Source: Octopus vulgaris (lineage: Eukaryota). From it: a stretch of DNA of 64,000 nucleotides. The stretch spans positions 95,542,001 through 95,606,000 of the forward strand of contig OX597817.1 in the NCBI GenBank assembly GCA_951406725.2, read 5' to 3'. The notes beneath the pieces are model-generated. The model made no database searches. It had not been told where the DNA came from and worked only from the letters and a program-made list of their open reading frames with translations. This document shows positions 1-64,000 of the stretch, piece after piece (the stretch's first letter is position 1; each line of letters begins with the position of its first letter). Both the position numbers and the translations under genes were made by a program.

Positions 1-500
1 TCTCTTCCTTCTCTTGTATATTGTAGTTCTGAAGCCATTGCTGTTGTGGATGGAGACTTTGAAGGGCACCTCATACTAATTGGGTTACAGGAGATCAGTG
101 TCTGTATATTCGGGTGACGTCAATGTCATATTTTCTGACACTTCGTACATAAAAGCATTCCACACCATACTCGAAGAGTACCAGAATTAAACATTTATAC
201 ATATGAACTTTGACAAATCAATGCCAGCCAGCGGTGATTTCTGCCGCTGACCTGAGGGCCTGCATAAGGTAATAGGAATCTGGCACGAACCGGACCCCTA
301 GATAGATAAGAACTAGGAAATGTCTCGAGCAGGGTGGCCATACTCACTCAGAAATTGAAGAGGGAAGTTGTTCTTCAAAGGTTGCGTGGAAGCGCCTAAG
401 ACATACATTGGTTTGGTAGTTTATTACCATCAAAACGCAAGAAATATCAAACTAGCCTGGTGAGCATGCTTTTCTGCTTCGCATGGAAGAAACAGACTCT
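1..500 (+). mobile_element. Degenerate Tx1/L1-clade LINE ORF2 fragment (RT core)
   Basis: Frame 2 reads LFLLLYIVVLKPLLLWMETLKG then VSVYSGDVNVI (decayed YADD). Similar to the better-preserved copy at 6877-7575. Confidence 0.6.
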
Positions 501-1249
501 GGTGATTCATGTGTTACCAACACTCTCTCCAGACTCGTCTCAGGATACCATCACTGATGATGCCCGAACCGTCACTGTAGACATCACACATGCAGAAATA
601 TCATTACTATTGTGACTCTGGCGATAACTAAGAAAGCAAAAGCGAATTGGTGTGGGCGCTTTTTGTATGACAGTTCTCTTTGATAGAACTGTAATCGAAA
701 TTGGGCGTCTAATATCAAGATAGTTGCTAGGCTCTCTCATCACTCTACTAGCTGGACAATCCCGTTGGCGGGAAAACAACTATTGCATTCAATTGCAGGT
801 TAGTGGAACGTATGACCGACGATGGTCTGAGAACAACTTTGGGCATTCACAAGATCAGCATGAGCAATCTCTTCAGAGACTATAAACAACTTTCGAAAGT
901 TCTAGGCATGACAATGCTCCAGGGGTAAAATTACCTGTTCAAGACAACCTATAAAGGCACAAAAATGCCAAAAGCTGAATCTGACCGAGATGCACGTAGG
1001 ATGCGAAACTGAAAGGCGGCATTTTCCTACCAACTTCCAATGTCCGTAAACTATTGAGTCATGGCTATGCGCCGAATAGTTGCTATTACGCGCGGGATTA
1101 ATCATACGAGTCTATAGAAAAAACGACCTACCACTTCGCTTTGGCAAGGAAGGGCGCCTAATTTTCCTCTATCCTGTGGCTATGATGAAAGAAATTGTGC
1201 GATAGGCTTCTCTGAAACGATTGAAGATAACCATTTTCCTCTCTAGTAA

Positions 1250-3335
1250 AGCTCTCATCAACTTCGAGTATTATTTCTAGAGAAAGGTGAACATGGAGAG
1301 TGAAGGGTGGTGTTAAGTTATCCTTTTCTATCTTGTCGATCATATCCATGCTTAGAATAGGCAGGTAAATGCACGAGGCCTGAGGCGGTTTTCTTAGGGA
1401 TGTCCTGCTCTTTACTGTTGGTGGGCGGCTGGAATGCTATCTTGGATGCATGTTTGGAGTGTGTTGGGTTAGCTTGATAGGAGAAGAGGATGTAAAAGCC
1501 CTTCATACTTGCTCAGACGGTTTCAGCTGCCTGACAAGCATCAACTGGATTTTACGAATGTACCAGGGTGGGCATGAACAAAAAGCATCGGAACATCTAG
1601 GTCATATCTAGTTAGAATATTCTGTAGGTCAATAGACAGGGATAGCATAGGTTGTACACTCTGTAAAATCAACGGCTACACAGACCACAAATTTGTGATC
1701 TGTACGATCGACCTTGATATACTTCATAGGCAGGAACCCGGTTCGTGGAAGCTGAACGCGTCGCTTCCAGATTACTAAACTTGTTAGGTGTATGTTAACG
1801 GGGTCAATCATCAACAATAAATGGCAATTCATCCTGAAAAGGGCAATTAGAGTAGAATCTATTAGGCTTAGTAAGGTCGCAGCCATAGAGAAAAACAGAA
1901 TAGAGGTAAATTAGAAACTTGTCAGAGGCTCTTAGAAAAGGTATCGCAACCGACGTGCACGCGGCGATATCGGCCCTCATCTAATTCTTCAGCATGAAAC
2001 ATATAGGATGCATGAGAGGACGAAAAGCAGCTCATGGAGCCGAGTGAAAGAAGTACTACAAGACTGCAAAACCACAATTTGATATTTGGAGGGCCATAAT
2101 GAGTGCGTGTTCCTCGACACTAAACAGATGAATGCGATTTTTGCAGCAGCATTTCGCGCGACTGTTTGGCAAGAGAGGCGGAGTGTTGCAAAAAGCCGAT
2201 AACATCATTAGAGATACCTTCCATAGCTGGCAGCAGAAAAGGAGGATTCCTAATTCTGTGAGTCGGGAAGTGTTGGCACTATCAAGAATGGCTCCGATCA
2301 AGGGAAATCACACTGATAATTTTCGACCCGTAACTCTGCTAATCGCAGATTTTAAAGGTTTGTCCATGGTGTTAGCAAAGAGGGTCTGATTGGTGATGTG
2401 CAAACATGCGCCATCCTAAGCAGATATATCTACGACAATCTCTACCTTATGCGATGGCATGGGTAATGGTTTAATCAACTGACACCAATCAAAAGCTTCT
2501 ATAGGGTCGACCACCAATATTTGGCGGCCTGTTTCGGTCCCGCATTCTACGGTTGGATTGCTGTAATGTACAACATCTGCTCGGAGGTTCGGGTGAATGG
2601 CACCCAATCGGAACCATACAGCATCATACAGTCGGTCCATCCAGGTTATCTTCTCTCGCCTCTTCCGTATGTACTGACTCTAAAACCACTGTTCCAAAAC
2701 TGCAGACATTGAGGAGCATTCCGCACGAAATAGGTCGTGGAAGAACCGTGTCGGCAACGCAGACGACGTTACCATCATAGTATCGGACACCAGATACATA
2801 GATCTGATCGGTCCTGCTCTAAAAGAATACCATGCATTGACAGGAACAAAAATCAACCAAAAAAGTCAGTGGGCTTGTAGCTCGGCATCTGGGGTACAAG
2901 TTCATGCCGTCCAATAGCGTCGTAGGACGCTGAATAGACGGACCGGTTAAATTGCTCGAGACCTCCAAGTGGAGAAGAACTAGGACGAGATGACGAGCAG
3001 GGTAGCCAAACTCACCCTGAAATGGGTCAAGAGAAAGCTTACCTTGAAAAGTTGGGCAAGGTGGTGAATGCACACATCGCCTCCGTCCCGCCTATTTCCT
3101 GACCATTGTGCTCCGCCCCGCTTCACGTCTGACCAGATTGGAGCGCCTATTTTCCCACTTCCTTTTGACAGGATACGTTCCACTGATCAGGCGCTCCATT
3201 TGTTATCAACACCCACTAAGTGGAGGACTGGGGATGACGTAGCTGTTGGTGCACACAGACATGCTCTATGGCTGCAACATCTCCAGCGCTTCCTTGTCGG
3301 TGAACAACTATAGTCGCCGTTTGTCAGACAACTTG
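1250..3335 (+). mobile_element. Degenerate Tx1/L1-clade LINE ORF2 (APE endonuclease + RT)
   Basis: APE motifs LLVGGWNAILD (~1410-1445), GYTDHKFV (~1675) and GSWKLNASL (~1740). RT motifs NFRPVTLLIADFKGL (ORF 2132-2389) and LLSPLPYVLTLKPL (~2650). Many stops and frameshifts. Confidence 0.75.
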
Positions 3336-3667
3336 CCTCGTTCCGTGTTTAAATAGCACCAGTTTAATTTGTCTTTCATCCTGATAATTCGGTTAAATAA
3401 GTATTAATCAAGTACGGTATTGGAATAAATCGACAAGATTTATATTTTGCAACATTTATTTAAGCATATAGCAAAATCAGGATTGCGTCGAACCTTTGGT
3501 TTTACACACTTATTTCAAATTTCATTGCGGTCGGCTTTGTGTTTCTACCTTCAGGAGTCTATAAAATAATTACTAGTCAAGTACTACATCACTTCATCAA
3601 CATTTCTGGCTTTGCGTGTATGCTAAAAACCATTATTATTGTCTTGACGATACTTTTGCAGATTTTA

Positions 3668-3879
3668 AGTTCAAATTTTAGCACAAGGCCAGAAATTTCG
3701 ACGGAGGGGCTAAGTCGATCAAATCGACACCAATGCTCAACTGGTGCTTATTTCATCGATCCCGAAAGAGATGAAAGACAGTCAATCTTGGCAGAATTTG
3801 GACTCAGGAAGTACAAGCGGACGAAATGTCACTTATCATTTTGCCTGGCGTGCTCACTATCCCGACAACTCGCCGCCTT
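3668..3879 (-). mobile_element. tRNA-derived SINE, family A (central CTTTCATCCTTTCGGGGTCGATAAAATAAGTACCAG-type domain)
   Basis: Matches other copies in the window (9.0-10.0, 37.1, 47.0, 49.5, 58.8-59.6 kb). tRNA-like head on the minus strand; imperfect TGCAGAT direct repeats at the flanks. Confidence 0.75.
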
Positions 3880-4423
3880 TCGTCTGCAGATATTGAATAG
3901 TTTTTGTAAACTTTTACACAGTTCTATCCCTTCTAAGTTTTCTTAGTTTTTTTTTGTAATGTTTGTACAAAAACTTAGTATACAAAAAAAAAAACGAAAC
4001 AAAAAGAAACTTACTTTTTTCTTTAATGCAGTATGTTGTTCCCTGAAAAATGAAAAAAAAAAAAAAAAAAAAAAACGTAAGCATTTATTAAAATTTTAAT
4101 TTATTCTCATTTAGAAAAGTAAAATTTCAAATTACAGGTATAGAGAACATCTAAATGTACTTTATACACATAAATGCTTAAAATAATAACTTCATGGGTA
4201 GATTCAAGTAATATTAATAGTATATTAAAGGTGCTTAGTCAATCATTAAGTGAGATAAAATTTGAAAATGATATCCTACAATATTATTCCCCAACCATTG
4301 AAAAGCTCTGACAATATTTACTCCATCAAAACCAGGAAGTAATAACTTGTATAACAACTTTCCTACTTCATTTGTTTGGGCAGTCGGAAATGTAAAATTC
4401 ACAACTCTGCCAGTGCGCAACCT

Positions 4424-4475
4424 TAATGATGATGATGATAATAATAATAATAATAATAATAATGATGATGATAAT

Positions 4476-4539
<64 letters not shown>

Positions 4540-4614
4540 TTGATGATGATGATGATGACGATGACGACGACGACGACAATGATGATGATAATAATAATAA
4601 TGATGATGATGATG

Positions 4615-4682
<68 letters not shown>
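4424..4682. repeat. Compound trinucleotide microsatellite (AAT/GAT/GAC)n, target of the adjacent R4/Dong element
   Basis: Directly visible. Confidence 0.95.
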
Positions 4683-4687
<5 letters not shown>

Positions 4688-6204
4688 CAAATATTTAGGG
4701 ATAAATGAAGGCTCTGGTATTCAGCATGCAAGCATGAAAGAGAAGATCAGGAAGGAATGTTATAGGAGAGTTCGTGCAGTCCTGAAATCTGAACTAAATG
4801 CACGTAACAAGGTGTTAGCTATAAATTCCTTAGCAGTTCCAGTTGTTACTTATAGCTACAATGTGTTGAACTGGAATATGAGTGAAGTAAAGACTATAGA
4901 TAGGAAAATACGCAAGCTGCTGAGTTGTAATAGGATGCACCACCCAAAGGCAGACGTAGATCGCCTTTACCTTCCCAGAGCCCAAGGAGGTCGAGGCCTG
5001 ATCCAATTTGAACTAGCTTACAAAACAACCACAATTGGACTGGCCAAATATCTCGAAATATCGAATGACTGGATGCTAAAGCTCGTGGAAAATCACGAGA
5101 GACGAAAGAAGCTTCATTCTATCATAAAGGAAAGCAAAAAATGTGCTATTGATCTCGTGCAGGATACCCAAACAGAACAACCCGAGGGAAGTACGGCAAT
5201 TATTGTTGCAAAGAAGGTGAAAATAATGGCAACGAAAAAAGCGCACGAGCAATTGGCTGATAGGTGGGAGGAGAAACCTCTGCACGGCAAATATGTGACC
5301 CGCAGCAAACAAGCTGATGTTGACCAGAAGCAAACCCATCAGTGGCTACGGAGCTCAGGGCTAAAAGCAGAGAGCGAAGGTTTCATCCTGGCTGCTCAAG
5401 ATCAAAGCCTATTAACCCGGAACTACCAGGCCAATGTGATGAAAAATGGAGCAGACCCAAAATGCCGATTCTGCAACGACATGATTGAAACAGTGGACCA
5501 CCTAATCTCTGGATGTAAAGTCTTAGCTCCAGTGGAGTATAAATTAAGACATGACAGAGTTGGCCAATATCTACACTGGCTAATAAGTCGGCATTACAAT
5601 ATCAAAACTGCCGACAAGTGGTATAATCACCACCCTGAGGCTGTAACTGAAGGAGAAAATGTAACGATTCTGTGGGACTTTCCAGTACATACAGACCGAA
5701 CCATCAAGGCCAATAAACCAGATATTGTTGTGAAAGACCAAAACAATAAAGTTTGCTTATTGATCGACATGAGCATCCCCTGTGATCATAATATCTCAGC
5801 GAAAGAGTTTGACAAGCTCAGAAAATATAAAGACCTACTCATTGAAATTGAGAAAATGTGGCATCTCAAGGCGATTACAATACCAGTGATCGTAGGAGCA
5901 CTAGGAATGATCAAGAAGGGAACCGAAAATTATATGAGAATGATCCCTGGCTTACCATCCCTGCAAGAAGTGCAAAAGATTGTCTTAACTGGTACATCAC
6001 ACGTATTGAGAAGAGCATTGTCGATGTGAGAACTGTTGCTGCTCATGTATTTTAATTTAACTTAAAAAAAAAAAAAAAAAAATGAACGAACTATTGAGTT
6101 TGGTTTAATGGCCTACCAATGTATACTATGAGTTTCTTTGCCCTAGGAGTCGGGAAGACACTCGGCAAGAAATGGAAGCAAATTTGAAAGAAGAAAAAAA
6201 AAAG
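4683..6204 (+). mobile_element. 5'-truncated R4/Dong-clade non-LTR retrotransposon (RT thumb, CCHC knuckle, RLE, 3' UTR) inserted in (TAA)n
   Basis: Uninterrupted frame 4683-6029 with KYKYLG, GGRGL, CRFC..HLISGC, RHD and KPDIVV..LIDMSIP..K..KY (PD-(D/E)xK). TAA repeats on both sides, the known Dong target. Confidence 0.9.
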
Positions 6205-6229
6205 TAATAATAATAATAATAATAATAAT

Positions 6230-6435
6230 GTCCCTGATGATGATGGGTACAAGTACCTTGGAATCCTAGAGCTGGACAATATCTTGCACAAAGAAATGAA
6301 AGACAATGTCATCACTGCATATTTCAAGCGCCTCAAACTTCTCTTGAAATCAAAGCTCAACTAAAGGAACCTTATGTCTGCCATCAACATATGGGTTGTT
6401 GCTGTAGTCTGCTATAGTGCACCCATCCTGGAATT
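6230..6435 (+). mobile_element. Second R4/Dong-family fragment (RT thumb)
   Basis: VPDDDGYKYLGILELDNILHKEMKDNV..YFKRLKLLLKSKLN*RNLMSAINIW directly after (TAA)n at 6205-6229. Confidence 0.8.
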
Positions 6436-8035
6436 ACACCGTGAAACCCAAAAATTAAAAGACCGAGAAGCATCATGGAGGTGGCTCAAATAGCTGTTCG
6501 ACATAAACCCATAGTTCAGCAATACTCGGACACTGGACGAAAGCGTGCAGAACGGTTTCGTCGTCCTGGCAGCACCTCGGGCAGGCCCGGCTGACGGCAC
6601 TTCCGTGCCGGTAGAGTTTATCCCGAACAGGCAGAGCCCCTCGGTAACACTGCTAGGCGAGGGATCTCTGGAAATTATCCATTGGCCCCGGCCCGAAAGT
6701 CCTTCCGAACAGACTGCTCAGCTCGTTATCGTCAACGCCTAGAGTTTCCCGAGAACGTCGTCGCACTTTTCTTCCACTAACCCTCAAGAGTGGAACTACT
6801 ACCGATCGCATTGCCCGCTTGGCAGAGGGCAGAGAGAGCTTGATGGCACTCGAGGTGCCAAGCGCCCTTTCTCGGTCTACGTTTGACCCAGGTCTGCAGC
6901 TCTGACAAAAGACGACCACACCTGTTCACAGTCTAGGAAACGCTTGAGATACCGTAGCCTGAGCGCATGTCTGCGCATCAGTAACCACGACATGCCAAGG
7001 CCTCCGTTCAGCGGTCGTTGACAGCAGATGGATCGCCTGACCAGTGGCAACTGACCCTTCCACAAAAAGTTGAAGAGCAGGCGTACCAGCTTGGCCAACC
7101 AGCGGTCGGGACAAGGGACGACGGTCAAGCGGTAATAGATGACGGATGCGATGTACGCATCCGCCACCTCCGCTCTACCTTTCAGGGACAGCTTCCTCTC
7201 GGCCCATTTCTGGGTGAGATTGGCCACCCTGCTCGTCACTTCTTCCCAGTTTTTATCTACATGGAGGTCCGGACCGAACCAGATCCCTAGCAGTTTAACG
7301 GGTCCGTCTGTCCAGCGCCCTACGACGCTGTTGGACGGCATGGACTTGCCTCTCCAGGTGCCCAATTGCAAGCCCACGGACTTTTCCGCGTTAATTTTTG
7401 CCCCTGTCACCGCTTCGTACTCGTTCAGCGTCTCGCCAATCAGGCCAATGTGCCTGTGGCTCGACACCATCACGGTGACGTCGTCGGCATAGGCAGACAC
7501 TCTGTTTCCACCTCCTAGATCGCACGGGATACCCCTCAAAGCCTCCAACTTGCGCAATAATGGCTCGAAAGTCAATACCTACAAGAGGGAGGAGAGGGCG
7601 TCCTTGGCGGACCGAACGCGAGATGTCAAACGGCTCTGAAAGGTAACCGTTCACCCGTATTACCGAGCATAAAGCAGTGATCCACCCGCGGAAGACTGGA
7701 CCGAAACCGTCTGCTTTGAGAACAGCTACCAGGTACCCATCCTCTCTATGATGTAGTGCATGAGATGGAGATTATCGTGTATCGACCTGGTCGGCACGGC
7801 GTATGTCTGCGCCTTGCCAATCAGCTTGTCCATGACAAGCGCCAATCTCTTGGCTAAAACCTTGGCCAAAATCTTCAACTCTGCATTGAGCAGAGTGATG
7901 GGCCGAAAGTTGGCTAAATCTCTTGGCTAAAACCTTGGCCAAAATCTTCAACTCTGCATTGAGCAGAGTGATGGGCCGAAAGTTCCATATAATGTCCCCC
8001 TTGTTTGGTTCCTTTCTCAGCAAATGCACCACTCC
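6436..8035 (-). mobile_element. Tx1/L1-clade LINE ORF2 fragment (RT and C-terminal region)
   Basis: NFRPITLLNAELKILAKVLAKR, SVRQG, AYADDV and KINAEKS..GGLG in ORFs 7772-8032, 7391-7654 and 6877-7575. Contains an internal 73-bp-period duplication. Confidence 0.88.
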
Positions 8036-8065
8036 TCAACAAACAAAAGCAGGAATTCTCCCGTT

Positions 8066-8339
8066 CAGTTGAGCATGCCCCTTGGAAGAAGACAATATGC
8101 GCATCTTTGATCATGAGCAGAATTAGCAGGGAGCATCATAGCCATGTGTTGAAAGGAATTCTTTGGGGTTTGAATAATTCATCTCTAGAAACATGGGTGT
8201 TTCGTTCCTCATCCTTAAAATAACCCTGATTCAGGGACCTTTTAAGCAGGAGGGCTACTCGACCAGAAGAAAATTCTCACTGACTTCGTATATTTGTACC
8301 CCAGAGTCACTTTGATGGCATGCACTGCTGTCTCACTCA

Positions 8340-8340
<1 letters not shown>
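8066..8340 (+). mobile_element. 3' part of a non-coding (TAA)n-terminated repeat (same family as 48929-49340)
   Basis: Clear similarity to 49088-49340; ends CTCACTC followed by (TAA)n. Confidence 0.7.
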
Positions 8341-8421
<81 letters not shown>

Positions 8422-8433
8422 CTACTACTACTT

Positions 8434-8527
<94 letters not shown>
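8341..8527. repeat. (AAT)n-(ACT)n-(AAT)n microsatellite
   Basis: Directly visible. Confidence 0.95.
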
Positions 8528-8530
<3 letters not shown>

Positions 8531-8819
8531 TTTCAATATTAACCACTAAGCATCTAGAATGGTACAGGACGATACAATGTGTGATTACATAAAAAAACAT
8601 GTAAAAAGGAAAATGACAGAAAAATTCAAACTCGTTGGTATACTTGGGTCAGACTAATTATGGAAATCCTTCGAAATCACATTCAGCATGACCGCACCTC
8701 CAAAACAAGTACCCACACCTAGTTGTCCTCTTCTTTTATACAGGTGCATGCTCAGTGCATGCCAGTTCACCCGGACTGTGTTCGCCACTCGCATCAAGCT
8801 TTCATCTATAATAATAGTT

Positions 8820-9185
8820 TATAATTCAGGCATATAGCTAGTAATTTTAGTAGATGGAGATTAGTCAACGACATCGATCCCAATAATTGACTGGTACTTT
8901 ATTTTATCGAAAAGCAAAAGTTGACCGTGGTAAGATTTGAACTCAGGATGTAAAGAAGCAGAATAGATACCGGGAAATTTTTAACGACGCTCTAACAATT
9001 CTGCCAAACCACCGCTCTAATAATAATAATGATGCTTTCTACTATAGGCACAAGGCCTGAAATTTTGGAGAGGGAATAGTCGATTACATCGACTCCTGTG
9101 CGTAACTGGTACTTATTTTAACGACCCCGAAAGGATGAAAGGAAAAGTGGACCATGACGGAATTTGAAATCAGAACGTAATGAGC
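8820..9185 (-). mobile_element. Two degenerate or partial family A SINE copies
   Basis: ACATCGA..CTGGTAC..TTTGAA motifs occur twice. Confidence 0.65.
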
Positions 9186-9477
9186 TGCCAAGCATTTTAC
9201 CCAATTCGCCAATGTTTTTGCTAGTTGGCCACAAAGTCACAAATTTGAAGGTTGGTGTTAATAAATTAAAGAAAGGTAAAGTTGACCTCAGAAAGCACAC
9301 ACACGTGCGCGCATGCAAGCGCACACATGCACACACCCATGCACGTACGCACGCACGTGTACACACACACATACATGCACGCATACATACATACATACAT
9401 ACATACATACACACACACGCACGCACGCACACACACATTCACACACGCACACACAACTATATATATATATATAAAAA

Positions 9478-10045
9478 ATTATTTATTGCCCACAAGGGGC
9501 TAAACATAGAGGGGACAAACAAGGACAGATAAAGGGACTAAATCGATTACATCGACCCTAGTGCGTAACTGGTACTTATTTAATCGGCGGAATTTGAGAT
9601 CAGAACGTAGCGGCAGAAGAAATACCTATTTCTTTACTACCCACAAGGGGCTAAACACAGAGGAGACAAACAAGGACAAACAGACGGATTAAGTCGATTA
9701 TATCGACCCCAGTGCATAACTGGTACTTAATTTATCGACCCCGAAAGGATGAAAGGCAAAGTCGACCTCGGCGGAATTTGAACTCAGAACGTAGCGGCAG
9801 ACGAAATACCTATTTCTTTACTACCCACAAGGGCCTAAACACAGAGAGGACAGACAAGGACAGACAAACGGATTAAGTCGATTATATGGACCCCAGTGCG
9901 TAACTGGTACTTTTTTAATCGACCTCGAAAGGATGAAAGGAAAAGTGGACCTCGGCGGAATTTGAACTCAGAACGTAGCGGCAGACGAAAAACCGCTAAG
10001 CATTTCGCCCGACGTGCTAACGTTTCTACCAGCTCACCGGCTTCA
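9478..10045 (-). mobile_element. Head-to-tail trimer of family A SINE with Tx1-like tail
   Basis: Three units of up to ~190 bp with the repeated junction GAAATACCTATTTCTTTACTACCCACAAGGG. A full tRNA head is present only on the rightmost unit. Confidence 0.85.
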
Positions 10046-10235
10046 AACATACAACTATATATATGCAGCCTCTAGACGCAGTCACGGTTGTGAATTTGGG
10101 AAGTTCCCTTTATACTTATATGGTTCCTGGATCGATCTCACTTTGATGTTTTCGAGCATAGTTCTGTTGACTTATGTCGTATGTTATGCATATATATGTT
10201 ATGTATATTATGTATGAATATTATGTGTATGTACA

Positions 10236-10317
<82 letters not shown>

Positions 10318-10318
<1 letters not shown>

Positions 10319-10495
10319 GGTCAATAATTATTAAAAAAGATAACAAAAAGAACAGAAGTTTGACGAATACGGTATTATATTGACGCTTCGAAATTTAAAA
10401 TGAATGTGGAGAATCTTAGCGTTTCGGACGTCCTACTTCAGAAAAGAAAAATATATAGAGAAAACAAAGAGAGGAAATATGTGTATAAATATATT
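10318..10495 (-). mobile_element. Penelope-type terminal repeat fragment with decayed hammerhead-like motif
   Basis: Minus strand CTGAAGTA-GGAC-GTCC-GAAACG at 10420-10441. Resembles 57543-57700 and abuts (TG)n. Confidence 0.4.
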
Positions 10496-11101
10496 CCTCA
10501 GATGCAGGGATAGAGAAAACTATAACCCCCTCTTCAGCTTTCTCTGAAGACTTTGCGGTCATCAGGACGACTCACCCAAAATGAAATTGACAGGACAATT
10601 GCCAACTTTGTCTCCGCGAAAGACTGCATATTCTGTAACAAGCTGCTGTGTCTAGCAACAAGAATAATGATCTACCTTATTGTTCCCATCAGAGGTATAC
10701 CCTACTGATGAACTGCAAGCGACTGGCTGCCGATAATCCGGATAGACTTGATATACCCTAACCTAGCCTCTTATCTCCCACTATTCCATTCGTTTTGTCT
10801 TCCTCTTAAGCTTTATCTCTTGCTATCTATTTAAAAATATAATTTAGCATTAATTGTTTTATGACTCATATACAAGGAAAATCTGGTTATACCTAGATAT
10901 GCTTTCACTCTCTTATTTATTGCCAAACGGAGAGGGTCAACACTCATCCAACATCTTGGAACATTTTCCCGAACCAAATTTTAAATTTTAAATTCACCCG
11001 AGGAAAATGGTTTTTCTCACGATATGATCGAATTATTCACCAATAAAAGACGCATCTGAAACAGCTGTAGTGAAGCTGTCATTCTTTCTTTTTTCTTTTT
11101 T

Positions 11102-11164
<63 letters not shown>

Positions 11165-11298
11165 CTCTCTCCCCCCTCTCTCTCTATATATATTGCTGAT
11201 TTAAACCCAAGCAATTATTGTAATACCTATTACGTTACGTCAGTTGACATACAAGCGCGCGCACACACACACACGCACATATACATGCATATATATGT

Positions 11299-11675
11299 GG
11301 AGGCGCATTGGCCCAGTATTTAGGGCAGAGGACTCGCGGTCATAGGACGGCGGTTTCGATTCCCAGACCGGGCGTTGTGAGTGTTTGTTGAGCGAAAATA
11401 TCTAAAGCTCCACGAGGCTCCTTGGGGTGGTGGCGAACCCTGCTGTACTCTTTCACCACAACTTTCTCTCACTCTTTCTTCTGTTGTTCTGCTTGCTTAG
11501 CCATCGGGGTGGTATATTGATTTCCTCTTAAATTAGCTGTTTGACAAAAGATGCCGATAGGATGTACTAGGCTTACAAAAAGTAAATCCTGGGGTCAATT
11601 TCTTGGATTACACCCTTCAAGGCAGTGCAGCAGCATGTCCGCCGTCAGTTGACTGAAACAAGTGAAAGAATGAAA

Positions 11676-11679
<4 letters not shown>
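11299..11679 (+). mobile_element. tRNA-derived SINE family C head joined to a family B-type 3' tail
   Basis: A box TGGCCCAGT and B box GTTTCGATTCC; head matches 55743-55940. The 3' end TGACTGAAACAAGTGAAAGA matches the CORE-type SINE at 51130-51255. Confidence 0.75.
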
Positions 11680-11746
<67 letters not shown>

Positions 11747-11749
<3 letters not shown>

Positions 11750-12214
11750 CCTTAAAGCCTTGAAACTCTACTCTCTCCAGCATCGCCGTGAGCGGTACAT
11801 CATCTGTACGATGTGGAGAATATACGACCAACTTTGCCCAAACGACCAGAACATTAGTTTCAAGGTTCATCCAAGGCTGGGACCACGGGCCATACGTCCT
11901 CTACCCAATTCAGGATCACAGCATATAGGTACACTGCAACATAATTTCTTTTCCTCAACAGGCCCTGCCCTATTTAACATTGTCCCGAAAGATATCAAAG
12001 ACGAAAAGAATCCAATCAACTTTAAACGGAGTCTGGAAAGATTTCTTCAAGGAATACCGAATAGGACACCCATACCTGGATACAACTCACTCAACAAGAA
12101 CTCACTACTTGAATGGACCATAAACAAAACTTGACTTAAACAGGATTTAGATAATCCTATCAGGTGGTGCTATTAAGTTAGACATGGCCTGGACCAATCT
12201 TTGGTCGAAACATA
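11747..12214 (+). mobile_element. CR1/L2-group LINE 3' end
   Basis: LKLYSLQHRRERY..GPALFNIVP..FKRSLERFLQGIP..NSL C-terminus, then a 3' stem-loop GACCAATCTTTGGTC. Confidence 0.75.
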
Positions 12215-12549
12215 TCAATATCTATAAATCCGAAATGCGAAAAGTTTGTTTGACTGGTTTTGGCATTGGAACGGGTTAAAGGCCACTACATCCCGTCGGA
12301 TTGACTCCAAAATTTACAGGGACATGTAAAATGAAGTGAGGATGTGAGTGGGCCAGGTTAGAAATCCCTATTTTAAAAGGTGTGGTTACTAGGGCAAAAA
12401 ACGCACACTTTGACAAGTCTCCTCTCATTCTCTTATCTGCATGTCTTCCTCTGTCTCTCTCTGTTTCCTCCCTTCCTTTCACTTTCTCTCTATAAGGATG
12501 TTTGACAGATACTACTATCTTTCTCCGCTACAGATACTACTATCTTTCT

Positions 12550-12589
<40 letters not shown>

Positions 12590-12601
12590 GTATATATAAT
12601 G

Positions 12602-12649
<48 letters not shown>

Positions 12650-12678
12650 ATGCGTATATATGTACATATATATATTTA

Positions 12679-12755
<77 letters not shown>

Positions 12756-13291
12756 GTGTGCATTATGTGGTCGGTTGAGCTGAAAATATGCACATCTATG
12801 TTAAAAGTGCTGGCGAGTTTGCATGGCAACTATTCTTTTCCTCAAATGAAAGGCGTGACCTCTACGACAAAATTCCTCATCTTTTAAAATGTGGCCCGAA
12901 TAGACCCGAATGTAATCGGCTTATATTAATCAAACAAGTAAAACAATGAAAAACTATGCCATTTTAATCCCAAGTAAGGTTGGGTATCTCTGTAGGTCTA
13001 CTACATATTTGTGAAAAGGGCAGACGTTGTCTGACAAGTAGTTATACAGGCAAAAGTGTTAGTAAATATGGTAGGATTCAGTTGAAAATTTGCACACCTA
13101 TGTTAAAAGTCCTGGCGTGTTTGCTTGGCAACTTTGTGTTTGCTCAATTGAAAGGTATGGCCTCTAGGGCAAAATTCCTCCTCCTTAAAATGTGGCCCGC
13201 GTAGATCCGAATGAAATTGAGTTATTATACCGAAACAAATAAAACAATGATAAACTTTTTTAATCCCGAGCAAGACCGGGTTTCTCTGCTA
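12215..13291 (+). mobile_element. Non-autonomous Helitron A with duplicated 3' region
   Basis: Starts A|TC. Two terminal-like hairpins (CCCAA..TTGGG ~12970; CCCG..CGGG-TTTCTCTGCTA 13265-13291). Segments 12775-12995 and 13080-13291 are tandem paralogs. Confidence 0.6.
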
Positions 13292-14012
13292 TCTATGTAT
13301 ATATAAAAGAGGCTTTGGGTCAAAATTGTGTGCACGTTTTGCTACGTCAGAGGTTGGCCGCCACACCAGTGGTCAGATCGAGTTGAAAATTGACACAGTC
13401 ATAGAAGGCGTGATGAGTTGAGTAGGTTAAAACTCAACATCTGGAAAGATGCGGTTCCTATGCTGAGAAGATTCAAGGGGACTCTAAGCCCCTCCAGATT
13501 GGCGCAATTGGCATCTAATCCTATCTATAAAATGAAGAAGGCGAACGTAGACACAGATTGGATTTTTATGTAAAAAGGGGTCTAAATGGGGCTGGAAGGG
13601 GATTCAAATTTACAGGAGGGGGTAACTTGAGGGGGGAAATTGATTGGGAGACGTTTTGTAGCGCTACAGTGGTTGCTTTGGTGTGAAAACTAGGATTTTA
13701 TTGATTTTGGGGGACACTTGGTGGTCTAGATCGGACACCTTTTGCCCGATTTCAATCAAATTTTCAACATGGTAAAGTGGAAGCGGATTTGTAATTTAAA
13801 CGCGGAAATCTAATTTTTTTATAAATGGCAGAGAGATAGATAGAGAAAGATAGAGAGTAAGAGAAAGTGAGGGAAAGTCCAAGAAAAAGGAAGAGTAAGA
13901 GAGTGTGAAAATGAGAAAGGATAGAGAAACAAAGAGGGAGAATGTTGCGATAAAAAACAGAAAGTAACAACCACAACCTCACCCGCGCGTAGAGCGGGTC
14001 ACCTTAAGCTAG
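13292..14012 (+). mobile_element. Non-autonomous Helitron B (complete termini)
   Basis: 5' TCTATGTATATATAAAA; 3' GC hairpin ACCCGC-GCGTAGA-GCGGGT (13981-13999), then CTAG (14009-14012) followed by T. Confidence 0.8.
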
Positions 14013-14330
14013 TCAATATCTATAAATCTGAAATGCGGAAAGTTTGTTGTCTGATTTTGGCATTGAAACGGGTTAAAGGCCACTACATCCCGTCGGATTG
14101 ACTCCAAAATTTACAGGGACATGTAAAATGAAGTGAGGATGTGAGTGGGCCAGGTTAGAAATCCCTATTTTAAAAGTTGTCGTTACTATGGCAACAAACG
14201 CACACTTTGACAAGTCTCCTCTCATTCTTTTATCTGCCTGTCTTCCTCATTTTCTCCCTCTTTCCTCCCTTCCTTTCAATTTCTCTCTATAACGTCGTTT
14301 GACAGTGTCTGCTATCTTTACCCCGCCACC
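14013..14330 (+). mobile_element. Second copy of the Helitron A 5' region
   Basis: Close copy of 12215-12530 beginning TCAATATCTATAAAT immediately after the CTAG of Helitron B. Confidence 0.75.
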
Positions 14331-14559
14331 TTCACTCTTTCTTCCACATCCCTCCTCTCTCTCTCTCTACGCCTGTCTGCATTCGTAGAGAGAATTATTA
14401 TCGCCACAACCACCGCACAATCATGAGAACAAATATTATGAATCAGATATTTATTGGGTTAATTTATGTGTGTGTGTGTGTGTGTGTGTGTATTCTATAT
14501 ATAAATATGTATATATGATGTATATATACAAAGTGTATATATCTGTATTTATATATATA

Positions 14560-15713
14560 CTAGCTGAAGGTGACCCGCTCTACGCGCGGGTAAGAGTGTG
14601 GTTGTTACTTTCTGTTGCTTCCTTTCAGCACGTAAAAAGCACCATCCGAACGTGGCGGATTGCAGCGCCGCCTTGACTGGCTTCTGTGCTGGTGGCACGT
14701 AAAAAGCACCAACCGATCGTGGCCGTTGCCAGCCCCCCTGGCACCTGTGCCGGCGGCACGAAAAAAGCACCCACTATGCTCACAGAGTGGTTGGCGTTAG
14801 GAAGGGCATCCACCTGTAGAAACACTGCCAGATCAGACTGGAGCCTGGTGCAACCTCCTGGCTTCCCAGACCCCGGTCAAACTGTCCAACCCGTGCTAGC
14901 ACGGAAAACGGACGTTAAACGATGATGATGATGATGATGATGATTCTCCCTCTTTGTTTCTCTCTCCTTTCTCTCTCACTTTCCTCACTCTCTTACTCTT
15001 CTTTTCTCTCGGACTCTCCCTCACTTTCTCTTACTCTCTATCTTTATCTATCTATCTCCCATTTATAAACAACAAAAGATCTTGAATAAGTTGAGAAATA
15101 AAATATTTAGAAAGATCAATCATAAATATCAGGCAGTAACAACGGAAAGGTCTGCTTCAAGGCAGACAGCAAAACACTAACATTTAAAAGGGACAGACGA
15201 ACTTGCGAGCTGAATAAAAATAATAAAATATTGGAAACCAAAGTTTGAAGGGATAGAATCTGAGGGTAGTAGAGTCAGCATGGCTGACATTTCTTAACGA
15301 CGGAGAGCAACGTTTTGACAGTTTAACGGCTGGCGTAAAATTTTGAACTTGATGTAAAAGAAAATCCCTAAACACCAAGTTTTGAAGTGATTCTTTTTCA
15401 CAACATACATACTCACCATGGCAAGCATTCAAAACTTCTTCATCATGGACGGCAACACATTCACGATTAAAAGGCTGGCGCAAATTTTTTAGCTTGATGT
15501 AACAGAGAATTCCTAAACACCCGCTCCTTGAAATTTTAATCCCCTTCGAGCCCCATTTAGACCCCTTTTCACATTTTGGTTAATATAACGCGATTTCATT
15601 CGGGTGTACTGGGGCCACATTTTATAAGATGAGGAATTTTGTCCTAGAGGTCACGTCTTTCATTTTAACATAGGTGTGCATATTTTCAGCTCAACCGACC
15701 ACATAATGCAGAC

Positions 15714-15776
<63 letters not shown>

Positions 15777-15809
15777 GCATTAAATATATATATGTACATA
15801 TATACGCAT

Positions 15810-15852
<43 letters not shown>

Positions 15853-15877
15853 ACGCATTATATATACAAATGTATAC

Positions 15878-15910
<33 letters not shown>
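14560..15910 (-). mobile_element. Inverted mosaic Helitron (B-type 3' end, A-type internal region) interrupted by a SINE
   Basis: CTAG plus the same hairpin, reverse-complemented, at 14560-14591. 14944-15068 is the reverse complement of ~13820-13945, and 15575-15900 of ~12570-12930. Confidence 0.7.
14620..14943 (+). mobile_element. 3' portion of a SINE with internal GGCACGTAAAAAGCACC repeats and a (GAT)n tail
   Basis: Three internal repeats at ~60-70 bp spacing, a GGTTGGCGTTAGGAAGGGCATCC block, and an RTE-type ending GACGTTAAACGATGATGAT. Confidence 0.7.
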
Positions 15911-15924
<14 letters not shown>

Positions 15925-16049
15925 ATATGTAAAAAAACACAAACTGGGACAAGAACGCAAAACATTTAGAAGACGATACAAAAAACACGGACGGGACATT
16001 CGAAGCCTTCAATCTTCAGTCAAGAACCGGATCAGCCTCGCAATTTCGG

Positions 16050-16140
<91 letters not shown>

Positions 16141-16184
16141 TTATATATATTGTTACGACCGTCGCTCAATTCAACTTAAGGACA

Positions 16185-16560
16185 TGTGATGCCTCCTTAT
16201 TTCTTTCCACAAACCCTTAGAGTTAACTCTGCCACCAACATTGAGGCCCTGGAAATAATTGTTAAGCCCTGGATAGACAGTGTATGCAATGGAAGGCCAT
16301 ATGTGTTTCAGTAAGAATCTGCGCTATCACACATAGGTCTAGTAACACAGAAATGGATGGCTGAAAATATTCATGATCACAAAACCCCGAACATTTAGTC
16401 TCCTAATTCCCCAGATCTCAATCCATTGGGTTATTACATGTGAAGCGGTTTTGAGAGGGAGGTCAATGAACACGCCCATAACACCAAAGATTCTTTGAAA
16501 GCTTCCACAATCAGAGTAATGTCCAAAATGAACCAGGATCACTTAATTGGAGCATATAGA
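16185..16560 (+). mobile_element. Tc1/mariner-superfamily (maT/DD37D-like) transposase pseudogene fragment
   Basis: [40 protein letters not shown], with in-frame stops. Confidence 0.8.
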
Positions 16561-16869
16561 TGATTATGATCTCATACATATATATATACACGCACATATA
16601 CGCGCACGCGCACACGCACATAGACACACACAAACACACACATGTATTATGTACATATATATATATTGAAATACTTTGAAATGTTTAACTGAGGAAGATC
16701 TCACGCAATGGAAGCATTTCTTACTATATATTACGCAGACCTGAAACATACATATTAAGTGATTTGAAAATATCACTATTTGGTTTGACTTCATTATTAG
16801 AATTAAACGACTTGATGCCTGTACAATCTAGCCAGTTCAAGGATTCGGAGCAATCGGTTTCGATTTGAG

Positions 16870-16957
<88 letters not shown>

Positions 16958-16965
16958 ACATACAT

Positions 16966-17005
<40 letters not shown>

Positions 17006-17029
17006 ACACACATAAACACACACACACAC

Positions 17030-17062
<33 letters not shown>

Positions 17063-17066
17063 TATA

Positions 17067-17700
17067 CACGAGGGGGTACACAAAAGAAACCGGAATTTTG
17101 CAATATTATTTTATTCACTTACATGTTTACACTTTTTATCGTCTTCAAAGTTTTCTCCATTCCACGCAATGACACAATGCATCGGTCCAGAGGCGTTTTC
17201 CACTGTCCTCGAACTCTTGCGAAGTGATACTTTTTAAGACCTCTGTCGTTTTATTATTCACCTTTTCCACATCTGCAAAGCATTTTCTTTTAAGGACTTT
17301 TTTCATCCGGGTGAACAAAAAAAAAAGTCGCAGGAAGCAAGGTCGACTGCATACGGAGGGTGGGTAAGGGGGGTCATACCATCTTTGGTCAAAAACCGTT
17401 TCACACTCAAGGTGGTCTGCGTAGGCCTATTGTCGTGATAAAACCACCATTCTCCACTTTGCCATAGGTCGGGGCGTTTTCGCCTTACCGCGTCTCGCAA
17501 ACGCTTCAGAACTGCCAAAATCTCTGGTTAATAGTTTGACTAGGAAGAACAAATTCTGTGTGGACAATTCCTTTCACAACGATGTAACAAACCAGCATCG
17601 TCTTGACATTGGACTTCACTTGGTGCACTTTTTTTTGGGGGGGGGGGGGCGTGATGAGGTGATGAGATCGAATGCTTCCATTGACTTGATTGCTGCTTCA
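17067..17700 (-). mobile_element. Mariner transposon 3' part with terminal inverted repeat
   Basis: LRDAVRRKRP..HDN..HPPYAVDLASCDFF (ORF 17303-17518); terminus TA|CACGAGGGGGT at 17065-17077. Confidence 0.85.
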
Positions 17701-18049
17701 CCGTTTACTTTACCGTATTTATCTAAGTCATGATAAAATCCTTAAGAAGATGCACAATGTTGTAAACGCATAGAATCGAAAAAAACCAGAGTATTAAAAA
17801 AAAACAAAAACAAAACAATATTTAAAAGAATCAGGAATTGAGGTTCATTCTTTTGAGAATTAACCTAATCTCCTCGAAAAGCAATATATAAGTTAATATC
17901 TATTGTTGTTAATACTTATTGTTGTGAGTTTCAGAAATTTTAATTAGAAATACTTGTGACGAGAAAAAGTCAATGGCTAATATAAATTTAATCGTTTCAG
18001 TGCGTTCGAGGGACAGCATTCGATATGTTTCAGTCATTCGATATATTTC

Positions 18050-19890
18050 CTCAACAGCGCATAATACTGTAATTTCCGAAGACATAGTGGGATAACCACT
18101 AAGTAGACGTATACTATTGTGCAAAGAGAGATGTAGATTTACATTCTGCTCAGGCAGGACAAGCCAAACCATGAAGTAAGTATCATAATATAAAATCAAG
18201 TATCTAGTACATAATTACGACAAACGGCACTCAAGCACTTATAGAGGAAGAACAGTTACTAGAACTACAACACTAAAAATAACGAAGTATATACATATTA
18301 CTACCAACCTCACCGGCCGTTCACCAGATTACACACATTCCAAACACAGTTACGGAAAAACGTCAATGCAAATAAAATATACTGCTATGCTATAGATAAC
18401 ATCAAAATTAAACTCCTTTTTTTACCCTAAACACTAATTAAGTTCACTAGCTTTTCTTCAACATCCACGAAGCTTCAAGTAAAACCATATGGTAAACGAC
18501 ACCACCCTAATACCGACCACCTGCCGTCATCATTATAACATAAATTAGCAAAACTAAAACAACTGTAACACTTCAACTCAGCATCAAGCATCTAAATAAG
18601 GAAGTAACAATCAAAAGAAAGAACAGAAGAGCTGACAAATATTTGCATCCAACATAAATCACAAAATAATAAGTAAAGCACTCTGCAAAAAAGTTAGCCG
18701 TATAAATAACTCTAACGCCACCCGGTACATTAACAACTTGAAATAAGGTACTTACAGCAAACAAATTCTTTTTATCAGTTTGTCTTTCTTTAGAAAAACC
18801 ACTCAAAGAAGACAGAAACATAACTAAAACTATGGAAACTAATGCACATAAAAAAAGGTAACGAGACTTTAAACTAGAATATGATTTCCCTTTATCAGAA
18901 GCAAAGGAAATAAGAAAATAACAAAACTTAAACTCCCCAGACCCTAATAAAATTGCAAGTATACTTGTAAAGCAATTAGGGCTTGAGAACAGTTACTGGG
19001 TTCACCAGTATCTATACCTGTTAATGTCAACAGTAACAAACCCATAATTAAGAAACTGCTTAAAATCTCACAAATTCGAAATTAAACAAAACCAATGAAA
19101 GGTAGCGTCAAACTAATAAATATACAATGAACACTCTCAATATATCTTTGTAGATACATCGTTGATATCAATAATTTCTGCAGTCCTCTCTCTAAATCAC
19201 AATTATGTTTCGGTCCTCTTTCCTCATTTGTCATATTTCTTATCTACATTACATAACAGACTAAACACGCATGCACACACACAAGAAAAAAATACGCTAG
19301 CTCGCAAACAAGATCTCAGATCATTAAACATGTAGTATACGAGAACGGTGTATGAAGAATTTGCAATTTTTCAAATGGAACGTCAGAAGGATCCGTATTA
19401 CATTCATCTCTATTTAACCTGTGCCTGATCGACTTTCCTACACTTCTACAAAACATATATATTACTCCAGTTCCATATCGTTCAGAAAATTGATTCTCAA
19501 ATAACAGACTTACAGAAGCAAATAAAAATCTGCCGTCTCTCTTCTAACCAGCAAAGAATATCTCATACAACCGACCATCACATGTAAGCACACTATAATC
19601 ACATGCACAACCGAAAATATACATACTAGGAGTTTCATGTAATGCCTCTACCTCATACATAGATCGTAAACATACACAGTGCTAACAGGTACAACATTCA
19701 ACCTATAGAAAAAGAAAAATTATGGTATACAGACAACACCTTAGATCCATCATAGATTATTTTAGCTCTGTTCGAATCTCCATTCTCTCCATAACTGACC
19801 ACAATAAACTACAAAAATCACAAAACCGCAGGTTGCATTATAAAAGGTTGCACGCAGACCATTCACACAGACGACTTATACAATGAAATT
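18050..19890 (+). mobile_element. Highly decayed Jockey/I-group LINE ORF2 remnant
   Basis: Scattered motif relics TDHLP (~18512), SPDPNKIASILVKQL (~18933) and TDDL (~19867) in APE-to-RT order, with A/C-rich strand bias. Confidence 0.35.
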
Positions 19891-20299
19891 AAAATTGCTG
19901 AAACTGAAAGACTACCTGTATATGGAAAGGGAACAGTTCGTTGTCGCATAAAGCCCTAATCCACCCATGTCTCGCAAACCATTCGGTCACATCTATGACT
20001 TTCCTAAAATCAATATCTTTACAATTCAATCTGTTGAAGGAATAAAAATGCACAAATACGCTGCATCCCGTACAATAACCCATTGTACGTCAGAATTTGT
20101 TGCATGGCTCTTATCAAAGTGGAAGTTTATGTCTGTGGGTTTACTCATTCAGAGTTGGCATATTATGCAACTCAAGACTTGCGGATACGTAGCTTAACTA
20201 CTATCTCTGTTGATACGATGTTGCTCTTGAGGTACATGAAAGATTGATCAAGTTTCTAGCTAATGATGTCCCTAAATTCCAAATTGTGTCTGATGAATT

Positions 20300-20600
20300 T
20301 CGTTTTATAACATTAACATAGTAAACAATATTTCTTGCGGCATCTTTCAGGCTGCTGGAGAAGTAATGATAAATTGGGTAGCAACACCCTATTCAGGATG
20401 CCTTGAAGGGGTCATGATCGCGTTCGTCGTCTTGCAAGCACGTACGTCATTTAGTCAACAGTTGACATTAGATGTCATCGAGAAAAACTATCACATGCTA
20501 TGAAAGATATAGACAGGTGGAGGACAAGGCCATAAGAATCGGAGTAAGCTCGAGTAGATGATGACGACGACCATGATGATAACGATGATGATGATGACAA
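20300..20600 (+). mobile_element. Decayed RTE-like LINE 3' end with (GAT)n tail
   Basis: LSHAMKDIDRWR-like C-terminus followed by GATGATGAC repeats. Confidence 0.4.
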
Positions 20601-21956
20601 TGATTATAATGATCTAGATGGAGTGAGAGAGATAAACTAAAAGACGTCAGAACTAATCATGTTCACAGGGGCATAAGAAATGTAGACAGATGTGCAAATT
20701 TATGGTGACTATTCATCGCATATCTCGTTTCAAAACACTGTCGAAAGGATATATCTCGCCAGGTGTAGTGACGTGAGTAAATGAAATTTGGTAGAAACTC
20801 TGCGAACTTCAGGTTCGATTTGTATGTGCGGACTTGTGTAACGATGCTAAGTCGGTAAGACAAAGTCAACACAACTGAACTTGTATGAGAATGCAGGATA
20901 TTGCAAGAGTAGCTGAATGATCTTCAGATCGCGTAGTACTTCCTAATCTGGCGCATGTCTTGGTAATAAAATAGCATTCCTGATTTTTGCTCGGCATGAT
21001 GTCTCCTAAACTAGCATTGTAGTATGTTGTCAATTGAACTGCTGGCCTGCTGTTATTACCTTCAAAACTGAGGAGATCAAGGTTACTTATTTTTTCCATG
21101 CCTCATTTAATAAAATGCGTATAAACCACTAGCCATACCTACGGATTTAACATACATATGAAGGCATTTTTGGATGGGTTTTGAGTTCCTGAGTTCGTCA
21201 GTCCTTTGACAGGTCTTGTTTTTCATTCTGTAGAGTATCCAAAATCACCTGCTAAATCGTGTGGGTAGTGTATCACATTAAGTCTCTTCAGCTGCATGTA
21301 CCATTTGATTCTTATAACGTGTAATAAATGACTGGCCTTGACTGGCCTTGATCAATATGGTGATCCCATATTGATCAAACAGTTGAAAGTTGTTATAATT
21401 GTGCATCCCTTTCATTTATAAAAACAACACGATCATGTTAGACTATTCGTTCCTTTTTATGACAAGAGTTTAACCTGCTAACCGATATATGTTTCAGTGT
21501 CTGACCGTGGGCCAATAAAATCATAGATTTTGACATTGAAGAATTCCTTTGAGTTAGATCGAAAATGGCTTATAAAATGACATTTATTTTATGAGTGAAC
21601 GTTTGATAGAACATTGAATTCCCATTCAGTGAATAGTTTAATTCCAGATCTGCTCCGGACCTATTCATAATTATAAATTAAGAGAGATCCTTGTGTGTAT
21701 TAGCTATGGGCATAGGTGAAGATGAAATATGTACACCGGTAAAGAGATCAAGCTGATTGAAATAATCAGCTTTCTGTAATATAGAAAATGGATTACTGTA
21801 ATTTCACACGTGTATGTACACACGCATTCATACATTTGCATATGTGTTTGTATGGGTACACACAAATACACACACACACACACTCATACACATATAGCTT
21901 AGCTACATGTCTTCATATAAATGCGAATAAATTCATATACATAATCGTACATACAC

Positions 21957-22043
21957 ATGTGTGTGTATGTGTATGTATGTATGTATGTATGTATGTATGT
22001 ATGTATGTATGTATGTATGTATGTATGTATGTATGTATGTATG

Positions 22044-22074
<31 letters not shown>

Positions 22075-22100
22075 GTATGTATGTATGTATGTATGTATGT
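21957..22100. repeat. (TATG)n tetranucleotide microsatellite
   Basis: Directly visible. Confidence 0.95.
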
Positions 22101-22473
22101 GAGTGTATGTGTGTGTGAGTGCGTATGTACGTGCATGCGTGCTCGCGAGTATGAATTGTATGCCTGTATGTATTGCGCGGAGTATTTGTGTGGTATACCG
22201 GGAGAAACAGTAAAAACAGAAATGGATAAATCAAAACATACCCAGAGGAAACAGAATGCTGCGACGAGTAGATATCGTGTCATCATTATTGCAGTGATGC
22301 GATATAATGTTATATTAATGACCAAATCATCAAACTTCTGAGTGATGTCTAATTTTATAGTCCACGATGTTCACAACGTTCGCATACAACTAAAGCTGCT
22401 CTTTAAATACGAGAGTTTATATGTTGCACATATTAGTAAAACTAATTGTATGTATGCAAGACTGTACGTGCGC

Positions 22474-22539
<66 letters not shown>

Positions 22540-23019
22540 GTATGTATACATATGTATGTATGTATGCTGTGCTTGCATATATAGGCTGTGTGCGTGTGTA
22601 TGTGTCTGTACGTGCACGATTTCCTTGTCACTTTCGCATATATGTATACGTATGAGTGTGCGGATACGTGTGTGGGTACGTGTGTGGGTACGTGTGTGGG
22701 TACAGGTTTAGGTACGTGTGAGAGTACGTCAACTAAAACTATAATTACATTGGATAGTGTTGTTCGGCTGAACACCAAAATTAGAAGCAGGAGGAAACAT
22801 TTTGTCTCTGAAATTGTAGCAATATCTACACAAAGATTATTGTTGTTGTTATTGCTGATATATGTGTGTATGTGTGTGTGTGTATGTGTGTGTATGTATG
22901 TGTGTGTGTACAAACATATACATTAAAACAATATAAACACAGCTATACCTGAATATGTGTACATACACACGCATTCAAATTAGATTCATAAATAAACATA
23001 CACATGTACATACATGCAT

Positions 23020-23052
<33 letters not shown>

Positions 23053-23401
23053 ATATATACGACACACACACATACATATATATACATGTGTATGTTTATA
23101 TTGTTTCATAGCCCAATTTTATCTCTTTGTAGATCTTGCACTGTTTTGTTTAATGTGTCGTTCTCTGGGCGTGATTTGAAAGTATTTAGTAATTATTTTA
23201 AGCAGATCGAGCAAATACGTACAGGAATCCTCATTGGAGTCTATGCGTGCAAGTGTATATGTATGCGTTTGTGTATGTATGTGTGCAGTTAAGACGCTCG
23301 CTTCGCAGTCATGAGGTTTCATGGACAAGTGTCTGCTACAATAATTCCAGGTCAATCAATGTCTTGTGATTGAATTTAGCATGCAGGAAATGTGTGAAAG
23401 T

Positions 23402-23452
<51 letters not shown>

Positions 23453-23551
23453 TTTATTTAAAGCAGCAGAAAATTCAACAAAACCTGTTACTCTGAGTTT
23501 CCCATTGCCGTTCATCGGACATATATATATATATAACACCTGCATCTAGCA

Positions 23552-23598
23552 AAAACTGTCCGATGAACGGCAACGGGAAACTCAGAGTAACAGGTTTT
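23552..23598 (+). ncRNA. Minimal type I hammerhead ribozyme variant (core CCGAUGA) in a Penelope-type terminal fragment
   Basis: CTGT-CCGATGA-ACG-GCAA-CGG-GAAA-CTCAGAG-TA-ACAG. Helix I CTGT/ACAG, near-palindromic helix III, GUA site. An inverted copy lies at 23452-23521. Confidence 0.6.
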
Positions 23599-23697
23599 GT
23601 TGAATTTTCTGCTGCTTTAAATAAAGCATATTACTCTACCACTGGTATTTGAGTACTCTTTTTTCCACCTTGTTTCACATTTATGTGTTTACTCCGG

Positions 23698-23732
<35 letters not shown>

Positions 23733-23881
23733 GCAAATTTTGCGGATGCCGCCGATATACGAGGTTTCCAGTCTTATCGTTAAAGCATGAAACTGGATAT
23801 TAGTATTTTTGGTCGATAATTGAGGAAGGATTAGGGTCCTTGTGTCTGCTCTACGTGTACGTTTTGCAGTATTTAATGCAT

Positions 23882-23932
<51 letters not shown>

Positions 23933-23935
<3 letters not shown>

Positions 23936-24872
23936 TAAGTAATTAAGGGTTTAGCAACGATTTGCCTCACCACACACCGAATTTAGAAATAGCAGTCAAA
24001 GAGTTATAGCTATTCTTTCTACTAAAAGGGAAATCTCAGTAAAACCACAGCACTTGAAAGGCAAACACAGACAGGCAAGAGAGAAAGAAATGACGGCAAT
24101 CTATCATACAATTTTAAGTCACCTACGGACGTACGTTTCGAAATTAAGTTTTAGGAAAGCATAAGAATTAGATAATTATGTCTTACCCAACTTCTTTTCT
24201 CATCAGCGTAGGACACTACAATTATGAATAATTGTATATTAAATTTCGAGGTACTAGAAGGCATCATCTCAACTCAGTATCAGAGCGAGCTAAAGCCGTT
24301 ACCAGTATCACCAAATTCAAAGTGTGAATGAAAGTTTGTGTCACCAACCTCTTCCCACCAGCGTGTAGCCAAGACAATATGTTGTGGTCATCTACTGGGA
24401 TGAAATATGGTTATCAGTAATAATATAGGGTGAAATTAATTAATTTGGAATAATCATTAATTTCACCAAGTAGATTTCGGCATGTAAAAGCCTCATTCGA
24501 GGAAAGTTTAAGTAATACTAAGTAATTAAGGGTTTAGCAACGATTTGCCTCACCACACACCGAATTTAGAAATAGCAGTCAAAGAGTTATAGCTATTCTT
24601 TCTACTAAAAGGGAGATCTCAGTAAAACCACAGCACTTGAAAGGCAAACACAGACAGGCAAGAGAGGAAGAAATGACGGCAATCTATCATACAATTTTAA
24701 GTCACCTACGGACGTACGTTTCGAAATTAAGTTTTAGGAAAGCATAAGAATTAGATAATTATGTCTTACCCAACTTCTTTAGCTCGCTCTGATACTGAGT
24801 TGAGATGATGCCTTCTAGTACCTCGAAATTTAATATACAATTATTCATAATTGTAGTGTCCTACGCTGATGA
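23933..24872 (-). mobile_element. Non-coding HHR-bearing partial-tandem element (583-nt unit) with a 5' inversion, adjacent to (TA)n
   Basis: 23933-24197 is repeated at 24516-24780 (2 differences seen); 24777-24872 is the reverse complement of ~24200-24295. Confidence 0.85.
24122..24212 (-). ncRNA. Type I hammerhead ribozyme with long helix II
   Basis: CCTACG-CTGATGA-GAAA..(long stem)..TTTC-GAAA-C-GTAC-GTC-CGTAGG. Perfect 6-bp helix I, intact core, palindromic ACGTACGT helix III, GUC site at 24128/24127. Confidence 0.88.
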
Positions 24873-25070
24873 TTTCTGAAGTCACGTTCAGGTTGGAGGA
24901 CCAGCCTGGGTTCTTCTACAAAAACGGTCTCCAGAGCTGCATCAAACGATGGGAGAAATGCGTAACTCTGGGTGGTTCCTATGTAGAAAAAGACTAATAA
25001 CTGTGCCAAGTTTCGTTGCTCTACTGCTATGGGAAGTGGGTCAAGGGCATTACTTATTGAACGCCCCTCG
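24873..25070 (+). mobile_element. Mariner transposon 3' end
   Basis: FFYKNGLQSCIKRWEKCVTLGGSYVEKD* followed by the terminus TTGAACGCCCCTCG|TA. Confidence 0.85.
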
Positions 25071-25739
25071 TAATTTTGAAATATCTATAAAACCGTCAAA
25101 AGCTTGTTTATTTTTAGGCTTTTTGATTTATTATTAGTGTTGCTTAATATGCTTTGCTAAAATTGCTGTTTCTTTTCAGATATCATCAGAAAAAAGTTAT
25201 TAAAATTCATTAAAATGACAGATCTATTGGCAGACTTCTGGAAGATAGACTTTTCTTCTTAAAGTATTTAAGAATTTACATAACTGTTTTAGAGTTTCAA
25301 CAACAAATAATGCTAATAGCAACATTATTCAGTATCGTTGTCATTCAAAAATATAGACCTAAATATTATAAATCTATATCACAATTTTGCATTATGCTAC
25401 CAAAGGGCTTGCATCCTAATTTACAAATTACAGATACTTACAAATTGCAAATATTTTTAGCTTTAGCTCTCTTCGATGATATAATTACAAAGAAAATATT
25501 GTTCACCAATGAATGATGGAAGTACATACTGCTAAATGTTTGTCAGCTAATCCAAACTCATTGCTTGGTGGGAGTAAAATAAATATAGATAATCCTGCAG
25601 CAATGGGAAGATCTCAAAGCACACTGTATGGTTGTAAACTGCTTTAAATCGAATGTTTCGAGAAGAAAACGCTTAAATATACTAACTTAACTTATCACAA
25701 TGATAATTTTAACGAGGTTCAGTGTCATCAGCCAGACCT

Positions 25740-26662
25740 GCTCGAAATACGTGTTGAGTGACGAAATTGTTCTGCACGCACTAGTCCAGTGCGACTAGTG
25801 GGATTATGTCAAATACCTGCTCTCGTGTATAAGACAGATCCGACTATCAGCTGAGTCCATTGTAAAGATCATCTCTCCGCCTTCCTTTGAGTGGAAGAAC
25901 ACGCAATGTTTTTCTGCCTGGTGGTTTTAACGAAAGGTGACTTAGTGGTACTGGACAAGAACATCAGTGAAAGCCATACATTCAGACTAGGTGTGGGGCG
26001 GTTAGAGGATTTCCTAATAAACTGCTGTTCTTTAGTGCTAGTGAGGGATTTGAAAGCTGTCTTCGATGCACGTTGGATGCTGTGGTGTTAACTGATAGGA
26101 GGTGCGGATGCAAAAGCTCCGCAAACCTGGCCAGACGTTTCCAACTGTTTGACTGGTACCGGCGGTTTCATCATATTTCTACTAAAAGTAGGATTATATT
26201 GAAATGAAGATTTTGGTCTAGGTGTTTGCTAAGAAATTGGTGCTTGATCTCGGTGGTCTAGTCGGTGATGGGCAAATATGTGTCTTCTTGACAGTCTCCA
26301 CCTCATGTAAAATATCATAGACAGTGTAGGTAAGGAGCTTGGCATGGGTGGGGACATTATTTATCGAAAGCTTTCGATAGAGTCGACCATAAATTCTTGT
26401 CGACTGTCCTAACAGCAAGTGGTTTTGTCCCCGTTTTCAGGGATTGGATCACCACTGTGTACAAAGGCATCATCTCGGTCCGGAAACTAAATGGCTACCT
26501 ACTAGGACTATTCAGTATCATGGGCTCGGTCCCTCAATGTTGTTCCTTGTCGTCCCTTTTGTATGTACTGACTCTAGATCCACTACTGCTGAAAATAGAG
26601 TTTCATGAGAATCTTGTACGAACTAGGATACATTGGCACATGCAGGCGACGTCACCCTCATA
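25740..26662 (+). mobile_element. Degenerate, rearranged Tx1-like LINE fragments
   Basis: VLHALVQC C-terminal motif (~25770) precedes RT relics FRDWI..SLLYVLTLDPLL (ORF 26397-26663). Confidence 0.6.
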
Positions 26663-29182
26663 GTCTTTTTCATATCCCAGAGTATGGTTGCTTTCTCGTT
26701 TTCTGTGACCTTTTCTGGTGTGTGCCTATACCATCTTTTTTCTGTTGTTATTCCATAATGTTGGCATAGCTTCCAATGTATGTAGGTTCCAACTCTGTCA
26801 TGTCTGTGAATATATTCCTTCTTAGCCAGGACTGGGCAGCTAGAGATAATATGATTTATTGCTTTTTGTCCATCTCCACATATTCTGCAGTTACTTGTTA
26901 TATTTCTTTTCCTTACATGTTTTTGGTAATTTCTGGTGGGGAGGCTTTGGTCTTGTGCTGCAATTAAAAATCCCCCTGTCTCTGCTTTGAGTCCTGAGCT
27001 TCTCAACCATTTCTGGGATTTTTCTTTGTCTATTTCTTTTGTGTTTAGTTTAGTCCAGTATTTACCATGAAGGGGCTTTTCTTGCCATCGTTTTATCATG
27101 GTTCGTTTCTGTTCTATTTTTAGTTTGGATTTCATTTGTTTTATAGCTTTTGTTGTTTCTTCATCTTCTTCTTCTTCTTCATATTTATTAGGTGGTACAA
27201 TTTCTTGTTTGTATTTGTCAGCTTCCTTAAATACTGAGAACAGTTTTTGTTTTGCTCATGTTTTGCCGCTATTTGTATCAGTTTTCCTTCCTTCTGAAGT
27301 AGATATTTCTGCAGTCCTATGGTGGTTATTTTATAGTAGTTTTCCAGCTGTATAAGGCCTCTACCACCTTCTATACGTTGTATATATAGTCTTTTTATGT
27401 CAGATTTTGGGTGATGCATCCTAGATCCTGTCATTATTTTTCTTGCTTTCCTATCTATTTTGGTCAGTTCATTTAGTGTCCAGTTAAGGATATTGTAGCT
27501 GTAACTTATAACTGGGACAGCTAAAGTGTTAATACCTATTATCTTGTTTTTAGCATTGAGCTCTGTTTTTAGTATTGATCTAACTCATCTATAATGTTTT
27601 TTTAAATATTTTCTCTTTCATTTGTGTGTTGTGTCTTATCTAGTTCATGGATTCCTAAGTATTTGTAAGTTTGGCTTTGGTCTAATTCGTTTATTTCATT
27701 GGTTTTATCTAGTGTGATGTTACTACTCTTAACTAGTTTTCCTCTTTTCATGGTTACTTTGGCGCATTTTTCTAGTCCAAATTTCATATCTATTTATTTG
27801 ATAAATCCATGAACTGTCTTTAATAATGTTTCCAGCTGTTTGTCATTTGCAGCGTATAGTTTTAGGTCATCCATATATAAAAGGTGGCTGATCGTTTTGT
27901 CGTAACATTTATATCCGCATCCAGTTCTATTTAGCATATCAGATAGAGGTGACAGTGCCAAGCAGAAAAGGAGTGGAGAGAGCGTGTCTCCCTGGAATAT
28001 TCCTCTTCTAATGGGGATGGCTTTGGTTTTCATGAGTCCCTCATTTGTTTGGAGCTGTAGCACTGTTTGCCATTTATTCATAGAGTGCCCTATGAATTTT
28101 ATAATTGTTGGTGCTACTTTGTTAATGGCTAGTGTTTCGAGGATCCATGTGTGGGGGATGCTATCAAACGCCTTTTTGTAGTCGATCCAGGCCATACTGA
28201 GGCCTTTCTTCTGTCTGTGGCTGTCTTCAGTTATGGCTTTATTAATCATTAGTTGATCTTTACAGCCATATGAGCCTTTGCGACATCCTTTCTGCTCTTC
28301 TGGAAACAGGTTGTTTTCGTCCAGGTGCTTGTTCAACCTTTGCGATATCACTGTAGTAAATGCCTTGTACATTGTAGGGAGACAGGTTATTGGTCTGTAG
28401 TTTTCTGGTTTTGCTGTCTCATTTGATTTGGGAATTAAGATGGTTTTCCCTTCGTGAGCCATTCAGGCATTGTCTCTGGCTCTGCTAGTATGTTGTTAAA
28501 GTTTTCAGCCAGCTTTTTGTGCATTCCTGTTAGATATTTCAACCAGAAGTTGGGGATCTTGTCATGCCCAGGTGCCTTCCAGTTGCTTAGTCTTTGCAGT
28601 GCCTGGGTTACCTCTTCAGTTGTTATGGGGGTCCAAAGTTTCTCAGATGCTTTTTTTTTGGTTGTTCGTTCGCCGACCATATTTCTCTCCAGAATTCTTC
28701 CACTTCTTCTGCCGTTGGTGCTGCAGTGATTTCTATTTTATTTTTGCCAAGTTCTTGGTAGAACTTTTTGGGGTTGGAGTTGAACTTTTTGTTTTGTTCA
28801 AAGAAGCGCTGGCGTTTCTCGTACCGGCGGATCCTTTGTGCTTTGGCAAGGATATCTTGCTTCAGCTTTTCTTTTATCTCAGGTAAATCTTTTTCTGTGA
28901 TGTTATATTTTTGTTTTCTTTTTGTTGCTCAGTAGCGTTGATTGTCTACTGATTTCATTTTTTTGTATTTTGTTTTGGATGTTATTTATCCACAGGGTTT
29001 GTTTGGGTGGTGGTACTCCTGTTTGGATGGGTTTGAGTGAGTATCCAGCTTCTTTTGTGGCTGCAGTGGCTGCTGCGTATACTAAGTCATTTAGCGCAGT
29101 GATATCGCTTTTTGTTTCAGTGGCTATTAGTTCCGTGACGGCTAAGTTTATGCTGTTTGTAATTGGTGTTGTTGTTTCGTCT
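26663..29182 (-). mobile_element. R4/Dong-clade retrotransposon pseudogene (pre-RT region, RT, thumb, CCHC; 3' truncated)
   Basis: WKAPGHD, YRPITCL, DYKKAFDS, RGIFQGDTLSP, YMDD, YKYLG, GGRGL, CRIC..H..C and RHD across frameshifted ORFs; (TAA)n at the 5' boundary. Confidence 0.92.
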
Positions 29183-29193
29183 ATTATTATTAT

Positions 29194-30146
<953 letters not shown>

Positions 30147-30382
30147 TATTATTATTATTATCATTATTATTATATTAAAGCTCACAACTTACATTGCTGG
30201 GTATGATGGAATGTGTCAGGTGTCCACAGCCAGCAGATTAAGGTGACACTTGTTTACTGGTCTTGCTTCAGGATTTTGCACTTGTCACTTTCTCATGTGT
30301 TGTCTATTCTGTATTTTATGTTATCGTTATCGTTATCGTTATTATCGTTATTATTATTTTTATTATTATTATTATTATTATT

Positions 30383-31272
<890 letters not shown>

Positions 31273-31282
31273 AATTATTATT

Positions 31283-32035
<753 letters not shown>

Positions 32036-32095
32036 TATTATTATTATTATTATTGTTGTTGTTGTTGTTGTTGCTGTTGTTGATGTTGTTGTTAT

Positions 32096-32190
32096 TTTCA
32101 TCAGCATCTTTCAATTCTGTTTTTATTTCTTCCTGGGTGTCTTCCTGACACCTAGGGTAGGGAAACGTACTGTATGCATTGGTAATCTAG
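32096..32190 (-). mobile_element. R4/Dong 3' UTR remnant
   Basis: Reverse complement TACCAATG..CCCTAGGTGTCAGGAAGACAC..AGAAAT..TTGAAAGA matches 6115-6191. Confidence 0.7.
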
Positions 32191-32405
32191 TCTTCTTCTT
32201 CTTTTTCTTCTTCTTCTTCTTCTTCTTCTTCTTCTTCTTCTTCTTCTTCTTCTTCTTCTTCTTCTTTCTCCTCCTCTTCTTCTTCTTCTTCTTCTTCTTC
32301 TTCTTCTTCTTCTTCTTCTTTCTCCTCCTCCTCTTCCTCCTCCTCCTCCTCCTCCTCCTCCTCCTCTTCTTCTTCTTCTTCTTCTTCTTCTTCTTCTTCT
32401 TCTTT
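32191..32405. repeat. (CTT/CCT)n polypyrimidine microsatellite
   Basis: Directly visible. Confidence 0.95.
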
Positions 32406-32664
32406 TAATCTACGTGTTTTGTACGATCAATTGCTAGATAACACCCAGTGACTTAGGGCAAGTGAATGTCAAGAGACCTTTAGATTTAATTGAAAATTTG
32501 CGAGAACAAGTGGAGAGGACGGTACAGAAATACACTCATGCAATACAACGTGCATGTAAAACACTGTATAAGAAAAAATAATAAAAATGAAATTGAAAAC
32601 GAAATTGTAATAAAAATATATATATATATAAACAAATTATAATTGTACTCATAATTTTACCTCA

Positions 32665-33020
32665 CTTCATCTTCTTTGCTTACTTATTTCTGGGTGGGTC
32701 GTTGGGGGTAGAGTCCACCAGGTTCTATTAGAAGCAACCGTTTCCAATTTACTCGACTGGATTCCTAAGTGAGTCCAATCGACATCCAACCACTTTGTCC
32801 ACTTGGTTTTGCTCATAAAACCTATCCCGCAATTCTTTCCCGAGACATTCTCTACCACATGTCCGTAATATCAGAGAGTTGTAGCGGCTCTACCTGAAAC
32901 ACTTCTCTGATACCCGAGCTACGAACTCAATCGAGTAACGTTAATCGAAAGACGCTTCGGAGGAGCCTTATTTCTGTTGCTTGTGATCGCGATTGTATTC
33001 TTTCGCTGTATGTGAGTTCA
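32665..33020 (-). mobile_element. RTE-like LINE 3' fragment
   Basis: QATEIRLLR.. and KWLD..ASNRTWW relics in ORFs 32927-33112 and 32667-32858. Confidence 0.55.
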
Positions 33021-33128
33021 CATAATACATACATACATACATACATACATACATGTCTCTCTCTCTCTGTATATATATATAGTGGTTGTCTACTTATGAA
33101 GAGTCTGACCACCTTTTGTTCCTACACA

Positions 33129-34045
33129 TCATGGCGTCTGATGTGGCCTTTTTAAACCAGACAATGCATTGAAAAGACACCCATATAGATTGCATATCCA
33201 ATTTGGATCATGAAGAGCTGCAGTTAAGTCATGACCTTTTTGTATCTTAAAATGTATTTTGAGGCCTCCGTTAGAATTGCAGACCTTATGGCATACATGA
33301 CATTGAAAGGTGTGCACAGATATATAGCCAGAATAGTTGGTGGAGGTTCGTTTTTCATGGGTCATCAAATGAGATTTGAGCCCAGCAAAAGTAAGGTATG
33401 GTCTTTCAAAAACTGTGCACACAAAAAGGTTACTGAGATCCACTTGATCGTAACATTCTTCTTTAAATCTCTCAGGTGTTATCCTGGCCGCCTCAAACGC
33501 TTTCACTCCACTCCACGCATTTGTTCGCCATCCAGCTCGATCCGAAGCAAGGGTTTCTATGGCCTTTGGATCCATTCCAAGTGAATTCATGGTAGTCCTT
33601 ATGCCATCCTTAAAGCTCTTTTTTAGGTTTACACCGATTGCGTTTCCTCTCTACAACCTCGCCATGAAACAGCTGTCTGGGTATGCGTTTATCCGCCATT
33701 CGAACAATATAGCCATACCACCTCATTTGATTTTTCAGAATCACTGATTTAATTGAAGTGATGCCTGCAGACGCAAAGACATCTGTGTCTGGAGTAAAAA
33801 ATTCCAATTTTATGTTTAAAATTCGGCGAAGGCAGTTTTGGTGGATTCGTTCTAAAAGTTTGAAATGTCTTTCATAACACGTCCGTGTTTCAGAAGAATA
33901 CAACAGAGATGGTAAGACAAACGATTTGTAAAGAGCCAATTATGTGTTGTTATTTATATGTCGTTGGTGCCAAACGTGTGACTCCAAACTACCAAATGCT
34001 TGTGCTGCCCTTTGAATTCGCAGATGTATTTCTATCCAGGAATAG
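33129..34045 (-). mobile_element. RTE (BovB-like) LINE C-terminal fragment with three decayed C2H2 fingers
   Basis: VLPSLLYSSET..CLRRIL..RWYGYIVRM..RIPRQL..DRAGWR followed by three Cx2C-x-GLKxH-type repeats. Confidence 0.85.
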
Positions 34046-34872
34046 AAGATAACTACTAAATACCTGATAAACAAGAGAGGCACAGAAGCCATCAAACTTC
34101 CACATTGTGATAGAAAATGTCATTTATGCTATACCAGTGTGGAGGATATCACCAACATCATCAGCAGCTTCCCTAAATGTCTATAAGGTTCTACCTACAT
34201 CAATACTTGCAAAGCCTATTTACATTACTATTCTCTCGAAGCGTTACCTTGACGGATACATGGAAAGCATGTCGGAACCGAAGTGTATACACCTTTAAAA
34301 ACAAGGAATATTGGTGAAATATTCCAATAAAAATAACACTCCGGTGAAAACACAAAGGACTTGATATTGTTCATTGGAGCAGGGGACAAAAGTTATGCAC
34401 TCTTGTAGAGGTTAGCTGCCCAGCGGATATATAATCAAAAGTTCAAGAAAAAGAAAATATTTATGTTGAACTAAAGCGGAACTTAAAGCTCTTGTACCCT
34501 GGCTCTAAATTTTCTTTTGTACCTGTCATCATTGGTTCATCAAACTATGTAAGTAGGGTTTTGCATAAAAATCTAGAATTCTTAGGATTTTTTATGATAC
34601 AGCAAAAGAAACTGACGCGCTCCTTCCAAATCAAATTTTCACTTCCATTTTAAACTGTTTTCTTACCTAATATTCACTCCGTCCACGTGAAACTGTTGAT
34701 GTGAATACATATATGCAAGTATAATTTTTTATTTTGCTAATTGTTTATGACACTATATTCAGTGATATACGGAAATAACAGTTCGCGATATACAAGAGTA
34801 TATAATAGGGATATACGGAATAATAGGAATATAATAGGGATATACGGAATTAACAGTTCGCGATATACAAGA

Positions 34873-34930
<58 letters not shown>

Positions 34931-34934
<4 letters not shown>

Positions 34935-35615
34935 ACAATAAAGGAACGGCCATAATAGGCCATTCACCCACTAGAAATAACAGCCAAAGCTTCAACCGCA
35001 AATAAAAGTTAATTCAGTAAACCAGGAGAAAATTTAAAAAACATTTACCCTGTAATTTCTTATACGATATACCGTTTCATCTGCTGATTAATGGTAAACT
35101 AACCTGATTAAATTAAATCAAGCTAATCTTCCACAGGCCCTCAGATTCTTCAGTAAGAAATAGCCCAAGACGGAACAGATATTTTCACGAGGCATTTCCG
35201 ACGTTGCCAAGTTTATATCTGACCTAAAATTTTCAAATCGTCGCACTCGCGCCAAATTTATCGGCAGCAAATAAATATAAGCCGTCGATTCCATTACGGA
35301 ATTAACCAGAAAATTCATAATTAATCAATATAGGGTGGCAAAAAAAATTTTGTAGAATTCTTTTGCCACCAGCGGCCTAGTAGGAAAAAATTAAAATAGT
35401 CATAGACCATTTTTAAGTTCAACATCAACAATAAAGGAACGGCCATAATAGGCCATTCACCCACTAGAAATAACAGCCAAAGCTTCAACCGCAAATAAAA
35501 GTTAATTCAGTAAACCAGGAGAAAATTTAAAAAACATTTACCCTGTAATTTCTTATACGATATACCGTTTCATCTGCTGATTAATGGTAAACTAACCTGA
35601 TTAAATTAAATCAAG

Positions 35616-35620
<5 letters not shown>
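34931..35620 (-). mobile_element. Non-coding HHR-bearing partial-tandem element (493-nt unit) embedded in (TA)n
   Basis: 34931-35127 is repeated at 35424-35620 with no differences seen; (TA)n on both sides; no credible ORF. Confidence 0.88.
35055..35161 (-). ncRNA. Type I hammerhead ribozyme with long helix II
   Basis: ATTTCTTA-CTGAAGA-ATCTG..CAGAT-GAAA-CGGTATATCG-TA-TAAGAAAT. 8-bp helix I, intact core, near-palindromic helix III, GUA site at 35063/35062. Confidence 0.9.
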
Positions 35621-35660
<40 letters not shown>

Positions 35661-36255
35661 AACTTACTAAGGATTCTCTATTGTCTGGTCCGGGCGGAGA
35701 TTTTGGCAAGAGGCAATGAGTTACTACATTGGATGACACCAATCGTTGTGACGACATCAATACATTGAATTCAGTGCTTTACCCGTTCGTCTATTTTACC
35801 ACCCTCAATACTAAATATTGATTTCGTATCTGTAGAATTTCCACAACTTTGCATGGAATGGTATTTTCAACAGAGCAGAGCTAGTATATTGTTGTACATG
35901 ATATACTGACTATCAACTCTACAGAGGAAAAGAAAAAACCATCTATAATGGGATCTGAATTTAGAACATTGGATATAGGTAAATAATGCAAAACATTTCA
36001 TTCAGTGAGTTAGCGTTTCAATAATACCACCACTGTAATATTTATTTAATATTAAATGGCTTATTGTTAAAATATATAATGTATATTGTGTACATATGTT
36101 AGTATATATACATATTTTCATTTATTCATTATTATGTGCATTTGAATATGTGCGAATATGTGTGTGTTGCGAAGGATTCTACAATAGATACCCTGCCACA
36201 TAGTATATACACACATATGTAAATATGTATATGTATGTATACCAAAATCTAAATT

Positions 36256-36295
<40 letters not shown>

Positions 36296-36348
36296 CATAC
36301 ATACATGCATATACACACATACATCTATATAAATGTGCATATGAGAGA

Positions 36349-36406
<58 letters not shown>

Positions 36407-36620
36407 GTGAGTGAGAGATTCATTATTTTTATCTGATTCGTTAAATCTTTTCCGATAACATCGTTTAATGTTATTAACATAGCACTTAACAGAAAACTCT
36501 TTTCAAAAGAAATAGAAGTATATGTATATAAATATTGTAATCTCTTTCTCTATTTCCTTCTCTCTCTCTCTCTCTCTGTATGTGTATGTATGTACATACA
36601 CACACACACACACACAGCAG

Positions 36621-36658
<38 letters not shown>

Positions 36659-37073
36659 TCGGGGGGAATACCAAAATATTAAATGGGTTATCCATACATG
36701 ATGACGAAGTTGTCAAGTTGTGCCACCGATTTAATTGGTTTTGTAACTCCCTTTGTATAATAACGAAAGATTGCAGAAGAAAGTCCCCAAAATAGTACAA
36801 GAATAACGGTGGGGGAAAGACAAATGTTATGAAATTGAAAAAGAGAGGAACAGTGTAGATGGTCAGATAGAGAGTACTATATGCTGATATAGAAAGAGAA
36901 CAGATTACAGGATATGAAGAAATAAATTTTAGAATCCACACCACATTAACATTGTACTTATTTCACTACAGTAGATCTATCTTTTAATATTAATTTTGAG
37001 TTTCTAATTTAAAACAATAGAATGTTCTAAATGAAAATCATTCAAATTTAATTATAGAGTATGTCTGTATATT

Positions 37074-37250
37074 GGTTTCAAAGTTTGGCACAGTCAGCAA
37101 TATCAGGCGAGGCGGGGCTAAGTCGATTACATCGACCCGGGGAAAGGTAAAGTCAACCTTGGCGGTATTTGAACTCAGAACGTAAATATGGACGAAATGC
37201 CGCTAAGCATTTTTTCCAGCGTGCTAACGATTCCGTCATCTTGCCACCTT
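37074..37250 (-). mobile_element. Family A SINE with an ~18-bp target-site duplication
   Basis: AGAGTATGTCTGTATATT (37056-37073) and AAAGTATGTCGATATATT (37251-37268) flank the copy. Confidence 0.8.
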
Positions 37251-38518
37251 AAAGTATGTCGATATATTAATTAGTGTATAGAGTTGGCAGTAAAGTTGGC
37301 TGAGACATGAGAGCGCTGGATTAAAGTATATTACCAGATTCTGCACTTCACTCTGATTGACGTTGTACTTATTTCTTATCAATCAGTGGTATACTGGATT
37401 CGATGTCAGAGCATATAAGTAATATCTATGGAAAGCCCTCTAGTGCAAAATGTACACTTATTTTATAGACTGATTTTCTTATTCGATAGACTGGTGAATG
37501 ACAAAGCTTTTTTGGTTGCATGCCTAATGAATGTATAAATTAGTGTATTTCAATATTAGGGTGACTAGTAGATATTGAATTTGAATTTTATTGTTAAGAA
37601 TATTGGTCTTTCGTGCAAAATTTGACTGTTTCACAACCTCTCTTCTCTGGCGATTGTATCACAGAGAAATGTGCATACATACTTGAAAGGATTCTGCCAT
37701 CTTGCCGCCTTAAAGTATGTCGATATATTAATTAGTGTATAGAGTTGAAAGGATCATTCGTATAAAATTATAATTAATATCAAACTGTAGCCAGCAATAT
37801 AAAAATAATTTTACAAAGCTGTGCATCGATATTCTGAGTATGATTTCAATCTTTCATTTTTATCTTGATGATACGTATCTAATCTTATTATTTTTTTTGA
37901 GTCACGAGAGATTGCTTGATCTTCAAGAAGTAGCAAATCTCACTCATTTGATACTCAACTATCTTAATAAGAGTGTTCTGGATGCACACTTTACATGAAA
38001 AAGTGATGACTGGATGACTGTAACGCTTTGAATATTGTTTTCTAGATCAGGACTGACATCAGGCGAGACAACAGCAACAATCGCTAATGTTTGCTACTTG
38101 CTCTTTTCTTTCTATGCATACATTGGAAAATTGTATGGGAAGGACAAGTTAATTCGAAACCTACTCTTTGTATCCGATAATTTTGTGGATTTAGCACATG
38201 CAGCTGGGAATAATGTTTACTTCTTAAAAACCCCTTTGCTAAACTGCTTAACAGAAATGTGTTATCAGAACATTTCAGGCAAAAACAGATGAGAATTTCT
38301 TATCAATTAAAAATCTACTTAAGTTTTCCTATTGCTCTTGCGGTGTCAACGTTTCTTCTAAAAATATACGCCTTTATAGTTCTATAAGCTTTTAGGCGTT
38401 ACTCGTGAATACATACATATATGCATACATACATACATGCATACATACATACATAAATGTGTGTGTCTGTGTATGTGTGTATGTGTATATATAAATACTA
38501 ATTTATATTTCTCATTTT

Positions 38519-38731
<213 letters not shown>

Positions 38732-38784
38732 GTATATATATATACATATGTATGTGTGTATACACACACACACATGTACGTATG

Positions 38785-39051
38785 TTTATCTTGTATCTTT
38801 TAGTCATTAGACTGCAGCCATGGCGGAGAACCGCTTTGAGAAATTTTAGTCGAATGAATCCCTCTCAGTACTTATCTATTTAAGCCGCCTTATTGTATCG
38901 GAGATTTTTGCCGAACCGCTACATTACGGGGATGTTAACATACAGGCACCGGTTGTGAAGCGGTGGTAGGGGACAAACACAGATATAAAGACACATATAC
39001 ACACACACACACATACACGCACGCACACACACACACACACTCACACACACA

Positions 39052-39087
<36 letters not shown>

Positions 39088-39240
39088 GAGCGGACTTCTT
39101 TCACTTTCCGTCTACCATTCACAAGGCTTTTGTCGGCCCTAGGCTTAAGTAGAAGAAACTTGCTCGTGCCACACAGTGGGACTGACCCAGAACCATGTGG
39201 CTGGAGAGCAAACTGCTTGTCAGACAGCCACGCCTACGCG
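38785..39240 (-). mobile_element. Family B (CORE-type) SINE, diverged
   Basis: Reverse-complement similarity to 50849-51255. Confidence 0.8.
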
Positions 39241-39364
39241 TTTGTGTATATGTGTTTGTGTATATGTGCATCTGATTATATAAACTTTGCCGTCTGATTA
39301 TATAAACTTTGCGTTTGTGTATATGTGTTTGTGTATATGTGCATCTGATTATATAAACTTTGCC

Positions 39365-39809
39365 GTCGGACGAAATTCTCTCTCACTCGCCACACGACAT
39401 TCTGTTGTCCAGATTCTTTCACTGCTGCCCGTCTGTACCTTTGATTCACCGGAATATTATCATCGCTATCGGAATCATCTGATTCTGAATTAGGAAAATA
39501 CTCACTCTCCGAGTCATTGTCCGAACCGGAAGAAACAACTGGTGAGGTGGTAGAGTTTGGAGTAGCTTGGCGCGACGACCATAAATTCGATAAAACAGGA
39601 CGCAACAACGAAGTTGACGGAGCCTGAGTGGCAGGATCAGCCCATTGGGTTGTAAATATTTACATGAAACATCTAATCGGCCTATCAGGTGGAAGGTGGA
39701 CCGTACTAACTCAGGCGGCAGGTTTTAAATCAAGCCGCGTATAATTACGTCGACCAATTTAAAGCATGTACACTGCGTGCATAAATTTACGTTAATCGTT
39801 TTAACAGGG
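39365..39809 (-). mobile_element. piggyBac-like transposon 5' end
   Basis: Minus strand begins TTAA|CCCTGTT (39813-39803) and leads into an acidic N-terminal peptide SGSDNDSESEYFPNSESDDSDSDD..W. Confidence 0.6.
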
Positions 39810-39896
39810 TTAATTCTCTGATCACAACTACCAACTGCCCCGAAGATATCTGTCTCATCTTACCGTTCTCCCCCCCTCACTCCCCCTCTCCCCCCA

Positions 39897-39957
<61 letters not shown>

Positions 39958-40399
39958 TTATCTATCTTTCTGTCTCTCTCTAGGAGACTCACAACTTCTC
40001 TTGACTCTCTACATTTATTTAAACATTAGTGGCACAGATACGGAAGCCTTAGCGATCTTGACCCATCAAATACTTTTATAACTCTTTTGAATGCAAAGTC
40101 CAACCTTTATCCTATTATTATCACAATCTATTGGGTCGTTTGTCAAATTGTAGTTAGGGTAACTCAGTACGTACGTCTACCTATGCTGGGTAGAATCAAG
40201 ATTAGACCGAAACTCATCAACATAAGAAAATTGAAGGTTTCCAATTGACTTTGTTTGGAAAAATGCCTCAGTAACTGGTCTTCGACCGTATGTATACATT
40301 AATTGTGATATGCAGATAGCTATTTTAATAGCAGGCATATACCTCAAGTTTATGATTCCTGAATATGAGTCATAAACTTGACTTCCCCACATTTTGTGC

Positions 40400-41100
40400 T
40401 ACTGTTTATATTTTAACCTGCACTTTCCTAGGTTGTCAAGGCTATCCAGAGTCAAGATATCTTGGCTATTGTAACCATCTTGGTCTGAGAGAACGTAGGG
40501 TAAATTATGCCTTGTGTAGTTCATTTCCATTTCTCCTTGACTAGATCCAGTTTGAACTCTTCTCAGCTGCTCCTGCCATTGCCTTGAGAGCTCTGGTTCT
40601 CTTTTTCACAGATACAAATCCTGAGAGCTGTTTCACGAGATCGTAGGCAGATCTGCTCACAAACACTCTCGCTTCCACCTTTGCGGAAAGAAATTTTCTT
40701 GGAAGCCAGGTTATCACAATTTGAGGGTTAAACTATTATACCTCTAAGTCTTGTAGATGTGGGCTTTCTTCATTTTACTTTCATATGGCATGCTGAGTTA
40801 AATCAGAACCACTTGTTTTGACGATAGTGAATTGGGTACAATATCTGGTCTCATACCAATCTTGTTTATGATTTCGGGATGGATTTTCTATTCTGGAAGG
40901 TCTGCTGAGCACTCACAGCCAACCGCTCCGTCCAGTAGAATCCACTTCAATTGGTACAGTTGTTTCAGGCCAAAATTTTCGCTTCTTATTGTGTAGAACA
41001 ATGGTGGAGCTTCTGGTGGTGGTACAAGTTGCATAAAAGATGTATTGAATGCATTTGAATGCACCTGCAAGTATTTCTCCTTCAGGCTGAAGACTTTATC
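40400..41100 (-). mobile_element. Hero/NeSL-like RLE non-LTR retrotransposon 3' fragment
   Basis: MRPDIV..KQVVLI..MPYE..AHIYK..KVEARVFV..AAEKSSNWI on the minus strand, with stops and frameshifts. Confidence 0.7.
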
Positions 41101-42463
41101 ACGTATTTGTATACGATGCATACTTTTTCTCATTCTTTTTCTTATCTAATTTCTTTGTAAACTGCAACACATGTTGCGTAAGAAAAATACACCTGACAGT
41201 AATTGTTCCGACTATTTATGTTCTGAGTTCGAATCTATCTCCAAAGATAACTTTCCCTTCATTTCTTCGGGGTTGATAAAATAAAGTACCATTCAAATAA
41301 AACGTCTGAAAGATACCACAAAATCTGTATTTAACAACATATTTTGAGGCTGCATTTCTGATCTACGCTGATAATCAAATTGATTAACGATCTATATTTA
41401 CAGTCTATATTTACAGCTATATAAGTGTAAAAATTGATATATTTATAAACAAAATATTGGACAACAGTGTGTTAACCGAAGTTTGTTACAAAGAAATATA
41501 GAATCGGAACATCAAGTTATCTTGTAGCAAGGTGGCATGTACAATTGAATCAGACTTAGTACCTTATTGCTACTAATTTTCTTCACATTGAAGGGATCAC
41601 TGTCAAATACGTCTTCAGTGACATTGGAAAACCTCTGAAAACATCCATCCCTCTGCTCAAGGCAAATACTTCATTTTCCACTCTTTCTTACAACCAAAAT
41701 ACATGTAATAGCCAATTTTGATTATCTTCTTAAAATTTCTTCAATATCGAAACAGCCTTTTCAAGTACTAAACAAAGAAAAAGTTTCTTTCTAATAAAAA
41801 TGGAAAGAAAGTTGACGTTGGAATATCACCAATGACCCAAAAGACCACCAGTTCCTTGTCAATCAGAAAACAAAACGAAAAAAAACTGGCTTCTTCCTGT
41901 GAAAGACACTGATCCCTTCAAAATGAGCGAAAAAATCGAATGACTGGGCCAGGGCTGCACATGTTTAATGTTTCATATTTATTTAAATAACTAGTTTTAG
42001 TAGTTGTCATTCCCAAATAATTTTTTCTTGAGATAGAAAATACGGCGCCCAAATGTCAGAGATTCAAACGAGAGGCGTTAACTTCAAAAGAATATATGTC
42101 ACAACTACGCGCATATGAACATTAAAAAAAAAACAACTAGTAAATACATATCTTTCTTAAACTTCCAAAATAGAAATGTTATTTATAGTGTCACCCAAAG
42201 CTGTTTTTGAACAAAATAAAAGGAACAAAACAATTATTTGACATCCGCTTGCTTGAATTAGATGTTCCCTGCAATCAATTTTCAACAAAAACTACTCATA
42301 CGCTTAAAGAATGAATACACCCCAAAAGCATATACAGATTTATCTGAACACACACACACACACACACCACACACACACACATACAAACATACATACATAC
42401 AACTGTATGTGTGTGTATGTATGTATGGATGTATGTATGTACATCTCTATCTCTTTGTGTATG

Positions 42464-42497
<34 letters not shown>

Positions 42498-42504
<7 letters not shown>

Positions 42505-42804
42505 ATCACGTGACCGACCAGGCTATCAGATGTTGCTACACATCGCTGGTCACAATGCGCTTCGCATTGTTTTAGCCTTCAAATGACGCCACCCCGCTGG
42601 CTAAGCGAGCAGGCCAACAGAAGAAAGAGTGAGAGAAAGTTGTGGCGAAAGAGTACAGCAGGGATCGCCACCACTCCCTGCCGGAGCCGCGTGGAGCTTC
42701 CGGTATTTTCGCTCAATAAACACTCACAACGCCCAGTCTGGGAATCGAAACCGCAATCCTACAACCGCGAGTCCGCTGCCCTAACCACTGGGCCATTGCG
42801 CCTC

Positions 42805-42805
<1 letters not shown>
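42498..42805 (-). mobile_element. Family C tRNA-derived SINE within (TA)n
   Basis: Reverse complement GGAGGCGCAATGGCCCAGTGG..GTTTCGATTCC; matches 55743-56040. Confidence 0.85.
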
Positions 42806-42837
<32 letters not shown>

Positions 42838-42843
<6 letters not shown>

Positions 42844-44290
42844 TCGACTGTATCCTTGCCTCCCTAGTGGCTTCCCTCCCCTCCCACATCCACGACACTA
42901 ATCATGCTCTCCGTCTCTTCAACTCTTTCTCCTTCCCTCCTTGCCCTTCTAGACTTCTCTTCACTCTTGATATCAAGGGTCTATATACGGTGATCCCACA
43001 CAACGAAGAACTCCTTGTATTCAAACACTTCCGAAACCTTCGATCCAGTCCCCAATCTGACACCTCCATAATTCTTCGTCTGGCCGAATTTGTTCTCTCC
43101 CTCAACTGCGTCTCGTTCGCGGGGTATTTTTACCAACACCTCTCGGGAGTGGCCGTGGGAACAAAAATGGGCCCCAACTATGCGAATCTGTTCGTTAGAT
43201 ATGTTGAGGCCCAAATATTCTCACGATTCACTCCCGAACTATACGGTCGTTATATTGATGACTCTATCGGGGTGACCTCGCTCTCGTGCGAACAACTTGA
43301 CTCCTTCCTATCTTTTGTCCAATCCTTCTATCCTGTCTTCGAATTCTCCTGACTATTTCCAACACTCCTGTCGCATTTCTCGACATTTCGGCCAATGTAC
43401 ACCACTCCGTACTCACTACCCCCATCCACTACAAACACACCGACTCACACTCTCCATTCCTTACTCCCAATTCCTCCATCTGTGCAGGCTCTGCAGTGAC
43501 AACCGTGACTTTCAGACTCATGGTTCTCTACTTCATCCTTTGTAGATATCCCCTCACCACTATCCACACAGCACTTGCCAGAGCACATTCCGTGTACCGG
43601 TCCTCTGCTCTCTCTTCCCGTACCCGCCCCACCGTTGCCCGTCTCTCATTTCCCCTCATATACCCTCCACTCTGTCCCACCAACACACCATTCTTCGAAC
43701 CTTCCGTCGATTCCAGTTCGACACCTCCACCTCACACATCTTCCCCAACCTACCCCTTCTCTCCTTCAAATGACCCCCATCCTGCGTGACCTCCTGGTCC
43801 GCAGTTTCTACCCTAAGCCCACCTCCCAACCTGGCTCGTTCCCCTGCTCCCGACCACGCTGCCGCACTTACCCCTACCTCTCCAATACTACCATCCTCAC
43901 AGGCATTCATCATCGTCCCTATCATATCACTGACTCCTTTATCTGCCCTTCTAGAAACGTCATTTACTTCATCTCCTGCTCTTTCTGCCCTTCCCTATAC
44001 ATCAGTCAAACGGAACGTCGCTTGGCTGACCGGTTCATGGAACACCTCCGAGATATCAAACTCGGCAATGACACTCCGGTCTTGCGCCATTTCCGCTCTA
44101 CCGGTCATTCATTACAACACCTGTATGTGTTCGGATTGTCTTTGCACAGGATCCATCCGGATTCCCGCCTTCGCCGCGAACAAGAATTAATCTTCCCTCT
44201 TCGCCCTTTGCCCCACATGGGCTCAACTCTCCTCCACTCTTCATCTGACTCCTCTCCTCTCTTCATCTGACACCTACTTCCTCCCTTCAC
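42838..44290 (+). mobile_element. Penelope-like element (Neptune-type) RT + GIY-YIG pseudogene
   Basis: LDIKGLYTVIPH, GVAVGTKMGPNYANLF and RYIDD; Cys linker PCSRPRCRT; NVIYFISC..LYISQT..R..EH. Confidence 0.9.
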
Positions 44291-44836
44291 TCTTACTCAC
44301 CTTCTGTCTTCACTGATACTCAGCTTCTCGTTTCATTGATACCCCCCGACACCCCTTACTCCCACCCACTGCACCCACCCATCCCCACCCCCACCATACA
44401 CGTGCAGGGTAATAATTAGAAAAAGATTTAAAAAAAATTATTTACTATTAAAACTTTTATTAGATTTAACAGAATGTCAGTAACCTTTGTGGAAGAAGTC
44501 TGTATACGGTATTTTATGCCTGCAGTGTATTTTGTGTTTAAGCAGTTTCATTTTTCAACTTTTCAAATATGCGTTCTAGGCTAATGCATATCAAGAAGCT
44601 GTTTCCTTTTGTAATGGTGTTAGCTATTCCGGTTTAGTTTCCGATTTAGAATGTTTGTAAAGTATTCTTCTTTTGTTTTTCGTAGTTGATCATTTCCTCT
44701 TAGATTTTGTTAGAAGTGAATATTTTAAATTGTTGACTATACGTATATATAGTCACACACACGTACACGCACACACAAACCACACAATACACACACTGCA
44801 CACTACACAGATATATAATGCATATATGATATGAGA

Positions 44837-44870
<34 letters not shown>

Positions 44871-44878
44871 TTTTTTTT

Positions 44879-45093
44879 TACTCTTTTACTTGTTTCAGTC
44901 ATTTGACTGTGGTCATGCTGGAGCACCGCCTTCAGTCGAGCAAATCGACGCCAGGACTTATTCTTTGTAAGCATAGTACTTATTCTATCGGTCTATTTTG
45001 CCGAACCGCTAAGTTACGGTGACACAAACACACCAGCATCGGTTGTCAAGCGATGTTGGTGGGGGGGGGGACAAATACAGACACACAAACAAA

Positions 45094-45185
<92 letters not shown>

Positions 45186-45340
45186 TATGGCGGGCTTCTT
45201 TCAGTTTCCGTCTACCAAATCCACTCACAAGGCTTTGGTCGACCCGAGGCTATAGTAGAAGACACTTGCCCAAAGTGCCACTGAACCCGGAACCATGTGG
45301 TTGGTAAACAAGCTACTTACCACACAGCCACTCCTGCGCC
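44879..45340 (-). mobile_element. Family B (CORE-type) SINE
   Basis: Full-length reverse-complement match to 50849-51255. Confidence 0.9.
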
Positions 45341-45730
45341 TATATATATAAAATATTAAAACATCAGCTTGTGACTACAAATATTTCTGCACATTACGTC
45401 AAATCATGTTTACTTGCTTTGTCTCTGTTGTGCATGTAGTCACCTTGCCAAAATGTAGGTAGATGTAACTACCCTTAGAAACTATTAAGAAGCATGAGAA
45501 GGCAACGGAAAACACATTTAACAACATATATTTAATTTATATTTAATTTATATTTAACAACACAACAAAGTGCAGTATTTCTTTTATTTCAAAACTAGAA
45601 AAGGTTAATTTGTTTTTCAATCTGTATTTAAATACCTTTCACTTGCCTGTGTAAGCTCATGTGTTGATTTTCCCATTATGTCTCTATTCTTTTTCTCCGT
45701 AAATAATCAAGAGGTGGAGCTATGCGCGCA

Positions 45731-45794
45731 TAAGGATTTCAATCTGGTTCTGGTGAATCGAAGTCGATTCACCAGAACCAGATTGAAATCCTTA
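45731..45794. repeat. Perfect 31-bp inverted repeat with 2-nt spacer
   Basis: TAAGGATTTCAATCTGGTTCTGGTGAATCGA-AG-TCGATTCACCAGAACCAGATTGAAATCCTTA. Confidence 0.95.
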
Positions 45795-46319
45795 CGATGA
45801 AAGCATGTGAGATAAATCTTGTGATATGTACGAAACAGTTTTAGAAACAGATAGTGATGATTGTAAAGAATTTGATGGCTTTTAGATAAATACATGTGGC
45901 ACGTTTGATGTCTTATTGATATTATTTAGTTCGATAGGAAAAAAAAAAATTATGTCTCTTTTTTAAATGCAACTACTGTAAAATAATTTTATTGAAAAAT
46001 AAGGTTTGTGCGTAATTCAAATTGTGTTATTTACAGATATTTTATGAAAAATATAAATATGTTATTCGAAATATTATTACTACAGTTATACATCACCATT
46101 AAAATTTTTCAAAGGTTAGCGACAGATAAAGGTTACTGTGAGCGAAACCATAACTCGATATTTACATTTTCTCAGCCGAGGTCGCATAGACAGAAGTTGA
46201 TTTCAATGATAGAATTATCTCTCGAATAAGCTATTTATTATAAAGATATGCCAATAAAATATAAAGTAAAAATGTTTTTATAACCTACATCATAATTTTA
46301 AAAAAAAAATGTTAGGGTA

Positions 46320-46639
<320 letters not shown>

Positions 46640-47035
46640 GGACGTCATTTGTAAATAAATATGTTAATATGTGACGTAATTGCCCGAGGTTACTGTGGTC
46701 TTTTCGTAGGTTTTTCTTTCCACGGATAAACCTCCCCATTTCTTGGGAACTTTTTGTACTATTTTTTGTACATTTTTTACATATATCCCCAACGATTTCA
46801 ATCCTTTTTGATCGTTGTCTCTATTTTTGTTTTTTCTTACTTTTTTTTGCCCCATCCTCGAAAAGAAAAACTCTACATTGTAATTGCGGATTTACTTCAG
46901 TAAGAGCTTGCGACTTGTTTCTCTACTATTTTAGGAAAAATGATTACTGCATTAAAAAGGTCTACGGTTTAAAATTAGAAATACTGTAAGTTACGCCGTT
47001 CATTATCTTCCAATATCAGACGTTAGCGTAACATT

Positions 47036-47460
47036 GTTTTCAAATTTTGGCACAAGGACAGTAATTTCGGAGTCGATTACATCGCTCCCAGTACTCAGCT
47101 AATACTTATTACATCGATCTTGAAAGCATGAAAGGCAAAGTAGACCTCGACGGAATTTGAATTCAGAAGATAAAGATGGATTAAATGTTCTGTTGTGTCT
47201 GGGGAGAGTCATTTTCTTTTTGTGCCTTATAATGTAACACACTCACCGGTAAAATTTCACTTATTTCTTATTTTTATTATTATTTAGGAAAATAAAAATA
47301 AGTGGAAATTTTACCGGCGAGTGTGTGTGTTACATTATAAGGCACAAAAAAAAAAATGACTCACCCCAGACACAACAGAACATTTAGAATATGCTTCAAC
47401 ACACGAACTCAAATAAAGAATCTTGCAAACCAAATCCGAAAAAGGACTAAATGTTGCTAA
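47036..47460 (-). mobile_element. Family A SINE interrupted by a fold-back insertion (~95-bp inverted arms)
   Basis: SINE at 47036-47187; arms at ~47183-47277 and ~47289-47385; the SINE resumes at GGACTAAATGTTGCTAA (~47444). Confidence 0.65.
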
Positions 47461-47719
47461 CCTAGACATACACAATACTTAACAAAGTTCTGAGAATATA
47501 TATATGTATATATATATAATAAAAATAATTTCTTAGGTAACCAGAAGATAGATTTGGTATTAATCTTTATTTTATACAACAGTCGTTTCAACTCATCCTG
47601 CTATTGTCTCCTATGGGTTGGACTCGTTCAACATGTTATGTTGCATCCATTTTGCAGACATATAACAACATGGCAGCCAAAACTCAGGATCATTAGCGAG
47701 ACACAACTTTATGTATGGA

Positions 47720-47825
47720 TGTACCTGATTAGGCTCAGACTGCAAAATGGATGCGACACAACATATTGAACGGAGTCGCACCCATAAGGGACAATAGCAG
47801 GATGGGTCGAAACGACCGTTGTACA
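47720..47825 (+). ncRNA. Type I hammerhead with very long helix II and core substitution G8U (probably inactive)
   Basis: TGTAC-CTGATTA-GGCTCA..TGGGTC-GAAA-C-GACC-GTT-GTACA, with inner pairing ATGGATGCGAC/GTCGCACCCAT. An inverted copy of 47740-47874 lies at 47524-47657. Confidence 0.7.
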
Positions 47826-48328
47826 AAATAAAGATTAATACCAAATCCATCTTCTGGTTACTTAAGAAATTATTATTATTATCTCAACTAACACTGCAGA
47901 GTTCCTGAAGTAGATTCAACGGAAACATACGCCGACTGCGGATGACACCAGGTAGCCCAAACTGTGCCAGTGCTCTACTAAACACTTCAACACACTAATC
48001 GACATATACCCATTAGTTCAAAATATCATATATATAACATACACACATACGCACGCGCACAGACACACACACACGTCCAAATTTAGGGCAATGGAGAGGG
48101 TGAAATGCAGGCTATATAGTTTGCTAGCTAGCAGAATCTCGGAAGTAATAATTACTCAACGAGGGGTACTCCACTAGCAACTCATCTTTCTGCGTCAATA
48201 AATCACTATTATTCCTGAAAGTTGTGTGTTTCATACATTCTACCGACTGTTCGAAGCTTACACACACACACACGCGCACGCACGCACGCACGCACGCACG
48301 CACACACACATACAAAGAGAGACACACA

Positions 48329-48365
<37 letters not shown>

Positions 48366-48798
48366 ACACACACACACAAACACACAACACACACATTTAA
48401 TTCATGGTTTTCAACAACTTCCAACAATGTTATTCTTTTTTCAAAGTAAGCGTGGAATTGCCAAGCGTACACCGAGCATAAACTATTATTCTTAACTATT
48501 GGTGTCCTCTCCGCCCTCACAACCAACCTCATTAAGCATCTATACTCTGCTAAACATCAGCATACATATCATTATACAAAGATAAACATGATAATGGGAA
48601 AAAGCTTAAATCTTAATGAAAATCCCAGAGGATAAAGACATTTATATGCCTTATTCTTGTTTTAAATTTTTTTACTTAACAAATGCAAATGGAATGTTTC
48701 TGCTTGAATCGCCAGTATACAAAGCTTTTACAAAATAATGCTTCATCTTTTTGATGTGAAAGAAAGCTATATGTTTCCGAAGAAATGTTCACGGGAGT

Positions 48799-48925
<127 letters not shown>

Positions 48926-48928
48926 ATA

Positions 48929-49340
48929 AATGCCCTGATGCAGTACCAGGCAGTGGCTCTCATGGCTTCTGATCTTAACTGATTGGAAGTGTTATCATGT
49001 ACATTGTTTTGTCTTGGTATAAAAGATGGGCTAAACAAATATTCTGCTCAATACCACAGATTTGCTTGTCAGTTGTTTGGCCTTAACCAGTTGAGCATAT
49101 CCCTTAGTGGCTGACGATATGTGCATCTATGATCATGAACAGAAATAGTGGGGAAGCATTATAGCCATGTGTTGAGAGGAATTCTTTGGGATTTGTATAA
49201 TTCACCTTGGGAAATAGGTGTTTTGTTCAACATCCTTAAATAACCCTTACTCGGGGACCTTTTGAGCAGGATAGGCCACTCGACCTGAAGAAAATTCTAA
49301 CTGGGCCCCACCTATAAGGTCATGCACTGTTCTCTCACTC
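48929..49340 (+). mobile_element. ~410-bp non-coding element inserted in (TAA/TAG)n
   Basis: Flanked by trinucleotide repeats on both sides, with a second copy at 8066-8340. Confidence 0.7.
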
Positions 49341-49344
49341 AATG

Positions 49345-49414
<70 letters not shown>

Positions 49415-49433
49415 CAACAACAACAACAACAAC

Positions 49434-49510
<77 letters not shown>

Positions 49511-49511
<1 letters not shown>

Positions 49512-49643
49512 GATCCTTTCTACTAAAGGCAGAAGGCCTAAAATTTGTGGGTGGGGGTGGGGGGACAAGTCGATTACATCGACACCCAGTGTTTCACTGA
49601 TACTTAATTTATCGACCTCGAAAGGATGAAAGGCAAATTCGAC
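49511..49643 (-). mobile_element. Family A SINE 3' part
   Basis: AGTCGATTACATCGAC..GAAAGGATGAAAGGCAAA motifs. Confidence 0.75.
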
Positions 49644-49671
49644 AACAACAACAACAACAACAACAACAACA

Positions 49672-49702
<31 letters not shown>

Positions 49703-49736
49703 CAACAACAACAATGATAATAATAATAATGATAAT

Positions 49737-49784
<48 letters not shown>

Positions 49785-49795
49785 TAATAATAAGG

Positions 49796-50050
49796 ATTTC
49801 TTTATTAACCACTCGGGATTTACATAAAAAAATCATTCTGGACAACACAGGACAAATACAATATAGGGTTACATGAAAAGCTTGTAAACAAAGAAAAACA
49901 AAAACAATTATCGAATATAACAACAAAATTTCCAAAAGTGGGAGACCTCCCAAGACTGCTCGTGAAAGCCCCTCAAGTCCACAACAGTCCTGACTACCAG
50001 GGTAACTGCCTTTCGGCTTTGTCTACAGGTGTATGCTTAGAGTAGGCCCA
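49796..50050 (-). mobile_element. Probable Tx1-like LINE 3' terminus and UTR
   Basis: Reverse complement reads GPTLSIHL* followed by a T-rich UTR ending GTGGTTAATAAAGAAAT. The clade assignment is inference. Confidence 0.45.
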
Positions 50051-50848
50051 ATTATAATGAGAAAAATAAGAATAAAAATAAATCAGCTATATCACGTAGA
50101 ATACCTGTCTTCAGATATATGATTATACATCGCAAAACAAAACTAACATTGAACACCCTCTTAACAACAACAACAACAACAACAACAACTACTACTACTA
50201 TTGAAGAAATGGTACAAGTGGATGATGGTAGAATCGTCAGAACGTGGGATAAAATATTTAAATTGACTTCCCTTTCCCCACTTCCTTTATCGACCCACCC
50301 ACAAAACCCACTGAATAGTGTGGGAAGCAGTTAAGAACTAGTTTCAATTCCCTAACATAACTTTGAGTAACAAATTTGAACCCCCATCCCCGCCCAAGAA
50401 AAACAATGTAACATTGTTTCCAATGCTTGATTACATTTTATCGTTGCTTATTTTTCTGATTGAGTGATTATTGTTTTATTTACTACGAGCAAAAGGCACC
50501 CCCACGTCCAATGGACGGTGCTGAGTTGTCAAACATTTAAGCCTAATTTTCTCAAAACAACTTGTCCGACCGTCCCATAGGCCTCCCCTTTGAGAACCAC
50601 TGATTTAACCTAAATTTGAGACACCAGTAAAAGAAGAAATAAAGATGGACTTTTTTCTATTCCAAAGAAAAACAATTGTGGCATTATCTCAAGCCAGCCG
50701 GCTTTTTTGCGCAAACTGCACGTGCATTTTTCTCGCGTACGCGTAGTATCGATCGCAACAGCTGATGTACTTGCGCGTACAAATGCACATTCCTACGGCT
50801 TTATCGAACGCATTCTCACCTGGAATCGATTTTTGTAATTTTTTCATA

Positions 50849-51255
50849 GGCGCAGGAGTGGCTGTGTGGTAAGTAGCTTGCTTACTAACCACATGGTTCC
50901 GGGTTCAGTCCCACTGCGTGGCACCTTGGGCAAGTGTCTTCTACCATAGCCTATGGCCGACCAAAGCCTTGTGAGTGGATTTGGTAGATGGAAACTGAAA
51001 GAAGCCCGTCGTATATATGTATATATATATGCGTGTGTGTGTTTGTGTGTTTGTGTTTGTCCCCCTAGCATTGCTTGACAACCGATGCTGGTGTGTTTAT
51101 GTCCCCGTTACTTAGCGGTTCGGCAAAAGTGACCGATAGAATAAGTACTGGGCTTACAAAAAGAATAAGTCCCGGGGTCGAGTTGCTCGATTAAAGGCGG
51201 TGCTCCAGCATGGCCGCAGTCAAATGACTGAAACAAGTAAAAGAGTAAAAGAGTA
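50849..51255 (+). mobile_element. Family B tRNA/CORE-type SINE, full length
   Basis: A box TGGCTGTGTGG, B box GGTTCAGTCCC, CORE-like CCTTGGGCAAGTGTCTT and a (GTAAAAGA)n tail. Confidence 0.9.
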
Positions 51256-51364
51256 AGACTTATACACGCCCTGATACCGTCGGTATCTACATATCAAATT
51301 TGAGCGCAATCAGATGGAGGATGCCCGAGATCCTAGACTGACAGAACGGATTTTATATAATAGA
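51256..51364 (-). mobile_element. Non-autonomous Helitron-like 5' end (element interrupted by the SINE)
   Basis: Minus strand A|TCTATTATATAAAATCCGTTCTGTC, similar to the start of Helitron B. Confidence 0.5.
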
Positions 51365-51693
51365 TTGTTGATATTTTGCTGAATGTTACTATTTTCTTTT
51401 AGAGACAGTTAAATTGTTCTGCTCTTTCATAAATTCTCTTCATTTCTCAAATTACTCTATGTTTACTTACCAATCTATTATAATTGCTCATATTAATTAC
51501 TAGGAAGCACACAGTATTTCGTTTTGCAACCAAGTATATTAAAGGCTTACAAGCCAATATTGTGTCAATACTGTGTCCTTGCAAGGAAATAATATTTACG
51601 TTTCAGCTGACAGGAATGTGTTTAACATGTAAATGAACTTATCCAACAGTGTTTCACCGTTAAACTTAATGAGTATTTAAGCGATACGTTCGT

Positions 51694-51768
51694 AGGTAGT
51701 TGATGGGTTGGACGTGGTGCTGATGAAAGGGCAATAATTCTTGAAATATGCTTACACACCAATTACCT
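51694..51768 (+). ncRNA. Decayed type I hammerhead (Penelope terminal-repeat type)
   Basis: GTG-CTGATGA-AAGGG-CAATAA-TTCTT-GAAA-TATGCT-TA-CAC with distal pairing AGGTAGTTG/CAATTACCT; helix III is mismatched. Confidence 0.55.
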
Positions 51769-53231
51769 ATTTTTTTCTATTTTCGATTGCATTGTTTACA
51801 TAAACGTGTTCGCATACAAAACGTCATAACTTACAGTGCTGGCTCTGAATTCTATAGAAAATCTATAGAGATAAACTTAAAAATATAATTACTCACTCCT
51901 GCAGTGCCTACTGCATGATACAGGAATAAAGTTGTTTTCAGAGTATGTATTAAAATTGCTGTCATTACTTTGTGTATTTTGAATATGTATTTTTAATCAA
52001 ATTATTTTTTAAATGTTTCTTGATTTTGAGCTGAAAGTTTTATATCTTCTAGGCTACAAGGGTACCACCCAAACATAATAATATGAAGTAAGATATACTT
52101 TATCTAAATATCTAAGTGCTTTTCTATGAGCAGTGATTTACCATTTACATTGTAGAGGGTTTACAGCTAAAGCATATCTAAGTTTTAGAATTTAACTCTT
52201 AGAAACACATTAAAACTAAAATATGTGAATGTTAATGTTTCCGCGTATTTTTTGCTTTTTAGTTGTGTAGTTGATCAGAAATAGAATCTAATCTCCTTTA
52301 GTCTATTCTTCAGTTCTTTTCTTTAGTTTGTTTCAGCCAAAACCATACTGGAGCACTACTTAGGTTTACAAAACTATTTTAGACTTTTAAAAACTTAGTA
52401 ATTACAACTAAGTTATGAATAAATATAGAGTCATATCCGCATATTTAGTCTCAGCGATATTTGGGCACCAAGGGCTTTTCGGTAGTTTGGAATGAAGATC
52501 GGGGTGTCTGGTAGAATTGTTACTTGGAAATTTATCAGAATCAGTTTACTGCCCTTCTCTAAGTAACCTGAGACTACTCGTTACAATGTAAACAAGCATG
52601 TGTCTCGGCAAATGTTATTCACAAAATGGCACAAGGTTGACGACCTGAAAATAATTATTCGAGTACCAATAGAACATGAATATATATAAGTATGGTTTGT
52701 AAATAAATAGGCTATAAATAGTTTCGTACTTATCTGAATATGATCTTTCACATTATAATGTCTATAATTTATGTTACGATAATGGGGAAAGGATCCTATC
52801 CTTTTGATCTCTAAATTTTTGAATCTTTTAATTTAGAGTAGATGATTATTTAATATATGCTTACAAAGTCTAATATTTAAACTTTATTTGTTAGATTGTA
52901 TAATGGATTGACGCATAATATTGTTATATGAACAAGTAATACTTTGCATCGTTACATATGTAGGATAATAACACAGATTCAACCTCATAATCTCAATACA
53001 TCACCTTTGTGATGTACTGAGGTTATAAGGTTGGATTATATAGTGCATTGTATATATAAGAAAAATAAACATTTAAATTGAATGGTCATTCAAAATACAT
53101 CTCATATTGCGCCAAATATTCTCTTTATAAAGATTGTTCTATTCTTTCATAAATGGTGAACCAAGAGACCTAAAGACAAGTTAGACATCGTTTAGCTATT
53201 TAATGTACGGAAAAGCACACTATCAATACAT

Positions 53232-53622
53232 ACACTCCATCTCGTACTGAGTTCGACTTTGCCCTTCATCCTTTCGGGGTTGATAAAATAAGTAGCAGTT
53301 GCACACTGGAACCGATGTATTCAACTATCTTCATTCCCGCCAAAATTTCAGACCTTGCGCTTATAGTAGAAAAGAATATATACCCTTTATCTACCTCGCT
53401 CTGCTTCATCTTACGAATTCTTAATATGATATTCCTTATATATATATACATATATAAAGGTAGATAAAGGGTATATATTCTTTTCTACTATAAGCGCAAG
53501 GTCTGAAATTTTGGCGGGAATGAAGATAGTCGAATACATCGGTTCCAGTGTGCAACTGCTACTTATTTTATCAACCCCGAAAGGATGAAGGGCAAAGTCG
53601 AACTCAGTACGAGATGGAGTGT
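53232..53622. repeat. 165-bp inverted duplication of a SINE fragment plus flank
   Basis: 53232-53396 matches the reverse complement of 53458-53622 with one mismatch seen; the second arm lies inside (TA)n. Confidence 0.92.
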
Positions 53623-53623
53623 G

Positions 53624-53674
<51 letters not shown>

Positions 53675-54279
53675 AATATAAAAAAAAACGTTAGACACAA
53701 AGAGAAATGAAAACATAGAAAACAAACTTTTTTTCGAACAACGAAAAAAACCAGAGAAACGAGACATGCAACATAAAGAATATTCTCCTTCATATTCCAG
53801 TTTCATATACCCCGCGTTTTCGAAGGTAAGGATAATACACAACTTCGATGAAACAGTCCTTCCCGCAAAGCAAATTAAATAACATTTGGGATTTTTTGCG
53901 GAGGGTGAAAGTGGTAACAAGAACAGGACAGTGAGAATAAGACTGTAAAAACAAACGGTGAGGCTGTTGAGCCAAGACGATAGAAAAATTATTATGAACA
54001 CTAGGAGGACGAGCTATGAGAGGAGACAGGTATAAGCACATCTTGTCTTTAGGAAGGAAATGGACAGAAAGATAGATTCCCTTTCGTCACGTGTCAGAGT
54101 CAAGGCGGAAGAGTGAGAGAGAGAGAGAGAGAGAGAGAGGGGGGAACAGTGAAGAGGAGAGGAGAAGAATGTGTAGCCACAACACATTCTCTATTTTCTC
54201 TCCTTGTTTCTTTCTGTGTTCCTTCCTGTGGAAGAGCGTAAGCTCGAGACGTTAAAGACTTTTTCACTTCCAATATTAA

Positions 54280-54785
54280 AAATATAATCGTACACAACAC
54301 ACAAAAACCACAATACGAAAACAGCTGTTCATGCAGGAATAAAAAATTGTGCTCGCTAAATGGAGCTTGCATGTCCGAGACCATTATCTACGAAGCTATC
54401 GTGGACTCTATACCCACTAAAGACACGGTTTCGACGAAGAAATAGGTGGGCCTTACAGAGGGTAATTTCAAGGCCAGGTTCAATAACCACACATTGAGTT
54501 TTAGGCACTGGGACAAAAGGAAAACGACAAAATTATCCAATCGTATATGGTCATTAAAAGATAAAGGTGTCAGTTACAACATCCATTGGAAGGTTTTTAG
54601 CCGAATGCAAGCCCTACATCAACGGCAGCGGAAAGTGCGGTCTATGTGACATGGAAAGATGGCTCATCTGGAAAAGCAGCTTAGACCCTGCTACATGTCT
54701 AAACACAAGGACAGAACTTTTCGGATCATGCCCACATGTAACCAAATTTTTGTTACGTTTTTGGTCCCCCCAAAACTACAGATAG
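54280..54785 (+). mobile_element. Penelope-like element (Naiad-type) GIY-YIG endonuclease pseudogene
   Basis: CSCR..C.LNG.C..IIYEA..*VGLTEGNFKARFNNH..LS..IW.LK, then after a frameshift CGLC..E..LN.R.E..CPH. Confidence 0.85.
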
Positions 54786-55633
54786 AACTTGCTTTCTATG
54801 TTATGTCCACGCACAAGTTTTATTGATCTCATTATACCTATTACTTTTATTTTTCATATATTTTTATATATATATCATAGAGAATTTGGTTTATAGATAT
54901 ATTTTTGTACACATAATTTTCTGTACTCTACCTTCCACCCTGCATTTTTCCTTGTGCCTATATAAACGTGTATATGGAATCATTTGTACGCGCGTGTAGA
55001 TGTGTACGTCTGTGCAGGTATGTATGTATATAGATGTGTGCATGTGTGCGGGCATAAGAGTACATATATGTATAGACGTTTTTACTCAGTGTTTTTACAA
55101 TTTTTCCTGTTTTTTTCTTTTTAGACGTATGTATAATCCTTTTTGTGCGTGCGCGTGTGTATGCGTATATAATTGTGTGCGGGTATGTGCATATATGGGC
55201 GTGTCTGTGTGTGCGTGCATAAGGATATGTCCGTATACGAACGTGGTTTACTCTTTGTATACTTCCTTATGCCTTTTTTTCTGTATTGTTACCATTAACT
55301 CTGTTTTTTCTTGTGCTTGTGCGTATGTAGAAATATGTATGAACTTTTACGGTGCGCGTGTGTGTGTGTGGGTTTGTATGTATATGCATATACATTTGGC
55401 GAAAGATGCGAGTGAATATGCGTACGTTTTTCTAGTGATGTATGCGTACGTACGTAGGTGTGCGAGCGCACATGTGTACGTATGAACAGGCGCGCTTACG
55501 CGTATACTATTGAACATTTTACCTTACCTTAATTAGCGGTCATTCGAATAGCGCTTTTGTATAAATAGCGATCTATAACACAGTAATTTCCCTTTGTATA
55601 ACGGTCTTTTTTCATAGCGTTTTCCTGATGGCC

Positions 55634-55696
55634 GGATAACTGAAGAGATGGTGGTGTGGATTTCCACTTCGGCATCCGAAACTTAGAGTTTTATCT
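55634..55696 (+). ncRNA. Type I hammerhead downstream of the Naiad-type endonuclease
   Basis: GATAA-CTGAAGA-GATG..CATC-C-GAAA-CTTAGAG-TT-TTATC, on the same strand as the upstream EN. Confidence 0.7.
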
Positions 55697-55742
55697 TGGC
55701 TACCGAATAATTGTCACATTATATTTACAGATATATATATAT

Positions 55743-56143
<401 letters not shown>

Positions 56144-57406
56144 TATATGTACATATATCAAATAGAGATAAGGGAATAAGTTTATTCTCAAATGCAGGAT
56201 AATGTTAATAATAAAGCATGAACAGGATAAACTATCCATATTTTGCAGAAAAATCTGTCGTCGGCCGTCGTTGCCAGGCAATTTTTACAATAGAATGTCT
56301 TATATCAATTTATAATTATTCTATATCAGAGCATGCCTTCCTCGACAGATAGGCTTCTTAACCAGCACAGATTTGTGCAATTTTTCGCCAAAAAACTTCG
56401 TTGAGGATTTTTTTCCTTTCTAAATTATTTACATGTCTGTTCGACTGTTTGACATGACTTTATTCATTAAAACTTCAAAAGTTCTTACAACTTTGGTCGG
56501 TGTAATGCTTTGCTTTGGATTGTTTAGTAAAAATTCCTCATTCTAATGATTTTGCTTTCATTTCGTGATAGACGGCTATCATACAGAAAATGCCAGTTTC
56601 CAAATCCTGTAAAATTAATTAAACTTTAAAACTTAGTAACATTTTTCTGCAACTTTTCTGGGATAAATAAATAACAAAATCGGATTTAAAGTGGAAAACT
56701 ATTTCAATATACCAAATTTTGAAGTTTTGATGTAATTCTAAAATCTCACAATGTATGACAGCAACAGGAAGGATACTACAGAAGTAGAGAGACAGACGTG
56801 ACACACACAGATGTGACAAATAGGACGTGACACACACACACACACTTACAAATGTACACACAGCTAATCACGAGTTTAAAATGGTGTATAGTAGACATAT
56901 ATGAGCATGTATGTACGTACGTATGTGTGTGTGTGTGTGTATGAGTGTGTTTGTGTGTGTGGGTGGGTGTCTGTGTGAGTGTCGCTTTGTGATGGATAGC
57001 AGAAAAGCTACCTACTTTATCCCTCCTTAAAGCTTCGTATTCCTCATATCCCGCTTTCTGTATGTGTGTTGTATATATGTATTTACGAAAGTATGTATGC
57101 AATGTTTCATTTATATAACAGCTGTAGTAAAGTTAGCTTCCTATTGTCACCGCTGTTCTCGCTTTCACTGATATAAGTCACCCTCTCTTTGTTACTACCC
57201 TTCCTTCAGACTAATAATTTTTGCAACCTTCTCATTTTATCATGATTTCAGATTTTTATTGAAATTCAATTAGCCTATTATTGAACTGGATGTTATTGTA
57301 ACATCTATGCAAAGTTTTGTGAATATTGGTTCTCTGGTTTAGGCACTAATATGGTAATAGACAGGCAAAATATATATATGTGTGCGTGTGTGTATATGTA
57401 TGTGTG

Positions 57407-57438
<32 letters not shown>

Positions 57439-57469
57439 TATATATATATTTCTGTCCTTTTTTTATATA

Positions 57470-57542
<73 letters not shown>

Positions 57543-57546
<4 letters not shown>

Positions 57547-57700
57547 AGAGTTTACGAAAAAAACAAAAGACGAAGACGGGTGGTGTACAAAACAAACAGA
57601 AGTATTAGTATAACGCTCAGAAATAGAAAAAGTCTTTTACGTTTCGAGCCTACGCTCTTCTACAGAAAGGGACACAGAAAAAACAAGGACAAAAAAATAT
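57543..57700 (-). mobile_element. Penelope-type terminal fragment in (TA)n with a variant minimal hammerhead (57634-57669)
   Basis: CTTT-CTGTAGAA-GAGC-GTAG-GCTC-GAAAC-GTA-AAAG; a related copy is on + at 54221-54257. Confidence 0.55.
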
Positions 57701-57705
57701 ATATA

Positions 57706-57748
<43 letters not shown>

Positions 57749-57889
57749 AATGAAAGACGGAAATGGAATATACGAGAATTTATTATTGATCATTATATAT
57801 ATGTTTGTCGTCACTTCAACGTTGCTGTTCCCTTCGAACGGACGTTTAATAACTAGCTTCTTTGCTTTTGTATGTGTGTGTGTGTGTAT

Positions 57890-57940
<51 letters not shown>

Positions 57941-58812
57941 CGCGCACACACACGTATGCATATGCGCGCGCTGCCGCGTGTGTGAGATTCATGCCATATT
58001 TAATAGTTTGGTAAAAATTAAATTACAATGAGGAAACCTAACAAGATTGAAACATGTCCAGAATTCTCCCCGTACTTCTAATAAAGAGAATCAACCCATG
58101 TACTTTGCTTACATTCCATTATATATTAATTTAGGACTTGTGTTGTGTAACTTCTTGAAGAATAATAATGATTAAGCTAATGCATGTTTCGTTATAATTT
58201 TAATGAATTAAAATCTCTTGGCCCAATCTTGTGAGCACCGACCTTGCGATTTGCTTTTAAATGCAGATTGTATTCTTAGATGTTTTCTCACTATCTTTAA
58301 TTCCTGCAGTTTGTGATATTGAAAGGTCACTTGTAGAGTTCAAAATAAAATATACGAAAAAAAAAAAACAGTGAAAGAACACGTTAAAAACGGTCGAAAA
58401 GCCTCGCTCTAAATAAACTGCTGCATAACGTAAGCATACATTACTACCAGCGAGTCTGTTGATGCTAAATGTTAAAAACGTAATCATGTTGAAATGTCAG
58501 GTTTCAGTGAATATTCTATGTATTTTGTCGAGTAGTTATATAGCGGATCCTATAGACAGTAGGCGTCATTAATGTAAAGTAATATTTTTTGTCGTCTTAG
58601 AATTAGTAGTCGAGTGGACCTGTATAGTTTATGATAAATCTGATGTATATAAATATGTGTCCTCTATTTGTGGTAGCCGAATGAGATGGCAATGAATGTT
58701 TTTGTCTTATTGTTTTGTGTATTCTAGATAAATGTAAGCGCTTTTAAAATTGGCTGATAAAATACAAGTTTATGCACAAAGAGAATCACTGGAGTTAGAA
58801 GGTGCTATGTTC

Positions 58813-59572
58813 AGCCGGGCGAAATGCGTAGCCGTATTTCGTCTGCCGTTACGTTCTGAGTTCAAATTCCGCCGAGGTCGACTTTGCCTTTCATCCTTTC
58901 GGGGTCGATAAATTAAGTACTAGTTACGCACTGGGGTCAATGTAATCGACTGAATCCATTTGTCTGTCCTTGTTTGTTGCCCTCTGTGTTTAGCCCCTTG
59001 TGGGTAGTAAAGAAATAGAAATAGGCATTTCATCTGCCGCTACGTTCTGAGTTCAAATTCCGTCGAGGTCGACTTTGCTTTTTATCTTTTCGGGGTCGAT
59101 TAAATAAGCACCAGTTACGTACTTGGGTCGATATAATCGACTTAATCCCTTTGTCTGTCCTAGTTTGTCCACTCTATGTTTAGCCCCTTGTGGGTAGTAA
59201 AGAAATAGGTATTTCGTCTGCCGCTACGTTCTGAGTTCAAATTCCGCCGAGGTCAACTTTGCCTGTCATGCTTTCGGGGTCGATTAAATAAGTACCAGAT
59301 ACGCACTGGGGTCGATATAATCGACTTAATCCGTTTGTCTGTCCTTCTTTGTCCCCTTTGTGTGTAGCCCTTTGTGGGCAGTAAAGAAATAGGTATTTCG
59401 ACTGCCGCTATGTTCTGAGTTCAAATTCCGCCGAGGTCGCCTTAGCCTTTCATCCTTTCGGGGTCGACTAAATAAGTACCAGTTACGCACTGGGGTCGAT
59501 GTAATCGACTTAATCCCTTTGTCTGTCCTTGTTTGTCCCCTCTATGTTTAAACCTTTGTAAAGAAATAAGAA
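58813..59572 (+). mobile_element. Head-to-tail tetramer of family A SINE
   Basis: Four ~185-190-bp units joined at GAAATAGG|TATTTC. Confidence 0.9.
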
Positions 59573-61099
59573 AGTCCTATGTTTTGTAAAATGTAAATAT
59601 AGATTGAAGTTCACGAGAAAAAAACGGAGTTTTCTTTAACTCTGGGAATTTATAGATGTTAAATTTTCGGTTGTACTCTACATAGGGTAGGCAAACAGAG
59701 AAATAGTTTTCCAGACAATCGTTTAATGTTGTTCTTTTATAAAGTGTTTAGGATTTTATGTAAAGTTGCGAACGGGGATAACGGAGTTAAAAGCGATGCT
59801 GATATCAAAATTTCTCATTTTCAGTAGTTATATCTTAATAAGTTAACTAAATGTCTTTAACGATCCTGTTAAGAAATGAGTGTTTGCGTACAAACATACA
59901 TAGTAGATACATACATACATACATACATACATACATACATACAAAAATACCCTGTTGTTGATATTGAAATTCCAATGAAAGAGCCTTGGATCTAGGTTAG
60001 AAACCGGTTCTTTCTCTATTGGCAAGAAATCTTAAAATAAACTTGAAATAACATACATAAATACATACACACATACATATAGATAATAACACTCTTATCA
60101 TATTCATATATATGTATGTCCTTTGTATAGTCACGATCTGTTTGTGTTGGGTTGTCTTTTATGATATACTCGTATATATTTTGAGTACAGGACTTTCTCT
60201 ATTTTAAGAGGCCACTGCTACAGTATTCCTTGTTCTTTCCCACGATCGGAATATAATCTGATAATTGAATAAATTCGTTTTGGATATAGTTTTGATCAGG
60301 GTGTAATTGTTATGAGAATGTCGTGGATAATGATGAAGGTTTTCAATTTCATGGAAATGATTTAAAAACTGTAAACGAATTTATTTTGTTTGTCCTTCGG
60401 TTATGGATTTTAGGAGGAAAAATTAGGATGGGACTTCCCCGCTTCTCGTTCTCAGTTTAATTTTAAAGGTACTCAAAGAAGAAGGTTATAGTATCCATTA
60501 CTTTTGCAGATCTTTGAGACAAGAAACGGAAGTGGTAAATACCTATTCGAAACATCTGCAAGTCAACGAAGGCCGAAAATGTATAGTCCGAATGCTTGCA
60601 ATAATGTGAACTGTATTTATGATACTCAGGGGCCAGAGGCATGTTTTATGAATATTAGATGATACATACTAGTTACGCGTGGATTTAATCTCCAAGTTTT
60701 TGAACATATGTATCTATATTTAGGAGTCTTTATTCATGTCCAAACTTTACGCTGTATAGTTTGTATCGTTCACTGAAGTTTCATATGTGAATATTCTCAT
60801 CTTTTTACTGTTACACAATTCACTTTCAGAAATAAATCTGTTCTAATGTGAAGATGATAACGACTAATTTAGGGGAGATTTGGTTGTTTTTCTATAACAA
60901 AATCAAAAAGACGAAACAACCACACAAGGGTTCCTTCTTAACCCAGATTCTGTTTGTTTTATAATTTCTAGATAATAGGAATGTCCACATAAAAAGTATT
61001 TATACAAACGCATTTATACACGTACATTTGTGGATATACACATACACATACTCCTACACCTACTTCATCTTTTCCTCTTGAGTATGTACACATGGTGCG

Positions 61100-61102
61100 T
61101 GA

Positions 61103-61193
<91 letters not shown>

Positions 61194-61266
61194 ATAATAC
61201 AAACATACATATACATATACATACACACACACACACATATATATATACGTTTATATATACATCCAT

Positions 61267-61301
<35 letters not shown>

Positions 61302-61314
61302 CATGCATACATAC

Positions 61315-61358
<44 letters not shown>

Positions 61359-61362
61359 CAAC

Positions 61363-61393
<31 letters not shown>

Positions 61394-61400
61394 CATCCAT

Positions 61401-61449
<49 letters not shown>

Positions 61450-61451
61450 CA

Positions 61452-61517
<66 letters not shown>

Positions 61518-61518
61518 C

Positions 61519-61573
<55 letters not shown>

Positions 61574-61600
61574 CATATATATATATACATATATATACAC
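61100..61600. repeat. Long compound (TA)/(TACA) microsatellite field
   Basis: Directly visible. Confidence 0.95.
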
Positions 61601-62039
61601 GCACACACAAATATGAACATATATGCACACGCACAGAGGCATACACATACATACATAGATACATACATGCATGCATACATACACGCACTTATATTCACAC
61701 ATATTCATATGCACACATGTCTATATGCGTGTATGTGAGTCTATATAGTGATGTCTATGTGAGTATTTACGCGTATGTGTATGATTTAAATCATCTTAGT
61801 TATTTCGAGAGAAACGGTCATAATTATAGAAATATGTATATATAAATTATCACCCTAAAACATTTACAGATGCCTTTTACTGCCAATACCGATAAGCTGA
61901 CGCAGCTGGCACATTTTATTCACAAACAGACTGATACATCCAGAATTATGTACGTATACATGTATGTACTGAGCATATAAATATTTATATCTACGTATGC
62001 CCACACACATTTATGCATGCAAATACACACACACACACG

Positions 62040-62139
<100 letters not shown>

Positions 62140-62686
62140 GCACATTCATGAATACATATATATGCATACATACGCACTTACATGTATGTTCATGTGTATT
62201 TATTTGTGGGTTGGAACAAATATTATTTATGCGTATGCAAAGAAAAGGGTGTAAAAAGGTGTACGCCTGTCAATTTGTCTAACGAAAATTGTTATTATTA
62301 TCTTTTGACACGATATTTATTGAAAAAGGCCTTTTATTATAATCAATTATGCACATATTTCGCAAAGTAACAACAAATATCTTATATTTATACTGTAGCC
62401 CTCTGGGAAAACACAGAAAATTTTTTGTTTAGCTGAAACTATATATATATATATAAAAGAGATGTATCGGTCGGGAGTGGAACACGGACGGACTGCTTGA
62501 GAGGTAACCGCAGTGGATATTTTTTCTGATTTATTGATCCCTAGATGACTTACATGCTACCACATACTGCAAACTGTAACACAATAGGTCACCCACATCT
62601 CGTACCTTATAGCTGCTATCTCCGGCGGTGCGCTTTACGTAGTCCTCAAAGACTCAGCACGGATATAAATTATACATTTTATTACC

Positions 62687-63275
62687 ATGAGATTATATGA
62701 CCTAGAATATTCAACAAAGAATATCCCAACTCTACACGAGGATCCTGGAGGAGATGATTGACCGCGTCAGGTGAATGAGATGGAAAGCCTTTTTCTTCGA
62801 CCACCTACGGAAACAAATAATTTTGGACTGAAAACCAAGAAATTCCCAACTAAGATCAAAGAACTGGAGGCCTTTAAAAACGACCATTTTGATTTTGAAT
62901 CTCGCTTGAAGTTCCATAAGTCGTCTAACGCTTTCCATCATAAATTCAGAGCAGATATCCGTAAACTTAGATCTTTTCCCTATAAGACCAAAAGATCTAT
63001 ATAGAGTAAGTAACGATACGTATGCACAGATACTTAGCAATAGCAACACACAAACATACAGGAGGGCAGTACCCACAAGCTTATGAAAGCATTAACTGTG
63101 AGGCGAAAAATATAACAATCAAACTAGTATACAGGATAGGGGAGAGACACTGTGAAGAAAGAGGCCTTTACTACGATCAAAGACCTTAAGCTAAACTTTA
63201 CTTCTAATCTCCGGTATAGGCTGATAAATCCCGCGAAGTCTGAGATCGGGCGCGTGAACAAACAGCTTATTATAA
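62687..63275 (+). mobile_element. Penelope-like element (Naiad-type) N-terminal/RT-start pseudogene
   Basis: MRLYDLEYSTKNIP, FGLKT..P..ELEAF.ND and AFTTIKDLKLNF..RLINPAKSEIGRVNK; frameshifted. Confidence 0.8.
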
Positions 63276-63504
63276 AAACAGATCAGTCGCCATATTTTCT
63301 TCCATAACCTGCAACTCTGACGAGCCAGGGTTACATAATCGGGCTGTATTTAACATCCCGTTGAACTCCTAGTACGAAACCTATTGGTAAGATCAGCCGT
63401 AGTGGATATATAATACGGTACACCTCGATTAATATACCCAGTCTATTGACAAATATAGGAGTGCACATTTTTCTCTGATCTATAAATATATATATTACAT
63501 GGGA

Positions 63505-64000
63505 AAATGCGAGCATGAAAGTAATATTCTTAAGATTATAAACCTGGAAAAGTACAGAACAAGTCATTACACCTGTAAGAGTATAGGAAAAACTATTACT
63601 TCAAGTAAAGTAAAGAATAAGAAACTTTTTACTTAAAATATTACAGCAAAGATTGCCAGTTCTTCTAATTTATCACTCTTTACAGTTCTCATCTTTTAAA
63701 TTTATTGTACAAAACTGTTCAGCTAACTTGTAAGTTTGTCTAATTAGTCACTTTTTTGTATTTCAGGTAGTAAATTAGCCAAATTCTACTTAAATAATTA
63801 TAGTGTTATTTGTAAACTATAATAAAATATTTTTTAATATTCAAATTTTAATTTTAACTGCAATATTTTTTAGTAAAACGTTTCTTATTCTTTACTTTAT
63901 TTGAAGTAATTGTTTGTCCTATACTTTTACAGGTATAATAACTTGTCCTGTACTTTTCCAGGTTTATAATCTTAAGAATATTACTTTTATGCTCGCATTT
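63505..64000. mobile_element. Fold-back/MITE-like element with long imperfect inverted repeats (runs off the window)
   Basis: 63505-63648 pairs with the reverse complement of ~63858-64000. Confidence 0.75.

Follow-up and report, generated by a model that had tools for sequence, protein, structure and literature searches.

A probable recent insertion of a non-autonomous hammerhead retroelement in a (TA)n tract of Octopus vulgaris

Layout of the insertion and anatomy of its hammerhead

The window, i.e. the whole 64-kb stretch of Octopus vulgaris DNA that was analyzed, consists of microsatellite-rich animal DNA with decayed LINE and PLE fragments. It contains a partial tandem insertion, E1, flanked on both sides by (TA)n and organized as follows.

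34933..35618, minus strand (RNA sense): whole insertion E1, 686 nt, 1.4 copies of a 493-nt non-coding unit
34874..34932, no strand: (TA)n tract at the 3' junction (target microsatellite), its last 2 nt common with the element
34931..35127, minus strand: 3' copy of a 197-nt direct repeat (pseudo-LTR-like), containing the 3' end of E1
35128..35423, minus strand: single-copy part of the unit, 296 nt
35424..35620, minus strand: 5' copy of the 197-nt repeat, 5'-truncated, assigned to a second copying round
35548..35620, minus strand: half hammerhead, with the helix II 3' arm, GAAA, palindrome, GUA (cut after 35556) and helix I 3' strand
35619..35657, no strand: (TA)n tract at the 5' junction, with 2-nt AT microhomology

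The two copies of the 197-nt repeat (34931-35127 and 35424-35620) are 100% identical with a period of 493 nt, and the (TA)n-embedded tandem element of the original prediction was thus recovered. The identity that it had reported for two overlapping copies also stands; the copies are the two ends of a 1.4-mer, not overlapping DNA. The 2 nt at each repeat end are AT and common with the flanking (TA)n, leaving 193 nt, in which 0 differences were found (95% upper bound of divergence 1.6%). Zero divergence is consistent with youth; conversion or assembly collapse could also yield identity. Junction microhomologies of 2-3 nt should be fairly frequent where (TA)n meets AT-rich DNA and were not counted as evidence, and a target-site duplication is unreadable inside (TA)n. 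The E1 unit has a GC content of 0.351, and the longest stop-free frame inside the insertion is 68 aa, with no RT/GIY-YIG ORF. No tRNA-like head was identified, as 0 tRNA genes were detected in the window and no convincing A/B box was seen by eye. Within the window there is one copy of E1, and no match of E1 to the pLTR of any autonomous PLE. Adjacent to the left (TA)n tract, a 44-nt segment is duplicated 75 nt apart with 95% identity (34761-34879, ending at the tract) and could represent the terminus of a further TA-linked element; its 12-nt match to E1 (E=5.4) does not exceed chance.

The complete hammerhead (HHR) lies across the boundary of the 3' repeat copy.

35055..35161, minus strand: complete type I hammerhead, from strict descriptor and fold
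35161-35154 / 35062-35055, minus strand: helix I, AUUUCUUA/UAAGAAAU, 8 bp
35153-35147, minus strand: core CUGAAGA
35146-35079, minus strand: helix II domain, 68 nt, predicted -25.2 kcal/mol
from 35078, minus strand: GAAA
35075-35064, minus strand: helix III palindrome ACGGUAUAUCGU
35065-35063, minus strand: cleavage triplet GUA, predicted cut after 35063

The conserved parts CUGANGA...GAAA...NUH occur in type I order with three helices around the core. Every part named for a GUA hammerhead at 35055-35161 in the original prediction is present on the minus strand, including the 8-bp helix I, the CUGAAGA core, the 5-bp basal helix II (AUCUG/CAGAU) and its extension, in which 17/18 positions are paired with one A.A mismatch and several G.U. 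Helix III, described as near-palindromic, is self-complementary at 12/12 positions when G.U is counted, forming 3-4 bp in cis and 12 bp in trans. Pair 10.1-11.1 is A-U in place of the usual G-C, which is typical, not obligatory, and the rest of the core is canonical; several non G-C bases are found at this position among the PLE HHRs in File S2 of PMC8557442 (here and below, published work is cited for the passages drawn upon). In the half hammerhead neither CUGAAGA nor the helix I 5' strand is present. As had been predicted, the 5' copy stops inside helix II, with its end falling in the 5' arm (35618-35620, equivalent to 35125-35127). The cut site is consequently contained twice (35063 and 35556), and the 3' end of E1 is 130 nt past it.

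In order to estimate chance occurrence, block-wise dinucleotide shuffles of the window were searched with the strict HHR descriptor, which matched twice in the window (E1 and 24206) and in 0 of 300/300 shuffles. The E1 hammerhead is not a chance match. The 131-nt region around it folds with z=-3.17. A search against Rfam gave 0 gathering hits, and none of the 13 matches at E<=10 was to a hammerhead family; the 68-nt helix II is the probable cause. Predicted secondary structure places an internal loop in helix I (GGCU/UA) and further internal loops in helix II; the A10.1-U11.1 pair, together with the lack of any evident contact between loops 1 and 2, suggests that cleavage would be slow.

Folding of the E1 monomer yielded a predicted ground state in which the core (UACUG) is paired with the helix III arm (CGGUA). 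The active fold lies 1.8 kcal/mol above it and represents ~2% of the predicted ensemble, with the helix III hairpin contributing only ~-0.1 kcal/mol. The duplex between two copies of the palindrome is predicted at -13.6 kcal/mol, and the MFE of the dimer cofold is a double hammerhead at -73.4 vs 2 x -31.8 (-63.6) kcal/mol, a gain of ~10. The predictions thus have the ribozyme largely misfolded when monomeric and favored as a double hammerhead, so that "intact", as it was originally called, applies to the sequence but not to the predicted monomer ground state or to the A-U pair at 10.1-11.1. These predictions agree with published accounts of dimer dependence among type I hammerheads of animals and those of PLEs (PMC4209133, PMC7229834, PMC6765202, PMC3088659); of the Xenopus retrozyme dimers examined in vitro only 1/9 was cleaved (bioRxiv 10.64898/2026.07.22.740005).

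In the 686-nt RNA of the whole locus, the two palindromes are predicted to pair with P~0.78. Relative to the MFE, the fold with the full core facing the upstream half site costs 1.5 kcal/mol (~1% populated), and the monomer fold with the full core on its own site 4.6 kcal/mol. On these predictions, the full core of a locus transcript could in principle cut the upstream half site, but release of a monomer would further depend on cleavage at the core's own site, for which the monomer fold is predicted to be poorly populated. As a circle, the E1 unit folds at -132.5 kcal/mol (z=-5.1, 62% paired; 0/40 shuffles as stable), far more strongly than its antisense at -88.9 kcal/mol.

A second element and a shared module

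A comparison element lies elsewhere in the window.

23935-24872, minus strand: E2, 583-nt unit

E2 has the partial-tandem layout of E1, with a direct repeat of 266 nt carrying 2 differences. Its hammerhead has the core at 24206, a GUC site with the cut after 24128, a 60-nt helix II and a palindromic helix III. Folding predictions are alike, with a dimer MFE of -46.2 vs 2 x -19.0 kcal/mol and trans pairing at P~0.94. The 3' end of E2 adjoins (TA)n, and at its 5' end 96 nt (24777-24872) are inverted with a 4-nt junction microhomology, which by sequence reads as a TPRT-type signature and has the geometry of twin priming. The 5' flank (24873 onward) looks by eye like a mariner transposase 3' end.

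Although their units are otherwise dissimilar, E1 and E2 have several features in common around the 3' end of the insertion, i.e. the putative start of copying. In E1 these are the following.

35465..35482, minus strand: 18-nt block, 16/18 identical to E2, at -56 from the E1 copying start; second copy at 34972-34989
35377..35467, minus strand: predicted multiloop of the continuous unit, enclosing the copying start; closed by helix CUAGUGGG/CCUACUAG (P 0.68-0.76), with hairpins predicted inside it at 35458-35437 and 35413-35393
35327..35370, minus strand: GGUG...CACC hairpin, 13 bp, P~0.89, then CUAUAUU; stem at +56 to +92 from the start; common to E2

When the two elements were aligned on their 3' ends, the block fell at -56/-66, GGUG at +56/+51 and CACCCUAUAUU at +89/+86 (E1/E2). 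The best single local alignment is not significant alone, as 33/500 shuffles reach its score, whereas none of 2000 shuffles attained the near-diagonal two-block score of 48. Likewise, a shared 11-mer alone is obtained in ~15-16% of shuffles, while a shared 11-mer closing a hairpin in both elements was found in 0/3000 and 1/3000 shuffles and in 0/1214 overlapping real segments. Across 12 positions of the hairpin stem, 12/12 are paired in both elements; 6 are identical and 5 changed on both sides. In the predicted folds of both, the start lies in a U-rich single strand of a multiloop with an 8-10 bp closing helix, followed by the hairpin. An enclosing helix alone is no evidence (235/500 and 202/500 shuffles); a multiloop with a hairpin within 12 nt of the closing helix occurred in 2/500 and 2/500 shuffles and 8/584 real windows, a post hoc comparison in which an initial 3-nt limit failed on the observed sequences and was relaxed to 12 nt. 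The combined E1/E2 statistics were defined after the data had been seen. A global MAFFT alignment misaligned the shared blocks and was not used.

Searches beyond the pair gave little. With 1 mismatch, CACCCTATATT is not enriched in the window (3 found vs 1.9 expected), and a scan of prokaryotic genomes for the 18-nt motif returned 6 loci with best matches of 18-24 nt, i.e. chance level. In the supplements of PMC8557442, 0/6 E1/E2 motifs matched as exact strings in line-wrapped text, and other E1/E2 terms gave single matches in the Naiad, Chlamys and Hydra consensus files, only in unrelated-looking coding sequence. No description of the E1 family or of the module was found in the freely readable papers searched, though either may already be in print.

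The shared blocks and covarying hairpin form a candidate PLE initiation signal, drawn from two elements (n=2) and predicted folds. The simplest reading is distant common ancestry of E1 and E2, with cis signals for a helper PLE retained; alternatively, the CUAUAUU motif may be a DNA promoter element.

Hammerhead-like motifs are not confined to these two elements. An earlier relaxed scan of the window gave no matches; a later one recovered 5 HHR-like cores vs 0.4 expected per shuffled window and still missed a further element, E3.

35153, 24206 and 55640: canonical HHR cores from the relaxed scan
57665 and 35267: HHR-like cores with one core change, from the relaxed scan

A further variant was found by eye at ~23560. 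With at least 3 canonical cores in 64 kb, hammerhead elements are routine in this genome; in the giant squid, 235 Rfam hammerhead-1 hits have been listed (PMC6962438). Rfam found no hammerhead over 55500-57800 either, missing the HHR-like motifs at 55640 and 57665.

Several of these motifs have recognizable surroundings. E3 (23452-23699) is (TA)n-embedded and contains a short plus-strand HHR with core CCGAUGA, helix III ACUCAGAGU and GUA near 23592, and a partial copy lies in inverted orientation at 23452-23521. The HHR structure is not formed in the predicted fold of E3. Its helix III and downstream sequence resemble, by eye, Hydra-clade rows of File S2 and Hydra-2_Amil (PMC8557442). At 55630-55705 (plus strand) is a type I HHR with canonical core CUGAAGA, a 31-nt helix II, a GUU site and a 6-bp helix I, and ~30 nt past it are a short TA run and SINE-like sequence. 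A short repeat between TA tracts at 57544-57700 (minus strand) carries an HHR-like motif with the changed core CUGUAGA at 57665, and a more decayed copy lies at ~54200-54270 (plus strand), near 54230. Inside E1 itself, 35218-35272 (minus strand) holds a possible degenerate minimal HHR with core CUGCCGA at 35267, an AAUU helix III and a weak G.U-rich helix I; the MFE structure of this motif is a different fold, so it is probably vestigial or due to chance.

Other repeats of the window comprise 184-nt tandem SINE-like arrays at 9479-10011 and 58834-59559 (2.2 and 3.9 copies, with fragments dispersed across the window) and long fold-back (inverted) duplications at 45731-45794, 47182-47386, 47516-47882 and 53226-53628 with arm identities of 79-97%. 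The C-terminal part of a LINE ORF at 4302-6029 (plus strand) forms an open frame of ~447 aa behind a long (AAT/GAT)n tract, suggesting recent LINE activity. In a protein search, one LINE protein of the window had named relatives in marine invertebrates, a fish and a beetle.

Origin of the insertion and rival explanations

On its testable features E1 qualifies as an animal non-LTR retrozyme or a non-autonomous PLE. As a metazoan non-LTR retrozyme, it has a short head-to-tail unit with a type I HHR, is non-coding and highly self-paired, and has a GC content <50%; as a non-autonomous PLE, it has a pseudo-LTR partial tandem with a 5'-truncated upstream copy, a sense HHR near its 3' end and a microsatellite site. 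With one complete and one half HHR, E1 is not an 'active' locus as defined by Li et al. 2026, a definition that applies to the copy and not to the family. An autonomous PLE was excluded by the missing RT + GIY-YIG ORF, and a tRNA-derived SINE by the missing tRNA-like head.

Metazoan non-LTR retrozymes (Cervera & de la Pena 2020, PMC7229834; Li et al. 2026, bioRxiv 10.64898/2026.07.22.740005) are, like E1, non-coding, low-GC, self-paired and tandem with one type I HHR per unit, and their mobilization by PLEs through tandem cDNA from circles has been proposed. The 493-nt unit is above the 150-450 bp of the 2020 paper and within the 51-972 bp of the 2026 preprint. E1 differs from described retrozymes in its 1.4 units, single complete HHR and 68-nt helix II. 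Hydra-clade EN+ PLEs (Craig et al. 2021, PMC8557442), as well as Neptune and Naiad, resemble E1 in the (TA)n target, the partial tandem and an HHR shortly before the 3' end, and the HHRs tabulated in File S2 frequently have U at 11.1 and a palindromic helix III. The Hydra helix II stems in that table are 3-7 bp with short loops, in contrast to the 68 nt of E1, which also has no RT/EN ORF. By exact motif, no sequence match of E1 was found among the PLE consensi of that paper. Naiads are without canonical HHRs. Dimer-dependent type I HHRs of newt and axolotl satellites and of PLEs share with E1 a weak palindromic helix III and a long helix in the dimer (PMC4209133, PMC7229834, PMC6765202); E1 differs from these HHRs in its 12-nt palindrome, very long helix II and A10.1-U11.1 for G-C.

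The preferred explanation, to which we assign a probability of roughly 0.8, is that E1 is a recent insertion of such a non-autonomous hammerhead retroelement with a 493-nt unit. A source locus would give rise to a more-than-unit minus-strand RNA, in which two ribozyme copies would pair via the 12-nt palindrome into a double hammerhead; this could release monomers, which a host ligase may circularize. The RT/GIY-YIG protein of an autonomous (TA)n-targeting PLE would nick a (TA)n tract, probably after recognizing the shared blocks that flank the start, and cDNA synthesis would begin internally, in the U-rich single strand inside the conserved multiloop. One unit and 193 nt of the next would be copied, on a circle or an uncut tandem RNA, and the cDNA would be joined to the target by 2-nt microhomology, producing one full and one half ribozyme. 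The original prediction included neither the predicted dimer dependence nor the PLE link, and the mechanism itself is already in print (PMC4209133, PMC7229834), including a 2014 proposal of more-than-unit copying of a circle (PMC4209133). (TA)n preference with HHRs near the 3' end is reported for Hydra-clade PLEs (PMC8557442), and PLE partial tandems consist of a 5'-truncated upstream copy joined by microhomology (PMC3846280). Within the window, a degenerate, frameshifted PLE-type RT + GIY-YIG-like region with a Cys-rich linker lies at 42840-44230 (plus strand), with no HHR beside it; it was rejected as the helper of E1 because it is too decayed. We take this region to be Neptune-like.

The layout supports E1 as a young, single reverse-transcription insertion from a more-than-unit template. 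For a single event running more than once around a circular or tandem template, as originally proposed, the cut site crossed twice, the 0/193 differences and the same layout in E2 speak in favor; circle and tandem are not separable. Copying of a cut linear monomer would have ended after 130 nt, which leaves a religated circle or an uncut multimer as the template. It is close to an even chance, leaning slightly against, that the template was an uncut linear tandem transcript, with the HHR dispensable for insertion and the identity of the copies reflecting a homogeneous source array. The double crossing of the cut site is explained equally well by such a template, and the predicted monomer fold of E1 is mostly inactive. 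Furthermore, in the sole in-vitro PLE study, uncut RNA was the dominant substrate with internal initiation, HHR catalytic mutants left insertion unchanged, and no reads ended at the cut site (PMC11167929). A circle is favored by the abundant circles in which animal retrozymes accumulate (PMC7229834), by the high self-pairing of the E1 unit (z=-5.1), and by the perfect identity of copies, which is automatic on a circle.

In the same in-vitro study of Poseidon PAc of Anolis (Frangieh et al. 2024), initiation occurred 85-92 nt 3' of the HHR cut, as computed from the paper's coordinates, and downstream RNA was required. PAc thus resembles E1 in an internal RT start downstream of the cut and in AT-rich targets; it is autonomous and starts in an AC-rich stem-loop, whereas E1 would start in a predicted single strand rich in U, 130 nt beyond the cut. 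The ~54-61 nt that PAc requires beyond its start are a loose parallel to the shared hairpin of E1 at +56 to +92.

The suggestion that copying stalled in a stable stem is doubtful, since the stem had already been opened when copying ended. At the E1 stop, the RT had left the 31-nt 3' arm and the loop behind and was 10-12 nt into the 5' arm of helix II; it enters the hairpin at the 3' arm and had crossed the whole helix in the first round. By this reasoning, a stem-caused stall should fall at the 3' base of the stem. Fold-back of the cDNA was rejected as a terminator, being weak (-2.2 kcal/mol for E1 and -4.5 kcal/mol), and a transcription start inside helix II was excluded as the cause of the 5' end for E2, since the inverted piece there extends the copied sequence upstream by another 96 nt. 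E2 also ends in its helix II 5' arm, 2-3 nt from the core, where this arm represents 4.5% and the whole helix II 10% of the unit. The ends of both elements hint that 5' truncation may be non-random (n=2).

Other explanations were also weighed. It is improbable that E1 is an isolated derivative of an autonomous PLE that arose by internal deletion, with a truncated upstream pLTR, a deleted ORF and no family of 493-nt units. Microhomology-mediated deletions are common in PLE copies (PMC3846280) and E1 has a single copy in the window, but no long frame is left, the whole unit folds far better than shuffles, and E2 independently has the same short-unit plan. It is very unlikely that a monomer was inserted between (TA)n tracts and the 197-nt repeat was then created by duplication of local DNA or by an assembly join. 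The hairpin and motif adjoin the internal junction on its inner side, and E2 has them at a matching offset, as expected of a continuous unit, the layout is that of a standard PLE partial tandem, and the 2 differences in the E2 repeat mean that its layout is no collapse artefact. In favor of a later duplication are a short imperfect repeat at the internal junction (UGUUGA/UGUUGAA), the repeat-rich window, and the perfect identity that conversion or assembly collapse could also give. There remains a rolling-circle DNA element (Helitron/Helentron-like) carrying an HHR by chance, with the hairpin and CTAT as its terminus, which we regard as scarcely credible. Such elements do form partial tandems, and the hairpin with its CTAT is reminiscent of a Helitron 3' end; however, the hairpin here is internal, not terminal, G.U-rich helices are viable on a single strand (sense -132.5, antisense -88.9 kcal/mol), E2 has a TPRT-type inversion, and both 3' ends adjoin (TA)n.

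Implications for hammerhead retroelements

The class of E1 and its proposed mechanism are known, and the ribozyme itself is unsurprising given the frequent HHRs in the window. More notable than the hammerhead are the module common to E1 and E2, which is the new lead, and the 1.5-ribozyme prediction. Cutting of the locus is predicted to be asymmetric, with the half site cut first and the full core's own site poorly.

A broader proposal, offered tentatively as one that may well prove wrong, is that a group of retrozymes with long helix II, including E1 and E2, keeps a cis RNA module bracketing the internal RT start despite otherwise unalignable sequence, with the 18-nt block upstream, the multiloop around the start, and the GGUG/CACC hairpin and CUAUAUU downstream. 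The module would be the recognition signal for a helper PLE; its downstream half would be uncopied in the first round, forcing a circular or tandem template. The second round would tend to end beside the core, leaving 1.5 ribozymes whose half site could be cut by the full core, and 1.4-mers might in this way re-seed circles.

Open questions named in PMC8557442, PMC11167929 and bioRxiv 10.64898/2026.07.22.740005 are how an RNA and a start site are selected by PLE proteins, and whether retrozymes move by way of circles or of uncut multimers. The E1/E2 module names specific nucleotides and helices as mutation targets. As a very young 686-nt insertion with readable junctions that is probably polymorphic, E1 would provide a clean test case.
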